Source: a virus (taxonomy: Duplodnaviria > Caudoviricetes). Taken from it: DNA of 53,739 bases. A program made the translations under genes and the position numbers. Within the stretch, counting starts at the first letter, position 1; every line of letters begins with the position of its first letter. The notes beneath the pieces were generated by a model. That model saw only the letters and a list, made by a program, of their open reading frames with translations. It did not search any database and was not told the DNA's origin. The stretch spans positions 1-53,739 of the IMG/VR virus record IMGVR_UViG_3300048896_000074, one strand, 5' to 3'. Below, piece by piece: positions 1 to 53,739 of the stretch.

Positions 1-27
1 GTCTTCGATAGCGACGCCCCGGATGAT

Positions 28-444
28 TCAACTCCCCCCCCGGCGCCGTCCGGTTCGGTGCGCTGGGTGTCGCGCATCGTTGGGCCATCCGTCTGCGCCG
101 ATGTCTTGCTTGAAGCCTGGGCGCTTAGTCGTCTTGCCGGTGCGCTCGTCGCTCTGGATGGCTTGGTCGTGGCAGGGCTGGCAGACGCTTTGGTGGTTGC
201 CGGGGTCGAAGAAGAGATGCTCGTCTCCCTTATGCGGGATGCGGTGGTTGACGATAGTGGCTGCGACCGTGAAGCCAGCGGCGTCGCATCGCTCGCAGAG
301 TGGATGCGCTGATAGTTGAGCGATGCGTGCGTTACGCCAGCGTGCGGTGTTGTAGCGCCGGCGATAGGCGGCGGCGGTTGGTGACCTGCTATCCCTACGC
401 TCTGCCTTCGAGGGACGCGACGCGCTGGAGGACAATCGGCGCAT
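28..444 (-). CDS. HNH endonuclease, terminase-associated (HK97 gp74-like)
   Basis: Motifs RW..R...L..HPLCERC, ATIVNHRIPHKGD, NHQSVCQPCHD and C-terminal GADGWP.D; typical of packaging HNH proteins of cos phages. Confidence 0.85.
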   Translation of the reverse strand: MRRLSSSASRPSKAERRDSRSPTAAAYRRRYNTARWRNARIAQLSAHPLCERCDAAGFTVAATIVNHRIPHKGDEHLFFDPGNHQSVCQPCHDQAIQSDERTGKTTKRPGFKQDIGADGWPNDARHPAHRTGRRRGGS

Positions 445-467
445 CCCTCTTGGGCGTTGCCGTGGTC

Positions 468-890
468 CTAGACTTGGGGTTCAGGAGCCGGCGCGGGCGG
501 TGGCACTTGTGCAGCGGTCTGTGCGTCAAGCGCGGTTTGCAGGGCGGCGATATGCTCGTTGAGCGACGCGACCTGGGCGTCGAGCTCTTGCTGGTCGGCC
601 TGCTTCTGCGTGGCGGCGGCCGAGTCGATGGCGGCCTGGTCCGCGGTCTTCTGCGCGGCCACGGCGGTCGCGACGTCGCCGCTTATGGTCGCCTGCAGGG
701 ATGCGGCGATGACGTCGATGTTCGCGATCGAGGCGAGCAGTCCGGTGAAATCCATGATGATCTCTCGCAGGTTGGGGTTGGGGTCGAGCAGCGCGGCGAT
801 CAGGCGAATGATCTCGTCGGTCATGTGCCGGTGGAGGCGTCGCAGTTCGCGGATCGGGTCGTCGTCGGGTGCGATCGATGCGGATCCCAT
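468..890 (-). CDS. hypothetical protein, Ala/Gln-rich coiled coil
   Basis: Clean ORF in the direction of the operon; helical Ala/Gln-rich C-terminal half; possible internal start at MDFTG. Confidence 0.6.
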   Translation of the reverse strand: MGSASIAPDDDPIRELRRLHRHMTDEIIRLIAALLDPNPNLREIIMDFTGLLASIANIDVIAASLQATISGDVATAVAAQKTADQAAIDSAAATQKQADQQELDAQVASLNEHIAALQTALDAQTAAQVPPPAPAPEPQV

Positions 891-939
891 TCGAATCCTC
901 GGCTAATCGACTATCGCTGGGAGGCCGCTGCGCCGCTCG

Positions 940-989
940 CGCAATTCTAGCCTTCGGGATTGGTGCATCCGTTTCCTCGGAAATGTCAA
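940..989 (-). promoter_or_regulatory. possible late promoter region
   Basis: TTGACA on the minus strand at 989-984 overlapping the upstream stop; GCTAGAAT further downstream; position follows a Q-like gene; spacing not canonical. Confidence 0.25.
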
Positions 990-1579
990 GCGATGTGCAA
1001 CCTAGCGCCTTCGTCTGACATTAGCGTGAACCTGCCGACTCGCAGGATCGCGAGCCCCATCTTGAGCCGTTCCTCGAGCCGGATCGTCTCGTAGTCGGCG
1101 CCGGCGGCGAGGTCGCGGATGGTGCGGCCTTCGTGGCAGACCGCCTCAAGCAGCGCGAGCAGCCTCATGCCGTCGTCGGCCGGTAGCGCGCGCAACACGG
1201 ACATGTCGGCGTGGCGCTTCTCCGCGACCGCTTGCAGGCGCCAGTCGGCGGGCCCGGGCGACGCCTTGCCCGATCCGCGGCCGCCATCGCCGAACCCTGT
1301 TCCTGGCAACGCTGCGCAGAGCGCCTCCATGCAGACGTCGCCGAACCACTCGCCGGTCAGGCATTGCTCTGGCGAGAGACCGCGGCGGCCGTCGCTTTTC
1401 TTGAACGCCTCTGCCAGCCAGGCGAGGCCGTCCTTCCGCCGCACGGGCCGCGGTTCTTCGCGCTCGCCCTTGACCGGGTTGATGTTGACGACCTTGCCCG
1501 TCTTCTCGGCGTACTTCGTCGCGCGGTGGGCGTTGCGGCGCCGGGCTCGTGCTTTCCTCTGTGCTTTGCTGGCCGGCAT
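986..1579 (-). CDS. putative late-gene regulator (DUF6456-like)
   Basis: Lies directly after the replication genes (lambda Q position); C-terminal LLEAVCHEGRTIRDLA...RLKMGL helix-turn-helix-like segment. Confidence 0.5.
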   Translation of the reverse strand: MPASKAQRKARARRRNAHRATKYAEKTGKVVNINPVKGEREEPRPVRRKDGLAWLAEAFKKSDGRRGLSPEQCLTGEWFGDVCMEALCAALPGTGFGDGGRGSGKASPGPADWRLQAVAEKRHADMSVLRALPADDGMRLLALLEAVCHEGRTIRDLAAGADYETIRLEERLKMGLAILRVGRFTLMSDEGARLHIA

Positions 1580-3054
1580 CAGGCTAGGCGCTCGTTTTCG
1601 ATGAATCGCTGCGTCACCTTATCGAATCCCATGCTGACTTCGCCTGGGCGACCGATGATCTCGTGGTAGCGGGACTTCTGGACCTTTACGGTCGTGGAGT
1701 CCTTGTCCTCGCGGTGCACGACGATTCCGACGTCCGCTTTGTTGTAGAAGTTCGCGCTGCCGCTGATGTCGTAGAGGCTGGGCATATGATACTTGCCCTT
1801 GTCCTTCTGCAGCTTGGCGGGGTGCGCGATCAGGATGATGTGCACCTGAAACTTGCGAGCGAAGCGCTTGAGGCTCCGAATCGCCCAGCCGGTATATTCG
1901 GTCTCGGTCTCGCCGCGTTGGCGCTTGTGCTCGATCTCGTTCCAGGGGTCGATGACGACGAGGCGGCATCCGTGGCGTACCACGCCACCTTCCAGCGCAT
2001 CTAGCAACCAGTCCATCGTGACGTCCTCGTCCTCGTCCGGGCAAATGAAGACGTGGTGGTCGTCGATCCAAGCGTCTGCTTCGACGTGATCACGCTCGCC
2101 ATCGAACGGACTGTTCTGCTGCCACTTACGGAGAGCTCGGCGGTGGTCGCGCTGCGGCGGTTGTTCGAACGATGCCCACAGCACCTTGAGGTCGTAGCGA
2201 TCGGCTACGCGACAACAGAGGTCGTTTACCAGCGTCGTCTTTCCAAAGCCGGGAACACCGGTGATCACGGCGAAGTCGCCCAAGCGCATCCGATAGTTCT
2301 CGTTCAATAGCCGGAAGCCTTCGCCATTTTCGTCGCAGATCGAATAGACCGTCTCGGGCGGTAACGGCGGCAGGTCGCTCATCAGGTAGACGCCGGGCAG
2401 CGTCATGAACCTGGCCCGGTTGAGCGTCGCGACCACGCCGGCCGAGCCGTCCCGCTGTAGGACGTCGTTCAGATCCTTGGCGTAGTTCGGCGATGACGGC
2501 TCGGCGCCTTCGCCATTATATGTCACGAACTTGCAGCGATACCGGCCTAGCTGGACGGAGAGGTCGTGGAGCAACTGCTGCCCTGGCGCGTCGGCGTCCG
2601 AGGCCAGGATGATCTGCGGAAAGCGGTCTTTGCCCAGCACTGGCAGCATGTCCCGCACGAACTTGTATTTCTCGGCCTCCTCGAGATCGTTCGGCTTGTC
2701 TCCCTTCGGCGCCGGCGCTCCGTTGGGGACGCTGACGGTCCGCAGGAAGCCGCACTGGATGGCCGCCAGAGCATCGAAGTGTCCCTCGGTGATAACCAGC
2801 GGCTGACGGTCGAGGCTGGTGTCCCGGAGCACGTCCTCGTTCCAGAAGCATGTTTCGCCCTCGGTTGCCCACTTGCTCTGCGGATCATCGAACTTGCGGT
2901 ACTTTCGGCAAACGATCTGGCCGCGGCGATAGCTCGGGATGATCAGCGCCTCACCACGACCGCGGCGCCCGCTGTCCCAGCCTAGGCCGGCCGCTACTTC
3001 GGGATCCAGGCCGCGCGCCTCTAGCCACGAAATCGCCCGGTCGGTCATCGTCAT
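1579..3054 (-). CDS. Twinkle/T7 gp4-like primase-helicase (TOPRIM + SF4 helicase), lacking the N-terminal Zn finger
   Basis: TOPRIM ITEGHFDAL, SVPNGA, LASDADAPG, KDLND; Walker A TGVPGFGKT; VIDPWN; IAHPAK; YDISGSANFYNKAD; AGGAG 6 nt before the ATG. Confidence 0.92.
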   Translation of the reverse strand: MTMTDRAISWLEARGLDPEVAAGLGWDSGRRGRGEALIIPSYRRGQIVCRKYRKFDDPQSKWATEGETCFWNEDVLRDTSLDRQPLVITEGHFDALAAIQCGFLRTVSVPNGAPAPKGDKPNDLEEAEKYKFVRDMLPVLGKDRFPQIILASDADAPGQQLLHDLSVQLGRYRCKFVTYNGEGAEPSSPNYAKDLNDVLQRDGSAGVVATLNRARFMTLPGVYLMSDLPPLPPETVYSICDENGEGFRLLNENYRMRLGDFAVITGVPGFGKTTLVNDLCCRVADRYDLKVLWASFEQPPQRDHRRALRKWQQNSPFDGERDHVEADAWIDDHHVFICPDEDEDVTMDWLLDALEGGVVRHGCRLVVIDPWNEIEHKRQRGETETEYTGWAIRSLKRFARKFQVHIILIAHPAKLQKDKGKYHMPSLYDISGSANFYNKADVGIVVHREDKDSTTVKVQKSRYHEIIGRPGEVSMGFDKVTQRFIENERLA

Positions 3055-3247
3055 GGAACGCTCCTGAGAACTCGTTGCAATGGTGGCAGTGATAGACGAT
3101 GGAGTCCGCCTGGACGGTCACCGAGAGGCAAGGCGCTCGCTTCTTTTTCCGGGTTGGGGAACAGCGCGGACATGTCGTCGCGTGAGTGCCGTAACCCCAG
3201 TTTCGGAGTTCGATGCCGGCTTGTCGGGCCTTCTCCGAAGCGTGCAT
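2951..3247 (-). CDS. stand-alone primase zinc-binding domain
   Basis: MHASEK...TTCPRCSPTRKKKRAPCLSV...YHCHHC; ATG at 3247 overlaps the upstream stop (TGATG). Confidence 0.8.
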   Translation of the reverse strand: MHASEKARQAGIELRNWGYGTHATTCPRCSPTRKKKRAPCLSVTVQADSIVYHCHHCNEFSGAFHDDDRPGDFVARGARPGSRSSGRPRLGQRAPRSW

Positions 3248-3957
3248 CAGACGAACCCTACTCGGCGCGGCTGTTCGGTCGTCTCGTCGTCCCATCGGCC
3301 CTGGTTCAGCCATGTGGCCGGGTTCGGGATGAATCGCGGGTCGTCCGACCATCGACCGCGGTCTCGCAAGCCGGCGAGTAGCGCGGCGGCCGAGGCCCCA
3401 TCCTTCCTGGCCTTGTCGTAGGCTTTGCGGGCGGCGAGCTTTCCGACGCGTTTCGGATATGCGCTCCACCAAGCCTCGAAATCGGACTGTCGATCGGCAA
3501 GCGGAGCGCCGTCGATCAAGAGCGTTAGCTCTCTCTCTTTCTTTGGTTCTGGTTCTGGTTCTGGATATGTCGGCAATTGCTTGGATTTTGCTCCAGCAAA
3601 CGCGAGTGCTAGTTGCTTGTTTTTTCTGGCGGTTTTTTCTCCACCCTGTTTTCCGGCCTCGGAGCGCTTACCAGAAGTGTATTCGTACTTCGCTATTTCC
3701 GCGGCCAATCTTTTGTGCGTCAGGAGGCCGCGGTGCGCCTTGAAAAACGGTAGGACCGTCGCCCGTATCGAGGCCCATTCCTTCGCGGTGCACCGGGCGA
3801 TCTTGGCGAGGTTCTCGTCCTTCGCCGGGAGCCGTCCACCAGCCCGCCACATCGCCATCAGCAGAAGCAGATAGGCGCCGTGCTCAAGCGCGCCGAGATG
3901 AAGCGTGTCGCCCAGGTAATCGCCGACGTAGAGCTTCATGTACGGCGGTGCGCTCAC
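3247..3957 (-). CDS. replication initiator, DUF1376/YdaU family
   Basis: PYMKLYVGDYLGDT.HL..LEHGAYLLLL N-terminus, PEPEPEP linker, C-terminal FEAWWSAYPKRVGK...PNPATWLNQGRWDD; GTG start overlaps the upstream TGA. Confidence 0.85.
   Translation of the reverse strand: MSAPPYMKLYVGDYLGDTLHLGALEHGAYLLLLMAMWRAGGRLPAKDENLAKIARCTAKEWASIRATVLPFFKAHRGLLTHKRLAAEIAKYEYTSGKRSEAGKQGGEKTARKNKQLALAFAGAKSKQLPTYPEPEPEPKKERELTLLIDGAPLADRQSDFEAWWSAYPKRVGKLAARKAYDKARKDGASAAALLAGLRDRGRWSDDPRFIPNPATWLNQGRWDDETTEQPRRVGFV
3525..3720. other. putative replication origin inside the initiator gene
   Basis: Locally AT-rich; (GGTTCT)x3; recurring TTGCT/AGCAA words including the palindrome TTTGCT-CC-AGCAAA at 3587-3600; analogous to the lambda ori inside gene O. 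Confidence 0.45.
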
Positions 3958-4163
3958 TTTGGCGCGTCCGCCGTCGCGAACTCGTCGGCCAGGGCGTAGG
4001 CCAGTTCCGCGGCGCGCTGCCGGCCACGGACGCCCATGATGAACAGCAGCGCAGCACGGCAGATCATGTAAGCCGAGACGGTGGGATCCGCGCCCGAGTG
4101 CCGCCATATCGCCTGGCGCGTCTCGGTGGTGATCTGCGAGTAGCTTGACGCCGGGCCGCTCAC
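3954..4163 (-). CDS. hypothetical protein
   Basis: 4-nt start/stop overlaps with both neighbours. Confidence 0.6.
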   Translation of the reverse strand: MSGPASSYSQITTETRQAIWRHSGADPTVSAYMICRAALLFIMGVRGRQRAAELAYALADEFATADAPK

Positions 4164-4669
4164 TTTCCTGCCTCCAACACGAAGCAGGCGATGTGACGCC
4201 CGGTGCCTTTGCCCTGGGATCCGTCCTCAGTCGCCAGCCAGTGCACGTCGCCCAGGTTGCGGACCTTGGCGCCCGCGGCGAGCAGCATCAGCACCCATTT
4301 GTCGATGGGATAGACGAAGACGACGGACTTGCCCTTGGCGTGCTCGGCGATGGCCTTGCGCGCCCAGGCGGTCGGTCCCTTCTTCCTGCCCTGATGGATG
4401 ATGGAGCCGAAAGGCGGGTTGACGTAACTGGACGTTCCCCACTCGCAAGTGAGGCCGTCGAAGCCTTCCGGAATTGGATGCGGGCAGGGGTCGAAGTTGA
4501 ACTTGAACTCGACGTTGAGCGGCCCGTAAACGTCCGGCGGCGTCAGCCAGTAGTGCTTCGCATCGTCACCGTTCCCAGCGTGGAACTTGTTCTCAGCTAT
4601 CGGCGCGAGAAATGCGCGGGCGGCTCCGTCGGACCAGCCATCGGCGGGGAACAGGTCTGGTCCGCTCAC
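4160..4669 (-). CDS. phage DNA N6-adenine methyltransferase (Dam-phage family)
   Basis: WLTPP..Y..L..EF.F.FDPCP, DGL...W, YVNPPF catalytic motif. Confidence 0.75.
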   Translation of the reverse strand: MSGPDLFPADGWSDGAARAFLAPIAENKFHAGNGDDAKHYWLTPPDVYGPLNVEFKFNFDPCPHPIPEGFDGLTCEWGTSSYVNPPFGSIIHQGRKKGPTAWARKAIAEHAKGKSVVFVYPIDKWVLMLLAAGAKVRNLGDVHWLATEDGSQGKGTGRHIACFVLEAGK

Positions 4670-4823
4670 GGCAGACCCCGCGACTTGGAACTTTCACGCG
4701 CGATTGGTATTATCGGCACAAGGCGGCTCCTGCATTGAGCTTGCTAAGGGCGGTGCGGTGTCTTTGCCGGACACGCATCGCCCGCCCCCTTTTTCCGCCC
4801 AGGTTGTGGAAACGTCAAGCGGG

Positions 4824-5411
4824 TCACGCGGCGGCCTCATCGAACTTGTCCGCCTCGTTGCCCCATACGGTCCAGCCTGGGCGTGACTGACGGCCGAAGA
4901 GTTCCAGCCGCGGCCCGGCGCAGTAGGCTTCGATTCGGTCGTAAGATTCCTCGGGCTTGCGCGAGTGCTCCCTACGGTGGGCGATAATGACCTGCCGCGT
5001 TGACTTGTTTAGCCGCTTCGGAGATCCGCGCCGGCCAAGCAGGACGAGCTCGGCGTTCTGGCGGGTCGTGTGCCCCATGCCGACGAACATGCTCTGGACG
5101 TCGGAGAACAGGACCGGCGCGTGCTTGTTCAGCTTCAGCCAGACGAAGGCGACGGTCGAATAGTCGAACCCCCATGCGCGCATGAGATCGAGTGCCTGCG
5201 GTAGATGCGGCGTCGTCGTCCAAAGGAACAGGTGGGCGCCCTTCGCGCAGACGTCGGCGACCGGGAGCTCCTTGATCCCGGCCAGATGCATCGTCGGGTA
5301 GTGCTGGACGGCGCCGCGGCCCTCTCCTTTCGCGCTCCGGACTTTGTATGTCCAGGGCGGATCCGCGAGCACACAGCCAAAGCCGCCTGGAGTGGTAGGA
5401 AGGAGGATCAT
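4824..5411 (-). CDS. MT-A70 family adenine methyltransferase
   Basis: LADPPW, HYPTM, LFLWTT, AWGF.Y, GMGH.TR.NAE, REHSRKP, RLELFGR..RPGW..WGNE. Confidence 0.93.
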   Translation of the reverse strand: MILLPTTPGGFGCVLADPPWTYKVRSAKGEGRGAVQHYPTMHLAGIKELPVADVCAKGAHLFLWTTTPHLPQALDLMRAWGFDYSTVAFVWLKLNKHAPVLFSDVQSMFVGMGHTTRQNAELVLLGRRGSPKRLNKSTRQVIIAHRREHSRKPEESYDRIEAYCAGPRLELFGRQSRPGWTVWGNEADKFDEAAA

Positions 5412-5890
5412 CCGACCAGCGCCCCCGCAAATGGGAAACCGTCGATCGCCGCATAGCGACTGCGCTTGAAATTGCCCGGAAACGAATAACCGATCGGGTA
5501 GAGCGAGACGGTCTGGCTGACGGTTTCCACGGGGAGATAGGCCACGGTGCGGCTATCCAGCGCCACCAAGGCCAGCACGTCGCAGTGCTCCGCCGATAGG
5601 CGCGATCCTTTGCCGTCACGCCCGCGCCGACGCACATGGAAGACATAGACCATGTTCGGACAACGGCCTTTGGCGTTCGCGTTCTTTGGCTTGAGGGTTG
5701 ACTTCACCTGAACGCGCACGAAGCGGTCGCCGAGGTCCACCATCACGTCATAGGGAAGCCCCTGGTCGGTCAGGAATGCCCGATAGCCGGCCAGCATAAG
5801 GTCAGCGCAGACGAGGTGTTCGGCGGCCTTCCCGATCTCCAAGGAATCGGTGGCGAGGATGCAGGAGAACGGCCCGGGCGGCAGGGTCAC
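5408..5890 (-). CDS. PD-(D/E)XK homing-type endonuclease (group I intron-associated family-like) fused to an MT-A70-like N-terminal peptide
   Basis: IGKAAEHLVCADL...GY, PYDVMVD, RVQVKS, CDVLALVALD; GTG start at 5890 overlaps the upstream TGA. Confidence 0.8.
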   Translation of the reverse strand: MTLPPGPFSCILATDSLEIGKAAEHLVCADLMLAGYRAFLTDQGLPYDVMVDLGDRFVRVQVKSTLKPKNANAKGRCPNMVYVFHVRRRGRDGKGSRLSAEHCDVLALVALDSRTVAYLPVETVSQTVSLYPIGYSFPGNFKRSRYAAIDGFPFAGALVG

Positions 5891-6255
5891 GCGAACACCG
5901 CCTTGCACCGCTCCATCGCGCCCGGCGATAGCTGGTAGCGCTTCGGCTGCGACTGGAGGAAATCCTGCCCGAGCTTGCGGCGGATGCGCCAGGCCATGAC
6001 GTGCACGAAGTTGTCGGGGTCGGTTCGCTCGTCCCTGACCGTCGGTGGGATGCGCTCCTCGATCTGGAGGCGCAACAGCGGCTTGCCGCCAGCAGTGTAG
6101 AGCGCGGCGACCATCGACGCTTCGGTATGGGTCAGCGCGAAGGCGTTGCGGAGCCGCGCGACGGTATCGGCGGCGATCAGCGCGCCGGCCTCGGCCTTCC
6201 AGTAGTCGCGCTCGGCGGTCAGTTCCTCGATGCGCTCGTAGAGGGCGGCGGTCAT
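5887..6255 (-). CDS. OmpR/PhoB-type winged-helix DNA-binding protein (CtrA effector-domain-like, no receiver domain)
   Basis: LT.TEA...AAL and NFVHVMAWRIRRKLG resemble Trans_reg_C; ATGA coupling at 6255. Confidence 0.65.
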   Translation of the reverse strand: MTAALYERIEELTAERDYWKAEAGALIAADTVARLRNAFALTHTEASMVAALYTAGGKPLLRLQIEERIPPTVRDERTDPDNFVHVMAWRIRRKLGQDFLQSQPKRYQLSPGAMERCKAVFA

Positions 6256-6938
6256 GACGTGGCCGTCCTCGCGTCGTACCGCGCCGCGTTCCGCTCCCAT
6301 ACGACCGGCCTGTGGAAGCAGATGGCGCGGTGTTCCGCACACCAGGGAGCGCCCGGAACAGTCGGCGCCGCGCAGCACATCATCTTGTCCATCTCGCCGT
6401 GGCCCGGGTCGTCGAGGCCGAAGCGGCACTGCGAGGGTCCGGTCTTGTTGTAGGGCATGGGATCGGTCGGCGGACGAGGCGACGCGGCTGCTGCGGCGCG
6501 TAGGGCTGGCCGTGGAGGCGGGACGCGGACCTTCGGCGGCCTCGGGATGCTCCTCGCCTTCGGCTGCCCCTGGCGCTTCGGGCGGGCCTCGCGCGGCGGC
6601 TTCGGATCTGACGGGCCTGCGATCTTCCCAGGATCGAACGCGCGTCCGTCGCGTACGCCCAGGCGATGCAGCTTCGCGATCGCCTTGTTCCGGGTGATCC
6701 CCATCTCGTGCGCGATCTGGCTGCCGGTCATGCCGCGATTGTAGAGCCGCACGAGCAGTTCCAGCCGCTCCGGCGTCCACGAGGCCGCGCCTGTCCTCGA
6801 CGGGCCCATGTGGTAGGCGATGCTCTGGGCGTTGAAGCCGAGCTCGCGGGCGATATCGGCTTGCGAGAGACCCTCGTCGGCGAGGGCCTCGGCGCGAGCG
6901 GTCGCGGCCTCGTTCCAGCGGCGGGCGTGGGCGGTCAT
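6252..6938 (-). CDS. gcrA: GcrA-family cell-cycle regulator homologue with an extra N-terminal HTH
   Basis: WTPERLELLVRLYNRGMTGSQIAHEMGITRNKAIAKLHRLG and C-terminal CRF..DP......CCAAP..G.PWC.EH...CF. Confidence 0.85.
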   Translation of the reverse strand: MTAHARRWNEAATARAEALADEGLSQADIARELGFNAQSIAYHMGPSRTGAASWTPERLELLVRLYNRGMTGSQIAHEMGITRNKAIAKLHRLGVRDGRAFDPGKIAGPSDPKPPREARPKRQGQPKARSIPRPPKVRVPPPRPALRAAAAASPRPPTDPMPYNKTGPSQCRFGLDDPGHGEMDKMMCCAAPTVPGAPWCAEHRAICFHRPVVWERNAARYDARTATS

Positions 6939-7474
6939 GCCGCGGCGTCCCAGCCGGCCAGCGCCGGGCGGATGACCATGCGGCCGCCGACCTTGGCGAT
7001 GACCGGATAGCCGCCGGCAGCGCGGACTGCGGAGACGTGGGCGTCGGCCTTGCGCGCGACCTCGTTGGGATCGGCCCGGAAGTTCGGGCAGGAGTAGTCG
7101 CCCAGATCAGCGACGATCGAGGCGCGGTAGTAGCCGTCGAGTTTCTTGCTTTTCGCGCCGGTTAGACCCAGCGCCCTTTCGGCCTGGTCCGCCGATGCGC
7201 CGGCAATGCGCAGTTCGATGTAGTCGATCTCCAGCTTCGCGGCCCGCTCGTGCACGAAGTTGATCGGCTTCACGGTCGATAGCCGACTCTTGCGGACGCG
7301 CTTGGTCGGCTCGGCGTTCGAGTTGCGCCGAAACCCTAAGCGGTAGAGACGGCTCGCTACGGCCTGCCGCGTCGGCGCCCCGATGGCCCGCGCGATCTGC
7401 GTATAGCTTTTCCCGGCGAGGCGAAGTTCGACCGCCAGCTTCTCGCTTTCCTCATTCCACCAATAGACGGTCAT
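6935..7474 (-). CDS. second GcrA-like protein (N-terminal domain only, unrelated C-terminus)
   Basis: WNEESEKLAVELRLAGKSYTQIARAIGAPTRQAVASRLYRLG; GGAGGAG upstream of ATG 7474. Confidence 0.7.
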   Translation of the reverse strand: MTVYWWNEESEKLAVELRLAGKSYTQIARAIGAPTRQAVASRLYRLGFRRNSNAEPTKRVRKSRLSTVKPINFVHERAAKLEIDYIELRIAGASADQAERALGLTGAKSKKLDGYYRASIVADLGDYSCPNFRADPNEVARKADAHVSAVRAAGGYPVIAKVGGRMVIRPALAGWDAAA

Positions 7475-7928
7475 CCGTGAGCTCCTCCAGCGGCTCTGTT
7501 TGTTGAGGTTCAAGTGCTTCGATCCGAATGTCTATCCCTGGCCGCTCGGCCGGAACCTTGGTGATCCAGAGCCGGACGATCTGGTTATCGTCGACCCAGC
7601 AGACGCCGTTCAGGGCGTCGAGCACCGACTTGGCCCCATTGTCGCAGTCCACGCGGCCCAGGTAGGGCGTCTCGCCGGCCAGGACGGCCGCACGCAGCCG
7701 CTTGGACATGGAGGCGGGCGGTTGCAGCCGGAGGCGCAGAGAGACGCTCAGGGCGCCCTGTAGCGGCGGCTTCCCCTCCATCATCACCCGCGCTGTTTCG
7801 CGGATAGTGCGCTCGTAGATTCGAGTCTCCGTCGGCGTATAGATCGTCGCCCTCCCGAAGCGGACGGTGGCGCGGGGTCGCTGTTTTCCGCGGACGTGTC
7901 CAGCCATCGAGAAGGCGATCGCATCCAT
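7452..7928 (-). CDS. rusA: RusA family Holliday junction resolvase
   Basis: GKQRPR, YTP..T..YE, DCDN.AKSVLDALNGVCWVDDNQIV. Confidence 0.9.
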   Translation of the reverse strand: MDAIAFSMAGHVRGKQRPRATVRFGRATIYTPTETRIYERTIRETARVMMEGKPPLQGALSVSLRLRLQPPASMSKRLRAAVLAGETPYLGRVDCDNGAKSVLDALNGVCWVDDNQIVRLWITKVPAERPGIDIRIEALEPQQTEPLEELTDDRLLVE

Positions 7929-8122
7929 TAGTGAGCCGTGGTCGTCTGGATCACGACGGCCTTCCAGTGCCTATTCTTGAACCGCTGGCGCAGCATCGAG
8001 CGCGGCTTGCCCTTGCACAAACGAAGCCGGTCGTCGGCGGCGATGCAACGGCCCTCGCGCATGACGAGATAGGCTACCCACGAAGGGCCGCGCACTTCGA
8101 CAAGTTCCTCGGTCACGTCCAT
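7928..8122 (-). CDS. hypothetical protein
   Basis: Short basic ORF coupled to rusA. Confidence 0.55.
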   Translation of the reverse strand: MDVTEELVEVRGPSWVAYLVMREGRCIAADDRLRLCKGKPRSMLRQRFKNRHWKAVVIQTTTAH

Positions 8123-8125
8123 TGG

Positions 8126-8797
8126 CTAGTTGACGGATTCGGGGAACTTCGTCTCGTCCGCCGTCGGCTCAGTCCAACCCGCTTTTTTCAGCTTGCGGGC
8201 TTTCTTCGCGATCACTTCCTCGGTGACTTCTTCCTCGGCCGGCGGATCCTCGGCGCGCATCCCCGGCTTCTTCGCCTCGCGGGCCTCGAGCACGGCGGCG
8301 GCCTTGGTCAGCGCCTCGCCGTTCGCCGCCTGGCCGCGGTGCCAGCCCGCCAGCCATGACTGATGCAGGATCGGCGCGGTCTCTTTCGGCGGGGTCGGAT
8401 CAGCCGCCCGGCGCCCGGCGCGGAAGCCGTTGGCCTCAGCGTCGATCTCGTCGTCGACCGTATCGCCCACATGCTTGAACAGGTCGATCTGCTCGCCGGA
8501 CTTGAGGCCGGCCAGGACGTGCATCCGGGTACGCATCGCCTCGGAGTGCAGATATTCCGCCTCCGTCATATTCAGCTTGGCGATGACGTCGGTCTCGAAA
8601 GCTTTGCGCGTGAAACCAAGGTCCGCGGCCATGCGCTTGAAATGTCCGTTCACGACTCCTCGCGCGCAGTCGAGGTCTACCTTGATCTTGGCGACCTCGC
8701 GCTGGGCCTCGATGATCTTGAGTTGATAGTAGACCGTCAGAGCGGCGGCCTCGTCGTCGCTGAGTGGTTCGCCGGAGTTGTGCCCTCTCGGAGCCAT
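8126..8797 (-). CDS. hypothetical protein (GHNS N-terminus, coiled coil, RMF-like C-terminal motif)
   Basis: RGHNSG start; G..AG...W.AGW..G motif; AAGGA upstream. Confidence 0.6.
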   Translation of the reverse strand: MAPRGHNSGEPLSDDEAAALTVYYQLKIIEAQREVAKIKVDLDCARGVVNGHFKRMAADLGFTRKAFETDVIAKLNMTEAEYLHSEAMRTRMHVLAGLKSGEQIDLFKHVGDTVDDEIDAEANGFRAGRRAADPTPPKETAPILHQSWLAGWHRGQAANGEALTKAAAVLEAREAKKPGMRAEDPPAEEEVTEEVIAKKARKLKKAGWTEPTADETKFPESVN

Positions 8798-8835
8798 CGG
8801 TTCGTCCTTCGCCGCTCAAGGGCGCGGCCTGCCCG

Positions 8836-9078
8836 TCAAAGTCCCTGTTCGCGCTCGATCCGCTGCAGCATGAGCATGAGGTCGTTGCGCTTGCGCGAGA
8901 TGCCGCGCCACTGGTCGAAGTTCGTCTCGGTCGCGATCTGCTCGTCGAGCTCGGCGATGGCGGCGTAGAGTTCCGCCTTCTGCCGGTCGCGCGGGTCGCG
9001 GCGGGCGGTGAGCCAAATGGCGAGAGCGGCGCCAGCACCGCCAAGCGTGATCCCTGTGGCGACTTCGAGCCAGTTCAC
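8836..9078 (-). CDS. hypothetical membrane-anchored protein
   Basis: GTG start overlapping the upstream stop; N-terminal hydrophobic segment followed by a coiled coil. Confidence 0.55.
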   Translation of the reverse strand: MNWLEVATGITLGGAGAALAIWLTARRDPRDRQKAELYAAIAELDEQIATETNFDQWRGISRKRNDLMLMLQRIEREQGL

Positions 9079-10040
9079 GCGGCCTCCTCGATCGGCAACC
9101 ACGTCCGCCCGATCCACTCGGCCAGCGTGAAGGGTATCTTGGCGATCTTGGCGGAAGCGGCCTTGCGGCGCGGTGAGGCGCTTGGCAGGGAGCAATGGTT
9201 CTGGTCGAACCATGCCGCGCCCGCGCCCGCGCCCGCGCCCTTGCGCCCTTCGGCCGGATTTGTGAGGCGCGCGTTCGACCGCGCGCCATCTCGAATGTGG
9301 GCGCCGCCGGGGCCCTTCAGGCCGTCAGTGTCGTACCGCCGCCCTTTCTGCCCGCCCTGCCTGGTCGGCGTGGTCGGATCGCGGAACCAGTCGCCGTGAT
9401 GCTTGCGGCCTTCGTGCGCCTCAACGCTCGCCGTCTGGAAACTCCCGCCTGAGCCGTCGAAGCGAAAGCCGGGGACTTTCGCGGCGCTCACAGCGCGCGG
9501 CATCAGCGCTGGCAGATCGCCCCACAGGTAGTAGCTGCCGAAGTTCCAGCGCGCCCGTCCGACCCAAGGCTGGGCGCCGCGGACGTTCTCAACCACCAGC
9601 GGGATATGCCGCCCTGCCGCCTCGCTCGCCTCGCGCTGGATGCGGAACTGAGCGTGAAATAGCGCCATGCCGAGTTCGGGAGGCCCGAGCGCCTTGGCCC
9701 GCTTCCACGGCATGGCGCGGTAGCTGAACTCCTGGCAGGGCGAGGAGCCGACGATCAGGTCCGCGTCTTTGAACTGCGACCCATGCAGGGTCGGCACGTC
9801 CTGAAGCCATAGCGAGAAGTGCTCAGGCGGCAGAGGCTCGCCGAGCTTGCGAGACATATCCTCTATGTCCACGCCCAGGACGTGGAACCCAGCCGCGATC
9901 AGGCCTTCGGCCCAGCCGTGCAAGCCGGTGTAAAGGTCGATGGCTAAAGGTCGCGCCGAGCCCGCCGACGTCAGAGACGCGGGAGGCTCGGCGCCCGCGA
10001 GCGGGCCTGGGAGGCGTAGTGCTCGCGGTGGGGATGTCAT
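9075..10040 (-). CDS. DNA cytosine-C5 methyltransferase-like protein
   Basis: AIDLYTGLHGW (motif I variant), GVDIE, GSSPCQEFS (motif IV), VVENVRG (motif VI), C-terminal AKIPF.LA..I. Confidence 0.78.
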   Translation of the reverse strand: MTSPPRALRLPGPLAGAEPPASLTSAGSARPLAIDLYTGLHGWAEGLIAAGFHVLGVDIEDMSRKLGEPLPPEHFSLWLQDVPTLHGSQFKDADLIVGSSPCQEFSYRAMPWKRAKALGPPELGMALFHAQFRIQREASEAAGRHIPLVVENVRGAQPWVGRARWNFGSYYLWGDLPALMPRAVSAAKVPGFRFDGSGGSFQTASVEAHEGRKHHGDWFRDPTTPTRQGGQKGRRYDTDGLKGPGGAHIRDGARSNARLTNPAEGRKGAGAGAGAAWFDQNHCSLPSASPRRKAASAKIAKIPFTLAEWIGRTWLPIEEAA

Positions 10041-10246
10041 GCCAGCCGCCAGATGCGCGGGCCGTCCTCGGCCTCTGCGAACTTGAACTCTCGGTCGGGG
10101 AAGACCGCTTTGATGCGGCTGGCGGTTACGCGGAGAACGCGGATCGAGTGACTCGGCGCGCAGAGCGATTGACCTGGCTGCAGGCCCTCGATCAGCTTGC
10201 GGAGGCTCGGCGCCGGCGGCGGCATCGTGTCGATCTTTGTGTCCAT
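10037..10246 (-). CDS. small putative DNA-binding protein, first gene of the leftward operon
   Basis: L.PGQS...RIWRLA pattern of small phage DNA-binding proteins; directly follows a promoter. Confidence 0.55.
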   Translation of the reverse strand: MDTKIDTMPPPAPSLRKLIEGLQPGQSLCAPSHSIRVLRVTASRIKAVFPDREFKFAEAEDGPRIWRLA

Positions 10247-10330
10247 GCGCGAACCTAGGCTTCGCTCCCATCTGTTGTCAACTTGATAAATCCGGTTGAC
10301 TTATGTTCCGGGTCGGGTTGATAGTCAGGG
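10247..10330. promoter_or_regulatory. divergent back-to-back sigma70-type promoters
   Basis: Minus: TTGACA (10281-10276), 18 nt, TAGGTT, 5 nt, ATG; plus: TTGACT (10296-10301), about 18 nt, GATAGT; inverted repeat GTCAAC-N12-GTTGAC; marks the strand switch. Confidence 0.7.
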
Positions 10331-10352
10331 CCAGATTGAAACCGAGGACGCC

Positions 10353-10658
10353 GTGACCAAGCCAATCACACAGCATCTGATCCAGAAGGCGCAGGGACCG
10401 TTCGCATCGGTCTACGCTTGCCCCTTTTGCCGCTACATGGAGCGCGCGCCTAAGCACCCTCCTGGGCGCGCGCCTAGCGGCTACGGCTGGCGAGTGACAT
10501 CGATTCTCACGGGCGCGCTGGTCCGTCACATGAAAGAAGCGCACCCCATCGAGGTAACGCGCAGCCTTGAAATCATGCGCGAGACCTACAAAGCCGGCTG
10601 GCGGCCCGACGTAGCGAAAAACGCGGTCGCGCAGGCGAAGCGGGAGATGGCGGCATGA
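10353..10658 (+). CDS. hypothetical zinc-finger protein (CxxC...HxxxxH)
   Basis: YACPFC...LVRHMKEAH; GAGGA before the GTG. Confidence 0.6.
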   Translation: MTKPITQHLIQKAQGPFASVYACPFCRYMERAPKHPPGRAPSGYGWRVTSILTGALVRHMKEAHPIEVTRSLEIMRETYKAGWRPDVAKNAVAQAKREMAA

Positions 10659-10783
10659 CCGACCGCCAGACCCGCTACGCCGAAGCCGTCCGCGCCGCCC
10701 TCAAGGCTGGCGCTCGCGGCGACGAGGCCGAGTGGCACCGCCTCGCGGCTATTGCGAAGGCAATCAAAGAAGGTCGCCAATGA
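10655..10783 (+). CDS. small hypothetical protein (42 aa, absent from the ORF track)
   Basis: MTDRQTRYAEAVRAALKAG...; ATGA overlaps at both ends. Confidence 0.6.
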   Translation: MTDRQTRYAEAVRAALKAGARGDEAEWHRLAAIAKAIKEGRQ

Positions 10784-11049
10784 CCCGCCCCTATGTCCCC
10801 GCCGACGTCCGAGAGGCGAACCTCGCCGGCCTCGCGCGCTTCGTTGCCGCGGTGAAGGTCGACGCGCGCCTCAAGGGCCCGAACGCCGCCCGCGAATACA
10901 TCATGGCGCAGGCGAAGTTCCTGAACGACCAGATGGCCGAGCTCGGCGGGCGCAATACGCCGCCGCGACTGCGCGGGCTGACGGCCTTCGACCTTGCCAA
11001 CGCGCGGGACGAACTAGTCACGGCGGCGCCGAAGCAGAGGCGGGCGTGA
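10780..11049 (+). CDS. hypothetical protein
   Basis: ATGA-coupled ORF MTRPYVPADV... Confidence 0.6.
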   Translation: MTRPYVPADVREANLAGLARFVAAVKVDARLKGPNAAREYIMAQAKFLNDQMAELGGRNTPPRLRGLTAFDLANARDELVTAAPKQRRA

Positions 11050-11681
11050 TGGGCCTGCGAACCTTCTTCTTCGGCGAGACGCCTTGCGCTGTCGCGGCCC
11101 TGCTCAAATTCGACCCCGACGGCTGGGGATATGTTCGCACGTTGGCCACCCAGCCCTTCGAGATACGGCACTCATCCGGCCTGACCGTCTGGGTTTCGAA
11201 CGGCTCCTACGGCGTCCACGTGACCGCGCCACGTTCGGCAAAGTGGGGAGATGTGACCTTCCTTAGCTCGTTCGGTCTCTCTCCCGGCCATTTGCTGATC
11301 TGGAACGCCTATCGCCGCTGGCGACGGACGCATCCGTGGGAGGATCCGAACATGCCTGGCTCTATCGAAGGTCGAACGATGATAAGGTCGTGGCTGATCC
11401 GAGCGCTCGGTGGCGTCCCGCTATCCGAGCACCGAAAAGCGGACGCGGGCTGGCGCAAGATGGTCATGTCGCTGGCCGAGCGGCTGGAATCGGCGGGCCT
11501 CCTCACCATCATCCGCGACGACTACACCGAACTGCGCGACTGCGACGTAGATGGGCAGTTGATGATCGTCGGCGCCTACGTGTCGATTGACCGCTGCCGC
11601 CTCTCGCGCATGCCGCTGCTGATCCTGGGCGCTTCGGCTCGGATATCGAATTGCTCGTTCGAGGAAGGCATTACGCTATGA
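11049..11681 (+). CDS. hypothetical protein (possibly two fused small genes)
   Basis: TGATG coupling; internal MIRSWLIRALGG looks like a second start. Confidence 0.5.
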   Translation: MGLRTFFFGETPCAVAALLKFDPDGWGYVRTLATQPFEIRHSSGLTVWVSNGSYGVHVTAPRSAKWGDVTFLSSFGLSPGHLLIWNAYRRWRRTHPWEDPNMPGSIEGRTMIRSWLIRALGGVPLSEHRKADAGWRKMVMSLAERLESAGLLTIIRDDYTELRDCDVDGQLMIVGAYVSIDRCRLSRMPLLILGASARISNCSFEEGITL

Positions 11682-11965
11682 CCGCCGCCGACATCGTCCG
11701 CGCTCAACTCCGCGCCTCCCTGGCCGCGCTGGAGCCTAGCGTCTCTCTGGTTGAACTCGCCGCCCTGGCCGAACGGCTGGGCGAGGAGGCCGACCTCGCA
11801 GGCGAGGAAGCCGCCGCCGCAGAGGCCGCGCGGAAGTTCGGAGCCGCGTGGAAGGCGCTAGGCCGCGCCAATGGCCTGCGGGCCGCGGCGGGCGCCGTGA
11901 TCGCCCTGGCGATGTCCGCGATCTCGCCAGAACCCAAACTCGGCGACCCTGGAGGATTCCGATGA
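11678..11965 (+). CDS. hypothetical Ala-rich protein
   Basis: ATGA coupling on both sides. Confidence 0.55.
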   Translation: MTAADIVRAQLRASLAALEPSVSLVELAALAERLGEEADLAGEEAAAAEAARKFGAAWKALGRANGLRAAAGAVIALAMSAISPEPKLGDPGGFR

Positions 11966-12180
11966 CACCCGCCCTACACATAGTCGAACCCGATCCGCCT
12001 TCGAACAAGGTAGCCGCTCTGCCCGACGCCGCCCTGCCGCTTGTCGCCGCGATCGCCGCGGACCTCGCGCGGATCCGTGCGCTGGAACAGTGGCCGACCG
12101 AGCTTACCGTCCAGCGCGTCCGCGACCTGATCCCGGCGCATCTCAAGCGGATGACCGAGTTGCAGCAGGTGCTTCGATGA
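11962..12180 (+). CDS. hypothetical protein
   Basis: GGAGGA RBS; ATGA coupling. Confidence 0.6.
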   Translation: MTPALHIVEPDPPSNKVAALPDAALPLVAAIAADLARIRALEQWPTELTVQRVRDLIPAHLKRMTELQQVLR

Positions 12181-12251
12181 TCCGCGCGCACTTCTACGCC
12201 GTGCTGGTCGTCGGGGCGCTGGCGGTGATCATGGTGGGGATGGGTATATGA
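12177..12251 (+). CDS. 24-aa hydrophobic peptide
   Basis: MIRAHFYAVLVVGALAVIMVGMGI; ATGA overlaps at both ends and fills the gap exactly. Confidence 0.55.
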   Translation: MIRAHFYAVLVVGALAVIMVGMGI

Positions 12252-13174
12252 GAGCCTCGATTTGGGAAGGTGGCGTCGACGGCCCAGGATTATACCTCGG
12301 CGTTCCGGCCGCGATCTATCACGCCGATCCGTGCCCGGATCCGTCCCTATCGTCGAGCATCGCGCGGGTCGTCATCAACCGCTCGCTCGCAAAGGCGAAG
12401 GCGATGCACCCGCGCCTCGCCGAACCCCTAGGCGAAGACGACGAGGAAGCCGAGACGCGCCAACCAACGCGTGCGATGGATATCGGATCGGCCGCGCACT
12501 CGCTCGCCTTTGGCTTCGGCTCCGAGGTCGTCCCGCTGCCCTACGCGAACTGGCGCACGAAGCAGGCTAAGGCCGATCGCCAGACCGTGCGTGATGGTGG
12601 CGAGATCCCGCTCAAGGTCGAGGATTACAAGATCGCTAAGGCGATGGCCGACCGCGCCCGCCCGGTGATTAGCGATCTTCTGGGCGGCTCGCTGGTCGCC
12701 GAGGCGATGGTATGCTGGCAGGAGCGCGGCTTCTGGCGCCGCGGCTTGATCGACCGGATGAGCGCCGACGCTCGGGTCATAATTGACTTGAAGACTACCG
12801 GACTCGTCGCCTCGCCGGTCGAGGCATCGCGCGCCGTCTACGCGTCGGGCCACCATTTTCAGGAGGCGTTCTACCGTCGCGGACTCGACGCCATCGACCC
12901 GGAAGGACGCGGCCGGCGGCGGTTCTGCTTCCTCTATCAGGAGCAGGAGCCGCCATTCGAGCTCGCGCTGGTGGAGATCGACGAAGCCGGTCGCAGCCTC
13001 GGCGACGAGCAGATAGAGGCGGCCTGCAACCTTTGGGACCGCGCGCTCGCGACCGACCACTGGCCGGGCTATCCCTTCGGCCCGCATATCGCCTCGCCGC
13101 CGCCCTGGATGCTGACAAGCTGGGCGCTCCGCGCGGAGACCGACGAGACCCTTAACGCACCGGAGTTCGCATGA
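12248..13174 (+). CDS. RecE/exonuclease VIII-like PD-(D/E)XK nuclease (DUF3799-like)
   Basis: YHADP...SLSSS, GSAAH, RGLIDR, IIDLKTT, Q.AFY..G, F.F..QE.EPPF. Confidence 0.85.
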   Translation: MRASIWEGGVDGPGLYLGVPAAIYHADPCPDPSLSSSIARVVINRSLAKAKAMHPRLAEPLGEDDEEAETRQPTRAMDIGSAAHSLAFGFGSEVVPLPYANWRTKQAKADRQTVRDGGEIPLKVEDYKIAKAMADRARPVISDLLGGSLVAEAMVCWQERGFWRRGLIDRMSADARVIIDLKTTGLVASPVEASRAVYASGHHFQEAFYRRGLDAIDPEGRGRRRFCFLYQEQEPPFELALVEIDEAGRSLGDEQIEAACNLWDRALATDHWPGYPFGPHIASPPPWMLTSWALRAETDETLNAPEFA

Positions 13175-14325
13175 ACGCGCCCGCCCGCACTTTCACCGCC
13201 TCGCTTGCCGTCCGTGAGCACGTCCCGCTCCTGCTCGGCCTGATGGGTCCATCAGGCGGCGGGAAGACCTACAGCGCCCTGCGCCTCGCGACGGGGATCC
13301 AGAGCGTGGTAGGCGGCGACATCTACGGTATCGACACCGAAGCGAACCGAATGAAGCACTACGCGGACCTGTTCAAGTTCAAGCACGTCCCGTTCTCGGC
13401 GCCATTCGGCTCGCTTGACTACCTAGCCGCGCTCCAGTTCTGCGTCTCGCAAGGCGCGAAGGTGATCATCGTCGACTCTATGTCGCACGAGCACGAGGGT
13501 CCTGGCGGGTTGATCGATCTGCAGGATCAGGAAATGCACCGGCTGGCCGGCGACGACTACGGCACGTTCCGCGCCGAGCGGTTCAACATGCTGGCGTGGC
13601 AGAAGCCGAAGGCCGCTCGGCGCCGACTGATCAACGGCCTCCTGCAACTAAACGCGAACTTCATCTTCTGCTTCCGCGCCAAGGAAACGAGCAAGCCGAA
13701 GAAGGTCGCGCAGGACAACGGCCGCACGAAGATCGAGATCGTTCCGATGGGCTTCATGCCGATCGCCGGCGACGAGTTCGTCTTCGAAATGACGATGAAC
13801 GCGCTCCTCTTGCCCCACGCCGATGGCGTCCCGTCCTGGCAATCCGACAACGTCGGCGAGCGGATGATGATGAAACTGCCAGAGCAGTTCCGGCGGCTCA
13901 TGGAGAAGCCGCGGCCGCTCGACGAGAAGATGGGCGCCGATCTTGCGACCTGGGCGCGCGGCGCGCTGCCTGCGGAGCGCACTATGGCCGGAACCTACCA
14001 GGGGACTGTCGAGGGCGCCGACCTGCCCGCCAACAATCCGCACGGCATCGAACAGCCTTCATCCGCCGCCAGGGAGCCGGAGGACGCTAACAACGCCTCC
14101 GGTGGCGGCGACCTGCTCGATCCGGTCGAGGAATGGGACGGCCTCGCCTGGGCCGCCAAGCGAAACGCCGAGGTCGCCCGGTTCGAAGCGAATGACGCGC
14201 TCGAAGCGTGGTGGAAGGATCTGATCGTCACCGCCGATTACAAGCGGCTCAAGGCCGAGAGCCCGGGCGTGGCGAAGGCGCTTAAGGATGCGGTGGTCGA
14301 GCGGTCGAAGGCGCTGGCGGGATGA
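13171..14325 (+). CDS. Sak4-like AAA ATPase / single-strand annealing recombinase
   Basis: GPSGGGKTYSALRLA.G, IDTE, IIVDSMSHEHEG.GG; paired with the RecE-like nuclease. Confidence 0.82.
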   Translation: MNAPARTFTASLAVREHVPLLLGLMGPSGGGKTYSALRLATGIQSVVGGDIYGIDTEANRMKHYADLFKFKHVPFSAPFGSLDYLAALQFCVSQGAKVIIVDSMSHEHEGPGGLIDLQDQEMHRLAGDDYGTFRAERFNMLAWQKPKAARRRLINGLLQLNANFIFCFRAKETSKPKKVAQDNGRTKIEIVPMGFMPIAGDEFVFEMTMNALLLPHADGVPSWQSDNVGERMMMKLPEQFRRLMEKPRPLDEKMGADLATWARGALPAERTMAGTYQGTVEGADLPANNPHGIEQPSSAAREPEDANNASGGGDLLDPVEEWDGLAWAAKRNAEVARFEANDALEAWWKDLIVTADYKRLKAESPGVAKALKDAVVERSKALAG

Positions 14326-15998
14326 TCCAGCCGATCCCGGCGGCAGCACTCGCTCATCATATCGCCATCCTGGGAAAGACTGGAAGCGGTAAGAGCAACG
14401 CTGCGAAGACGCTAGTTGAGGGCGCCCTCGACCGCGGCGAGCGCGTCTGCGTCCTCGACCCTACCGGAGCTTGGTACGGCCTGCGCCTGACAGCGGCCGG
14501 GAAGCCATCACCATATCCGGTCGTGATCTTCGGCGGCCAGCACGCGGATCTCCAGATCGCCGGCGCCCACGGCGCCGCCATCGCCGAGACCATCGGGACA
14601 ACCTCAACGCCGGCGGTGATCGACACGCGGCTAATGACGGTCGGCGACCGCACGCGGTTCTTCACCGACTTCGCCGAGACCTTGCTGCGGAAGAACAGCG
14701 GGCCGCTGACCCTGGTCATCGACGAGGCCCATCTGTTCGCGCCGCAAGGCCGTGTCGCCGACCCTCAGTCCGGCAAGATGCTTCACGCCGCGAACAACTT
14801 GGTGAGCCTGGGCCGCAGCATCGGCCTGCGCGTCGTCATGCTGAGCCAACGGCCGGCGAAACTGCATAAGGACTCGCTGACCCAGGTCGAGACGCTGGTC
14901 GCCATGCGGCTGATCGCGCCGCAGGACCGGGCGGCGATCGACGCCTGGATCGGCGAGTGGGCGGACCAGGCGCATGGCCGGGAGATCATCGCCTCGTTGC
15001 CATCGCTCCCCACCGGCGACGCCTGGATATGGTCGCCCGAGATCGGCGTCCTGAAGCGCGACCACTTCCCACTCGCCAAGACCTTCGACAGCGGGAGGGC
15101 CCCGACCGAGGCTGGCGCAGGTCCCGCTCTGCGGCCGCTCGATCTGAAGGCGGTGACGGCGCGTCTGGAAACGGTCGCCGCCGATGTCCTCGCCAACGAC
15201 CCGCGCGCCCTGAAAGCCGAGATCGCGAAGCTGCGGGCCGAACTGGCGAAGAAGCCGGCGCCGGTGGTGAGCGCGCCCGATCCCGCGGTGATGAAGGCGG
15301 CCGAGGATGCAGCGTTCCTCCGGGGCGTCACCGAAGGCGAGAAGCGCGGCCAGGCCATCATGCTCACCCGCGTCAGGAGCGCACTGGAGGCCATTCGCGT
15401 CGAACTGGCGCAGGATAGCGGGCCGCCCGTCCGCGCGCCTGTGCCCCCTGCGCAGCCTCGGGCGCGGCGGGAAATCGCGCCGACGGTCGCTGCGAAGGCG
15501 AACGGGCATGCAGAACCGGACTGGACCGTTCCCCCAGGCTGCACAAAGCCTCTCGCCTCGCTGGCCGGCGTCTATCCCGCCGGAATGACCGAAGCTCAAT
15601 GGTCGACGGCCGCTGGCTACAAGCGCAGCGGCGGGACCTGGGGGACCTACAAGAGCCGCCTGCGCGGCGCCGGGTTGATCGAGCAGCGCGAGGGCCGATG
15701 GTTCGCGACCGAGGCTGGCGCAGGCGCGGCCGGCGATGTCGAACTGCCGCCGCCGCCTGGCCCCGATCTGGTTAGGTGGTGGGCCGCGCGCCTTCCGGGC
15801 ACGCCGAAGATCGCGGAAGCCCTGATCGAGGCGTGGCCCCGCGACATGGACCGCGACGAGCTCGCCCTAGCCGTGAACATGAGCGCGGCCGGCGGCTCCT
15901 TCGGAACCTACCTCAGCCGACTCGCCAGTCCCGGCCTGATCGAACGCGACGGCGGCGTCATCCGGCTCAGCGCCGAAGCAATGGGAGATGAGCCATGA
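14322..15998 (+). CDS. HerA/FtsK-like ATPase (DUF87) with two C-terminal winged-helix repeats
   Basis: HIAILGKTGSGKS, LDPTGAW, LVIDEAH.FAPQ, GR..GL, SQRPA; repeats GGTWGTYKSRL..AGLIE and GGSFGTYLSRL..PGLIE. Confidence 0.8.
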   Translation: MIQPIPAAALAHHIAILGKTGSGKSNAAKTLVEGALDRGERVCVLDPTGAWYGLRLTAAGKPSPYPVVIFGGQHADLQIAGAHGAAIAETIGTTSTPAVIDTRLMTVGDRTRFFTDFAETLLRKNSGPLTLVIDEAHLFAPQGRVADPQSGKMLHAANNLVSLGRSIGLRVVMLSQRPAKLHKDSLTQVETLVAMRLIAPQDRAAIDAWIGEWADQAHGREIIASLPSLPTGDAWIWSPEIGVLKRDHFPLAKTFDSGRAPTEAGAGPALRPLDLKAVTARLETVAADVLANDPRALKAEIAKLRAELAKKPAPVVSAPDPAVMKAAEDAAFLRGVTEGEKRGQAIMLTRVRSALEAIRVELAQDSGPPVRAPVPPAQPRARREIAPTVAAKANGHAEPDWTVPPGCTKPLASLAGVYPAGMTEAQWSTAAGYKRSGGTWGTYKSRLRGAGLIEQREGRWFATEAGAGAAGDVELPPPPGPDLVRWWAARLPGTPKIAEALIEAWPRDMDRDELALAVNMSAAGGSFGTYLSRLASPGLIERDGGVIRLSAEAMGDEP

Positions 15999-16060
15999 CC
16001 CCCCGCTCAATCCTAACCGCTGCTGCTGACAGGCTGGAGAAACCCGGAGCGTGGACGTGA
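15995..16060 (+). pseudogene. truncated gene remnant (21 aa)
   Basis: MTPRSILTAAADRLEKPGAWT* resembles the start of common phage proteins that continue WTQG; stops where the next GTG begins. Confidence 0.35.
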
Positions 16061-16260
16061 GTCGCATATCTCGCCTTTCCCGATGCCCGCAACGCTGCGG
16101 CGGGGGCCTTCAGCAAGACCGCGCGCCGGTGGATGGACGCCCGCGCTTCACATGCACCAAGTGCGGGCATCGGTTCACTAGCGGCAAGGACGGCGAGCCG
16201 TATGCCAGCGCCGTTCCCTTCCCCGCCCTCCGTCAAGCCGCCAAGGGAGCGGGGGAATGA
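16057..16260 (+). CDS. small zinc-ribbon protein
   Basis: CPQRCGG...FTCTKCGHRF; GTGA coupling. Confidence 0.55.
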   Translation: MSRISRLSRCPQRCGGGLQQDRAPVDGRPRFTCTKCGHRFTSGKDGEPYASAVPFPALRQAAKGAGE

Positions 16261-16297
16261 GCGCCCCCATCCCAGCCATTCTCCGAGAGGGTGAGAG

Positions 16298-16855
16298 ATG
16301 AGCGAGAAGATGCGCTTTGCCTTCGCCGATCCGCCTTATCTGGGCTGCGGGATCAAGCACTATTCCGACCACCCCGATGCGGCGGACTGCGACACGCCCG
16401 AGTGGCACGCAGCCCTGATCGCTCGCTTGGTCACGGACTATCCTGATGGCTGGGCACTCTGCCTCAGTTCGCCGAGCCTGCGGACCATCCTGCCTATGTG
16501 CCCGCCTAACGTGCGCGTCGGGAGCTGGCGCAAGCCTTTCGCCTCCTTCAAGCCGAACGTGAACCCGGCCTATGCGTGGGAGCCGGTGATCTGGCTAGGC
16601 GGTCGCAAGCGCCCCCGCACGATGCCCACGGCCCGCGATTGGGAAGTGACAGCCGATGATCTGGCCGAGAGCATCACGCTCCGCAGAGGGTTGACCGGGG
16701 CCAAACCGCGCGCCTTCTGCATGTGGATCATGGACCTTCTGAACGTCCAGCTGGGCGATACGGTCGATGACCTGTTCCCCGGCTCCGGGGCTGTGGGGGC
16801 GGCGATTGCCGAGCGTCTTCGTGCCGAGACGCCGCCGCTGGAGTTGATCGGTTGA
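16298..16855 (+). CDS. small amino-(N6A/N4C) DNA methyltransferase-like protein
   Basis: FADPPY at the N-terminus, WEPVI, GAKP..F, DDLFPGSG near the C-terminus (beta-type motif order). Confidence 0.75.
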   Translation: MSEKMRFAFADPPYLGCGIKHYSDHPDAADCDTPEWHAALIARLVTDYPDGWALCLSSPSLRTILPMCPPNVRVGSWRKPFASFKPNVNPAYAWEPVIWLGGRKRPRTMPTARDWEVTADDLAESITLRRGLTGAKPRAFCMWIMDLLNVQLGDTVDDLFPGSGAVGAAIAERLRAETPPLELIG

Positions 16856-16928
16856 GCGCCCAAGCCCGCATCCTCTCCATCCTCCGCGACGGTGAGCAGA
16901 CCTACGCACAGATACGGGGAGTTCCGTA

Positions 16929-17129
16929 GTGAGCGTCTGGGTATTGATAATCTGGGTCAGCGGCTTGCAGCCCCTGGGCGGGCACAATCCCGAGGTCTGG
17001 CTGTTCCAAAACCGGACAGACTGTATCGCGGTTGCCGAAGGACCACACGCTCCAGGCGTCTCTCCTGGCCAATGTTACGAGGTCCCCATCATCGCGCATG
17101 AGGATTGGGGAAAGACGGTGAAGCCATGA
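16929..17129 (+). CDS. hypothetical protein
   Basis: GGGGAG upstream of the GTG; hydrophobic N-terminus and two Cys. Confidence 0.45.
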   Translation: MSVWVLIIWVSGLQPLGGHNPEVWLFQNRTDCIAVAEGPHAPGVSPGQCYEVPIIAHEDWGKTVKP

Positions 17130-17169
17130 TCCGCGCCGCTGACGTGAACCCTCTAGGGAGAGAAGGGTG

Positions 17170-17433
17170 ATGCGGATCAACGTCTACAGCCAAGAACTGA
17201 CCAGCGAAGTCGGCGTGGTCGAGAAGGTCGCCAACACCGGCCTCGTCTACAGCGCCGTGCAGTTGATGCTGCACTCCTCGCCCATGCTACACCACCCGCC
17301 CGCCGACGACGACCGCAGCGCCGTGACGTTCTGGCTGCCCAAGTCCGCCGAGCGCCGAGAAGCACTTGCGGGTGCGTTCGAGGAGATGGCCGCCAAGGTT
17401 CGCTCGGCGCGTCCCGAAACCGGCTTGGACTGA
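17170..17433 (+). CDS. hypothetical phage protein
   Basis: MRINVYSQELT...DDDRSAVTFWLP; strong codon bias; purine-rich RBS. Confidence 0.7.
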   Translation: MRINVYSQELTSEVGVVEKVANTGLVYSAVQLMLHSSPMLHHPPADDDRSAVTFWLPKSAERREALAGAFEEMAAKVRSARPETGLD

Positions 17434-17479
17434 TGACCCCCCACCTTCCAATCACTCTTCACATCGGAGGATACTGGCG

Positions 17480-18031
17480 ATGAGCACGCAGGGCCATGAC
17501 GAGGTGAGCTTCCGCCAAGGGATACGCGCGGCAATAACTTGGTTGCACGCAGAAGCAAAAACGATGAACGACCCTCTCGCGCAAATGATCTTGAACAACG
17601 CTGCGTTCCATCTTGGCACCGAAAAGAACCTCCCTCCCCCCAGTGCAGAAGGAAGGATGAGGGCGGCTTTGGAAGCCATCGTAGCGGAAGACTGGCGATG
17701 GGCTCAGGGCGACGGACACCCGTTCAAGAAATATGGCTCTTCCGGCGAAATCGCCCGCGCCGCCCTAGCCTCCGAGCCTACGGAGGTGGACATGGCCGCG
17801 TTCGGCGCTTCCGATGCGGCTTGTTATCTCTACCCCAACAAGGGGGATGAACTGCTCCGTGCGGCTTTCATTGCGGGGGCAGCGCATGCAGTCAGACCCT
17901 CCCATCCCGATCCGGAACTGGAGGGGGCTGTGGAGAAGATGACGCGGTGGATCGAAGACGAGGAGTTCGTGCCCCCCTACGGGGCAATCGCAATCCGCAC
18001 CATCCTCAAAGCCCTGAAGGCCCAAGCGTGA
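17480..18031 (+). CDS. hypothetical mosaic protein
   Basis: GGAGGA RBS; repeated ALE.I/ARAALA segments typical of variable phage ORFs. Confidence 0.55.
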   Translation: MSTQGHDEVSFRQGIRAAITWLHAEAKTMNDPLAQMILNNAAFHLGTEKNLPPPSAEGRMRAALEAIVAEDWRWAQGDGHPFKKYGSSGEIARAALASEPTEVDMAAFGASDAACYLYPNKGDELLRAAFIAGAAHAVRPSHPDPELEGAVEKMTRWIEDEEFVPPYGAIAIRTILKALKAQA

Positions 18032-18249
18032 GCGAGCCTGAGACGTGGCAGGATCACTGCCGTCGCTGCGGTGGTTGGAACGAGCGTGTCTTGTGCCGCC
18101 AAACCGGCCGCTACAACGTAGCGTTCCCGTCAGCTTGTCTAACCAAGGGCGAGTGTGAGAAGCGCATCCTGCGATGCGATCCCGGCAGACGCACCCGAGC
18201 CGCGCTTGCTGTGCTGAGGGCGGATACCGAATCGCCCGCCAAGCGATGA
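18028..18249 (+). CDS. hypothetical Cys-rich protein
   Basis: GTGA coupling; HCRRCGG. Confidence 0.4.
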   Translation: MSEPETWQDHCRRCGGWNERVLCRQTGRYNVAFPSACLTKGECEKRILRCDPGRRTRAALAVLRADTESPAKR

Positions 18250-18394
18250 AGCCTGACGGGCGATAAGTCCGGGGCATTTAGGCAGGTTCCTACTGAAGGA
18301 ACGCTAGTCCCTACGGCGTCGGCTGTCCAGCGCACGCAATAAAGCGCCGCCGATCCGGGGGGACCGACGGCGCAAAGTTGGTGGTCTGAGGTCG

Positions 18395-18739
18395 CTAGAA
18401 GATGCCGAGGAATGGCTTGCGCGTCAATTCCTTCACGAGCGCCGCGTCCCGGGCCTCGCATGCCGACACGATATGAAGCGTCTCGGCCTCGCGGCTGTTG
18501 GCCGTGTCGAGGTTCCCGGTCTGCTCGTCGGAGAAGCTGATCCAGTCGCCCACCGTCGCGCCGCCGCCAGGGAGCGGAGCGCCGGCCACGCCCTGCGCCC
18601 AGGCGCCTGGGACTAGCGTCGAGCAGCTATCGGCCGGTCTGCTGGTCACAATAGGCGTAGCGCAACCCGATAGCACAATCGCGATGGCCGCGATGGCTGT
18701 CCTGAGATAAAATCTGGCCCTTGTCTCGGAGTTGGTCAT
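18395..18739 (-). CDS. outer-membrane spanin (Rz1-like lipoprotein)
   Basis: Lipoprotein signal ...AIAAIAIVLSGC; CS.LVP..W..GV.GAPLP; last gene of the lysis cassette. Confidence 0.75.
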   Translation of the reverse strand: MTNSETRARFYLRTAIAAIAIVLSGCATPIVTSRPADSCSTLVPGAWAQGVAGAPLPGGGATVGDWISFSDEQTGNLDTANSREAETLHIVSACEARDAALVKELTRKPFLGIF

Positions 18740-19196
18740 GGCTGCACCAAAGTCACCGGAAGAACAGGTCACAAGGTTTGAGCCCGACCCAAACAGCGGG
18801 TGCTGGCTTTGGCTGGGAGCGACGAATCCGAGCGGATACGGGCACTTCACATCGCGCGGAACTCTGCGGCTGGCGCACCGCGCGGCCTTTGAGGTTCACA
18901 TAGGGCCGATACCTAGCGGGGTCTGCGTCTGCCACCGATGCGACACGCGGGCGTGCATCAACCCGGACCACCTCTTTCTTGGGAGCGCGGCAGATAACAG
19001 TCACGACGCGCTCAAAAAGGGCCGCCTCAAGACCCATCGCGGCGTGGAGCATCCGCGCGCCGCTCTGACGGATGACGACGTGCGACAAATCAGACTGGAC
19101 TCTCGCACCTTGACCGAGATCGGCAATGACTACGGCGTTCACCATACGACCGTCATGCGGGTTAAAACCCGAAAGCGCTGGGCGCACGTCGCCTAA
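18738..19196 (+). CDS. free-standing HNH homing endonuclease
   Basis: PNSGCWLWLG, GYG.F, AHR.AFE...GPIP.G..VCH.CD..ACINPDHL..G...DN..D...KGR with C-terminal HTH; antisense to the late operon. Confidence 0.92.
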   Translation: MAAPKSPEEQVTRFEPDPNSGCWLWLGATNPSGYGHFTSRGTLRLAHRAAFEVHIGPIPSGVCVCHRCDTRACINPDHLFLGSAADNSHDALKKGRLKTHRGVEHPRAALTDDDVRQIRLDSRTLTEIGNDYGVHHTTVMRVKTRKRWAHVA

Positions 19197-19567
19197 CTCC
19201 CCGGCGCGCGTAGTTGCCGACACGCAGGGTCGTTCTGGTATGCCCGTCTCAGGCACAAAGCCCGCAGGCCAGCATTGTCAGCGTCAGGAGTGACCGGAAC
19301 CTCGGCGCCCTTGGCATGGGTGATCTTCTCTCGGTTGGATCTGGTGAGCTCCGCAGTCGCCGCCTCGCTCGTCGCCTCGCGCTGGACGGCCTCGACCGCG
19401 ACGTGGCCCGACGCCGTAGCCGCGGTGATCGACTTCCCCGCCGCGTCGCTCTGGGCGGCCGTGGAGACCGCTCGCTGGTGAGCCGTCCATGTAGACCATC
19501 CAAGGTACCCGAGGCCGCAAACGGCTATCAGGGCCAGCGCGCCGAGTATCCCAGCGAGGAACCTCAA
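19193..19567 (-). CDS. inner-membrane spanin (Rz-like)
   Basis: N-terminal TM, Ala-rich coiled coil, C-terminal LC.RRAY.NDPAC. Confidence 0.75.
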   Translation of the reverse strand: MRFLAGILGALALIAVCGLGYLGWSTWTAHQRAVSTAAQSDAAGKSITAATASGHVAVEAVQREATSEAATAELTRSNREKITHAKGAEVPVTPDADNAGLRALCLRRAYQNDPACRQLRAPGS

Positions 19568-19574
19568 ACGCCCG

Positions 19575-19649
19575 TCACCGCGAGTAGGAGATTATCAGCG
19601 CGAACATCGCAATCGCGATGAGCGCCGAGAAGGCGAGGTAGGGTTTCAC
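19575..19649 (-). CDS. 24-aa hydrophobic peptide in the lysis cassette
   Basis: MKPYLAFSALIAIAMFALIISYSR; GTG overlaps the upstream TGA. Confidence 0.5.
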   Translation of the reverse strand: MKPYLAFSALIAIAMFALIISYSR

Positions 19650-20065
19650 CCGGCGCCCGCCGCGGCGACATTCACGGCGCCGTTCGTCGCGATCTGGATC
19701 CCGATCTTGTCGAGTCCAGCCTTGAGGCCGTTGATGACGGTCACGAGAGCGGCCTGCTCGGCGGGACGCAGAACGCCGGCGGTAGGTACCCCGAGCGCTT
19801 GGAGGATGTTGAGGATCTGAGTCGCCTGTGTATCGGCAGACTGGGCCAGAACCGGACCGATGGCCGTCAGGCCGGCGCCGACGAGCGAGGAGGCGCCAAC
19901 CTTGAACGAGTGGTAGAGCAGGCGGACGGCGGGCTGGAGCACCGCGTCCAGAGAGGCGATATCCTTCTCAATGAGCGCGCCCTCACCAGCCATGAAATCG
20001 TTAAAGGACGACTTGCCCTCCAGTAGGCTTTCGAGGTTGTGGAACGTGACGGTGATGTCGTTCAT
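19646..20065 (-). CDS. hypothetical protein (lysis cassette)
   Basis: ATGA-coupled to the endolysin. Confidence 0.65.
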   Translation of the reverse strand: MNDITVTFHNLESLLEGKSSFNDFMAGEGALIEKDIASLDAVLQPAVRLLYHSFKVGASSLVGAGLTAIGPVLAQSADTQATQILNILQALGVPTAGVLRPAEQAALVTVINGLKAGLDKIGIQIATNGAVNVAAAGAG

Positions 20066-20577
20066 GTTGCCATTCCTAGAGCTTGTTGATGGATTGCGTT
20101 GAGCCTGTTCATCCAGCCTTTGCCGAAGTCGTCGAAGGTGGACAGGCTGCGATAATACGCCTCGTGCGCTTCGGCATACTTGTTGATCGTCAGCGTGGGA
20201 TCCTGCGCGTTCGTGGCGGCCAAGGTTTGCGGACCGACCGCGCCGTCCTGCGGCACGCCCACCGACTGCTGCAGCAGTTTCGCGCCGCGGCCTGGTCCCG
20301 AGTTCACCGAGGCGTTGAACGTCATAAGGTCGACGCCGCTCGGCAGGTCGTCCGCCTTGACGGGCGCCCAGTAGCCGTCGCGGTAGATGTCCTCCAGTTC
20401 CCCGTCGGTGATCGCGCGGAGCTCGTCCTTCGTCGCCGGCCGCCCGAGGTAGTGCGAATACGTGTCGAGCGTCACGCCCTTCATGGTCGCGCCGCCGGGG
20501 TCTTTGGGATTGTCTGACCAGCCGCCCTCGTAGAGCAGGATCGTGTCCAGGCAGATCGGGAAGTTCGCGGCGGTCAT
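20062..20577 (-). CDS. endolysin, glycoside hydrolase family 108 with peptidoglycan-binding domain
   Basis: EGGWSDNPKDPGGATMKGVT, VNSGPGR, DG.VGP.T, FGKGW.NR. Confidence 0.95.
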   Translation of the reverse strand: MTAANFPICLDTILLYEGGWSDNPKDPGGATMKGVTLDTYSHYLGRPATKDELRAITDGELEDIYRDGYWAPVKADDLPSGVDLMTFNASVNSGPGRGAKLLQQSVGVPQDGAVGPQTLAATNAQDPTLTINKYAEAHEAYYRSLSTFDDFGKGWMNRLNAIHQQALGMAT

Positions 20578-20999
20578 GGGACGGGTTTCTCCATAAACGG
20601 CGTCGGCGTCTCCTGAACCGGGACGGGATCGCCGTCGGCTTGCTGGATCGTCACGACCTGGGGCTCGGCGGCATCCGGCGCCGGAGCGCCACCAGCGATC
20701 TTCGCCAAGGCCGCGGCGCTGACCTTCCCGCTCTCTGCGATGGCGTCGCCGGAGGCGCGGGAGCCGACGGTGGACCCGACCCAGAACGAGACGGCGGCAA
20801 CAAGCAGCGTCGTCTCAGTGCCGAAGATGCCGGAGAGCAGGCCGAACATGACGGTGGAGACGGTGACGCCCGACGCGACGAGCGAGAAGACGCCGACGAT
20901 CATCCCCGCCCAAACGCCGAGCAGCCAAAACGTCACGAGCGCCGGGACGCTATTCCACTTCGCCGACTGGCCGGCGTCCGTCTTGGTCTCGTCGGTCAT
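20574..20999 (-). CDS. putative holin
   Basis: Two TM segments ending in FWVGS..GS; directly upstream of the endolysin. Confidence 0.65.
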   Translation of the reverse strand: MTDETKTDAGQSAKWNSVPALVTFWLLGVWAGMIVGVFSLVASGVTVSTVMFGLLSGIFGTETTLLVAAVSFWVGSTVGSRASGDAIAESGKVSAAALAKIAGGAPAPDAAEPQVVTIQQADGDPVPVQETPTPFMEKPVP

Positions 21000-21009
21000 C
21001 CGCTTCCCC

Positions 21010-21405
21010 CTACTTCGCCGAGAGCTTTTCGTAGAGCGCCGCGGCGGCCGCGCCGATGCCGATGAACCAGCCGGCGTAGTCCTTCACCATCTTGACGAGG
21101 ATGAAGCCGCCGGTCCGCTCCTGCTTGTCGGACTCGAGCGCGTCAATCCGGGTCGACAGCTTGGCCTGGTCGCTGCGGACGTTACCGATCGCCAGCACCA
21201 TGTCCTGCCGCAGCGAGTTGTGCTCGGCGAGCATGTCGGTCGAGAGCTTTTCGATGCGCGCAGCCATATCCTGCCCGTCAAGCTTGGAGGTGAGCGCGAT
21301 CATCCCGTCGCGGGCCTCACGCGCATCCTTACCGACCTCGCGGATGGTCTCACGCAGGGGCTCCACCGCCCGCCGGACGATGCTCTCCACGCCCTCATCG
21401 GCCAT
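21010..21405 (-). CDS. coiled-coil protein with C-terminal TM (lysis-associated)
   Basis: ATG 21405 overlaps the upstream TAA; RIDALE...C-terminal hydrophobic helix. Confidence 0.6.
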   Translation of the reverse strand: MADEGVESIVRRAVEPLRETIREVGKDAREARDGMIALTSKLDGQDMAARIEKLSTDMLAEHNSLRQDMVLAIGNVRSDQAKLSTRIDALESDKQERTGGFILVKMVKDYAGWFIGIGAAAAALYEKLSAK

Positions 21406-21905
21406 TACCGCCCCTTCGGGTGCGGCGTAGATCGTCCGCTCGCAGGCACGACATGACGATGCCGAGCGCGATGAGAAGACAGACGGTTGCCCACAGCCCT
21501 TCCGACAACCTCGCCCCCGGCGATCGAGACGCACATGATCTCGATGGCGAAAAGGATATTCAACGCGAGGACGTAATTCCAGAGGTTTTCGCGCGTGCGT
21601 TCCGAGATCGCCCAATAGCCGAAGTCGATGAACAGGCTGGTGAGCAGCGCGAAGACCATGCCGAGCTTCCAGGGCCGCGGTCGCTCCCACCATAGCGCCA
21701 TTACGACCCCGATCATTACGAGATGGGAAAACGGATAGAGCAGATGCGCGACCGTCCAGCCGGCGTAGAGCGCGACGATCTTCGTGGCGCCCCACGAGCA
21801 GAGCAGCAGGAAACTCAGGATCGTCGCGTGCGGCCGCATGGTGAGCGCCGAGAGCAGGCCCACCGCGCAGATCGCGAACAGGAATCCCAAGGAGACCGAG
21901 TCCAT
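21405..21905 (-). CDS. multi-pass membrane protein
   Basis: About five hydrophobic segments. Confidence 0.65.
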   Translation of the reverse strand: MDSVSLGFLFAICAVGLLSALTMRPHATILSFLLLCSWGATKIVALYAGWTVAHLLYPFSHLVMIGVVMALWWERPRPWKLGMVFALLTSLFIDFGYWAISERTRENLWNYVLALNILFAIEIMCVSIAGGEVVGRAVGNRLSSHRARHRHVVPASGRSTPHPKGR

Positions 21906-21916
21906 CGTCTTCGGCC

Positions 21917-22132
21917 CTAGTGGCCCGGTTTTGGGTCGCCGTCCCAGGTATCGATGGCGTGACCCGCAAGCTCGACGATGACCGGCAACAGATGCTCGTC
22001 CGCCTTCTCCAGATGCCGGTGTCCCTTGGCGCAGGCGGCGCGCTGCTCGTCGGTGGTCGCGAGCGCCTCGAGCGCGATGATCGCTTCCCGGGTTGCGGCC
22101 CTCGCCGCGATGATGTCTTCGATACTATCCAT
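21917..22132 (-). CDS. hypothetical protein
   Basis: GGGAG RBS; in operon. Confidence 0.55.
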   Translation of the reverse strand: MDSIEDIIAARAATREAIIALEALATTDEQRAACAKGHRHLEKADEHLLPVIVELAGHAIDTWDGDPKPGH

Positions 22133-22147
22133 CAGGGTCTCCCGTCC

Positions 22148-24106
22148 CTAGTCGGCGCGTTCTAGCACGACGATCACCGAAACGCTTCCGGCGTTGAGGC
22201 CGGAGAGATTCCCCGAGCTCGACGTCAGCCGCACGAACACCGAGCCGGCGCCGACGCACCCGCCCATGACCGCGTTCGCCCGATTGATCGAGGTTCCGAG
22301 GTCGCCGTCGGCGGCCGGCTTGGTGATGGTCGCGGTCTTCACGTCGTGGTCGACGAGGAGCTCCTGCCCGCCGGACGTGATCCCGACCCGCAGGTTCAGC
22401 GTCCCGGCCGGACCCGCGAACTTCGGGTTCGTCACCGCCCAGATGCCGACGATCTTGGTCGCGGCCGGGAGCGTGAACAGCAGCAGGTCTTTCGTCAGTC
22501 CGCCGGTCTGGAACGCTGTATAGGGGACGACCGCCTTGTTGCGGCCGACCGCCGCCTGGCCGAGGAAGGCGTAGGTCACGCCGCTCGCCGGGGTCTGGAT
22601 CGAGGCGCTGATGCCCGGTGAGGCAAGGCCGCCGACGCGGTTGGGGAGCGCTCCGGCGTCGCCGTGGTCGCCCAGGCTTACGAGGCGCTGGCGCTCCATC
22701 GAGATGCCGAAGTCGTCGAAGTTCATCGCGTTGTCGGACGAGTCGTAGAAGACCGTGTCGGCGAGCCCCACCGTGCCGTAGTAGTTGCCGAGGCTGATGA
22801 TCGACGACGGATTGATCCCGGTCGTCACGCCGTTGACGTTGCCGCATCGGATCTTCGCGGCAATGGCCGCGCCGGTCGGGCCGCCCAGGTGGTTGCCGAG
22901 CAGCACCAGCGAGCCGCCGTGCTTGATGAGGTAGCCGTCGGCAGGCGGTGTTCCCTCGAACGCGCACCCTACCAGCGTCGCGGTGTTCTCGAAGTTCACG
23001 CCCTCGCTGCCGTCTAGCAGGCGGTGGAGATGCGTCGGGCTCTCCGTCTCCGCGCTCGACATATGCAGCGACATGATGCCGTGGGCGTAGACGCAGGCGT
23101 CGGTCGTGTCCTCGAACTGCGCGCCCTCGATCTGGACGACGTGGACGTCTCCTTCGAACGCGATGGGCCGCTTGAGCGAATAGGCTTGGAGCCGCCGGAT
23201 GTAGTAGTCCTTCGCGTTGCCGCCGCCGATGACCCGGAAGCCAGCATACGCCGAGCCCGCCGTGCCGTGGCCGCGGAAGACGTTGCGGTCGAGCAGGAGC
23301 TCGGAGATTTGCGGCGTGGCGCTGATCAGGTTGCCGGCCAGGACGCCGGCGCTGTCCGCGCCCTCCGGCACCGTGAACGAGCAGTTCAATACTTGGCCGC
23401 CGGGGTTGACGGCCGATGCGCCGACCGTGGCGCCGACGGAGTGGGAGCGGAGGAAATCGGCGACGAAGTGCGTCGCGTCCGAGACCGACTTCACATAGAC
23501 GACCTCGTAGTCGGACGTGCCCTTGCCCACGCCGAGCGCAGCGCCAGCCGAGAGGCCGGTGGTCGATGAGACGGCGACCGAGCGGTTTGCGCCGGCCGCA
23601 ATCGTGTTCGTCGTGGCGTTGGTGTAGGTCGCCGATGACGTGAAGTGGATGCAGTTCTTCAGGCCGGCGTATCCGCCGCAGTCGAAGTTGACGCCATCGA
23701 CCTCGAGCACGCCGCCGTCACAGATCAGCATCGAGCCGCCGGCCGTGCCGATCCAGCGGATTGCCGAGCCGTTGATGACGCCCTCGGACCGGGCGCCGAC
23801 GCCGAAGATCCGCAGCGCGTAGTTCGTCGCTCCGGCGTAGGTGATCGGCCGCGAGATGGCCGTCGGGCCTGGCACATAGATGCCGCCGCTGGCGATCCCG
23901 GCGCCGTTCGCGCTGAACGCCGCGAGCGCCACGTCCCAGGCCGACGAGTCGTCCGTCGTCCCGTCGAGCGTCGCGCCGCACTCGGCGAGGGAGATGAAGC
24001 CGCCGAGCCGCCCGTCGATCATCTGGCCCAGCGTTCGAATCGACGCCTTTGGCGGCCGGATCCCGTCGGCGTAGGCGCTGTCGAATAGTGCCTTGATCGC
24101 GCCCAT
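22148..24106 (-). CDS. tailspike / receptor-binding protein 2 (pectate-lyase-like beta-helix)
   Basis: GATLDGTTDDSSAW..A, IYVPG; Gly/Ser/Thr-rich beta repeats; start MGAIKALF at 24106 (TAATG). Confidence 0.78.
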   Translation of the reverse strand: MGAIKALFDSAYADGIRPPKASIRTLGQMIDGRLGGFISLAECGATLDGTTDDSSAWDVALAAFSANGAGIASGGIYVPGPTAISRPITYAGATNYALRIFGVGARSEGVINGSAIRWIGTAGGSMLICDGGVLEVDGVNFDCGGYAGLKNCIHFTSSATYTNATTNTIAAGANRSVAVSSTTGLSAGAALGVGKGTSDYEVVYVKSVSDATHFVADFLRSHSVGATVGASAVNPGGQVLNCSFTVPEGADSAGVLAGNLISATPQISELLLDRNVFRGHGTAGSAYAGFRVIGGGNAKDYYIRRLQAYSLKRPIAFEGDVHVVQIEGAQFEDTTDACVYAHGIMSLHMSSAETESPTHLHRLLDGSEGVNFENTATLVGCAFEGTPPADGYLIKHGGSLVLLGNHLGGPTGAAIAAKIRCGNVNGVTTGINPSSIISLGNYYGTVGLADTVFYDSSDNAMNFDDFGISMERQRLVSLGDHGDAGALPNRVGGLASPGISASIQTPASGVTYAFLGQAAVGRNKAVVPYTAFQTGGLTKDLLLFTLPAATKIVGIWAVTNPKFAGPAGTLNLRVGITSGGQELLVDHDVKTATITKPAADGDLGTSINRANAVMGGCVGAGSVFVRLTSSSGNLSGLNAGSVSVIVVLERAD

Positions 24107-25437
24107 TAGAAAGCTCTCCAGCGCCAAGTCGGCGCGGCCCCGGCATAGGCAAACGAAATGCTGTCGCCAGGACCGAGATAGACCGGACCTTCGTGAATGT
24201 TGCTCGTGTATGTGCCGCCGCTAGATTCCTGCGTCACGGTGTAGGTTGTCGCTGATCCGACATTTTCGATCATCGCGAAGACCGGCCCATTAAGGACCGG
24301 ATTGAAGACCTTGACACCAGTAGCGCCGACTGCGGGCGTGGTCGTCGAGAGGTGCTTGGCCTCAGAGTTGTGGACCTTGACGAAGGGCCCGAGGACCGAG
24401 GCGGCGTCGAGGACGTTGGCGACGTCGCCTTCGAACACGCCGTTGATCGCGTTCGAATCCCACAGCACCCGCGGCGTATCGTTGCACTGGACGTTGCGGA
24501 TGTTGTTCTGCAGGCCGTGGTTCAGGATCGCGTGAAGGACGTCGGTGCCTGCGAACTTGCAGTTCCAGATATTCCAGTAGGCGGCAAGAGTGACGCTCAG
24601 GTCGATGTCCATATAGGTCGCCGCGACTAACGACCCGTTGCCTTCGAAGTCGATGTCCTGAAGCGTAAAGTGCTGGCCGTCGCCCAGCCCGTAGACGCCG
24701 TGCCTCGTATTCCCCTCGATGGCCCCGCCATACCACGCGTTATCGTAACCGTGCTGCACGATTACGCCGTTGCCGTGGTTGGCCTCGGCGTTGCATCCAA
24801 ACAGCGTGCATGAGTTTGCGCCATTGAACCACCAGCCAGCATCGGCCGCCGTGTTCGAGCCGTTGAGCGCGGCCTGGCAGTTGTAGAATCGCATCGAGTG
24901 ATCCGACGCGATGTCGATCCCGATGTTCGTGTTGTTCATCGAGTTGATGTCGTTGAACCGCCACTTCACCGACTTCGAGCCGGTGATCTGCAGGCCGATG
25001 GCCGCGTCGGAGTTGCCGTCGAGGATGAAGCCGTCGACCAGCCCGCCGAAGTCCTCGTTCCCGCCGCCGGTCGTGACGTTGACCTTGAGGATCTGCGCGA
25101 GGCCGCCGGTCGTCGTGTGAAGCCGCGTCCCGTAGTTGAGGCTATTGTTCCGGCCGCCGCCGAGACCGATCAGCCGGATCGGCTTGACCAGCGAGATCGG
25201 CGAGGAGATCAGGACGTCGGGCACGTCCACGACCAGCGTATTGCCGTAGTTCGCGTCGATTGCCGCCTGCAGCGCCGCTGTGTCGTCGCCCACGCCATCC
25301 ACGCCGTAGGCCGAGGCAACCGCACCGCTGCCCTGCGCGGCGGCCTCCACGAGCGCGAAGAGGTCGCGGATCGCCGCCTTCGGTGGTCTGATGCCGTCCG
25401 CGTAAGCGGCATTGGCGGCGGTGGTGATTGCGCCCAT
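24106..25437 (-). CDS. tailspike / receptor-binding protein 1 (right-handed beta-helix)
   Basis: DGVGDDTAALQAAID; Asn ladders (CNAEANHGNG, IEGNTRHG). Confidence 0.82.
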   Translation of the reverse strand: MGAITTAANAAYADGIRPPKAAIRDLFALVEAAAQGSGAVASAYGVDGVGDDTAALQAAIDANYGNTLVVDVPDVLISSPISLVKPIRLIGLGGGRNNSLNYGTRLHTTTGGLAQILKVNVTTGGGNEDFGGLVDGFILDGNSDAAIGLQITGSKSVKWRFNDINSMNNTNIGIDIASDHSMRFYNCQAALNGSNTAADAGWWFNGANSCTLFGCNAEANHGNGVIVQHGYDNAWYGGAIEGNTRHGVYGLGDGQHFTLQDIDFEGNGSLVAATYMDIDLSVTLAAYWNIWNCKFAGTDVLHAILNHGLQNNIRNVQCNDTPRVLWDSNAINGVFEGDVANVLDAASVLGPFVKVHNSEAKHLSTTTPAVGATGVKVFNPVLNGPVFAMIENVGSATTYTVTQESSGGTYTSNIHEGPVYLGPGDSISFAYAGAAPTWRWRAF

Positions 25438-25446
25438 CTGGCTTCC

Positions 25447-27723
25447 CTAGATCGTAACTGATGTCGGCGTCGATGCCGCCGCGCTCGAGGCGGTGCCCGA
25501 GCCGTTCTTCGCGACCGCCCAATAGAACCACGTCCCCGACGCCGGCGTGTCGATATAGGTCGTCGTCGCGCCGGGCGCGCCTTCGATATCCGCGGCGCCG
25601 AGCGCGGAGGCGGTGCCGAAGCTGTTGGTCGAGTTGCGATAGAAGCGGATCGAGTTGAAGTTCGTGCTCGACGGGTTGCGGCAGGAGAGGTCGACGCTCG
25701 GCGAGGCGACCGTGGCGGTGACCAGCGTCGGCGCCGCGGGCGGGACGGTATCGAGCACGGTCGAGACCGTAGTGGTCGCGCTCCAGTCCGAGGTCTGGAC
25801 CGACGAGAAGTACTGGACCTCGACGTCGACGCTCGCCGCCACCGTCACGAAGCCGGTGTCGAGTTCGATGTCGGGCCCGGGGTCGATATCGACATACTCG
25901 CCGGTGTTCCAGACCGTCGTCGGCGGCGAGCTCGCATCGGTGACGCGCCAGCGCGCGCGCCAGCTTATGTTCGAGACGCCCGGGTCGGTCACCGTGATGC
26001 GGATGCGCGGGCTGTAGCCACCGCTGCCGGCCGTCTCAAAGAACGCGGTCGCCGCCGTGATGACCGGCACCGCGAACGGGGTCGCGACCGGCCGCGCATT
26101 GATCTCGCCGCCGGGTATCTCCTCGCCTGTGCTCCACTCATCGATGTCCGACGACGCCTGGATGAACTCGAAGGTCAGCGTCATCGTCGAGAGGTCGATC
26201 GAGACGTGCGTGATCTCGGCGACGATGTTGGCGATGGTCGCGTTCTCGGAGACCTGCAGTCGCAGGTAGCGCTCGCCAAGCGCATTCATGCCGTAGAGGT
26301 TGGTGATGAACGAGCCGCGGACCGGGGACGAGAGCCGCGACATTGCGCGCTTGGCGAGGCGGCGGGCCTGAGAGCCAGATGGGCACCAGGGTATCGGCAG
26401 CGGCTGGCTGCGGACGACGCCGCGCGCGTCGATGTCGTCTTGGTCGCGCCAGGATCCCGCGTCGTTCTCCTGATACTCGGTCGCCGGGTCGGTGTAGGAC
26501 GGCAGGAGCTCGTTCACCGCCTTCTCGTCCTCGAGGTAGTGTTGCAGCGAATAGCCGACGACGTGCTGGTCGCTGATCGTGATGGTCGGCTCGGAGTAGC
26601 GGCCGGAGCGGACCGTGAAGGCGCCGTCGCCGCGCTGGGCAAGCCATCCGTCGCAGGTCGCGAGCAGTTGCGTCACGACGTCCGACGGCGAGGTATCGTG
26701 GTTGTAGACGCCGCTCGACCTGTAGCGCCGTTCGCCAGCCGAGCCGGTCGCCCAGGAGACGCTGGTGCCGGCGGGCTGCGCGACCGTCATCCCGCCGACG
26801 AACTGGACGAGCAGGCCGCCGACGGTAAGCACCGTGTGCGACTCGGTGGGGAATATCAGCACCGTGCCAGCGACGATCCCCGTCACCGACGTGAGGACGA
26901 CGCTGGTCGCCCCGACCATGATGCCGGTGTTGAGCGTCGCGTGCTCGTTGGCGACTCCCACCGCGATGTCGCAATCGTCCGCGGCGTCCTTCCAGTCCTC
27001 GATCGCCGGGAGGAAGCGGCGCGTGTAGTCCAGACCCATCCCGCCCTTGGCCGTCGTCATGTAGGCCAGCAGGCAGAGGATCGGATTGTCCGACCAGGCC
27101 GTCAGGCCGGTGCGCGGGTCAAAAACGAGTTGCGCCTGGACCGCGACGCCCGGCGCCGGCAGGCCGTTAGGGAAGTCCGCGAGTTGGTTCTCCGGCTTGG
27201 CCTGGAGGCAGGTCAGCGCAATGGACGTGACGCCGTCTCCGCGGTGCTGGCTCGTCCATACGCTTGGGATGCCCGCGACAACCGCCGCGAAGGCCGTCTC
27301 CGGGTTGGCGCCGAGGTTGCTGTAGAAGTGGACGCGCCCCGAAAGGCCGTACTTTTTGCCGTCGGGCGAGAGGACCGCGTCGCTGCCGTCCAGAAGCACG
27401 ACGTCGTCGTGGAGGTAGTGGCGGACGATAGCGTTGCTCGCGCCGTCGAGACACGCGATCACGTCGTAACTGACTTGGTTCGCCGCCTCGAAGCAGACGT
27501 AGGGCCCGCTCACCCGCACCGTGCCGAAAGCCGACTTGCGCACTTGGCGCGGGCTCTTGAGCGGCGTCTGGACGGCGGCCGGCTTCGGGACGCCCGGCGC
27601 CAGGAGCAACGCGGCGCCGACGAGCAGGCCGATGACGATGACGTTCGCCACGATCACCGCGGCAGTGATCGTCAGGCCCGCCGAGACGCCGACGGCGATC
27701 AGGAACGCGATGACCGGAGGCAT
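25447..27723 (-). CDS. tail tip/hub (host-specificity J-like) protein with C-terminal FN3-like domain
   Basis: FGTVRVSG, DPRT...AWSDNP.LC..Y, AADDCD, RYR..G, QARRLAK; C-terminal DTVPPAAP...YWAVAKN.SG. Confidence 0.85.
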   Translation of the reverse strand: MPPVIAFLIAVGVSAGLTITAAVIVANVIVIGLLVGAALLLAPGVPKPAAVQTPLKSPRQVRKSAFGTVRVSGPYVCFEAANQVSYDVIACLDGASNAIVRHYLHDDVVLLDGSDAVLSPDGKKYGLSGRVHFYSNLGANPETAFAAVVAGIPSVWTSQHRGDGVTSIALTCLQAKPENQLADFPNGLPAPGVAVQAQLVFDPRTGLTAWSDNPILCLLAYMTTAKGGMGLDYTRRFLPAIEDWKDAADDCDIAVGVANEHATLNTGIMVGATSVVLTSVTGIVAGTVLIFPTESHTVLTVGGLLVQFVGGMTVAQPAGTSVSWATGSAGERRYRSSGVYNHDTSPSDVVTQLLATCDGWLAQRGDGAFTVRSGRYSEPTITISDQHVVGYSLQHYLEDEKAVNELLPSYTDPATEYQENDAGSWRDQDDIDARGVVRSQPLPIPWCPSGSQARRLAKRAMSRLSSPVRGSFITNLYGMNALGERYLRLQVSENATIANIVAEITHVSIDLSTMTLTFEFIQASSDIDEWSTGEEIPGGEINARPVATPFAVPVITAATAFFETAGSGGYSPRIRITVTDPGVSNISWRARWRVTDASSPPTTVWNTGEYVDIDPGPDIELDTGFVTVAASVDVEVQYFSSVQTSDWSATTTVSTVLDTVPPAAPTLVTATVASPSVDLSCRNPSSTNFNSIRFYRNSTNSFGTASALGAADIEGAPGATTTYIDTPASGTWFYWAVAKNGSGTASSAAASTPTSVTI

Positions 27724-28128
27724 CTAGCGCATGCTCCAGGCGGCGCACCAGAAGACGGGCGCGCAACTTAGGCCGGTCGGCGTCAGGAAAGCCCAGCGAT
27801 CCGCGCCGGCTTTGATCGCGCCGACTTCCTCGTCTTTGCCGCGAGCGTTGGTCGCGAGGACCACGCCGACGTCGCCGGGCTGCGGGTCGGTGGTGGGCGC
27901 AAGGCCCGCAATCGTAGCGCAGCGTCCGACGATCTTGGCGACGCCGCCCGCGCGCTTGAGGATCCGGGCGCATCCCCTGGCCGTCGAGTAGCGGCCGCGC
28001 AGGTCTGCCGCCGGGTCTATGCCGCGCTGCTCAAGCACCCAATCGGCCAGCCAGAGACAGCAATCATGTCGTCCGTATGCCCACGGCTTCCGGCCCGCCC
28101 GCGCGAAGAACTCAGGCAGGCGCATCAT
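27724..28128 (-). CDS. tail-associated NlpC/P60-like protein (DUF6950-like)
   Basis: W.YG.HDCCLWLADWV...G.DPAADLRGRYST..G, GDVGVV. Confidence 0.85.
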   Translation of the reverse strand: MMRLPEFFARAGRKPWAYGRHDCCLWLADWVLEQRGIDPAADLRGRYSTARGCARILKRAGGVAKIVGRCATIAGLAPTTDPQPGDVGVVLATNARGKDEEVGAIKAGADRWAFLTPTGLSCAPVFWCAAWSMR

Positions 28129-28733
28129 TCCGGCCAGACCTTCGTCGAGCCAGCTTCGTAGAGCTTCACGCGGTCAAAGAAGCGGTCATCGGGCGAGCGC
28201 AGTTTCTGGTCGGGGTCGGTGAAGTAGGCGATGGACGGGCGGCGTCGGCCCGTCATGATCGAGCCGACCGAGAGCGTAAGCCGGCGGATGACGCCGTCTT
28301 GCCCGGCGCCGCGATCGACGATCAGCGAATCTGACTGGCCCTCCCACAACCAGGCGACCGGCGATAGCCGCTGGAAGTTGTTGTCGAGCGCGCATATGCC
28401 GAGGTTGACGCTCCTGTCCCGAACGTCCGCGGCCAAGCCAGAAGCCATCGAGGCGAGCGGCGCGGTCACAGAGACGCCGCTTATCGAGAACGCCACCCGC
28501 TCGGCGATGCCGTTGATGAGTTGGCTGACCGTCGGCAGGTCGAGGAGCTCGCCGGCGCCCGAGTAGATGACGCCCGACTCGGTCTCGACCAGATCGGTGG
28601 GGATCGTAAAGTCGCCGACGCCGGCCCAAAGCCGGATGATCGGGTCGGTCGACATGCGGAAGAGGATGCCCGGCAGGGGACGGCTGCCCGCGATCTGCGC
28701 GAGGGCCGCGTCATCCCAACCCAGGCCCGACAC
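28125..28733 (-). CDS. minor tail protein
   Basis: RLWAGVGD, Y.GAGELL, YFTD.DQ..RSPDDRFFD. Confidence 0.8.
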   Translation of the reverse strand: MSGLGWDDAALAQIAGSRPLPGILFRMSTDPIIRLWAGVGDFTIPTDLVETESGVIYSGAGELLDLPTVSQLINGIAERVAFSISGVSVTAPLASMASGLAADVRDRSVNLGICALDNNFQRLSPVAWLWEGQSDSLIVDRGAGQDGVIRRLTLSVGSIMTGRRRPSIAYFTDPDQKLRSPDDRFFDRVKLYEAGSTKVWPE

Positions 28734-29435
28734 TTAGAACGCCTCGATGAAGGTTACGTCGGCCGTCGCGAACTTGTGGTTCTTCACCGTCGGTTCCATC
28801 GCGTCGGAATTGACGACGGTCATCACGCAGCCGGGGTCTTCGAAGTCGAGCGGCGTACCCGCGGCGATCGCCTCGCGCATCGGCGGGCGGATCGTCACGC
28901 CATAAGTTCCGGCGTCGTCATCGGACGTGATCGTCGCGACGCGATAGAGGCGCTTGCCCTTGGTCGCGTGGACGACCGAGAAGTGCATCCCGGCAGAGAG
29001 GTCGCCGCCAACGCTGATGTTGATGGTCATCACCACGCCGCGGAGGCCCACGGCGCCGACCGAGGTCGCGGCGATCAGCGTTTCGCCGTAGCCGGTGCCG
29101 TCGGAGAAGAATGTGCCGTCGGAGTGCGGGACGCCGTCGGTGCCGTAGAACGGCTTGCCGTCGACGATAGGGACCGGCGCCTGCCGCAGATCGCAGAGCG
29201 GGACAATGACTTGCGTTGCGCCGCCGTCGAGCCGGGCGACCCATGACCGCCAAAGCTTGAGCCGCTCGGACGTGTTCAGCGCCACGTTCGTCATCTCGGC
29301 GACCCACAAGCCGCCGCCGTCCGTCTTGGCCTGCTGCTGCAACCCGGAGACGGATTGCCCGGAGGAGATCGTGCGGCCGGTCAGATAGGGCCGCTGTCCC
29401 TCGGGCGAGAAGTAGTGCGTCGGGAAGGTATCCAT
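28734..29435 (-). CDS. distal tail protein
   Basis: Follows the tape measure; GGGLW.A, IRPP.R.A, ends FIEAF. Confidence 0.75.
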   Translation of the reverse strand: MDTFPTHYFSPEGQRPYLTGRTISSGQSVSGLQQQAKTDGGGLWVAEMTNVALNTSERLKLWRSWVARLDGGATQVIVPLCDLRQAPVPIVDGKPFYGTDGVPHSDGTFFSDGTGYGETLIAATSVGAVGLRGVVMTINISVGGDLSAGMHFSVVHATKGKRLYRVATITSDDDAGTYGVTIRPPMREAIAAGTPLDFEDPGCVMTVVNSDAMEPTVKNHKFATADVTFIEAF

Positions 29436-31993
29436 CAGCGCCCCAAAGCGTCGAACTGAGCCGCACGCGCGGGCTGGTCCCGCAGCGCCTGCTTGTAGGC
29501 TTGCGACGCGCCCTGCGCAGCGGCCGTGCGGGCGATGCGCTCGATCTCGGCGTTCCCGTTGGCGCCGGAGACGTCAACGATCATGTGGAGCGCGACGGTC
29601 GTGTGACCCATGCCGCCCTTGCCGGAGAGAATCGCCCGCGTCTGGTCCGCAGTGATGATCTGGCTGCCGCGCGGGACGAAGGCGAGCTCCGGGCCGCGCT
29701 CGCCGACCAGGGCCACGCCACCAGGCGCAGAATCAGTGCCGCCAGCAAAGCCGGGGATCAGGACGCTCAGGATGCTGGCCTCGGCCTGTTTGATCGTGGC
29801 CGCGAGCAAGTCTTGTATGAGCGTGCGGAAGACGTTCTTAGCCACGTCGCCGAGCGACTTCGCGTTGACGATAGCGGACGCGAGGCTATCGGCCAGGGAG
29901 TCGAACGCCTTGACGCCGGCGGCCTCGAAGTCCTCGACTGTGTGCTTGAGGTCGTGCTGCGCGACAAACGACTCCAACGGCCCACGCGTCGAAGCGATCA
30001 CGCCTGCGGTCTGGCCGGCTTGGATCCCCGGCAAAGCCGTTAGTCTGTCTCGGGCCTGTTGCTTCTCGGCCTCGGTCGCCGTCTTCGACGCGACGATCGC
30101 TTCGAGCCGCGCCTTCTCCTCGTCCTGCTGCAGCTTGAGGATTCGCAGTTCGATGTCGCGGCGTTCTTTCGCCGTCTCGGCCAGTTGCGAAAGCGCCTGG
30201 AGCAGATCGACCTGATTGCCGAGTTGCGCCTGCGCTCGGTCATTGATCTCGGCTGCGATGGCGTCCGCCGTCTCGTTGGCCTGCTTCAACTTCTTGAGCC
30301 GCGTCTCCTCGTCGAAGGCATTGAGCCGCGCCTGCCGCTCCTGCTCGGTAAGGTTCTTCTCGGTCTCCAGTTCGACCTCGAGGGCGCGGCGTGCCACGGC
30401 CCGGTCGCGCGCAAGGATCTCGGCCTCGAGCCGGCCGCGCGCCTCGGCGGTCGTCGCGAGGTCGGACTGCGCCTTGAGGATCGAGACGACGGAGTCATTC
30501 AGTTCCTGGGCGACGCGCAGGGTCGCTTGGTCGAGTTCGACTTGCTGGAGCGCGACCTGCTCTCTCGTCTTGGCCGCGTAAAGTTCAGCATTCTTCCCGA
30601 GCAGGATCTGGCCCTGCGCCGCAGTGATGCTTTTCGTCTGGACCTGATCCTCGATGGCTTGGTCCTTCGCGTCCTTCTCGGCAACGAGGCGGTCGCGCGC
30701 GATCTGTTGGCGCTCCTGCGTGCTGTGGAGTTCGTCGTCAAAGACGGCCAGGAGTTCGAGGGCGACGCGGGCAAGCTCGGCGTTGAACCGCCTGATCTGC
30801 TCGGCGGCTTTGTTTGTCGCGTGGCCGGCGGGCGGATGGAGATCCGTCGTCCCCGTTGGAACGTCCGGCGCCGCTGCATCCTGCGGTAGCTTTTCCAGTT
30901 GCGCGGTGAGCTTTTCGCGCTCGGCGAAGGCGCGCTTTACGGCCGCAGTAGCGAAGCCACGGATCTCGCCGCTCGGGTTGTCGAGGTTCCGGCTCTGGCG
31001 CGCGATGAACTCGTCCGTCGAGTTGATGCTGGCCTGAAGCTGGTCGCGGCTACGGTGCTGGATGCCGGCGAGCGCCTGGGCGACGTCGTTGATCTCGTGG
31101 GCGAACTTCGCGGCGATGGTGAGCAGTTGCGTCAGGACCGGAGCCAAATCGACGAACGCGCTCTTGAGTTGGACGTCGATGACTTTCGAGAGCGTCTCAA
31201 ACTGCTCGTTCGCCGCCGCGCCCTTCTTGATCAGGCCCTCGTCCATGACGACGCCGATGCGTTGAGCCTCCTCTCGGAGCGCCTGCATCTTTTCCACGCC
31301 ATCGTTGACCAGCGGCGCGATGCCTCGCAGGCCGAGTTGCTCGATGATCGCGTCTTTCTGCTCCGGCGTGCGCAGCTTGCCGATGCGCTCGATGACCTGA
31401 CGCAGCGCCGCGTCCACGCCGCCGAGGCCCTTCGCTGCGTCGCGCGTGAAGTCGTTGCCGAACAACTCTTTGAACGGTACGAGCCCGCGCTTTGTGCCGG
31501 CCTCGGCCTTGCCGAGCGCGACGGTGAACTCCTGCAATGATGTGGTCAGACCTTCTTCGGTCCCGCCGGCGGCCTTGTTCGCGAACTGGAGCTCCTGCAG
31601 CGCGTCAGTCGTCAGGTGCAGCGCCTTGGCGGTGTTCGCGATGTTCCGCGCGAACTCCGCAGCATCGCCCGCCTGCTTGAGAGCCGCAGCGAGAGCGACA
31701 ACACCGCCGGCCGCTACCAAGCCAAGTGCGCCGAGCGGTTCGAGCGCGGAGCCGAAGATGCGAAGCTTTGCGCCGGCGGCGTCGAGGGTCGCGAGGCGCG
31801 AGGAGTCGAATATCTTTTCCAGCGATCTGCCGAAGTTCGGTGCCGCGAGCGTCCTATCCAGATTGTTGAAGTGGCCCGCAATGTCCTTCGAACCTTTTTG
31901 GGCCAAGCCCACGACTTTATTTAACTTTTCCTCGAACTTTTGGAAGTTGGCGTCCCAAACGACCGTCAACCGCTCGATGTTTTCGGCTGCCAT
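29435..31993 (-). CDS. tail tape measure protein
   Basis: 852 aa helical Ala/Glu/Gln-rich protein; C-terminal FAGGT...PGG.ALVGERGPEL..VP. Confidence 0.92.
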   Translation of the reverse strand: MAAENIERLTVVWDANFQKFEEKLNKVVGLAQKGSKDIAGHFNNLDRTLAAPNFGRSLEKIFDSSRLATLDAAGAKLRIFGSALEPLGALGLVAAGGVVALAAALKQAGDAAEFARNIANTAKALHLTTDALQELQFANKAAGGTEEGLTTSLQEFTVALGKAEAGTKRGLVPFKELFGNDFTRDAAKGLGGVDAALRQVIERIGKLRTPEQKDAIIEQLGLRGIAPLVNDGVEKMQALREEAQRIGVVMDEGLIKKGAAANEQFETLSKVIDVQLKSAFVDLAPVLTQLLTIAAKFAHEINDVAQALAGIQHRSRDQLQASINSTDEFIARQSRNLDNPSGEIRGFATAAVKRAFAEREKLTAQLEKLPQDAAAPDVPTGTTDLHPPAGHATNKAAEQIRRFNAELARVALELLAVFDDELHSTQERQQIARDRLVAEKDAKDQAIEDQVQTKSITAAQGQILLGKNAELYAAKTREQVALQQVELDQATLRVAQELNDSVVSILKAQSDLATTAEARGRLEAEILARDRAVARRALEVELETEKNLTEQERQARLNAFDEETRLKKLKQANETADAIAAEINDRAQAQLGNQVDLLQALSQLAETAKERRDIELRILKLQQDEEKARLEAIVASKTATEAEKQQARDRLTALPGIQAGQTAGVIASTRGPLESFVAQHDLKHTVEDFEAAGVKAFDSLADSLASAIVNAKSLGDVAKNVFRTLIQDLLAATIKQAEASILSVLIPGFAGGTDSAPGGVALVGERGPELAFVPRGSQIITADQTRAILSGKGGMGHTTVALHMIVDVSGANGNAEIERIARTAAAQGASQAYKQALRDQPARAAQFDALGR

Positions 31994-32012
31994 CGCGGAC
32001 GCCTCCGGCTAT

Positions 32013-32339
32013 CTAATCGACGCGGCAGGTAGCAGTCGCGGGACGCTGGCGCTGCTCCGACGACCAGACTTGGGTCAGCGTACTTTCGCCGTCGGCCAGA
32101 TGATCAACGTCGCCCGGCGCCAACCCGATCAGTTCGCCATTCGCCCGATAGAACTCGCAGGCGATGCTCACGCGGCCGAGGTCGCGCCCGGTATCGTTGG
32201 TGATTCGAACGAGCGCCTCTGGCAGCAGGACGGCGTTCAGCCTCACGCTCTCTACCGTTACGGTCGGCGCCTCGCGGGCGATGGGCGGCACTTGGCTGCA
32301 AGCTGAGAGGACGAGGACGGCGGCCAGGGCGAAGCGCAT
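32013..32339 (-). CDS. lipoprotein moron (FxLYD-like fold)
   Basis: Lipobox LSAC at residues 11-14; ITNDTG......V.I.CEFY..NG..IG. Confidence 0.7.
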   Translation of the reverse strand: MRFALAAVLVLSACSQVPPIAREAPTVTVESVRLNAVLLPEALVRITNDTGRDLGRVSIACEFYRANGELIGLAPGDVDHLADGESTLTQVWSSEQRQRPATATCRVD

Positions 32340-32345
32340 CCCGCG

Positions 32346-32374
32346 CCTATAACCCCGTCACGCGTACTTGGCTA
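32346..32374 (-). promoter_or_regulatory. putative dedicated promoter of the lipoprotein moron (leaderless transcript)
   Basis: TAGCCA-17 nt-TATAGG-6 nt-ATG; no Shine-Dalgarno sequence. Confidence 0.45.
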
Positions 32375-32543
32375 TCAGTGCGTCGTGCTCGTCGGGCGTT
32401 GGCGGCTTCGACTGTTCCCCGCCGCCGTGGAATTTGTTGAAGCCGCCGACCGCTGAGACGAACTCCCATAGGCCGGTATTATCGACCATCTCAGGGTTCC
32501 ACCCCATTGCGGCGCCCTGGCCGTAGAACTCGGAGAAGATCAA
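32358..32543 (-). CDS. tail assembly chaperone C-terminal extension (gpT-like, -1 frameshift product)
   Basis: FYG.GAAMGW.P..VD...LWEF; in the -1 frame relative to the upstream chaperone and open back to CCGGGGGAG. Confidence 0.7.
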   Translation of the reverse strand: MIFSEFYGQGAAMGWNPEMVDNTGLWEFVSAVGGFNKFHGGGEQSKPPTPDEHDALIAKYA

Positions 32544-32971
32544 GCGGCCGAGGTCTCCGGGGTTATCTCGGCCGCTACTTTCTCCCCCGGCTCATCATCC
32601 GGTCTCGCCTGGCCGGCGATCAGGACCATCAGCGCAAGGTCGGCGTTCTCGACGAGGCCCTGGAAGCCACGGTCGTCGATCCAAGTGCGAACGAGCTTCC
32701 CCGCCGCGTTCGGTTCCATCCCGCCTTTGATAAGGCCCTGCAGGATAGGCTCACGGACATCGTCGACCATGAAGTCGCCGAGGCCCATGTTCACCTGTTC
32801 GAGGATCGTGGCTTCCGGGTATGCGCGGCGCACGGTGACGCAGCGCGCGAGGCGTTGAGCGACGACGCTCGGCCCCACGCCGCACTTCTCCTGTATCGCG
32901 CGCAGTTCGCCGAGCAGGAGCAGGAACTTGCGTTCCTCCCCGCCGAAGTCCGCATCTACTGCTTTCGCCAT
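32540..32971 (-). CDS. tail assembly chaperone (GTA gp10-like)
   Basis: FGGEE..F.L..GELR.IQEKC.VGP, DVRE.I..GLI.GGM; ends with PGE. Confidence 0.85.
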   Translation of the reverse strand: MAKAVDADFGGEERKFLLLLGELRAIQEKCGVGPSVVAQRLARCVTVRRAYPEATILEQVNMGLGDFMVDDVREPILQGLIKGGMEPNAAGKLVRTWIDDRGFQGLVENADLALMVLIAGQARPDDEPGEKVAAEITPETSAA

Positions 32972-32976
32972 GCGCC

Positions 32977-33429
32977 CTACGTGTTCGGGACGCTGGTGAC
33001 CTCGCCGTCGGACTGCAGGGTAATGGTGCACTCCATCTTGGCGCCGCGGTTGCCGGTGATGGCGAAGTCCGTGCAATGGAACGCGCCCTCGAAGATCACG
33101 CCGCCGTCCGTGTCGGGAACGTCGACGACGACCTGGCAGTTCGAGGAGTCGGCCGCCGTGACCCAATCGTAAAACTCCTGCACGTCGGGCGTGTTGAGCG
33201 TCCCGGCGCCGGCGATCGAGGCCGAGAGCGACGCCTTTTCGCGCAGCGCCCAGGAGATCAGGTCGGGATTGTCGCAGTCGATCTGCGGGAACTCGTTCGT
33301 GGTGCTGGTGAACGTGATCCCGCGCGTCGTGTTGATCGAGCAGAACGCGGTGAAGAGCTCCGGGCTGTTGCCGTCGCCCTTTTTGATCAGCAGCTTGACG
33401 CCTCTGGCGTCCTTCAGAAGGGTCGTCAT
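32977..33429 (-). CDS. tail tube (major tail) protein
   Basis: LLIK.GDG.SPE.F...C, DCD.P, FEGAF, LQSDGEV. Confidence 0.9.
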   Translation of the reverse strand: MTTLLKDARGVKLLIKKGDGNSPELFTAFCSINTTRGITFTSTTNEFPQIDCDNPDLISWALREKASLSASIAGAGTLNTPDVQEFYDWVTAADSSNCQVVVDVPDTDGGVIFEGAFHCTDFAITGNRGAKMECTITLQSDGEVTSVPNT

Positions 33430-33491
33430 TGAATAGGCTCCTAGAGGGGAAGGCCGGCAGAGCCGGGCGGATTACGGGTCGGGCCCGGATT

Positions 33492-33905
33492 TCAGGTCGT
33501 CGGGTTGACGAAGTAGTGGAAGATGAAGCGGCCGTGCGTCGAGCCGTCAGGATCGGTGTTGTAGAGCGCGCCCTGGAACTCCCAGTCGATCACTTCGAAG
33601 CCGGTCAGCGTCAGTTGCGCGGTCAGGGCCGCGCGGATGGCGGCGCCCATCTGCCGGGCCTGGCGCGAACTCGGCGGCTCCGACTTGCTCCAGGCGTGGA
33701 CGGTGGCGAAAATCTCAGAGGCTGGCGCGCAGACCGTGTCGTCGCCGACGATGTTGTCGTCCCCGATCACGACATACGGAAGCAGGGCGTTCGCTGGCAC
33801 GACGTCGTAGATGCGCAGCGGGTTGCCGGTCGCCGTCGCCAGCGCGGCGCTCGCCCGCAGCGCCGCCTCGATGCCGTCGAAGATAGCCTCGGCCGGGTCG
33901 CTCAT
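33492..33905 (-). CDS. tail terminator (DUF3168)
   Basis: IYDVVP....PYVVIG, VHAWS, DPDG.THG. Confidence 0.88.
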   Translation of the reverse strand: MSDPAEAIFDGIEAALRASAALATATGNPLRIYDVVPANALLPYVVIGDDNIVGDDTVCAPASEIFATVHAWSKSEPPSSRQARQMGAAIRAALTAQLTLTGFEVIDWEFQGALYNTDPDGSTHGRFIFHYFVNPTT

Positions 33906-34321
33906 TGCGTCCCGAGTTTCTGCGCCGCCGTCAGCTTCACGGCCGCGTTGAGCGCGCGCTGGGCGCGGCGTCTGGCCCGGTTGCGCAGGACGCGCTTGGC
34001 CGGGTTCCAGAACGGCTCGGCGGGGACGTGCGCGCCTCCCTTGGTCCTGTGGCCGCCCTCTAGGTGGAGCGGATAGGGAGCGCCCGGTCCGCCGATCGAG
34101 ACGAGGAACGCCGTCGAGGTCTGGTCGCCCGGCCGCATGACGAGAGTGTCGGCCAGGTTCGGCGGCTTTGGATCCCCGCGCGGGACGATCTGCGCGACGA
34201 GGTCGTGGAACTCCTGCGCGTTCTTCTGGTTGGCGTCGGCCATCAGCTTGCGCGCCTCCGGCTTTAGCGTGCCGAGCACGCGCTGGCGAAACGCCTGAAT
34301 CCCTTCGACCTTAGACGCCAC
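33902..34321 (-). CDS. HK97 gp10-like neck protein
   Basis: YP.HLE.G, PAEPFW.PA; located between head closure and tail terminator. Confidence 0.75.
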   Translation of the reverse strand: MASKVEGIQAFRQRVLGTLKPEARKLMADANQKNAQEFHDLVAQIVPRGDPKPPNLADTLVMRPGDQTSTAFLVSIGGPGAPYPLHLEGGHRTKGGAHVPAEPFWNPAKRVLRNRARRRAQRALNAAVKLTAAQKLGTQ

Positions 34322-34667
34322 CGCCGGACCCGTCCTCGACGCAGAGCAGAGTGATGTATGCCCGCAGTTCGTCATAGATGATCGACCGGATGTTGAACAC
34401 GCGTCCGTCGCTCGGCCTTACGACGCGCCAGGCGTTCGTGACCTGCGCCGTCTGCCGATCGAAGCGCACCGTGACGTCTACGGGCTGGTCGCCTTGCATG
34501 CGCGCCTGGAAGATCGCCTCGTCGTCACGACGGCCGGTCCGATACTTGAACCGCGCGGCGCGGCTAACCGACGCACCATCGTCCCACGCACCCAGGCGGT
34601 CGCCGTTGGCGTCGAGGCCGCGCTGCTGGAAGCGGATCCGCTCGCGCAGCATCCCGATCTCGGTCAT
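34311..34667 (-). CDS. head closure / head-tail adaptor (SPP1 gp16-like)
   Basis: IG.LRERI.FQ, VTVR, WRV.....FNIRSI. Confidence 0.88.
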   Translation of the reverse strand: MTEIGMLRERIRFQQRGLDANGDRLGAWDDGASVSRAARFKYRTGRRDDEAIFQARMQGDQPVDVTVRFDRQTAQVTNAWRVVRPSDGRVFNIRSIIYDELRAYITLLCVEDGSGGGV

Positions 34668-34867
34668 TTGCGGCGGCGCCTACGCGGGACGACGATCGGC
34701 GCGGGTTGACTGCTCTTGGGCCAGATCGCGGCGCCGGCGGTGATCGCCTTGCCGGCGCAGTCGGAGTTCACGAGCACTTCCCTCGGGCCCGCCTTGAACT
34801 TGGTCGAGACGCGCCGCTCCTCGGTCGGCGTGTAAATGTAGTCTCTGACGAAGATCAAGCGTGGCAT
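34664..34867 (-). CDS. small virion-associated hypothetical protein
   Basis: MPRLIFVRDYIYTP....FKAG......CA.KAI.AGAA; GGAAGGGG RBS. Confidence 0.65.
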   Translation of the reverse strand: MPRLIFVRDYIYTPTEERRVSTKFKAGPREVLVNSDCAGKAITAGAAIWPKSSQPAPIVVPRRRRRK

Positions 34868-35679
34868 TTTTCCCCTTCCAGCATCCGCCAGAGCGTTCCG
34901 TCCACCAGCTCGCGCTCGTTCCACTGATTGTACGCCAGCGACCGCACCCACGGCTCGCGGTCGGGATAGAGCGGCGTCTCGACCTTCGCAATGTCCGTCA
35001 GGCCCACCAGGGCCGCGGCGCTGTCGGGATGGACAACGACAGGGCAACCCATGATGACCGCCTCGACCGCGGCGTTGCTGCCGTGCGTGACGAGACAGTG
35101 CGCGCCACGGAGATCGTCGTGCAACTTTCTGCCGAACCTCTGCATTTCCTTGTCGCGGTAGATCAGCGGGCGGTCGGTGACGTTGCGGAGCGCCTCGACC
35201 GTCCGCTCTTTCCATCCGGTGATACCGTGGAACGCTTGGTAGCTGGGCGACGGCTCGGCGACGACTATATGCCGCCCGTTCCTACCCCACGACCAGAGAT
35301 CGGTCCTGGCGGCCTCCCAGCGGTCTCCTGGCACGCTTCTAATCTCGCGCATCTGGTAGGCGTTGACCTGCCAGCGATAATATCCGCCGTCGGCGCCGGT
35401 CGGCAGGTCGGTCGCGAAGATCCTGCGGAAATATCCGCGATCCCAATACACGAACGTCCGCCCGCGCTTGCGCCACGCCTCGATCATCGGGTGGAGTTCG
35501 AGCGTGCAACCGACGATCGGAATCATATCGTCGGGGAAGCGGTCGAGCGCCGAGAAGTCGCCGCGGACCTCGTAGCCGCCCTGGCTGACGATCGTCCGGC
35601 CGATACGATTGAACAGGTCCAGTTTGAACTTTTTCAGGTGGCCGGGGATAAACAGGACAGCGCGGCTCGCTTCGATCAT
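34855..35679 (-). CDS. glycosyltransferase-like protein (GT-B, capsule-synthesis-like C-terminus)
   Basis: YWDRGYF; L..AHCLVTHGSNAAVEAVIMGCPV; ATGA coupling. Confidence 0.65.
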   Translation of the reverse strand: MIEASRAVLFIPGHLKKFKLDLFNRIGRTIVSQGGYEVRGDFSALDRFPDDMIPIVGCTLELHPMIEAWRKRGRTFVYWDRGYFRRIFATDLPTGADGGYYRWQVNAYQMREIRSVPGDRWEAARTDLWSWGRNGRHIVVAEPSPSYQAFHGITGWKERTVEALRNVTDRPLIYRDKEMQRFGRKLHDDLRGAHCLVTHGSNAAVEAVIMGCPVVVHPDSAAALVGLTDIAKVETPLYPDREPWVRSLAYNQWNERELVDGTLWRMLEGEKCHA

Positions 35680-36323
35680 GCGCGCCAGTGCTCCTTCACC
35701 CAATCCAGATGCTCGAACGCCGACGGGTCGCGCCAGCCGGGGAACGCGACGATCCGGGCGTCCTTCGGCAGCGCATCGCCCTTCGGCCACATTGGCTTCT
35801 TATACGCGTATAATCCCGACGACGGACCGACCTGCCAGCCGGCGGCGCCGGGGAGCGTGTGCGCGAACCAGCCCTGGTCATCGGGGAACTCGAAATAGTT
35901 CGTAATCCGCAGGGCATCGAGCGAGAAGTCCTGCCAGACGTGCGGGTAGTGCCCGGCGCGTAGCATCCAGACCGAGCCGTTGTACGGGCAGGGGTTCGAG
36001 GCGTTCGCGCCTTGCAGGATCACGAAGTTCTCCGGTCGGTCGAAGAGAGCGTCGAGCGGTCCGGTGATGACGAGGTCGAGGTCGAGGCAGACAATGCGGT
36101 CGCCGGCTTCGAATCCCTGTGCTGCCTGCCATGCCGGATCGAATGCCCGCAGCCGCGCCAGGCAGCCGGGAATTGCGGTGAGCGCGGCGTCTTCATCCTG
36201 CGGGACGATCACCCGGAAGTCGTAGGGTTGGGCGAGATGCCGACGCAGGCCCGCGGCCAGACGGTCGACGTAGAACTGCGGATATTTGGAACCCCACCGC
36301 CATGTCGTTACGCGGAGCGCCAC
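35676..36323 (-). CDS. GT-A fold glycosyltransferase
   Basis: WGSKY...YVDRL...L.RHL, LDLDLVITG.LD (DxD), YNGSV, DDQGW, IVAFPG..DP. Confidence 0.8.
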   Translation of the reverse strand: MALRVTTWRWGSKYPQFYVDRLAAGLRRHLAQPYDFRVIVPQDEDAALTAIPGCLARLRAFDPAWQAAQGFEAGDRIVCLDLDLVITGPLDALFDRPENFVILQGANASNPCPYNGSVWMLRAGHYPHVWQDFSLDALRITNYFEFPDDQGWFAHTLPGAAGWQVGPSSGLYAYKKPMWPKGDALPKDARIVAFPGWRDPSAFEHLDWVKEHWRA

Positions 36324-36898
36324 AGCACACCGATGCCGTTGTTCCTGCCGGTCGGGCAGAACTTGAACTCGACGTGGCGGTATTGCTTGCGCACCTTCGC
36401 CCAGAGGATCGGCGCCTCGATGATCGCGCCGGTATGATCCGCCGGCCGGTTCCAAGCGATGTCGTGGAACGCGACGATCCGCGCCATCGGGCCGTAGTTT
36501 TCGAAGTCCGCTGTGCAAGCCTGCAGCGTGTGGTCGCCGTCGATGAAGACCGCGTCGAAGGGCCCGAGCGCCTTCGCCTGCGCGATGTTCGCTGGCGCGT
36601 TGCTCTTTCCCCAGATCACATGCGCGTCGTAGCCTTCAGCGTTCAGCGCGTCGATGCAGGCTTGCAGGTTCACCGCGCCGTCGCCGCGACCGCCGAAGCC
36701 TTCGGGCAGTTCGATCGAGACGATGCGCGAACCCTTCGGCAGCGCGTGGGCGACGCGCCAGAGCGAGCCGCCATAGCGCGAGCCGATCTCGAGGAACGAC
36801 CGCGCGCCCTCGCCGGCCAGGAGGCGGCAGAACGCGGCGAGCTCGGCGTCCTCCTGGGCGACGTCAGTCAGGTACTTCCGGTGGACCGCCTGCTTCAC
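36308..36898 (-). CDS. class I SAM-dependent methyltransferase (Methyltransf_24-like)
   Basis: LEIGS.YGGS, FDAVFIDGDH, VAFHDI, GIGV; GAGGGAGG RBS before the GTG. Confidence 0.85.
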   Translation of the reverse strand: MKQAVHRKYLTDVAQEDAELAAFCRLLAGEGARSFLEIGSRYGGSLWRVAHALPKGSRIVSIELPEGFGGRGDGAVNLQACIDALNAEGYDAHVIWGKSNAPANIAQAKALGPFDAVFIDGDHTLQACTADFENYGPMARIVAFHDIAWNRPADHTGAIIEAPILWAKVRKQYRHVEFKFCPTGRNNGIGVLWRSA

Positions 36899-37089
36899 AG
36901 AGCCTCCCTCACGATTGATAGGCGCGGCCAGCCTCGATGATCTCGAATAGCGATCTTCGTTCCGCTCCAAACTTCGTGGCGGACAGGCCAGCTTAGGCAA
37001 AGCGTCCAGCCTGTTCCTCGTATCCGCTCGCCAGTCCAGAAGACGGCTGCCATGTAGATTCTGCGGAGGAGGATCATCCCCTTGCCCAT
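36895..37089 (-). CDS. small hypothetical protein
   Basis: Fills the gap and overlaps both neighbours; lower GC. Confidence 0.4.
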   Translation of the reverse strand: MGKGMILLRRIYMAAVFWTGERIRGTGWTLCLSWPVRHEVWSGTKIAIRDHRGWPRLSIVREAL

Positions 37090-37655
37090 ATCGCGGCGAC
37101 TCCGAGTTCGGTTGAAATGTAGGACGTGTGGATCCGGTGGAGATTGACCTCGCGCAAGTCGCGGTCAAGCGCGGCGATCTCCGCGTCGTTCTCCGCAAGC
37201 TGCTCGGACGTCGCGCGCCAGCCGAAGTAGCCTTTCGTCATCCGGCCGACATGCTGGATCAGCTTCGACAATTCGTCCGCTGGCATCACGCGCTTGAGCT
37301 TGTGGTAGGTCGCGAGCAGCAGGACGATATCGTAGGACGCCCGGAAGCGCTTGAACGCGGCCGACCCTTTCGTCAGGTCCACGACCTCGAACTGGCTCTC
37401 GACGGCGCGTAGGTCGGCGAACCACTCCCGCGCCGCCATGATCCCGGCCTCGTAGATATCGCAGCCGTGCACCGCGCTCGCGCCGTTCTCGTAGAACTGG
37501 AACCCCACCGCGCCGCGATTGCAGCCGATGTCGAGGACCGAGCAACCCTTCGCCCGGTTGAGCAGGTCGCTGATCCCGTCGAGGCGAAGGTCGTGGTAGC
37601 CGGCGACGCGGCGCTGGACCGAGTAGTGCCCCGTCGGTGATCGCATGACGTCCAT
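37074..37655 (-). CDS. class I SAM-dependent methyltransferase
   Basis: SVLDIGCNRG, VHGCD, YDIVLLLA.YH. Confidence 0.85.
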   Translation of the reverse strand: MDVMRSPTGHYSVQRRVAGYHDLRLDGISDLLNRAKGCSVLDIGCNRGAVGFQFYENGASAVHGCDIYEAGIMAAREWFADLRAVESQFEVVDLTKGSAAFKRFRASYDIVLLLATYHKLKRVMPADELSKLIQHVGRMTKGYFGWRATSEQLAENDAEIAALDRDLREVNLHRIHTSYISTELGVAAIWARG

Positions 37656-38432
37656 TCAGAGAAGCCGGGCCGCGGCGTCGAAGACTTCCTCGACGCTGAT
37701 CTTCGCCATCGCCTCGATGCAGTGCTGGCAGAGCGAGAGCGAACCGCAGGCCGTCGCGCCGCCGGTCAGGTTCGTATGCTGCTCATAGCCGGTCACGATC
37801 GGCGGGATAAAGCCGCCGAACAGGACCACGGCCGGCGTTCCGACCGCCGCGGCGCCGTGGTGCAAGCCGCCTTCCGGGCCGATGTAGAGCGCGGCGTGCG
37901 ACATGATCGCCAGGGCGTCGCGGAAGCCGAGCGTGCGGAACGTCGGGATCCCGGGGAGCGGCCTGCCCTTGTCGTATCCGAACTGCCGGACCTCGTGCCC
38001 GGCCTCGACGAGCTTGTCGGCGAGCGCCTGATACTTCTCGCGGCCCCAATCCTTGTTCGGCGCGCACCCTTTCCACGCCTCGATGTTCGGCTCGATGATG
38101 ATGAACCCCTCGCCGAAGCGCCGCCCGTTCCGCTTCTCGCCCGGGTCGAAGTAGAGCTCGCCAGCCTGGGCGCGGAAGTTGGTGTTCCAGACCCAGCGAT
38201 TCCGCTTCCGGTCCTGGGTGTTATAGATCCGGTGCCCCTTGTGGTAGCGGATCCAGACGACGTCGCGGTCGCGCTCCGAGCCTGGCCGCGCGATGTTAGG
38301 GTTGCCCCGGAAGATCGTTTCGCTGTTCCCGTCCCATAGGATGCGGCGGCCGTCTCCGAAGGCGACGCGCTGGCCCGACTCCTTGGCGCCCTTCGCCATG
38401 CCGGTCGCCATGATCTGATCGCCTAGACCCAA
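37656..38432 (-). CDS. glycosyltransferase family 9-like (heptosyltransferase fold)
   Basis: GLGD.IM, NKDW...YQ.L, IGPEGGLHH.AAAVG.PAVVLFG, C..C..AM..ISVEEV. Confidence 0.85.
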   Translation of the reverse strand: MGLGDQIMATGMAKGAKESGQRVAFGDGRRILWDGNSETIFRGNPNIARPGSERDRDVVWIRYHKGHRIYNTQDRKRNRWVWNTNFRAQAGELYFDPGEKRNGRRFGEGFIIIEPNIEAWKGCAPNKDWGREKYQALADKLVEAGHEVRQFGYDKGRPLPGIPTFRTLGFRDALAIMSHAALYIGPEGGLHHGAAAVGTPAVVLFGGFIPPIVTGYEQHTNLTGGATACGSLSLCQHCIEAMAKISVEEVFDAAARLL

Positions 38433-39301
38433 GCGAGGCGCTCCCGCGCCGAGCGGATGATACCGGCCAGGTCGCGCGATGGTTCCCAGCGCAACACTTT
38501 GCGGATGCGGTCATTCGATCCGACCAGTTTGTCGGCGTCGCCTGGGCGGCGTTCGGATATTTCTGGGACGATATCCGCGCCAGCGCAAAGCGCGATCACC
38601 TGACGCACGCTCGACCCCACTCCCGAACAGACGTTGAGCGCCTCGCCTGGCTGGCCGCGGATCAGCGCCTTGAGCGCGGCGACGTTAGCGCGGGCGACAT
38701 CGTCGACGAGTATGTAGTCGCGGACCGCCGCGCCATCGCCATGCAGCACGAATATGCGCTTGCCGGCGGCTGCAGCCAGGAAGTTCGGGATCAGATGCCC
38801 GCCGCGGTCACCCGAACCGCCGGCGACGTTGAAGTAGCGCAGGCGCATCGCGTCCGGCAAAAGGTGTTCACCGCTTACCTTGGTGCGGCCATAGGGATTG
38901 AGCGGCGCGAGCTCGCGGCCTTCGGTGATCGCCAGCGCGCCACCCTCGCCGTATACCGCAGCGGATGAGGCAAACACGACTGGAAGCCGGCCGACGCTGG
39001 TGGCGACGTTGCAGGTCATCCAGACGTTCTCGTCGTACTTCTCCGGGTTGAAGACGGACTCGGCGACGTTGGAGTGCCCGGCTAGGTGGATCACGCCGAC
39101 TGGATTGTACTGCAGCAGGGCCGCGGCGATCTCGGCGCGATTGAGCAGGTCGCCCTCGACGAACGGACCCCACTGAACCGCCGACCGCTCGCCCGTCGAG
39201 AGGTTGTCGAACGCGACCGGATCGAACCCGCTCGCCTTGAGGGCCCGGCATGTCGCGCGGCCGATATAGCCGGCGCCGCCTGTGACGAGGATGGCCTTCA
39301 T
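38423..39301 (-). CDS. galE: UDP-glucose 4-epimerase-like NAD-dependent epimerase
   Basis: ILVTGGAGYIG, DNLSTG, IHLA...V.ES..NP.KY, SSAAVYG, PYGRTK (YxxxK), LRYFNVAG, RRPGD. Confidence 0.88.
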   Translation of the reverse strand: MKAILVTGGAGYIGRATCRALKASGFDPVAFDNLSTGERSAVQWGPFVEGDLLNRAEIAAALLQYNPVGVIHLAGHSNVAESVFNPEKYDENVWMTCNVATSVGRLPVVFASSAAVYGEGGALAITEGRELAPLNPYGRTKVSGEHLLPDAMRLRYFNVAGGSGDRGGHLIPNFLAAAAGKRIFVLHGDGAAVRDYILVDDVARANVAALKALIRGQPGEALNVCSGVGSSVRQVIALCAGADIVPEISERRPGDADKLVGSNDRIRKVLRWEPSRDLAGIIRSARERLAWV

Positions 39302-40026
39302 GCGGCGAGCCGGCGGCGCTCGGCCCACCACTCGTCGGCGAACTCGCACTCCTCGTATCCGGGCATATCCGGCAGCCCGAGCGTGAAGTGCGCGACCGCT
39401 ACGTCGGGGAGCGGAGGCGAGGCGCCGACGAGGTAGTTCCACTTCGGATCTAGTGCGCCGATCTCGTCGTCCGCCAGCCAGCAGAAGCGATGCAGGTCGC
39501 GGCCGGGCAGCGCGTTGATGAGCTCTATCGTCAGTTCCCGGTTCGAGCGGTGGTCGCAGTTGATGAGCATGAAGCTCGACCAGTTCTTCCGCGCGTAGGC
39601 GGTCTGAATCTGGCCGTCCATCTTCTCCAGGCCCGCCGGCGGCTCGTGGTGATGCTGGACGCAGTAGACCGCCTTCGCAGGGTCGAGGCCGTCGAAGACC
39701 TGGGCGATATCGGCCCGCGCCAGCATGTCGCCGTCCATGAACAGCGCCCAACCCGAGCCGGCCAGGTGCTTTGTCAGGAACCGAGCGTTCGCGTGCTCGG
39801 TCGACATCGGCGCGTCGGATATCTTGTCCCACATGACGGTCGTCAGGCTGGCGCCGGTGAAGTGACGGGTCGTCGGGCGCGTGTAGAGGCCGCGGCCGAC
39901 GAGGTCGTCGAGCACCAGGCCGTGGATGGGGATGAAGCGCGAGAGGCGCCTGCTGACCGATTGCACGGCGATCTCGTAGGCCGTCTGCTCCCTCGGGTCG
40001 TACCCGACGAATATCGTCTCTTTCAC
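39298..40026 (-). CDS. GT-A fold glycosyltransferase (GT8-like)
   Basis: IFVGYDPRE, STE....RFL, GWALFMDGDM (DxD), RKNWSS.ML.NC.H, WN.LV, HFTLG.P. Confidence 0.85.
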   Translation of the reverse strand: MKETIFVGYDPREQTAYEIAVQSVSRRLSRFIPIHGLVLDDLVGRGLYTRPTTRHFTGASLTTVMWDKISDAPMSTEHANARFLTKHLAGSGWALFMDGDMLARADIAQVFDGLDPAKAVYCVQHHHEPPAGLEKMDGQIQTAYARKNWSSFMLINCDHRSNRELTIELINALPGRDLHRFCWLADDEIGALDPKWNYLVGASPPLPDVAVAHFTLGLPDMPGYEECEFADEWWAERRRLAA

Positions 40027-40655
40027 CAGACCTCCCAGCGCTTGAGCGTTTCCTCGACGCTCGCCTTCGGAAAACAGCGGATATCGCTCGTCGGAGATGC
40101 GTTTACCACTTCGATGCCGCGCGCAGCCAGTTGAACGCCGGCCGTCTCGAACGCCGGCAGCCAGCGCCGGAAGTTGTCGCGGTCTGGGTTAGACATGCGG
40201 AACCCATTGTTGCGACCGTACCAGTGCACGCCATTGCGGTCGTGGACGTCGAAGCCGATCAGGAGGACGCGGCTCGCGCCCCACTGCGCGACGAGGTTCA
40301 ACGCCTGGAAGCCGGAGTTCCCGCCGGCGCCGACGCTGCCGACCTTATCGAAGACCAGCCGGTCTAACCGCTTGTCAGGGATCTCGACCTTGCCGCACCC
40401 GAACTGGTCGACCGCGCGCTGGTCGTAGGCGAGGCGCAGGCCCTTGAACTCCGTCAGTCCGTGCCGGCACTCCCACCAGCCGAAATCGCAGCCGTAGACA
40501 ACATCGGCGCATGGCGCGAGATCGACGTTCGCCTTGATAGCGAGGACGGGAACGCGGCCTTTCAGATGCTCTACGCCAGTTTTTTTTGCCGAAGGACCGG
40601 AGGCGATGATCGCGACAGCGCGGTCGGTCCAGTCGGGCCAGGCAGCCGAGCCTAT
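40023..40655 (-). CDS. DUF115/Maf-like (sialyltransferase-related fold) protein with apparent non-canonical ATA start
   Basis: One open frame of 211 codons: AIIASGPS, ADVVY.CD..WW, GGNSGFQALNL...GA.R.LL.GFD, VVNAS..S.I.CF; the ORF track caught only the last 92 aa. Confidence 0.75.
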   Translation of the reverse strand: MGSAAWPDWTDRAVAIIASGPSAKKTGVEHLKGRVPVLAIKANVDLAPCADVVYGCDFGWWECRHGLTEFKGLRLAYDQRAVDQFGCGKVEIPDKRLDRLVFDKVGSVGAGGNSGFQALNLVAQWGASRVLLIGFDVHDRNGVHWYGRNNGFRMSNPDRDNFRRWLPAFETAGVQLAARGIEVVNASPTSDIRCFPKASVEETLKRWEVW

Positions 40656-43138
40656 GGCACGATCCCCGACCCGTCATTCCATTTGCCGTCGCAAGTGAGG
40701 GCGCCGATGGCAACGCCGCTGGGATAGGTGTTCGCCCCCGAGATGCAGGATGGCGTCAGCACCGAGACGACTTCGGCTACCATCTGCGCCACGGTCGCGC
40801 CGGACCAGTTAAAGGCGGTCAGGGTCGCCTTGGGCGTCGTGCCCACGAAGTCACAGACGGGGCTCACGCCGCAGGCCGGATCATTCGTCCCGTTGGCCCC
40901 ATTGGCGAAGTAGTTGCGGGCGTTGGTGAAGGAGGCGGGGAGCGTCGCCAGCGTACCGGAGAAGTAGCTGTCGCTCAGGACATTCGCGCCGTCGTAGGGC
41001 TGGCCGGTTCCGTTGTGGGTGGGGAGGCTGAATGTGGGGCTCGGACCGGTGGTGGCGCAGGCTCCGACCGCGAAGCCCGCGATGTTAGCGTGGAAATAGG
41101 TCGCGTGTTTGAAGGTCGAGTCCACGAAAGAGAAGAAGTTGGGATCGACGTTCGCACAGCCGACGTAGATGAAGCCGTCGTAGAGGCCACCGGTGGTGTA
41201 GTAGGTGTGGATCGTGGTCGAGGCGACAAGCTGGGGCGAGCCGCTGATGGTGTAGTCGCCGATACCCTCGCCGTGCGTGGTGACGTAGGTGAAGGTGCCG
41301 GTCTTGGGCGCTTCTGTGCAGCCGGTTACATTCCATGTCGAGCCGGAGCCCGAGCCGGCGACGTTGGTGGTGATGTGGCACTGCGAGCTTGCGCTGGTGA
41401 AGCCGCCGCCGGTAATCGCCATGCCCTCAACGACGCGCCCGGTCAGCGTTCCCACAGTGAGGATGCCAGAGGCTGAAGAGACGGTGCTGCTGGTGCTGGA
41501 GCCTCCTGCGGGGACGGCGGTGACTGTCGGAGCGCCGGTCATGGTTCCGCCCGCGAGGGGCTTGGTGGTCGAGGCGATGACCGAGACGAGATAGTCCTGA
41601 ACGGCGGTCACATGCAGGATGTTGCCCGCGCCCCCCGAACCGTTGTCGATTGAGCCCGTCACCACCCAGGGAGATTGCGCCGAGAAGATCGGAGCGGCGA
41701 GGCCGATGGGGCTCCCAGCGTTGTCCACCGTCAGGCAGGAGTTGGCGTCGAGGGCGATCAGACGGCGCCAGATGGGGCGTATTTGGCCCGTGCCGTCCGT
41801 GATCTGCGCCGCGTCCACATGCAGGCCGGACCCGTTGTGGGCGCAATGGGCGATCAGTCGCGCGTCATCAATCTCCCAGTCGCTGCCCGAGCCGAAGAAC
41901 AGGTGGTTGTCGGACGCGAGTTGGATGACCGGCGCGTTCAATTGAACGTGGTCGCAGAACGAGCCTTCCTGCACACCCTGCGGGGAATAGATGGCATGGA
42001 GGTTGTTGACCACGACATGGCTGGTGCCGACGCAGGTAAAGGCCGATGAGGTGTCGTTCAGGGAACCGTAGCCAGCGACCCAGCCGACAGTCAGGTCATT
42101 GACGCCGATGTAGGAATCGCCCGCTGTCGTCGCGATAATCGAGCCTGGAAGGGCCGCGCCTGTGCTCTGCGTCGGAGCGAGGGCGTTGTAGATCATATAG
42201 CTGCTGCTCGCTATCGTCTCGATGTCGATGAGCGGTGGGGGCCGGGCAGCGTCGGCGTACTGGTAGGAGATGCCGGACCAGATGGTGGTTGTCGGAACTG
42301 TTTGACTAATGTTGACGACCCCATGAGTGGAGTCGGACATGGAGACGATCTTAGTTAGCGCCGTCACCTTGTAGCCGGTCAGGTATTGGCCCGCCGCGAA
42401 GCCTGAACCCGTCCCGGTGACTGTGCCGCAGACAAACGCCGTAGCGGTGATCGAACAATCGCCCTGGTTGCCCACGAAGGCCGCGCCCTGAATGGTGCGG
42501 CAGGAGCCGGACCCGCTTACACAGGTGCCGCTGAGGCCCGACCCCGACCATTGGCCCCGATCCATGCCGACCGCGAAGTCCACGGCCACGCCACATTTGG
42601 ACTGGAAGGTGGCGGCCGAAGCGTGCGGAACGCCGGACTCATTGCCGAGCGTGGCGTGGCAGGGCGCGGTATTGATCGTCAACACCTTCGACTGCGACGT
42701 GCCGTTGGCGTTGGTCGCAGTGATGTCGAAGGTATAGGTCGCCGATGCAGTGCAGGGGCTTCCACCCTGTAGGCAATCGGTAACGCCCGCAGTGCTGGGA
42801 ACGGGGAGGATCGCGCTTGATCCCTCCGCTCCGTTGTAGAGCGTCCAGTCGCCGCAATTGCTGGAGGTGCAGGCCTCTGTCCACGAGGTGACGCTGGAGC
42901 CGCCCTGGCTATGCAGAAGGCCGAGCGTGGCGCTGGATAGTCGGACGGTCCCCTTGTCCTTCTGAGTAAGATTGCCAAAGGGGATGGTGACGCTGGCGAG
43001 GACCGGCGCCTGGGATGGCACCCCATGAGGATTTCGGGCCTGTACTGGAGTCGCGTGAAAAACCAGCAGCAGCACCATGATCAGAAAGTTGATCGGGCCG
43101 CCGTGGAAGAACCATTCCGAAAGACGGCGGGTCAGCAT
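40652..43138 (-). CDS. large secreted-type Ser/Thr/Gly/Cys-rich beta-rich protein
   Basis: Hydrophobic signal ending VQA-RNPHG; Ig-like YTFDITATN.NG segment; beta-helix-like middle with H.DAAQ. Confidence 0.7.
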   Translation of the reverse strand: MLTRRLSEWFFHGGPINFLIMVLLLVFHATPVQARNPHGVPSQAPVLASVTIPFGNLTQKDKGTVRLSSATLGLLHSQGGSSVTSWTEACTSSNCGDWTLYNGAEGSSAILPVPSTAGVTDCLQGGSPCTASATYTFDITATNANGTSQSKVLTINTAPCHATLGNESGVPHASAATFQSKCGVAVDFAVGMDRGQWSGSGLSGTCVSGSGSCRTIQGAAFVGNQGDCSITATAFVCGTVTGTGSGFAAGQYLTGYKVTALTKIVSMSDSTHGVVNISQTVPTTTIWSGISYQYADAARPPPLIDIETIASSSYMIYNALAPTQSTGAALPGSIIATTAGDSYIGVNDLTVGWVAGYGSLNDTSSAFTCVGTSHVVVNNLHAIYSPQGVQEGSFCDHVQLNAPVIQLASDNHLFFGSGSDWEIDDARLIAHCAHNGSGLHVDAAQITDGTGQIRPIWRRLIALDANSCLTVDNAGSPIGLAAPIFSAQSPWVVTGSIDNGSGGAGNILHVTAVQDYLVSVIASTTKPLAGGTMTGAPTVTAVPAGGSSTSSTVSSASGILTVGTLTGRVVEGMAITGGGFTSASSQCHITTNVAGSGSGSTWNVTGCTEAPKTGTFTYVTTHGEGIGDYTISGSPQLVASTTIHTYYTTGGLYDGFIYVGCANVDPNFFSFVDSTFKHATYFHANIAGFAVGACATTGPSPTFSLPTHNGTGQPYDGANVLSDSYFSGTLATLPASFTNARNYFANGANGTNDPACGVSPVCDFVGTTPKATLTAFNWSGATVAQMVAEVVSVLTPSCISGANTYPSGVAIGALTCDGKWNDGSGIVP

Positions 43139-43944
43139 CCCACACCCATCAGCATGCCGCGCCCGCAAGTGGCCGTTACGCCGCCACCAGACGCCTTAAA
43201 GGTGAAGACGTTGACATCGTAGAGTTGGCTGGTCGCTAGGGTCGGATTCGACGTGACGGAAGCCGTTGAGGCGACAACTTGGGTATCCACCGCCGTGCGT
43301 CCGCCGAAGGTCAGGTTGGTTAGCTGCGTGAAGCCGTGGCCGGTGTCGGCGGTCCAAGCGGCGTTGGCCGATACCTCGTCGTCAACCGAGATGATCAATT
43401 CGCTGGCCTGGGCGAGTGTGCCGGTGGTGAGATTACCGTTGGTGCCTGGTCCGGTCCCTGTGGCGCTGTTCCACGTCCCGGTCACGTCCAGGGGTGTGGA
43501 CGTTAGGCCGGTCGTGCATTGGCCCAGGACGCGGCTGTTGGTGGTGGTCCCCGTCCACGCGGCGGTCACCGCAGCAGCGGAGAGAGCGTTAGTCAGGACG
43601 CTGTAAATCACCGCCGTAACGGAGTCGGTGGAGGCGTTGAAAGAGGTGATGACAGTGTAGGTGTTGCTGTGCGTGTCGGACACGCCGACGCCGGTCGGCG
43701 CCGTAAAGGTGGCATTCCTGACCGCAACCTCAATCGTGAGGAGGCTCCCCGCGCCACAGGTGACGGTCAGGGCGCGCGTAGTCTGCGACGTGCCCGTGTT
43801 GGTGCCGACGCTGGAAATGCTGGGCGTGGCAAAGCACGGCGCGGCCCACAGGATCAAAAATGTGAGTACGGCCGCCGCAATCGCGTACCCGCCGGCGCCC
43901 AACACCGCAGCGCCGGCATCCTTAAAGTGCTCAACTATCTTCAT
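43132..43944 (-). CDS. secreted-type Thr/Ser-rich protein
   Basis: Signal-like ...LTFLILWAAPCFA-; DTHSNTY; C-terminal MLMGVGC. Confidence 0.7.
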   Translation of the reverse strand: MKIVEHFKDAGAAVLGAGGYAIAAAVLTFLILWAAPCFATPSISSVGTNTGTSQTTRALTVTCGAGSLLTIEVAVRNATFTAPTGVGVSDTHSNTYTVITSFNASTDSVTAVIYSVLTNALSAAAVTAAWTGTTTNSRVLGQCTTGLTSTPLDVTGTWNSATGTGPGTNGNLTTGTLAQASELIISVDDEVSANAAWTADTGHGFTQLTNLTFGGRTAVDTQVVASTASVTSNPTLATSQLYDVNVFTFKASGGGVTATCGRGMLMGVGC

Positions 43945-43945
43945 G

Positions 43946-44794
43946 CTACGGCGCCACGTAGCCGCTGGCTTCGCAGATCACGTTCGCGCCGGTGGTCACG
44001 TTGGCGACGTAGAGTCCGGTCGCCGTGGTTGGCTGGCGATAGAGGACAGCGGCGTCAGTGTCACTCTCGCCACCGTAGACCGCCGCCGCCGTCAGGTTGC
44101 CGATGGCCGTCCCGCCCGAACCGTCCTGAACAGTGACGAAGGTTCCGACCGTGGCATGGGAGTTGCCGCAGGAGATGTGGGTGACGTAGTTGCGCAGGCC
44201 AGAAGCGGGAGCGGCCAGGAGTAGAGTGCTGGTCGTGGCGCCCATAGCGGCGGTGACGCCTTGGGTGTGGTTCTCGGGGATAGCGCCTACGACGACGACC
44301 TGCTCACCTCCCACAGTGCATTGATTGACGACCTTCTGGCCGTCGGTGACCGCTGTGGGCGTGGCCGTGGCCGCGCGGCAGCCATCGTTTAGCGGTATAT
44401 CGGTGTCGCTTGCGGCTTGAGCCGCAATACCCTGCATGTTGCCGGGACTCGCGATACCCGCAGCCATGTTCTTCAGGATGGCAACAACTGTGCCCGAGCC
44501 TGTCGTCCAGGCAGCGTCCGCTTCGGTGCCCAGCGTGACGTCGCAGCCGTCGCATTGCGTGACGGCGATTGAATTCAGGATGGTTTGAGTGCCCGCCGGC
44601 CCGGTGATGGTAACTGTGCCGCCCGATCCCGATCCACCGCAGCTTTCGACCGCGCCGGTCGTCTCGTTGACGCAGGCGACAACTGTGGGCGTTTTGTGCT
44701 GGCCGTAGTTGTCCGTGTAGAGCGGCACTTGCGCCGAGGCGGATGCCGCAAAGAACGCGGCGGCCGCAGCGAGCGCGATCATTCTGAGGTTCAT
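43946..44794 (-). CDS. secreted-type Thr/Ala/Gly-rich protein
   Basis: Signal peptide MNLRMIALAAAAAFFAASASA-Q; C-terminal AAP.SGLRNYVT...N...SGY.AP domain. Confidence 0.72.
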   Translation of the reverse strand: MNLRMIALAAAAAFFAASASAQVPLYTDNYGQHKTPTVVACVNETTGAVESCGGSGSGGTVTITGPAGTQTILNSIAVTQCDGCDVTLGTEADAAWTTGSGTVVAILKNMAAGIASPGNMQGIAAQAASDTDIPLNDGCRAATATPTAVTDGQKVVNQCTVGGEQVVVVGAIPENHTQGVTAAMGATTSTLLLAAPASGLRNYVTHISCGNSHATVGTFVTVQDGSGGTAIGNLTAAAVYGGESDTDAAVLYRQPTTATGLYVANVTTGANVICEASGYVAP

Positions 44795-44808
44795 CGCGAG
44801 CTCCAAGC

Positions 44809-45432
44809 TCAGGCTATGGAATAGAGTTTGAGGCCGGCGAGGAGCGCCTCGACGGTCGGGTTGATAATCGCGGCGCCGGAGCCGATAACCTGGCCCTGGC
44901 GGTTCTCCCAGAGGTCGCCCACCATCAGCTTGAGCGCCGCCAGGACATTGCGCGGGACGTTCGCGCCCTCGGGCGAGTTGCCGTCCGAGTAGCCGGCGCG
45001 GTAGCGGATCCGCATGTCCTCGGAGTCGGGCGCGGTGCTGGTGAAGTAGACGGCGCCGCGGCGAAGGCGGTAGTCGGCGGGATCGAGGGTCTGCTCGTTG
45101 CCGTCGGAGTCGTCGTAGGCGATCGAGACGAGCGAGATGATCGGCGGGAACTGGAGTTCGATGAAGCGTTCGCCGCGGGTCTCGACGGATAGTTCAAGCG
45201 TCTGCGGCCCGAGCGCGCGGCCGAGCCAGCCGGATGGGCCGTCGAGCATGGCCGTCGCCTCGGCGATCTTGTCCTCGACGTCTCCGCGTTCGAGCGCCGG
45301 GCTGTCGCCGACCTGTAGATCCAGCCGCAGCGCCACATCGAGTTGATCGGCGGTCAGCAGCGGCTCGGGCGGGACGATCACGGTCACGAGCGGGACGCGG
45401 CGCAGCGGATGGCGGTGGCCGCGGAAACTCAT
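44809..45432 (-). CDS. head-tail connector (HK97 gp6 / phiE125 gp8-like)
   Basis: DGP.GWLGRAL..QT, IRYRAGY, VP.....ALKLMVGDLWENR, VEALL. Confidence 0.9.
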   Translation of the reverse strand: MSFRGHRHPLRRVPLVTVIVPPEPLLTADQLDVALRLDLQVGDSPALERGDVEDKIAEATAMLDGPSGWLGRALGPQTLELSVETRGERFIELQFPPIISLVSIAYDDSDGNEQTLDPADYRLRRGAVYFTSTAPDSEDMRIRYRAGYSDGNSPEGANVPRNVLAALKLMVGDLWENRQGQVIGSGAAIINPTVEALLAGLKLYSIA

Positions 45433-46256
45433 TTAGCCCTCGTCAGGTCGCGCCCAGGACGCCCAGGCGCGCCGTCCGCGCCCGGCGAGCCGTCCTTACC
45501 GTCACGGCCGCGCTTTGCCATGAGCGACCACGCCTTCGAGCCCTCGCCCGGCTTCTCGGCCGTGTCAGCATTGCAGTGCCAGAGGCTTCCGCCCCAGGTG
45601 ACGGTATCGCCCCACTGGTACGCCTCGCCGTCTTTGTAGACGCCCTGATAGATCATCATCGCCGTCTTGAGCTCGGAGACGTGGAGGACGTCGCCGCGGC
45701 CAAGGCAGTACTCGATCGTGCGGCCGCCGTCGGCCGAGCGGACGAAGAAGTCGTTTAGGTCGAGGCCGTTCTGGCCGGCGATCCCGTCAGCGCCGTCCAC
45801 GCCGTCCTTCCCATCCTTGCCGTCTCTGCCGTCGGCGCCCGGGACGCCGGGCAAGCCGTCGCGCCCGTCTCGGCCTGGCGGACCTTCGGCGCCGGCCGGG
45901 CCCATGTCGCCTTGCGCGCCTTCCGGTCCAGCCTCTCCGTCAGATCCGGTCGGGCCGCACATGCCCATCGTGCCATCGGCGCCCGCCGGGCCCATGTCGC
46001 CCGGCGGGCCCTGCGGACCAATCTCGCCCTGCGGCCCTTGCGGACCCGTCTCTCCGTCGGCGCCGTCCTCTCCGTCCTTGCCTGGGTCGCCCTGCAACCC
46101 CTCCGGACCCATCGGACCTTCGGGACCAGGGTCGCCAGGGACCGGCGCCTTCGCCTCTAGCGCGGCCACGCGGGCGAGGATCGGCGAGAGCGAGCGCTCG
46201 ACGTATCCCTTGACCGCCTCGAAGACGCCGTCCGTCAGCTTGGCGAGGTCAAGCAT
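45429..46256 (-). CDS. collagen-like (Gly-X-Y) portal-adjacent protein
   Basis: 42 consecutive GXY triplets, then YQGVY..G..Y..GDTVTWGGSLWHC...KPG....W.L..KRGRDG. Confidence 0.88.
   Translation of the reverse strand: MLDLAKLTDGVFEAVKGYVERSLSPILARVAALEAKAPVPGDPGPEGPMGPEGLQGDPGKDGEDGADGETGPQGPQGEIGPQGPPGDMGPAGADGTMGMCGPTGSDGEAGPEGAQGDMGPAGAEGPPGRDGRDGLPGVPGADGRDGKDGKDGVDGADGIAGQNGLDLNDFFVRSADGGRTIEYCLGRGDVLHVSELKTAMMIYQGVYKDGEAYQWGDTVTWGGSLWHCNADTAEKPGEGSKAWSLMAKRGRDGKDGSPGADGAPGRPGRDLTRAK
45759..46136 (-). repeat. Gly-X-Y collagen repeat tract
   Basis: GDP GPE GPM ... GQN GLD, uninterrupted. Confidence 0.9.
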
Positions 46257-47662
46257 GCGGCAGGCTCCTGCATGAACTTGGCCTGTAGGCCGACGAGGGC
46301 GGCGGCGGCCGTGGTGGTATCGTTCGCGGCCGGCGGCGGCTCTGCGGCGGGCGCCGGGAGCGCTGGGGCGGCGGGCGTCGAGTGGGCGAACGGGTCGTCC
46401 TGGGCATCGCGCTTGGCGAGCGCCTCAAGCGAGAAGTTCTGCTGCTGCGAAAGGACCGCATCACCGCCCTCGACCGGCGGCAGGTTCATCCGCTTGCGCG
46501 CCTCGTTGGACGAGTAGACGCCCTTAAGGCCGTCGGTCAGCATCTTGACGAGGCTGGCGCTGTCCATGCGCAGCAGGTCGTCGAGGTCGAACTCGGTCCC
46601 GTAGGGGTTGCCGAACTGCGAGCCGAGGCCGAGGCCCTCGTCGAGGCCCGCCTCCATACTCTCGATGTGGATCTGCAGGCACTGCGAATAGTACTGCGAC
46701 AGCAGGGACTCGACGTTGTTGTTCAGCGGCGCCGGGCCGACGCCGACCATGTAGGCCGGGACACCGAAGGCGGTGCAAATCTGCTCGCTCGTCCACTTCA
46801 GTTGATTGATAAGCTCCGAGTCGACGGCGGACGTCGCCATCGCTTCGAACTTGAGGCCGTCGCCCAGGACCGCCACGCGGCCGGCGTTCTCGCCAGTGTA
46901 GTTCTGCTCCCAATGCTCCTTCAGCCGCGTGGCAACCTCTTCGGAGATACGCGCCGGCGCCGTCAGCACGCCGCCCGGGCGCGCGCCGTTGCGGAAGAAG
47001 CTGGTCGAGTTGCGCTGAATCTCTATGCCCTGCAGCGCCGCCAGCCCGCAGGCGTAGATCGGCGAGACGCCGACGAGCGGATGGAAGATCGTATTCATCC
47101 GGTCGTGGATGATCTCGCTCGCCGGCACGACCTCGGCCTGGCCGATCTGCGAGAGGTAGTCGCTCGATAGCGAGTAGTAGACGTCGCCGCTGGGCGCGAT
47201 CATCGGCCGGACGCGCAGCGGGTTGAGGACATACATCGCGACGACGACGTTGCGGTTGTCGCGCTCCTTCAGGACGTAGGTGTTGCCGTGCAAGAGTTTC
47301 GAGGTCATCCACTCGGCGACGAACTGGATGCGGTTCTGGTAGTGGTTCGGCTTGCGCAGGACCGGCGAGAAGGCCGCGGCGAACGTCTCGGTCCAGATCC
47401 CGTTCGAGTCCTCGGCCATCAGCCGCACGCACATCTTCGCCATGTCCGAGGCGATCAGCGAGACGCAGCGGAACAGCGTCGCGTTGGAGAGCGCGGTGTC
47501 GACGCGGACCTCCTCGTTGCGCTGCCAAGCGCCGGCGAAGGGTTCGCGGATGATCGGATACCAGCCGCCGCCCAGGCCGCCGCTGCCCCAGCCCGACGCC
47601 GACGACAGGCCCTCGGGCGGCGCGGCCTTGCTACGGGTGATCTCGAGGCCGAACAGGCGCAA
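46235..47662 (-). CDS. portal protein, HK97 family
   Basis: CV.LIA.D.AK, KPN.YQ, LL.GN.Y, G.SP, FF.NGA.PGG.L, IC.AFGVP. Confidence 0.95.
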   Translation of the reverse strand: MRLFGLEITRSKAAPPEGLSSASGWGSGGLGGGWYPIIREPFAGAWQRNEEVRVDTALSNATLFRCVSLIASDMAKMCVRLMAEDSNGIWTETFAAAFSPVLRKPNHYQNRIQFVAEWMTSKLLHGNTYVLKERDNRNVVVAMYVLNPLRVRPMIAPSGDVYYSLSSDYLSQIGQAEVVPASEIIHDRMNTIFHPLVGVSPIYACGLAALQGIEIQRNSTSFFRNGARPGGVLTAPARISEEVATRLKEHWEQNYTGENAGRVAVLGDGLKFEAMATSAVDSELINQLKWTSEQICTAFGVPAYMVGVGPAPLNNNVESLLSQYYSQCLQIHIESMEAGLDEGLGLGSQFGNPYGTEFDLDDLLRMDSASLVKMLTDGLKGVYSSNEARKRMNLPPVEGGDAVLSQQQNFSLEALAKRDAQDDPFAHSTPAAPALPAPAAEPPPAANDTTTAAAALVGLQAKFMQEPAACLTSPS

Positions 47663-47666
47663 TCGC

Positions 47667-47966
47667 CTAGTCCTCGGCGGTCAGGTGGCGTGTGGGGTAT
47701 TGGCGCGGGTCGCCGGGCCGGGGCGTTTCCAGGGCGTTTTCCGGGGCGTTTGGTCCGGCGCGCGCGGCGCGGGGTCTGGTCGCGGCGACAACGGCGGCGG
47801 CCGGCGGCGCGGCTCTGATCGCGCGCGTGTGGTAGTCGGCCCGCTTGGTGAGCTTCAGGATCTTCGCGTCGTTCGGGTGCGCCAGGAACGTCTCGCCCTT
47901 GGCGTAGCGCTTGCGGTCATATGGCTGATCGTCGTGGAGCGAGATCATCGGGACGGTCTTGACCAT
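47667..47966 (-). CDS. hypothetical protein following the major capsid gene
   Basis: Y.....KGE.F.....A.IL; AAAGGG RBS. Confidence 0.65.
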   Translation of the reverse strand: MVKTVPMISLHDDQPYDRKRYAKGETFLAHPNDAKILKLTKRADYHTRAIRAAPPAAAVVAATRPRAARAGPNAPENALETPRPGDPRQYPTRHLTAED

Positions 47967-47992
47967 CGGCTACCCTTTCAAAACTGCGGGAA

Positions 47993-48018
47993 GGGGCGAC
48001 CCCGCGAGGAGCCGCCCC
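47993..48018 (-). terminator. GC-rich hairpin after the major capsid gene
   Basis: GGGGCGGCTCC-TCGC-GGGGTCGCCCC stem (with G-U pairs); weak U tail. Confidence 0.45.
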
Positions 48019-48035
48019 AACCGTACCCGTAAGGC

Positions 48036-49433
48036 TTAACGATAGTTCGCGTACGAGATGAAGCCGACCGAGGTCGAGCGGCGCTTCACCCAGTTGATCT
48101 CCTTCTCGGCCCGGATCCCGATCATGTTCTGCTGCCACAGCGACAGCAGGTTGGTCGAGCCGGTCGTCGGGGAGTCCGGCGAGGAGTCCATCTGCAGCGA
48201 CGCCTCGCGGCTGGCGTCGACCGTGACTTGGCCGTCATCCGCCAGCAGCACGTCGCGCTGCTTGAGGAGGATGAGCGGATAGCCGTCGGTCGGCGAGCCG
48301 CCGGTGCCGGGCAGGTTCTCGGACGCGATCACCGGCAGACCTTCCAGCGTGCCGCCGTTCACGTTCACGGTCGGGTAGAGAGGCTGACCGAGAGAGTTCA
48401 GCATCATGCCGATCGAGAGCGACTGCTGCTGCGTCATGATCCATGCACCGTCGGACAGACCGAGGTTGTTGACCAGGAACTGCTGCATCAGGGTGATGAT
48501 GTCGTGCCGGAACGCGTCGGCATCCGTACCCGTCGCCGCGACCGGGGTCACGTTGTAGGTGATGGACGCTGGCGAGGAGCCGTCCGACGCCTTGGTCGGG
48601 TCGACGAACTGAGAGTCCTCGTACTGGATGATCGCCGCGGCCAAGTCGTCGCGAACGAGCATTTCGGCAGACGGCGCCGAGTGACGAGCGAGCTCGTCGG
48701 TCAGCACCACGATGCCGGCGATCTTGGCGATATCCAACGTCACCGAATCGAACGCAAGCTTCGAGACCGGCTTGGCTTGGCCTTCACCGACCCACCCGAC
48801 CGTAGCGGCCGCCGTCTGGCGAGGCACCTTGATCTTGAACGGGACGTTGCGGAGGTTGAGCCGCCCGATGATCGTGAGCGGGCGCAGGTACTCGATGAAC
48901 TCCGAGACGAGGTTCTGGTATTGCACCAGCGGGCCCGCCCAGGTCGAGTCGGTGGTCGTGCCGGCCGCGACCGCCGCCCGGAGAACCGCCTCAACGTCCG
49001 GGGTCTCGGCGAGCCACTGCTCGTTGTTCTTCGCGATGCTGTGCGCCTGCATCAGGTTGCCCTTGGAGCGGGCGACGGCCATCACGAAGCGGGTAAAGCC
49101 GATGCCCTTGGGGACCGGCCGCCCGTTCATAACCTGAACACGCGGGGTATCGCGCGAAACGCTCGCGTGCCCGCGCTGCTCCTGGCCTTCGTCCGCGGTG
49201 CGGGCGTCAACCAGGCGCGAGGTCGAGACGTTCAATCGTTCCATCGACTTGAGGCGGCGGATCTGGCCGTCGATGGCGTCGATGTCCCGCTCGAGGGTGT
49301 CGTAGTCTTCCTGCGCAGCGCCATCGAGGGTTTCGCCGGCCTCGGCCGACTTGTCCATGATGGCCTGCATCGCGGCGACGGTAGAGGCGCGCTTGGCCTC
49401 GTATGCCGCGATCTGTTCGGCGATCGGTTTCAT
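48036..49433 (-). CDS. major capsid protein, HK97 fold
   Basis: N-terminal coiled-coil delta domain; VPRQT, WVGEG..KP, K.A.IV.L..EL, SLWQ.N...IRAE..INW. Confidence 0.95.
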   Translation of the reverse strand: MKPIAEQIAAYEAKRASTVAAMQAIMDKSAEAGETLDGAAQEDYDTLERDIDAIDGQIRRLKSMERLNVSTSRLVDARTADEGQEQRGHASVSRDTPRVQVMNGRPVPKGIGFTRFVMAVARSKGNLMQAHSIAKNNEQWLAETPDVEAVLRAAVAAGTTTDSTWAGPLVQYQNLVSEFIEYLRPLTIIGRLNLRNVPFKIKVPRQTAAATVGWVGEGQAKPVSKLAFDSVTLDIAKIAGIVVLTDELARHSAPSAEMLVRDDLAAAIIQYEDSQFVDPTKASDGSSPASITYNVTPVAATGTDADAFRHDIITLMQQFLVNNLGLSDGAWIMTQQQSLSIGMMLNSLGQPLYPTVNVNGGTLEGLPVIASENLPGTGGSPTDGYPLILLKQRDVLLADDGQVTVDASREASLQMDSSPDSPTTGSTNLLSLWQQNMIGIRAEKEINWVKRRSTSVGFISYANYR

Positions 49434-49466
49434 ATCTCGGGTGTCCTTTGGTTGGATCGCGACGGC

Positions 49467-50165
49467 CTAGCCGTGGTTGATCCGGTTGATGACGAAGGGC
49501 GCCCGAGCGCGGGCTGGGGTCTGGAGCTTGACGACGTGCGCCTTGCTCCGGTCGTCGGCGTCGGCGTCCTGGCCTGGCGCGGCCCCGTCGTCGCTTTCAG
49601 CTTTCGATATCAGGCCGGTCAGGAGCGCGGCGGCTCCGTCCAGCAGTGCGACCGCACGCTCAGTGGCGAGTTGATTCTCGCGCTCGGCGAGGGTCGCGTG
49701 GTCGATGGAGCGGATGACGTTGATGGTCGCGTCGGCGTTCGCCGGGATCGTGACCGCGGAGAGCTCGAGCCACTCCCAGGAATTGAAGCGGATGCCGCCG
49801 TTGTCCATGAACGAATATTCGAGCTCGCGGAAGCCGATGGAGACCGCGCGCACCAGCTTGTTCGAGATCGAGTCCCAGGCCATCTGCAGCCGGTCTTTGA
49901 GCGTCGGCGACTCGACTGCATCGGGCGAGAGGATCTGCGCCTTGAATGGGATGCCGTCCTTCGTCGGCTTGGCGAACGTCACCTGGCCGATGGGTTGGCG
50001 GCTATCGTGCTGCCAGAGCAGTGGCATCGGGATCGAGAACTTCGCGCCCATCGGCTCGACGATATCGCCCATGCGGTCGGGCGTCGGCGTCGAGGCGATT
50101 CCCTCGATCGTGCGCTCGGTCGCGTTCATCGAACGCACGTCGAGCACGGCATAAGCACGGTGCAT
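49467..50165 (-). CDS. prohead protease, HK97 family
   Basis: GIAST...DR.GDIVEP.G, LLWQHD..PIG, SIGF, ELSAVTIPAN.DA. Confidence 0.95.
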   Translation of the reverse strand: MHRAYAVLDVRSMNATERTIEGIASTPTPDRMGDIVEPMGAKFSIPMPLLWQHDSRQPIGQVTFAKPTKDGIPFKAQILSPDAVESPTLKDRLQMAWDSISNKLVRAVSIGFRELEYSFMDNGGIRFNSWEWLELSAVTIPANADATINVIRSIDHATLAERENQLATERAVALLDGAAALLTGLISKAESDDGAAPGQDADADDRSKAHVVKLQTPARARAPFVINRINHG

Positions 50166-50185
50166 GTCGGTGTCTCCTGCCGTCG

Positions 50186-52018
50186 CTAGGCGACGAAGAA
50201 AATCTGGAACTCGCGGCCGCCCTCGCCGTTGAACCGCGCCGTCGCGGCGCCCAGCGCCATCGCCCCGGCGACGACGCCGTCGATGCGGCCTGTAGCACGC
50301 CTTTTGTCGAACACCCTATTCCCGGTGCCGGCGGGATCGTCGCGCACGACCGCGGAGGCGACGTTCCAGCGCATGACTGGATTGACCGCGACGTGGAGCT
50401 TGCCCTCGATCATCAGGTTCTCGAACGCCTCGAGGCTGCTCGGCATCCAGAGCGGGTTCGCCAGCGGCTTGTTCTTCTCGTCGAGCATCCCCAGGCGCGT
50501 CGCGACGTCCTCGTCGAGCGTGCCGGCGCGGCGGAAGCCTTGCGGATGCTCGATCATCGGCGGCTCGATGCCCAGGTCAGCGAGGTCCGCGTCGAGGTCT
50601 TTGTGCCGATATCGGTCGTAAGCCAGGAGGCGGACGTCGCAGAAGTCCATGAGTTCGCCGATGCGGGCGCCGATCATGGCCGTCTTGATGATCTTTCCGG
50701 GCGGCGCGTTGATGTGCCCATCCTCGACCCATTTGCGAAGGTGGGGCAGATGGTCGCGGGACTCGCGCTCGGCCAGGGTATCGCCCGGCGTCCAGAACTC
50801 GGTGATCAGGTCCACCGTCCCGTCCTCGTTCGGGAAGGCGATCCCCAGCGCCGTTAGGTCGCGGGCGAAGGATAGGTCGAGGCCGAGGTAGCACTCGCGG
50901 CCCTTGTACTGCTTGACCGCGATCAGGCGCTCGGCGCCCTTCCAGATGTCCGGCCGGATCCAAGTCTGAGCCGCGTCGGTCCATTCGCAGAAGTGGAGGC
51001 GCCGGACGAGCGCCTCTTTCGACGGCATGCCCTGCGCTTCGCGGACCTGGTCGCGGATGAACGGCTTCTGGATCGACACGCCTAGGTTCGGGTTCGCCTT
51101 GATCCAGCAATCCTCGTCGGCGAACGGGTCGTCGTTCTCGTCGAGCGAGCAGATGAAGCCGAACCAGGCGTCGTTCTCGTCGCCGCCTTCGAGCACCTTG
51201 ACGGTGTAGTCGTGCTCGGCTCGGCAGACCGAGGTCCGGTCGAAGCCGGAGTTCGTGATTTCGAAGATCAGCGCCTGCTGGTTGCCCTTCGTGCCGGCGC
51301 GCAGCATTTCGATGACGCTGTTGTCGGAGTGCTCGTGCACTTCGTCGACCAGGGCGCAGTATGGCCGGATGCCCGACTTGCCCTTCTTCTCCGAGCTGAT
51401 CGGCTTGAAGAACGACATCTTGCGGATGTCCGTGAGTTGCCAGACCGGGTTCTGCCCGGACGAGACCAGCCGCGACTTGAGCGCCGGCGAGCGCTCCCAC
51501 ATCGCCACGGCGTCGCGGAACAGGATCGCGGCTTGGTCCTTATCCGTCGCCGCGGAGTAGATCTCGGCCCGCAGCTTGCCGGTCGCCGAGAGCATGTAGT
51601 GCCCGATGCCGGCGGCCATCGGGCTTTTACCGTTGCCCTTGGCCACTTCGATGTAGGCCCGGCGGAAGCGGCGGAAGCCGTCGGCGTTGAACCAGCCGAA
51701 CAGGCTGCCGATGATGAAACACTGCCAGGGCTCGAGGACGAACGGCACCGCGAGCGACTCGCCGTCCGAGGTTTCGATCTCGACGGTCAGGACGTCGGTG
51801 AAGAAGCCGATCGCCCGTATGGCGGCTATCGGATCCCAGCGCAGGCCCTTCGTCCGACGCAGGCCCAGGTCGACGATGTGCCGGCGGCACGCAGCGCGGA
51901 CATAGGGCCCGGCGACGATCTTTCCGGCCTCGACGTCGAGCGCGTACTGCGTCGCCGGGTCGTCAGCCGAAATACTTGGCGGCGGGGTCCGTTTCTTCGA
52001 TGGGCGCGGTGGCTTCAA
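50186..52018 (-). CDS. terL: terminase large subunit
   Basis: LEPWQ.F, RRFR, AKGNGKS, DEVHEH, KANPNLG, GLDLS, RIDG.VA. Confidence 0.96.
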   Translation of the reverse strand: MKPPRPSKKRTPPPSISADDPATQYALDVEAGKIVAGPYVRAACRRHIVDLGLRRTKGLRWDPIAAIRAIGFFTDVLTVEIETSDGESLAVPFVLEPWQCFIIGSLFGWFNADGFRRFRRAYIEVAKGNGKSPMAAGIGHYMLSATGKLRAEIYSAATDKDQAAILFRDAVAMWERSPALKSRLVSSGQNPVWQLTDIRKMSFFKPISSEKKGKSGIRPYCALVDEVHEHSDNSVIEMLRAGTKGNQQALIFEITNSGFDRTSVCRAEHDYTVKVLEGGDENDAWFGFICSLDENDDPFADEDCWIKANPNLGVSIQKPFIRDQVREAQGMPSKEALVRRLHFCEWTDAAQTWIRPDIWKGAERLIAVKQYKGRECYLGLDLSFARDLTALGIAFPNEDGTVDLITEFWTPGDTLAERESRDHLPHLRKWVEDGHINAPPGKIIKTAMIGARIGELMDFCDVRLLAYDRYRHKDLDADLADLGIEPPMIEHPQGFRRAGTLDEDVATRLGMLDEKNKPLANPLWMPSSLEAFENLMIEGKLHVAVNPVMRWNVASAVVRDDPAGTGNRVFDKRRATGRIDGVVAGAMALGAATARFNGEGGREFQIFFVA

Positions 52019-52463
52019 TTCGGCTCCTCGCGCTCGGCGTCATGCCGAACTCGATGCAGTAGCGGACCATATCGGCCATCGCCTTGTTCGCAATGCCGAC
52101 GATGGGGTTCTGGATCGCGTTGCCGTTGCTCGTCTTGATCAGCAGCCCGCCGGTTAGCGGGTCGTTCTTCGCCATCTCGGCCAGCGCGCGCTCGGCCTGT
52201 TGCCAGCGCCCGACGGCCTGGCAGTAGGCGGCTAGCGCGATGCGGTCGACGCCCTTGAGCAGGCCGACGGAGTAGAGCTCGTCGCAGATCAGCGTCCACT
52301 CGGCGCGGGCGTCGGCGGTTAGTTCGGGCGGCGGTTGCGGGAGGCGGGCCCTTATGGACGCTTCCAGCGCAACTGCTCGCGTGATCGCGCGCTTTCCCGG
52401 GTTGCCAGTCACGACCCGCAGATGAGTTGGCTTCGGCCGCCGGCCGCTGTTCTTGTTGCCCAT
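51963..52463 (-). CDS. terS: terminase small subunit, P27 family
   Basis: GRRPKPT......GNPGKR, LAAYC, NP...A, EFGMTPSARSRI. Confidence 0.95.
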   Translation of the reverse strand: MGNKNSGRRPKPTHLRVVTGNPGKRAITRAVALEASIRARLPQPPPELTADARAEWTLICDELYSVGLLKGVDRIALAAYCQAVGRWQQAERALAEMAKNDPLTGGLLIKTSNGNAIQNPIVGIANKAMADMVRYCIEFGMTPSARSRIEATAPIEETDPAAKYFG

Positions 52464-52553
52464 CCTTATAGCGTCGCCGCGTTAAAACATGTTGCCATCT
52501 GTTGCGGTTCACTCTTGGATAATTTGCATCCGTCAAACGCCTGGAGGCAGAAC

Positions 52554-52898
52554 GTGAAGCGCAATTGGACCGATAACGACACGAAAAACGACCTCGAAGT
52601 GATCTTCGGCGAGGCGCCGCACCTGAGCGCGGTCGAGGCCCTCAACTTCCTAGAGACCGTCCGAGGTCTCGCCGAGCGGCTTTATCGCTCCTACGAAGCG
52701 CGCTGCAATCGGTCTTTTACCGGCAGCGACTGCGACCGAGAAGCGAATATCGAGAAGGCGATCAAGGCCCACTTCGACCGCGCTCGCCTCGGCCTCTATC
52801 TCAACGGCGATCCGCGCGGCAATCCGGTAGGGATCCTGACGCCGAAGACCGGCAAATATAACACGATGGGCGGTGCCGAGGCCGGATGGCGGCTATGA
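52554..52898 (+). CDS. hypothetical protein (antisense moron)
   Basis: GGAGG RBS before GTG 52554; E..CN, NGDPRG motif; AT-rich upstream region. Confidence 0.65.
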   Translation: MKRNWTDNDTKNDLEVIFGEAPHLSAVEALNFLETVRGLAERLYRSYEARCNRSFTGSDCDREANIEKAIKAHFDRARLGLYLNGDPRGNPVGILTPKTGKYNTMGGAEAGWRL

Positions 52899-53110
52899 CC
52901 CGCGACGAGGCCCGAGCCATCCTTCGCCGCGCGAACGCTCTTTGGCGAGATTTCCATGCCCTGCCCTCGGCGGACGTCGAGACCTTAATTGCCGAGGCGG
53001 ACCGTCTCCACTACCGAGCGCCGAAGAACGCCAACGGCTCGCGGGCGCGAATGTTCTGCCAGTTCCTGCAGCGCCGCGCCGGGACGACCGCTCTAGCGGA
53101 CTTGGACTAG
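52895..53110 (+). CDS. hypothetical protein
   Basis: ATGA coupling; DFHAL.S..V......YRAPKNANGSRAR.F. Confidence 0.65.
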   Translation: MTRDEARAILRRANALWRDFHALPSADVETLIAEADRLHYRAPKNANGSRARMFCQFLQRRAGTTALADLD

Positions 53111-53548
53111 GCGCATCCCGTACTCGTTGGGGCCCGAGGCGATCTCCGTCTCGGGCCTTCTGATGAGCCGATTGTTCCGAAACGGCGTGTAATCGACGTG
53201 GTGGTGCGCTCGGCCGAACCGCATCGCTAGCTTCGCGACGTCGGGATGCATCTCGACGAGCATCCGCGACTTCGGCAGCGTCCCTTCCTTCGCGTAGAAC
53301 TCGGCCGTGTTTCCGCCGCCGAGGGTCTGCGTCTGCATTTTCTCCTGTAGGAAGGCGTTGAATAGGACCGTGCAAAACCCCGCCTTGAGCATCCGCAGCG
53401 AGAGGTCGGTGTCCTCGTTGTACCGCCCGCGCCAACGGAAGGGCACGTCGTTGCGGATCAGGTTGCAGGAGTAGATGCGCGTGTTCGCCGTGAACGGCGC
53501 CGCTTTCGATTTGCGCGACGCGAACATGAAGTAGTTGGGCCCGGCCAT
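53093..53548 (-). pseudogene. C-terminal half of a GREB1-like/TET-associated glycosyltransferase
   Basis: AGPNY, NTRIYSC.LI, WRGRYNEDTDLSLR.LK.G.CT, K..TQT..GGNT; the N-terminal DxD-containing half is absent. Confidence 0.7.
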
Positions 53549-53552
53549 CGCG

Positions 53553-53738
53553 AAGAACCGGGCTTGTCCAACCGAACTCGCGCATCGAGGCGGCGATCTG
53601 CGATACCTGCTCCGGCGAGTGCGTTCGCGCGTTCCTGGCGTAGGGAACGAGCTTCGAGACCGGCCAGCGCTCGATCTTGTCGGCCGGCCAGGCTACGGGT
53701 TGACCCCTACTGCGTTTTTCGCGGCGTTGTGTCCGTAG
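53553..53738 (-). pseudogene. N-terminal fragment of a ParB/Srx-like protein
   Basis: WPADKIERWPVSKLVPYARNARTHSPEQVSQIAASMREFGWTSPVL, then similarity stops before the expected IIAGHGR; frame is open to the window edge. Confidence 0.75.
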
Positions 53739-53739
53739 C

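What the first reader, a model, noticed from the sequence alone, without database searches (positions are those of the whole stretch)
5350..5890. PD-(D/E)XK endonuclease took over the MT-A70 start and supplies a replacement N-terminus
Seen: the endonuclease ORF starts MTLPPGPFSCILA and then switches to nuclease sequence, while the downstream MT-A70 starts MILLPTTPGGFGCVLA-DPPW. Joining ...ATC CTC GCC to GAT CCG CCC TGG rebuilds a normal MT-A70 start (LPPGPFSCILADPPW). Inference: a homing endonuclease inserted immediately before the catalytic DPPW codons, uses the host gene's translational coupling, and carries a recoded copy of the first about 14 codons, giving intron-less, splice-free neutral insertion. 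Together with the spanin case, the same strategy appears twice with unrelated nuclease folds.
Basis: partly seen in the sequence, partly recalled or inferred. Interest (0 to 1): 0.75.

Follow-up and report, generated by a model that had tools for sequence, protein, structure and literature searches.

The report
Nuclease gene lodged inside phage methylase
A small selfish nuclease gene sits inside the start of a phage DNA-methylase gene: it borrows that gene's own start and brings a spare beginning so the methylase stays whole, which is a mirror image of a trick so far described in fungal mitochondria.

Summary
On the minus strand a 160-aa PDDEXK_5 nuclease ORF (5408..5890) starts with 13 codons that are not nuclease. 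They are identical, 13 of 13, to the start of an uninterrupted MT-A70 allele (P0123/P0243). From DPPW onward that allele is 178/179 identical to the window's MT-A70 (4824..5411). A contig of an independent soil-type run joins window 5363 to 5856 and skips the nuclease, so the empty site exists as DNA. The insert is 488 nt (5364..5851): the nuclease body, a stop overlapping a new ATG (ATGA), and 16 substitute MT codons. Rfam finds no intron. The predicted fold matches I-Ssp6803I best. The cassette recurs (93% aa) in another virus whose methylase body is only 45% identical.

The pattern is general. 30 of 118 nuclease homologues carry MT-A70 N-terminal relics, and none reaches past A-D-P of the motif. 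Two distinct nuclease ORFs on three IMG/VR loci do the same in the unrelated N6_N4 methylase family, ending at T-D before PPY.

Cleavage and homing are inferred, not shown. The substitute N-terminus is a diverged natural type, not a synonymous recoding. The closest precedent is the fungal mitochondrial "gene hybrid" with a duplicated C-terminus. I class this as a new variant of a known kind.

The parts
5887..6255 (-). Upstream 122-aa gene (weak winged-helix/Trans_reg_C likeness). Its TGA stop (5887-5889) overlaps the GTG at 5888-5890.
   Evidence: Trans_reg_C 20 bits, below the cut-off of 26.2. The flank is 96-97% identical in the X3 contig that lacks the nuclease.
5852..5890 (-). Relic: the original MT-A70 start codon (GTG) and 13 codons (VTLPPGPFSCILA), now the 5' end of the nuclease ORF.
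   Evidence: 13/13 identical to the N-terminus of the uninterrupted alleles P0123/P0243. It lies outside the PDDEXK_5 domain. In the model, mean pLDDT is 51 for residues 1-10 and 69 for 11-20.
5408..5890 (-). Whole nuclease ORF, 160 aa: relic plus a PDDEXK_5 (I-Ssp6803I-like) PD-(D/E)XK domain. JGI's gene call starts 6 codons further upstream (166 aa, P0245).
   Evidence: Pfam, JGI call. AF2 model pLDDT 87.4. Best PDB fold match 2OST, E 1.8e-7. dN/dS about 0.02 against L021.
5364..5851 (-). The 488-nt insert relative to the empty allele: nuclease codons 14-160 and stop, plus the new ATG and 15 further codons of substitute MT 5' end.
   Evidence: The X3 contig joins 5363 to 5856 with 4 letters between. 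P0123 gives the same joint as protein.
5364..5411 (-). Substitute MT-A70 5' end (MILLPTTPGGFGCVLA). Its ATG (5409-5411) overlaps the nuclease stop (5408-5410).
   Evidence: It is conserved together with the nuclease in L021 (11/16 aa, 24/30 nt) while the MT bodies are 45% identical.
5352..5363 (-). DPPW codons (catalytic motif IV of MT-A70). This is the right edge of the insertion and of the DNA block shared with L021.
   Evidence: (similarity to L021 runs 5886..5352 only).
4824..5411 (-). MT-A70 adenine methyltransferase ORF, 195 aa, complete domain. JGI's gene call starts only at M41 and so misses DPPW.
   Evidence: 8.1e-31, profile 1-172 of 172. (P0244, 155 aa).

Best explanation
This is a free-standing, intron-less homing-endonuclease cassette of the I-Ssp6803I (PDDEXK_5) family, lodged in frame in the 5' end of a phage MT-A70 DNA adenine methyltransferase gene, immediately before the DPPW codons.

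Shown here: relative to a near-identical virus, the window has 488 extra bases. They split the MT ORF after codon 13. The nuclease body is fused to those 13 codons, so it starts at the MT's own GTG, which overlaps the upstream gene's stop. The nuclease ORF ends in a stop that overlaps a new ATG. That ATG is followed by 15 more codons of a different, natural-type MT N-terminus, which runs into DPPW and restores a full-length MT-A70 domain.

Inferred: the nuclease cuts nuclease-less MT alleles in or next to the A-D-P codons of motif IV. Repair from a cassette-bearing genome during co-infection or phage-prophage contact then copies the cassette in. The relic serves as the left homology arm and DPPW onward as the right arm. 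The diverged substitute N-terminus keeps the restored junction from being cut again and from recombining with the relic. The MT is translated by termination-reinitiation at ATGA.

Likely origin (inferred): a nuclease gene that first sat free just upstream of an MT gene. It became embedded when the broken left end of a cut recipient, which ends at A-D-P, was joined to the 5' part of the donor's nuclease gene.
For: - Empty allele as protein and as DNA.
- Gene overlaps GTGA and ATGA. The MT domain is complete.
- Family and fold: PF11645 above its cut-off. Best PDB fold match is I-Ssp6803I, 2OST, E 1.8e-7, TM 0.56-0.64. The D...QVK core aligns to 2OST residues 34-59. E24, H25, D48, D52, Q61 and K63 are invariant in 24 homologues.
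- Purifying selection: dN 0.036, dS 1.74 against L021.
- Mobility independent of the host gene: DNA similarity to L021 covers only window 5886..5352 (79%). Nuclease core 93% aa against MT body 45% aa. The nearest relatives of L021's MT body carry the relic-type N-terminus (80 of 119), not its own type (16 of 119).
- Sporadic occurrence: 0 of 80 IMG/VR MT-A70 loci have the nuclease within 1.5 kb.
- Recurrence: 30 of 118 homologues have N-terminal extensions like MT-A70 N-termini (z>=4, 0 of 30 shuffles). By my reading of that list, 20 reach A, AD or ADP and none goes further.
- Same layout in N6_N4_Mtase genes: the relic ends at T-D before PPY in L035 and in L044/L047, which share an identical ORF (SW 122-124, z 23-28).
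- Of 110 distinct nuclease ORFs, 34 lie directly upstream of an MT-A70 gene and 14 directly upstream of an N6_N4 gene.
- No intron.
Against: - No cleavage, homing, RNA or protein data exist. No listed sequencing run is RNA.
- The DNA-level empty site rests on one 419-nt contig of depth about 7. The protein-level evidence rests on three short JGI contigs.
- dS between the window and L021 is saturated, so no recent transfer is documented.
- The rebuilt target shows no clear pseudo-palindrome at the joint (6 of 12 positions), whereas I-Ssp6803I recognises a pseudo-palindromic 23-bp site (PMC3384342, passages read).
- 54 of 110 distinct nuclease ORFs are not next to a recognisable methylase, so methylase genes are not the family's only context.
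- A nuclease sitting beside a methylase is also the layout of a restriction-modification pair.
- A TTG at codon 17 of the window's ORF could serve as an internal start; L021 and L023 have none there.
Confidence: 0.8

Rival explanations
1. Same cassette, different origin and unit of transfer. The nuclease normally travels as a free-standing gene together with the whole 5' part of the donor's MT gene. The relic is merely the stump of the recipient's gene, left by a one-sided, illegitimate or microhomology join at the broken end. It is not a designed part of a precise insertion. On this view the 'replacement N-terminus' is simply donor MT sequence, and the relic's 3' edge marks the cleavage site.
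For: - Many loci have the nuclease free, directly upstream of an MT with no relic: L002, L003, L024, L025, L027, L029 and L088-L100, and Klebsiella phage KO-TP1 gp37/gp38.
- Relic lengths vary. Ten of the 30 stop short of the motif and none passes A-D-P. In L001 the joint is 18 codons upstream of DPPW.
- The native nuclease N-terminal stretch in several clades reads ...LAxDPxxA..., a possible microhomology with MT ...LADP....
- The substitute N-terminus is a natural MT type.
Against: - Between the window and L021 the shared DNA block stops sharply at DPPW and includes both the relic and the substitute N-terminus, while the MT body is unrelated at DNA level. So at least now the unit that moves, or is conserved, is the compact cassette and not the donor's whole MT.
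- This rival and the best explanation differ only in history. They are not exclusive.
Confidence: 0.4
2. The nuclease and the methylase form a restriction-modification-like or addiction pair. The nuclease attacks DNA that lacks the neighbour's methylation. The N-terminal likeness is a by-product of local rearrangement.
For: - The PD-(D/E)XK fold is the commonest restriction-enzyme fold (PMC3384342, passages read).
- Strict same-strand adjacency with overlapping stop and start, next to methylases of two families, in 48 of 102 evaluable distinct loci.
Against: - The nuclease alone is absent from near-identical DNA that keeps an intact methylase.
- 0 of 80 related MT-A70 loci have it.
- Nuclease (93% aa) and MT body (45% aa) have different histories.
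- Relics of at least six N-terminus types, all ending at the same motif, indicate repeated insertion into the gene rather than a partnership.
- The closest structure is a homing endonuclease, not a restriction enzyme.
Confidence: 0.07
3. The direction is reversed. The nuclease-bearing arrangement is ancestral in this lineage, and the 'empty' alleles arose by deletion between the two imperfect direct repeats (relic and substitute N-terminus).
For: Both copies end in the same five bases, CTC GC, before the joint, so recombination could in principle restore the frame.
Against: - The X3 allele spells the L-A codons differently from both window copies (the 4 other letters), so it is not a recent deletion product of a window-like sequence.
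- The relic-type N-terminus is the common state of uninterrupted MT-A70 genes: 80 of 119 and 18 of 80.
- Nuclease-less genes are the norm.
Confidence: 0.05
4. It is a group I or group II intron, or an intein, removed at RNA or protein level, so that one MT polypeptide with the relic N-terminus is made.
For: NCBI names some homologues 'group I intron-associated PD-(D/E)XK endonuclease'. The family's founder is intron-encoded.
Against: - Rfam at E<=10 over 4700-6400 gives only two chance-level hits, neither an intron. There are 0 gathering-level hits in 14 related loci.
- The nuclease ORF ends in a stop and changes frame, and the MT has its own ATG and a complete domain.
- The 16 substitute codons would be pointless in a spliced element.
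Confidence: 0.02

Closest known systems
I-Ssp6803I (PDB 2OST), founder of the PD-(D/E)XK homing endonucleases (Pfam PDDEXK_5)
   Same: Same Pfam family. Best fold match. Similar size, about 150 aa. Shared D...QVK core.
   Different: [quoted passage not shown] Here there is no intron. The gene sits in a protein-coding gene of a phage and is expressed from that gene's start. Sequence identity is 16-18%.
Mobile endonuclease ORFs that make 'gene hybrids' in fungal mitochondria (Allomyces atp6; Glomus atp6, atp9, cox2, nad3; Rhizopus atp9; Mortierella cox2)
   Same: An endonuclease ORF inserted in phase in a host gene carries a diverged copy of the host gene's terminus that replaces the native one. 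The native terminus stays as a relic that matches element-free relatives (PMC3630166, passages read). Here the relic is 13/13 identical to the empty allele, while the substitute shares 8 of 13 residues with it.
   Different: This is the mirror image: the N-terminus is duplicated, not the C-terminus. The relic is not dead DNA, because it supplies the start of the nuclease ORF. The nuclease family is PD-(D/E)XK, not LAGLIDADG or GIY-YIG. The host is a phage, not a mitochondrion. The target is a catalytic motif shared by two methylase families.
Free-standing homing endonucleases of T4-like phages (Seg, Mob; 'intronless homing') and HEG-split genes (mobE in nrdA of Aeh1, mobA in T4 gene 39/60)
   Same: A homing endonuclease gene without an intron or intein, placed next to or inside a conserved phage gene (PMC2988022, passages read).
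   Different: In those cases the split gene yields two polypeptides that must reassemble, and cleavage sites lie hundreds of bases from the gene (same paper). Here only 13 codons are cut off and are replaced by a carried copy, so one full-length enzyme is made. The relic ceiling at A-D-P suggests cleavage at the insertion point.
ShiLan insertion with a hidden out-of-frame HNH endonuclease in actinophage DNA methylase genes
   Same: [quoted passage not shown]
   Different: There the insert is read through in frame as a loop of the methylase and the HNH is in another frame. Here the host ORF is terminated and restarted, with a duplicated N-terminus. The nuclease family also differs.
'Fractured genes': split inteins with a free-standing HEG between the halves
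   Same: A free-standing endonuclease gene sits between two parts of a host gene (PMC2677866, abstract only).
   Different: Those depend on trans-splicing of split inteins. No intein sequence is present here, and the downstream ORF is self-sufficient.

Membership tests
PDDEXK_5 / I-Ssp6803I-type PD-(D/E)XK homing endonuclease | Match to Pfam PF11645 above the gathering score | tested here: met
   27.9 bits against 26.1. 27.5 bits in the six-frame search. NCBIfam gave no hit.
PDDEXK_5 / I-Ssp6803I-type PD-(D/E)XK homing endonuclease | Fold like I-Ssp6803I | tested here: met
   AF2 model pLDDT 87.4, pTM 0.82. The four chains of 2OST are the top Foldseek hits, E 1.8e-7 to 2.7e-5, TM 0.51-0.64. 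Hjc resolvases come next.
PDDEXK_5 / I-Ssp6803I-type PD-(D/E)XK homing endonuclease | Conserved acidic and lysine catalytic core (D ... Q/E-x-K) | tested here: met
   E24, D48, D52, Q61 and K63 are invariant in 24 homologues. The segment aligns to 2OST residues 34-59. Which 2OST residues are catalytic is recalled, not checked.
PDDEXK_5 / I-Ssp6803I-type PD-(D/E)XK homing endonuclease | Encoded within a self-splicing group I intron | tested here: not met
   No intron model matches in the window or in 14 related loci. It is therefore free-standing.
Homing endonuclease gene (any family) | Presence/absence polymorphism at one precise site among near-identical genomes, with the host gene intact in both | tested here: met
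   P0123/P0243, the X3 contig, and 0 of 80 MT loci carrying it.
Homing endonuclease gene (any family) | Cleaves the element-free allele and is copied into it | not testable with these tools
   Needs the enzyme and a homing assay.
Mitochondrial-type endonuclease 'gene hybrid' element | The element carries a diverged duplicate of the host gene's terminus, and the native terminus is retained and matches element-free relatives | tested here: met
   The relic is 13/13 identical to P0123. The substitute shares 8 of 13 residues with the relic and 13 of 24 bases in the last 8 codons. Here, however, it is the N-terminus that is duplicated.
Mitochondrial-type endonuclease 'gene hybrid' element | LAGLIDADG or GIY-YIG endonuclease, C-terminal duplication, organelle genome | tested here: not met
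   PD-(D/E)XK fold, N-terminal duplication, virus record.
Type II restriction-modification pair | Nuclease and methylase inherited together as a unit | tested here: not met
   The nuclease alone is missing from near-identical DNA. Nuclease 93% against MT body 45% identity to L021.
Type II restriction-modification pair | Nuclease blocked by the partner's methylation of a shared short site | not testable with these tools
   No biochemical data.
Intein | In-frame insertion without a stop, flanked by splicing blocks | tested here: not met
   The ORF ends in TGA at 5408-5410 and the frame shifts by one. The MT restarts at its own ATG.
MT-A70 DNA adenine methyltransferase (the host gene) | Full Pfam PF05063 domain with the DPPW motif | tested here: met
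   8.1e-31, profile 1-172 of 172, DPPW at residues 17-20.

The most novel reading that the evidence does not exclude
A whole clade of I-Ssp6803I-like nucleases homes on the DNA that encodes the catalytic motif IV (DPPW or DPPY) of phage DNA methyltransferases from two unrelated families. These nucleases spread as splice-free cassettes that take over the victim gene's translation start and bring a cut-resistant spare N-terminus. The fixed A-D-P (or T-D) edge of the relics records the cleavage point. By cutting methylase genes of co-infecting rivals, they would also act in phage-phage competition over anti-restriction methylation.
Probability: 0.45. Interest if true: 0.78.

Novelty: new variant of a known kind. 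Interest (0 to 1): 0.66.

Why it matters
Three reasons it matters:

- It shows a third way, besides introns and inteins, for a homing endonuclease to sit inside an essential part of a gene without harming it: end the host ORF early, reuse its start, and carry a spare terminus. The C-terminal form of this trick is described in fungal mitochondria (PMC3630166). The N-terminal form, where the relic drives expression of the nuclease, turned up in none of my searches of the held library. Subscription journals and supplementary files were not searchable.
- It gives a testable prediction of the cleavage site, namely the A-D-P codons. It also gives a natural pair of cut-sensitive and cut-resistant sites for a small (about 145-aa) PD-(D/E)XK enzyme.
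- It explains annotation errors. JGI called the window's methylase from M41, without DPPW. It also warns that N-termini of phage methylases can be chimeric.

Tried and rejected
- Chance likeness. The window's two N-termini alone score weakly (2 of 200 shuffles reach the score). I set this aside once the 13/13 empty allele appeared.
- Intron or intein. Rejected (ORF structure).
- Pseudo-palindrome at the rebuilt target, as expected for a tetrameric I-Ssp6803I-like enzyme. The best centre near the joint has only 6 of 12 complementary positions. The best overall (8 of 12) lies 17 bases downstream. Uninformative.
- RNA evidence. No RNA holder is listed among the 20 runs, so nothing can be said on expression or splicing from reads.
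- Coverage gaps of runs X2 and X4 over the nuclease. These are contig data, so I did not use them as evidence of absence.
- A near-identical empty allele for L021's methylase. None was found: the best relative is 81% identical. Only the N-terminus type of its relatives could be used.
- NCBIfam gave no family for the nuclease or the MT. The PHROG families of the nuclease have no known function.
- Phage isolates. Only 2 of 50,697 records match the nuclease by tblastn. KO-TP1 has it free-standing upstream of an MT-A70. phi18-2 has it next to no annotated methylase.
- E. coli complete genomes. 22 of 5,426 hold the KO-TP1-like MT-A70 at 83-91% identity without the nuclease part of the query. Of these 22 I looked at only two neighbourhoods. 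The match begins near ADPPW mainly because the N-termini are short, so I draw no boundary argument from it.
That each is followed by an MT with its own N-terminus is therefore shown only for the loci I hold as DNA.
- Literature. I found no paper that pairs homing endonucleases with MT-A70 or DPPW. In one search, 70 papers held 2 of the 3 terms, and none of the 15 listed had 'homing endonuclease'.
- The count of 20 of 30 relics reaching A, AD or ADP is my reading of the list printed, not a scripted count.
- Rows dropped. In one search, 3 of the 121 sequences (P0001 plus the 120 listed homologues) had no GKAAEH-type anchor and were left out. In one search, 8 loci with under 300 nt downstream were set aside, and 23 loci with identical nuclease ORFs were collapsed.
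Full report
**What is in the window.** All genes here lie on the minus strand.
- A 122-aa gene (5887..6255) ends in a TGA that overlaps a GTG at 5888-5890.
- From that GTG runs a 160-aa ORF (5408..5890). It reads VTLPPGPFSCILA and then TDSLEIGKAAEH...
- Its TGA overlaps the ATG (5409-5411) of a 195-aa ORF (4824..5411), which reads MILLPTTPGGFGCVLA and then DPPW....
- Pfam places PDDEXK_5 on residues 18-125 of the first protein (27.9 bits, cut-off 26.1). It places a complete MT-A70 domain (profile 1-172 of 172, E 8e-31) on residues 11-186 of the second.
- So the first 13-17 residues of the nuclease lie outside its domain. In an AlphaFold model built on 24 homologues (pLDDT 87.4, pTM 0.82) they are the least confident part, with mean pLDDT 51 for residues 1-10 and 69 for 11-20.
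- The window is a whole IMG/VR virus record of 53,739 bases, with CheckV completeness 80.

**Is the likeness real?** The two N-termini share 8 of the 13 relic residues. Their local alignment score is reached by 2 of 200 shuffles, which is suggestive only.

The decisive result came from a search with the methylase. Its best hit, P0123 (192 aa), begins VTLPPGPFSCILA and continues directly with DPPWTYKV.... It is 13/13 identical to the nuclease's N-terminus. It is 178/179 identical to the window's methylase from DPPW to the end. P0123 and its cluster mate P0243 come from three short JGI contigs.

Independent DNA evidence came from laying public runs on the region. In run X3 (a rhizosphere metagenome from another study) one contig of 419 nt (depth 6.9) matches 5184-5363 with 5 differences and 5856-6090 with 8 differences. 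It skips 492 bases, with four other letters between. Rebuilt in a script, the joint reads LPPGPFSCILADPPWTYKVRS in the methylase frame.

The window therefore has 488 extra bases (5364..5851). They hold nuclease codons 14-160, a stop, a new ATG and 15 further codons.

**What the nuclease is.**
- The predicted fold matches the four chains of I-Ssp6803I (2OST) best (E 1.8e-7 to 2.7e-5, TM 0.51-0.64). Archaeal Hjc resolvases come next.
- A profile of 24 homologues finds 2OST by sequence only weakly (E 0.007), over the D...QVK core.
- E24, H25, D48, D52, Q61 and K63 are invariant in those 24 homologues.
- Against its closest relative with DNA in hand (L021, IMG/VR) the core is 93% identical in protein but 79% in DNA. 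dN is 0.036 and dS is 1.74. The gene is therefore under strong purifying selection and is not a decaying remnant.
- There is no intron. Rfam at E<=10 over 4700-6400 gives two chance-level hits, neither an intron. Fourteen related loci give no gathering-level hit.
- It is not an intein, because the ORF stops, the frame shifts, and the methylase restarts.

**Evidence that the cassette moves independently of its host gene.**
- DNA similarity between the window and L021 is confined to window 5886..5352. That span is the relic, the nuclease, the substitute N-terminus and DPPW. The upstream gene and the methylase body are not similar at DNA level.
- The nuclease cores are 93% identical, the methylase bodies 45%, and the substitute N-termini 11 of 16.
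- The relatives of L021's methylase body mostly carry the 'LP.GPF.CILA' type of N-terminus (80 of 119). That is L021's relic type, not the 'LPTTP.GF' type it actually uses (16 of 119).
- In the second subclade (L022, L023) the substitute N-termini resemble each other (9 of 16), while the relics differ in length and type.
- From the methylase side, none of the 80 best IMG/VR relatives of this MT-A70 has the nuclease within 1.5 kb. That set was ranked by similarity and is not an unbiased sample.
- Both N-terminus types occur in uninterrupted genes. The substitute is thus a natural variant, probably from a donor allele, and not a synonymous recoding. In the last eight codons, relic and substitute share 13 of 24 bases.

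**Generality.**
- Of 118 nuclease homologues that could be anchored (P0001 plus 117 of the 120 listed), 30 have an N-terminal extension significantly like MT-A70 N-termini (z>=4, 0 of 30 shuffles). They represent at least six N-terminus types.
- By my reading of that list, 20 extend to A, AD or ADP of the motif, 10 stop earlier, and none goes past ADP.
- Of 110 distinct nuclease ORFs in 133 loci, 34 lie directly upstream of an MT-A70 gene and 14 directly upstream of an N6_N4_Mtase gene. 54 lie elsewhere and 8 lack downstream DNA (Pfam on samples).
- Significant duplication of the downstream methylase's N-terminus is seen in the window, L021(=L101), L022, L023(=L102), L001, L026 and L030. It is seen most strikingly in L035 and L044/L047, where 30-34 residues of an N6_N4 methylase N-terminus, ending at T-D just before PPY, are fused to the nuclease (SW 122-124, z 23-28).
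- The other methylase-adjacent loci have the nuclease free-standing, without a relic. These include the isolate Klebsiella phage KO-TP1, gp37/gp38.
I saw the same peptides independently.

**How it most likely works.**

Shown: the insertion, its exact borders, the reuse of the methylase's start codon and of the stop-start overlaps, the restored full-length methylase ORF, conservation of the nuclease, and its sporadic, host-gene-independent distribution.

Inferred:
- The enzyme cuts nuclease-less alleles at or beside the A-D-P codons. The common ceiling of independent relics points there.
- Repair copies the cassette, with the relic as the left homology arm and DPPW onward as the right arm.
- The diverged substitute N-terminus protects the restored junction.
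- The methylase is made by reinitiation at ATGA.
- The variable shorter relics, the many free-standing copies, and a possible LAxDP microhomology in the nuclease's own N-terminal stretch suggest an origin. Embedded copies may arise when the cut left end of a recipient is joined illegitimately to the 5' part of a donor's free-standing nuclease gene.

A restriction-modification reading is unlikely, because the nuclease alone is polymorphic and its history differs from the methylase's. A deletion origin of the empty alleles is unlikely, because the X3 allele spells the joint codons differently from both window copies and because nuclease-less genes are the norm.

**Comparison with what is known.**
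- The enzyme belongs to the I-Ssp6803I family but is not intron-encoded (PMC3384342, passages read).
- Free-standing phage endonucleases (Seg, Mob) and HEG-split genes such as mobE/nrdA are known. There the host protein is made in two pieces, and cleavage sites lie far from the gene (PMC2988022, passages read).
- The nearest precedent in design is the mitochondrial 'gene hybrid'. In it an endonuclease ORF inserted in phase brings a foreign C-terminus and leaves the native one as a relic (PMC3630166, passages read; the original Allomyces paper is only cited there).
- The present case is the N-terminal mirror image, in a phage, with another nuclease fold, and with a relic that drives the nuclease's own translation.
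- A hidden HNH insertion in actinophage methylases (PMC11855218, abstract and section 4.2 read) shows that methylase genes are targets of homing elements, but its layout differs.
- My six literature searches found no description of this arrangement. Subscription journals and supplements were not covered.

**Verdict.** It is a new variant of a known kind. Its interest is moderate to high for people who study mobile elements, mainly because the pattern is recurrent, spans two methylase families at the same catalytic motif, and makes the cleavage site predictable.

Noticed in passing
L035:3900-5168, L044:3900-5129, L047: The same nuclease family is embedded in N6_N4_Mtase (PF01555) genes. 30-34 residues of the methylase N-terminus, ending at T-D just before PPY, are fused to the nuclease. 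A full methylase with its own similar N-terminus follows (SW 122-124, z 23-28).
   Followed up: partly
L010-L016, L036-L056, L066, L118-L119 (Rhodobacterales-type loci): A large group of nuclease homologues has a conserved 30-residue N-terminal extension beginning MQQSLFEHLGFD. They are followed by a small DUF7220 membrane-protein gene, not a methylase. Whether that extension is a relic of another host gene is unknown.
   Followed up: no
L020:3990-4110: In a 494-kb MAG contig, an MT-like relic plus only the first ~20 residues of the nuclease are followed by unrelated sequence and a stop, with no methylase downstream. It looks like a decayed remnant of such a cassette.
   Followed up: partly
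L217:1977-3142 (Klebsiella phage KO-TP1 gp37/gp38); L219, L220 (E. coli prophages): An isolated phage carries the nuclease free-standing, overlapping by 25 nt the start of an MT-A70 gene. 22 of 5,426 complete E. coli genomes have that MT-A70 (83-91% identity) without the nuclease part of the query. In the two neighbourhoods I read, a DUF1317 gene and an unnamed gene lie upstream instead.
   Followed up: partly
window 18732-19196 (+), between 18395-18850 (-) and 19193-19567 (-): An HNH_3 ORF (PF13392, 46 bits) lies on the strand opposite two spanin-like ORFs and is wedged between them, overlapping both ends. Being antisense, it cannot take over a start codon in the same way. A second HNH (PF01844) lies at 163-297 (-).
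   Followed up: partly
window 4824-5411 and 5408-5908: JGI's gene calls on this record start the methylase only at M41 (155 aa, without DPPW) and the nuclease six codons further upstream (166 aa). Automatic annotation therefore hides the arrangement.
   Followed up: yes
L001:3958-4530: Here the duplicated part is the very first 12 residues (MVDFKKRLITSG against MVEFKSRLITSG). The joint lies 18 codons upstream of DPPW, unlike the window's joint at the motif.
   Followed up: partly
L018:4456-5051 (Paenibacillus apiarius contig): The open frame of the MT-A70 match after the nuclease begins at RPPW, with no N-terminal strand or start codon in view. This may be a methylase disabled at the same spot.
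   Followed up: no
P0026, P0055, P0062, L004, L026, L027 N-termini: The nuclease's own N-terminal stretch in several clades reads ...LRRLAxDPxxA-LE-GKAAEH. Its LAxDP resembles the methylase's ...LADP.. and could serve as microhomology for the fusions.
   Followed up: no

What the first reader, a model, noticed from the sequence alone, without database searches (positions are those of the whole stretch)
18395..19330. HNH insertion separated the overlapping spanin genes by duplicating and recoding the shared segment
Seen: an antisense HNH lies between i-spanin and o-spanin. The +1 frame of the i-spanin tail still reads as a dead lipoprotein start (MPRAPRFRSLLTLTMLACGLCA*DGHTRTTLRVGNY). It aligns without gaps to the live o-spanin (LSGCATPIVTSRPADSC), with codon pairs such as TGA/TGC, CAT/CCT, GTC/GCC, AAC/AGC and TAC/TGC that are mostly silent in the i-spanin frame. 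The o-spanin has a new N-terminus whose ATG (18739, minus) shares the palindrome CATG with the HNH ATG (18738, plus). Known: Rz/Rz1 genes commonly overlap. Inference: the element carries one single-purpose recoded copy of the overlap on each side, keeping both genes intact and removing its own cut site.
Basis: partly seen in the sequence, partly recalled or inferred. Interest (0 to 1): 0.78.

Follow-up and report, generated by a model that had tools for sequence, protein, structure and literature searches.

The report
Split spanin genes flanking HNH endonuclease
In this soil phage, two lysis genes that normally share one stretch of DNA in two reading frames now lie apart, each with its own diverged copy of that stretch, and a mobile-type HNH nuclease gene fills the gap exactly; a nuclease-split spanin pair is already known in T5-like phages, so this is a new variant, not a new kind.

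Summary
The anatomy is real. On the minus strand lie the i-spanin (19193-19567) and the o-spanin (18395-18739). An antisense HNH_3 endonuclease gene (18738-19196) fills the gap to the nucleotide.

In 28 of 37 related loci the o-spanin starts inside the i-spanin tail in the +1 frame, sharing 92-158 nt, and none of the 37 carries an HNH. The window's i-spanin tail still reads in +1 as a dead lipoprotein start, with TGA where the lipobox Cys should be. This relic matches the signal peptide of the closest o-spanin relative, P0001, at 11 of 27 residues. That is more than synonymous recoding of the i-spanin gives (P=0.008).

So the ancestor was overlapped, and the shared segment now exists as two single-purpose copies.

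A separate clade (L005/L006, L007, L008/L009) is separated without any HNH, and L007 carries an unrelated ORF at the same junction. As plain DNA the two window copies do not align significantly.

Kongari et al. 2018 already describe T5 (overlapped) versus Shivani (spanins split by a homing endonuclease gene). There only 15 nt are duplicated and the i-spanin tail is replaced. Verdict: a new variant of a known kind, of moderate interest.

The parts
19193..19567 (-). i-spanin gene (124 aa, TTG start, N-terminal membrane anchor, two conserved Cys in the tail)
   Evidence: ORF and translation. Weak PHROG Rz-like spanin hit, E=0.004. Full-length homologs P0005/P0006/P0007 at 84/77/53% identity over the alignment, all ending in PGS at the same stop position. 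It lies two genes downstream of a GH108 endolysin.
19193..19330 (-). i-copy of the formerly shared segment (i-spanin residues 80-124). Its +1 frame holds the dead o-spanin start: relic ATG at 19317-19315, and TGA at 19251-19249 where the lipobox Cys should be.
   Evidence: +1 frame reading. It matches the P0001 signal peptide at 11/27 residues, P=0.008 against synonymous recoding of the i-spanin. The part after the TGA is less like the o-spanin than recoding gives (P(null>=actual)=0.99 against P0001, 0.95 against P0004).
18738..19196 (+). Free-standing HNH_3 endonuclease gene (152 aa), antisense to the lysis cassette. It overlaps the o-spanin start by 2 nt and the i-spanin end by 4 nt.
   Evidence: Pfam HNH_3, 44 bits, above cut-off. 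PHROG endonuclease/HNH families. It is the only HNH_3 match in the record. Relatives in 1548 phage records are all below 60% identity (listed rows 39.5-45.4%), across very different hosts. Best viral-contig relative is 51%. No relative was found next to spanins in 0 of 37 spanin loci or 0 of 80 HNH loci.
18395..18739 (-). o-spanin gene (114 aa, lipoprotein signal with lipobox LSGC, Cys26 codon at 18664-18662)
   Evidence: ORF and translation. Homologs P0001 72%, P0003 58%, P0004 57%. Weak PHROG Rz-like spanin hit, E=0.022. 33 related loci show it overlapped with, or just downstream of, an i-spanin.
18605..18661 (-). o-copy of the formerly shared segment, conserved part (mature o-spanin residues 27-45)
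   Evidence: 14/19 identical to P0001. Residues ~20-44 can still be co-encoded with the P0005 i-spanin tail at 22 of 25 codons (my count from the flag string). Its i-frame reading is no closer to an i-spanin tail than recoding of the o-spanin gives (P~0.5).
18662..18739 (-). New or strongly diverged o-spanin signal peptide (residues 1-26). This is the lowest-GC piece of the region.
   Evidence: 5/26 identical to P0001. 19/66 nt identical to the relic, which is chance level. Only 4 of its first 19 codons can be co-encoded with the i-spanin tail. GC is 0.55 against 0.659 for the window.
18344..18373 (-). Terminator-like hairpin just after the o-spanin stop, the likely end of the minus-strand lysis transcript
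   Evidence: 13-pair stem (10 G-C) followed by TTTATT. This is a consensus scan only.
20062..20577 (-). Endolysin (context: it marks the lysis cassette)
   Evidence: Pfam Glyco_hydro_108 at 87 bits and PG_binding_3 at 30 bits. PHROG endolysin, 6e-46.

Best explanation
This is a phage lysis cassette on the minus strand: putative membrane protein, GH108 endolysin, a 139-aa ORF, i-spanin, o-spanin, terminator. Its two-component spanin belongs to a family that normally has the overlapped architecture. In that architecture the o-spanin starts about 45 codons before the i-spanin stop, in the +1 frame.

In this phage the dual-coding stretch has been duplicated and the genes pulled apart. The upstream copy (19193-19330) is kept only for the i-spanin tail, and its o-spanin frame is dead (lipobox Cys codon now TGA, original start lost). 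The downstream copy (18605-18739) is kept only for the o-spanin. Its mature N-terminus is conserved, while its signal peptide is new or diverged beyond recognition.

A free-standing, homing-type HNH_3 endonuclease gene lies antisense in the junction and fills it exactly.

My committed reading of the order is this. Duplication of the shared segment came first and created the only place where an insertion does not break an essential lysis gene. The HNH gene then settled there, as an unrelated ORF did in L007.

What is shown: the anatomy, the overlapped state of most relatives, the relic, and the loss of one frame in each copy. What is inferred: the duplication (it is logically required if both proteins kept their homologous ends), the order of events, the mobility and cleavage activity of the HNH, and co-transcription of the spanins through the antisense HNH.

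Confidence in the core (overlapped ancestor, two single-purpose copies, mobile-type HNH at the junction) is about 0.8. With the stated order included it is about 0.5.
For: Family state:
- Of 37 loci found with the o-spanin alignment, 28 are overlapped in the +1 frame by 92-158 nt, 5 are separated and 4 cannot be assigned. Overlapped loci occur in both Brevundimonas and Sphingomonadales prophages.

Own clade:
- WINDOW+P0001+P0004 has 100/99 support.
- The first 45 residues of P0001 and P0004 can be co-encoded with the tails of the window, P0005, P0006 and P0007 i-spanins at 29-36 of 45 codons. Other offsets give about 30%.

Relic:
- The +1 frame of the window i-spanin tail matches the P0001 signal peptide at 11/27, with TGA at the lipobox Cys.
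- P=0.008 against synonymous recodings of the same i-spanin tail (3000; 1500, with the register left free). Overlapped loci used as positive controls give P<0.05 in 7 of 8 tests.

Loss of one frame per copy:
- The i-spanin tail is 41/45 identical to P0005, while its +1 frame is 14/45 identical to P0001.
- o-spanin residues 27-45 are 14/19 identical to P0001, while their i-frame reading is 7/21 identical to the P0005 tail.
- All four differences between the window and P0005 tails (at 108, 111, 121 and 122) are ones the live o-spanin codons could not have shared (flag strings).

Codon usage:
- A/T-ending codons make up 15/45 of o-spanin residues 1-45 against 7/69 in the rest (Fisher P=0.003).

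Order of events:
- A distinct clade is separated with no HNH (L005/L006, L008/L009, ATGA junction).
- L007 has a 79-aa ORF of no known family at exactly that junction.

HNH as a mobile type:
- Pfam hit above cut-off and single copy in the record.
- A very large, scattered phage family with no close relative.
- Absent from all 37 spanin loci.
Against: - That P0001 and P0004 are overlapped is therefore inferred from codon compatibility, not seen.
- The relic test is significant against P0001 only. Against P0004 it gives P=0.16-0.17.
- One of the separated controls (L007) also gives a low P against P0001 (0.005). The test is therefore not fully specific, or that clade carries a faint relic too.
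- The i-frame reading of the o-copy carries no information beyond what the o-spanin protein imposes (P~0.5). Only one of the two copies gives independent relic evidence.
- The two copies do not align significantly as DNA.
- The backbone of the o-spanin tree is unresolved. A single origin of separation shared with the L005-L008 clade is not strictly excluded.
- Against my order of events: the HNH fills the gap with no spacer left. The low-GC new signal peptide is contiguous with the HNH 5' end. In Shivani an endonuclease insertion did create the split directly.
Confidence: 0.5

Rival explanations
1. The HNH cassette itself split the overlapped pair in one event. It landed in the shared stretch, about 75-135 nt were duplicated during repair, and the left end of the insert (the antisense strand of the HNH leader) supplied the new start and signal peptide of the o-spanin. 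The flanking copies then diverged, which also protects the allele from being cut by its own nuclease and from recombinational loss of the insert.
For: - Published precedent. T5 spanins overlap, while Shivani and phiR201 have a homing-endonuclease gene between them (PMC6139136, section 11).
- My own alignment shows T5 546-560 present on both sides of a ~703-nt insert in Shivani. The first o-spanin residues and the last i-spanin residues there are encoded by the ends of the insert.
- In the window the HNH fills the gap to the nucleotide.
- The new signal-peptide segment has the lowest GC (0.55) and is contiguous with the low-GC 5' end of the HNH.
- The relic is well kept far from the HNH (11 of 19 co-encodable positions) and almost erased next to it (3 of 14). 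This is a trend only (Fisher P=0.07).
- The part next to the HNH is less like the o-spanin than random synonymous codons would be (P(null>=actual)=0.99 against P0001, 0.95 against P0004).
Against: - Homing and double-strand-break repair are not known (my own knowledge) to make duplications of 75-135 nt. In Shivani only 15 nt are duplicated.
- Separation with both ends retained happened in another clade with no endonuclease present.
- No HNH relative closer than 51% exists in the collections searched, so the extent of the cassette cannot be defined.
- No HNH-less allele of this phage was seen in four laid runs, so presence/absence polymorphism within the species is not shown.
- Cleavage specificity is untested.
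Confidence: 0.3
2. Replacement from outside. The native overlapped o-spanin died in place, leaving the relic, because a separate o-spanin gene was brought in by recombination from another phage that was already separated, with or without the HNH. On this reading the downstream copy is not a duplicate made in this lineage.
For: - The live o-spanin codons fit the tail of P0005 (QLLNPGS) better than the window's own tail (QLRAPGS): 26/44 against 22/44 codons can be co-encoded.
- The live signal peptide is unrelated to the relic.
- The lipobox LSGC and neighbouring residues resemble those of separated-type L008.
Against: - From the lipobox onward, the nearest relative of the live o-spanin is P0001 (14/19 and 54/69 identical; clade support 100/99).
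- P0001 is also the protein whose signal peptide the relic resembles. Relic and live gene therefore point to the same clade.
- Separated-type o-spanins (P0003, L005, L007, L008) form another clade.
- The P0005-like fit is equally explained by four amino-acid changes in the window's i-spanin tail after the overlap constraint was lifted.
Confidence: 0.1
3. There was no ancestral overlap in this lineage. The +1-frame 'lipoprotein start' is what a GC-rich off-frame of a conserved i-spanin tail happens to read, and the spanins were always separate.
For: - An open +1 frame with a Met is common given the i-spanin protein alone (25% of recodings).
- The DNA alignment of the two copies is not significant.
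- The test against P0004 is not significant.
Against: - The relic matches the P0001 signal peptide beyond the recoding null (P=0.008). That is the level seen in true overlapped loci.
- The stop falls exactly on the lipobox Cys of the LCAC motif shared by P0001 and P0004.
- The P0001 and P0004 N-termini can be co-encoded with this clade's tails at 29-36 of 45 codons.
- 28 of 37 family loci are overlapped.
Confidence: 0.05

Closest known systems
T5 versus Shivani/phiR201 spanins (Kongari et al. 2018, BMC Bioinformatics 19:326, PMC6139136; section 11 read). I checked the DNA myself with KP143763 and AY587007.
   Same: One spanin family is overlapped in most members. In a few members it is separated by a free-standing endonuclease gene that sits tightly between the i-spanin and the o-spanin. 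The N-terminus of the o-spanin signal sequence differs from that of the overlapped relatives. Of 447 records matching the Shivani segment, only 19 have one place covering at least 80% of it; the T5 match skips about 700 nt there.
   Different: Shivani:
- The insert has T5orf172/MUG113 and zinc-finger domains (called GIY-YIG in the paper).
- It is on the same strand as the spanins.
- It landed inside the 70-nt overlap.
- Only 15 nt (T5 546-560) are present on both sides.
- The last 13 i-spanin residues were replaced by 8 new ones (my count from the translations).
- Only about 4 o-spanin residues changed.

Window:
- The insert is an HNH_3 gene on the opposite strand.
- The i-spanin keeps its whole conserved tail and its stop position.
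- The o-spanin keeps its mature N-terminus.
- At least ~75 nt must therefore exist twice, and a dead o-spanin start survives in the i-spanin tail.
Other mixed-architecture spanin families in the same paper (DFL12phi1/EE36P1 and Jersey/FSL_SP-031; section 11)
   Same: These are homologous spanins found in both overlapped and separated layouts. o-spanin homology is kept through the periplasmic domain, and the signal sequences are unlike each other.
   Different: [quoted passage not shown] Here the i-spanin tail is the best conserved part (41/45 against 63/79 identical to P0005). The authors favour separated-to-overlapped evolution overall. The relic here points the other way for this lineage.
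Gene splitting by free-standing homing endonuclease genes in T4-like phages (for example a mobE-type insertion giving a split ribonucleotide reductase gene).
   Same: A selfish endonuclease gene persists inside an essential locus because the flanking coding capacity stays functional.
   Different: Those cases cut one reading frame into two genes. Here two frames that shared the same DNA were given separate DNA.
HNH-free separated members of the same family found here (L005/L006, L008/L009, L007)
   Same: Same spanin family. Both the conserved i-spanin tail and the conserved mature o-spanin N-terminus are retained, so the shared segment must also have been duplicated. The signal peptides are unlike those of overlapped members.
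   Different: No endonuclease is present. The junction is ATGA, or holds an unrelated 79-aa ORF in L007. There is no relic in the L008 i-spanin tail (P=0.30-0.98). They form a different clade in the o-spanin tree (97/91).

Membership tests
Two-component spanin, i-spanin component | N-terminal transmembrane anchor followed by a periplasmic domain, about 100-200 aa | tested here: met
   Residues 3-24 (FLAGILGALALIAVCGLGYLGW) are hydrophobic and the rest is polar; 124 aa in all. This was read from the sequence. No topology predictor was run.
Two-component spanin, i-spanin component | Sequence membership in a described Rz-like family | tested here: inconclusive
   PHROG phrog_214 (Rz-like spanin) only at E=0.004. 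No Pfam family.
Two-component spanin, o-spanin component | Small outer-membrane lipoprotein with a signal peptide ending in a lipobox Cys | tested here: met
   MTNSETRARFYLRTAIAAIAIVLSGC: positive n-region, hydrophobic core, L-S-G-C. The lipobox rule is recalled, not computed with a predictor. PHROG phrog_456 (Rz-like spanin) only at E=0.022.
Two-component spanin (pair) | The genes are adjacent, overlapped or embedded, with the o-spanin in the +1 frame of the i-spanin, and lie in a lysis cassette | tested here: met
   28 of 37 homologous loci have the o-spanin in the +1 frame of the i-spanin tail. The window pair lies downstream of a GH108 endolysin.
Two-component spanin (pair) | Outer-membrane disruption at lysis, and i-o complex formation | not testable with these tools
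HNH_3 endonuclease (Pfam PF13392) | Profile match above the curated cut-off | tested here: met
   44 bits against 24.8, residues 44-88 covering profile positions 1-45 of 46. 46 bits in the six-frame search.
Free-standing homing endonuclease gene (functional class) | Sporadic presence at a site that is uninterrupted in related genomes | tested here: met
   0 of 37 homologous spanin loci carry an HNH relative. 0 of 80 loci of HNH relatives carry spanins. An HNH-less allele of this same phage was not found.
Free-standing homing endonuclease gene (functional class) | Site-specific cleavage of the endonuclease-free allele, and copying into it | not testable with these tools
   This needs purified protein or co-infection crosses.
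Endonuclease-split spanin pair of the T5/Shivani type | The endonuclease gene lies between an i-spanin and an o-spanin that overlap in relatives | tested here: met
   for the window; for Shivani and T5.
Endonuclease-split spanin pair of the T5/Shivani type | The insertion lies inside the overlap, with the i-spanin C-terminus replaced and only a few nt duplicated | tested here: not met
   The window i-spanin keeps its tail (41/45 identical to P0005) and its stop position. In Shivani 15 nt are duplicated and the i-spanin tail is replaced.

The most novel reading that the evidence does not exclude
A single HNH insertion event un-overlapped an overprinted gene pair. It duplicated the dual-coding stretch. 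The new lipoprotein signal peptide of the o-spanin came from the antisense strand of the HNH's own 5' leader. The dense synonymous changes in the i-spanin tail next to the insert were selected, to stop self-cleavage or recombinational loss of the insert. This would be a natural case of a selfish element forcing duplication and subfunctionalisation of dual-coding DNA. It would also show that spanin architecture can move from overlapped to separated.
Probability: 0.22. Interest if true: 0.65.

Novelty: new variant of a known kind. Interest (0 to 1): 0.45.

Why it matters
Overlapped (overprinted) genes are usually treated as an evolutionary trap, because neither frame can change freely and nothing can be inserted. 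This locus, together with the HNH-free separated clade found here, shows a way out. The shared stretch is duplicated and each copy then specialises.

The effects of lifting the constraint are readable. The window's lipobox is LSGC where P0001 and P0004 have LCAC. The i-spanin tail has four amino-acid changes that the overlap would have forbidden. Both copies have unusual codon usage.

The relic gives a direction (overlapped to separated) for one spanin lineage. The main survey of spanins left direction open for T5/Shivani and favoured the opposite direction overall.

The locus also offers a clean pair of substrates for asking what a homing-type HNH recognises: an overlapped allele from relatives against the two diverged copies. 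It is not a new kind of system.

Tried and rejected
- Single-protein scans of viral contigs with the o-spanin and the i-spanin found no relatives. The i-spanin alignment found none in viral or metagenome contigs. All loci therefore came from the o-spanin alignment.

The contigs of P0001 and P0003-P0007 were never seen. This is the main gap.

- The look-up of sequencing runs and read laying. Four runs (X2-X5) were laid on 17800-20300 at 80% likeness. No joint skips the HNH. One 312-nt contig of X3 is identical across 18548-18859, the o-spanin start/HNH start junction. Nothing covers 19144-19227. The contigs are short and filtered, so this says nothing about whether HNH-free alleles exist.

- Reciprocal relic. 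I expected the i-frame of the live o-spanin 5' end (...GLRYAYCDQQTGR*LLDAS) to be independent evidence of a dead i-spanin tail. Recoding the o-spanin synonymously gives the same similarity (P~0.5). The separated relative L008 reads similarly by eye. I dropped it as evidence.

- 'Anti-similarity' of the i-spanin tail next to the HNH and the relic gradient (Fisher P=0.07) are suggestive only. I do not claim selection.

- Upstream-leader comparison of HNH relatives. The best relative is 51% identical and short blastn of the flanks gives only chance hits, so the extent of the cassette could not be defined.

- Promoter scan of 18200-19700: 0 sigma-70-like sites. The HNH promoter is unknown.

- tRNA, Rfam and Pfam look-ups around 16500-19700 for a side observation found nothing.

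- The search of earlier findings by sequence returned nothing.

- Literature. 'spanin' + 'homing endonuclease' gave 67 papers, 15 listed. I read passages and section 11 of PMC6139136, passages of PMC5219037 (not relevant) and passages of PMC4342426. 'overlapping genes' + 'homing endonuclease' + 'duplication' + 'phage' gave 8 papers, 7 listed, seen as titles and abstract starts only. In these I saw no report of a spanin split in which both ends were retained by duplication. Supplementary tables of PMC6139136 (the spanin coordinates) are closed and may list further endonuclease-split pairs.

- Not run: structure prediction, complex prediction, the search of protein representatives, and the third homologous-protein search. 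None would have given genomic context.
Full report
WHAT IS THERE

The window is a 53.7-kb IMG/VR virus record. Between 18344 and 20999 the minus strand carries a lysis cassette. It holds a 141-aa ORF with hydrophobic stretches (20574-20999, no significant family), a GH108/PG_binding_3 endolysin (20062-20577), and a 139-aa ORF. Next come a 124-aa protein with an N-terminal hydrophobic anchor (19193-19567) and a 114-aa lipoprotein with lipobox LSGC (18395-18739). A strong terminator-like hairpin follows (18373-18344). The last two proteins hit 'Rz-like spanin' PHROGs only weakly (E=0.004 and 0.022). Their features and the behaviour of their relatives (below) make them an i-spanin/o-spanin pair.

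Between them, on the plus strand, lies an intact 152-aa HNH_3 endonuclease gene (18738-19196; 44 bits against a cut-off of 24.8). Its ATG shares the palindrome CATG (18737-18740) with the o-spanin ATG. Its TAA (19194-19196) overlaps the i-spanin TAG (19195-19193). No intergenic base is left on either side.

CHECK OF THE OBSERVATION

By o-frame codon position the identity is 13/20, 4/20 and 7/19. This is the pattern expected if the i-copy was free to change only at its wobble position (o-frame position 2) and the o-copy only at its own wobble position (o-frame position 3).

As a plain DNA alignment it is not significant. The local alignment gives P=0.89 against shuffles, and the repeat finder sees no repeat around the HNH. 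With the register fixed in advance, 24/59 lies in the upper 1.5% of all offsets in the window, and 13/20 in the upper 0.03%. The signal-peptide part is at chance (19/66).

RELATIVES

Protein searches gave three o-spanin relatives (P0001 72%, P0003 58%, P0004 57%) and three i-spanin relatives (P0005 84%, P0006 77%, P0007 58%).

Scans with the o-spanin alignment gave 37 loci: 2 viral, 12 metagenomic and 23 in genomes, the latter mostly Sphingomonas, Sphingomicrobium and Brevundimonas. None contains a relative of the HNH (tblastn).

The architectures are as follows.
- 28 loci (27 distinct; L015 repeats L004) have the o-spanin starting inside the i-spanin tail in the +1 frame, sharing 92-158 nt.
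- 5 loci (3 distinct) are separated. L005/L006 and L008/L009 have the i-spanin stop and the o-spanin start fused as ATGA. L007 has a 79-aa ORF of no known family exactly in that junction.
- 4 loci (L016, L018, L038, L039) cannot be assigned.

In a maximum-likelihood tree of 34 o-spanins, WINDOW+P0001+P0004 form one clade (100/99). The separated loci plus P0003 form another (97/91). The backbone is unresolved.

WAS THE WINDOW'S LINEAGE OVERLAPPED?

Three lines of evidence say yes.

(a) Codon compatibility. For each offset I asked, by dynamic programming, how many codons of an o-spanin N-terminus can be encoded in the +1 frame of DNA that also encodes a given i-spanin tail. P0001 and P0004 reach 29-36 of 45 with the tails of the window, P0005, P0006 and P0007, always at the same offset. 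Other offsets give about 30%. Their signal peptides are therefore, or very recently were, written inside an i-spanin tail of this clade.

(b) The relic. Aligned on the lipobox, the window's +1 frame matches P0001 at 11 of 27 signal-peptide residues. It ends LCA* where P0001 and P0004 have LCAC. Against synonymous recodings of the same i-spanin tail (window codon usage; 3000, 1500 with the register left free) this gives P=0.008. Against P0004 it is P=0.16-0.17. The same test on truly overlapped loci, each scored against another locus's o-spanin, gives P<0.05 in 7 of 8 cases. L008 (separated) shows nothing (P=0.30-0.98). L007 shows a faint signal (P=0.005 against P0001, 0.025 against P0003).

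(c) The dead relic is about twice as similar to P0001's signal peptide (11/27) as the live signal peptide is (5/26).

TWO SINGLE-PURPOSE COPIES

The i-spanin tail (residues 80-124) is 41/45 identical to P0005 and is the best conserved part of the protein (63/79 for residues 1-79). It ends at the same PGS-stop as all relatives. The live o-spanin is 14/19 identical to P0001 over residues 27-45 and 54/69 over the rest.

In the overlapped state these two stretches are the same DNA. Since both proteins kept them, that DNA must now exist twice. This is a logical inference, with import from another phage as the only alternative.

Each copy has lost the other frame. The i-copy's +1 frame is 14/45 identical to P0001. 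The o-copy's i-frame is 7/21 identical to the P0005 tail, which is no more than the o-spanin protein alone imposes (P~0.5).

Lifting of the constraint is visible.
- The four places where the window's tail differs from P0005 (108, 111, 121, 122) are ones that the live o-spanin codons could not have shared.
- Ser33, and Ser25-Gly26 of the lipobox (LSGC against LCAC), could not have been shared with the i-spanin tail.
- A/T-ending codons are enriched in o-spanin residues 1-45 (15/45 against 7/69, P=0.003). In i-spanin residues 80-124 the enrichment is weaker (15/45 against 14/79, P=0.08).

Only residues from about 20 onward of the live o-spanin remain compatible with the tail: 22 of 25 with P0005, by my count. 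The first ~19 are unrelated and have the lowest GC of the region (0.55 against 0.659). At least ~75 nt were therefore duplicated. The signal peptide is either new or diverged beyond recognition.

THE HNH

It is the only HNH_3 in the record. It belongs to a very large family of phage endonucleases. There are 1548 phage records with a match, all below 60% identity (the listed rows are 39.5-45.4%), from hosts as distant as Stenotrophomonas, Gordonia, Mycobacterium and Vibrio. There are 467 viral-contig relatives, the best at 51%. None of the 80 fetched loci has spanins nearby or any flank similarity. This scattered distribution fits a free-standing homing-type gene. Cleavage and mobility are untested. 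The same o-spanin/HNH junction occurs identically in a contig of another soil-type run (X3), but no HNH-less allele was seen.

DID THE HNH CAUSE THE SPLIT?

This is open.

For a single event:
- The T5/Shivani precedent (below).
- The exact fill of the gap.
- The low-GC new signal peptide adjoining the HNH 5' end.
- The relic is kept far from the HNH (11 of 19 co-encodable positions) but erased next to it (3 of 14; Fisher P=0.07). It is even less o-spanin-like there than random synonymous codons would be.

Against a single event:
- Another clade of the family reached the same separated state, with both ends retained, without any endonuclease.
- That junction has independently taken up an unrelated ORF in L007.
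- A 75-135-nt duplication is not what homing is known to produce (my own knowledge), and Shivani shows only 15 nt.

I lean towards duplication first and HNH second (about 50%). The single-event model gets about 30%, and import of the o-spanin from another phage about 10%.

COMPARISON WITH WHAT IS KNOWN

Kongari et al. 2018 (PMC6139136; section 11 read) report that seven T5-family phages have overlapped spanins (70 bp). [quoted passage not shown] They leave the direction open. [quoted passage not shown]

I checked the DNA. In Shivani the insert lies on the spanin strand and has T5orf172/MUG113 domains. T5 201-560 and 546-970 align to the two sides of it, so 15 nt are duplicated. The last 13 i-spanin residues are replaced by 8 new ones (my count from the translations), and the first 4 o-spanin residues differ.

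The window differs in four ways. The endonuclease family is different and the gene is antisense. The whole conserved i-spanin tail is kept. At least ~75 nt are duplicated. A readable dead start fixes the direction as overlapped to separated.

In the searches named under Tried and rejected I found no description of that variant.

VERDICT

It is unproven on causation by the HNH and on cut-site removal. The general phenomenon is already in print. This is a new variant of a known kind, of moderate interest (0.45).

Noticed in passing
L007:2744-2983 (+): In a separated, HNH-free relative, a 79-aa ORF (MGKFHYNDGLYFERIADG...) sits exactly between the i-spanin stop and the o-spanin start, with overlapping stop/start codons at both ends. 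It has no Pfam or PHROG family. The junction of un-overlapped spanins seems to be a recurrent landing place for extra genes.
   Followed up: partly
L121 (KP143763) 4383-5828 and L122 (AY587007) 199-887: In Shivani against T5, 15 nt of the T5 overlap (T5 locus 546-560) occur on both sides of the ~703-nt endonuclease insert. The new i-spanin C-terminus and the first o-spanin residues are encoded by the ends of the insert. The paper does not mention the short duplication in the sections I read.
   Followed up: partly
window:17305-17438: A ~130-nt stretch inside the ORF 17167-17433 (+, 88 aa) is 72-76% identical in DNA to unrelated Mycobacterium and Ralstonia phages; a shorter piece (window 17305-17360) is 87.5% identical to a Burkholderia phage. 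It is not a tRNA, matches no Rfam family, and the ORF has no Pfam family. Unexplained.
   Followed up: partly
L018:2959-3255: A Sphingomicrobium MAG carries an o-spanin relative (58% identity over residues 29-114) whose ORF has no signal peptide or lipobox, and no i-spanin upstream. This is probably a decayed prophage remnant.
   Followed up: no
window:18586-18395 (P0002): The protein database holds the window's o-spanin only as a 64-aa call that starts at an internal GTG (P0002). Automatic gene calling missed the true start, which abuts the HNH start. This kind of o-spanin annotation error is common according to PMC6139136.
   Followed up: no
window:19019-19035 (-): A weak terminator-like hairpin (5 pairs, then TTTTT) lies on the minus strand inside the HNH gene, on the path of the lysis transcript towards the o-spanin. 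If it is functional, it would lower o-spanin expression relative to the i-spanin.
   Followed up: no
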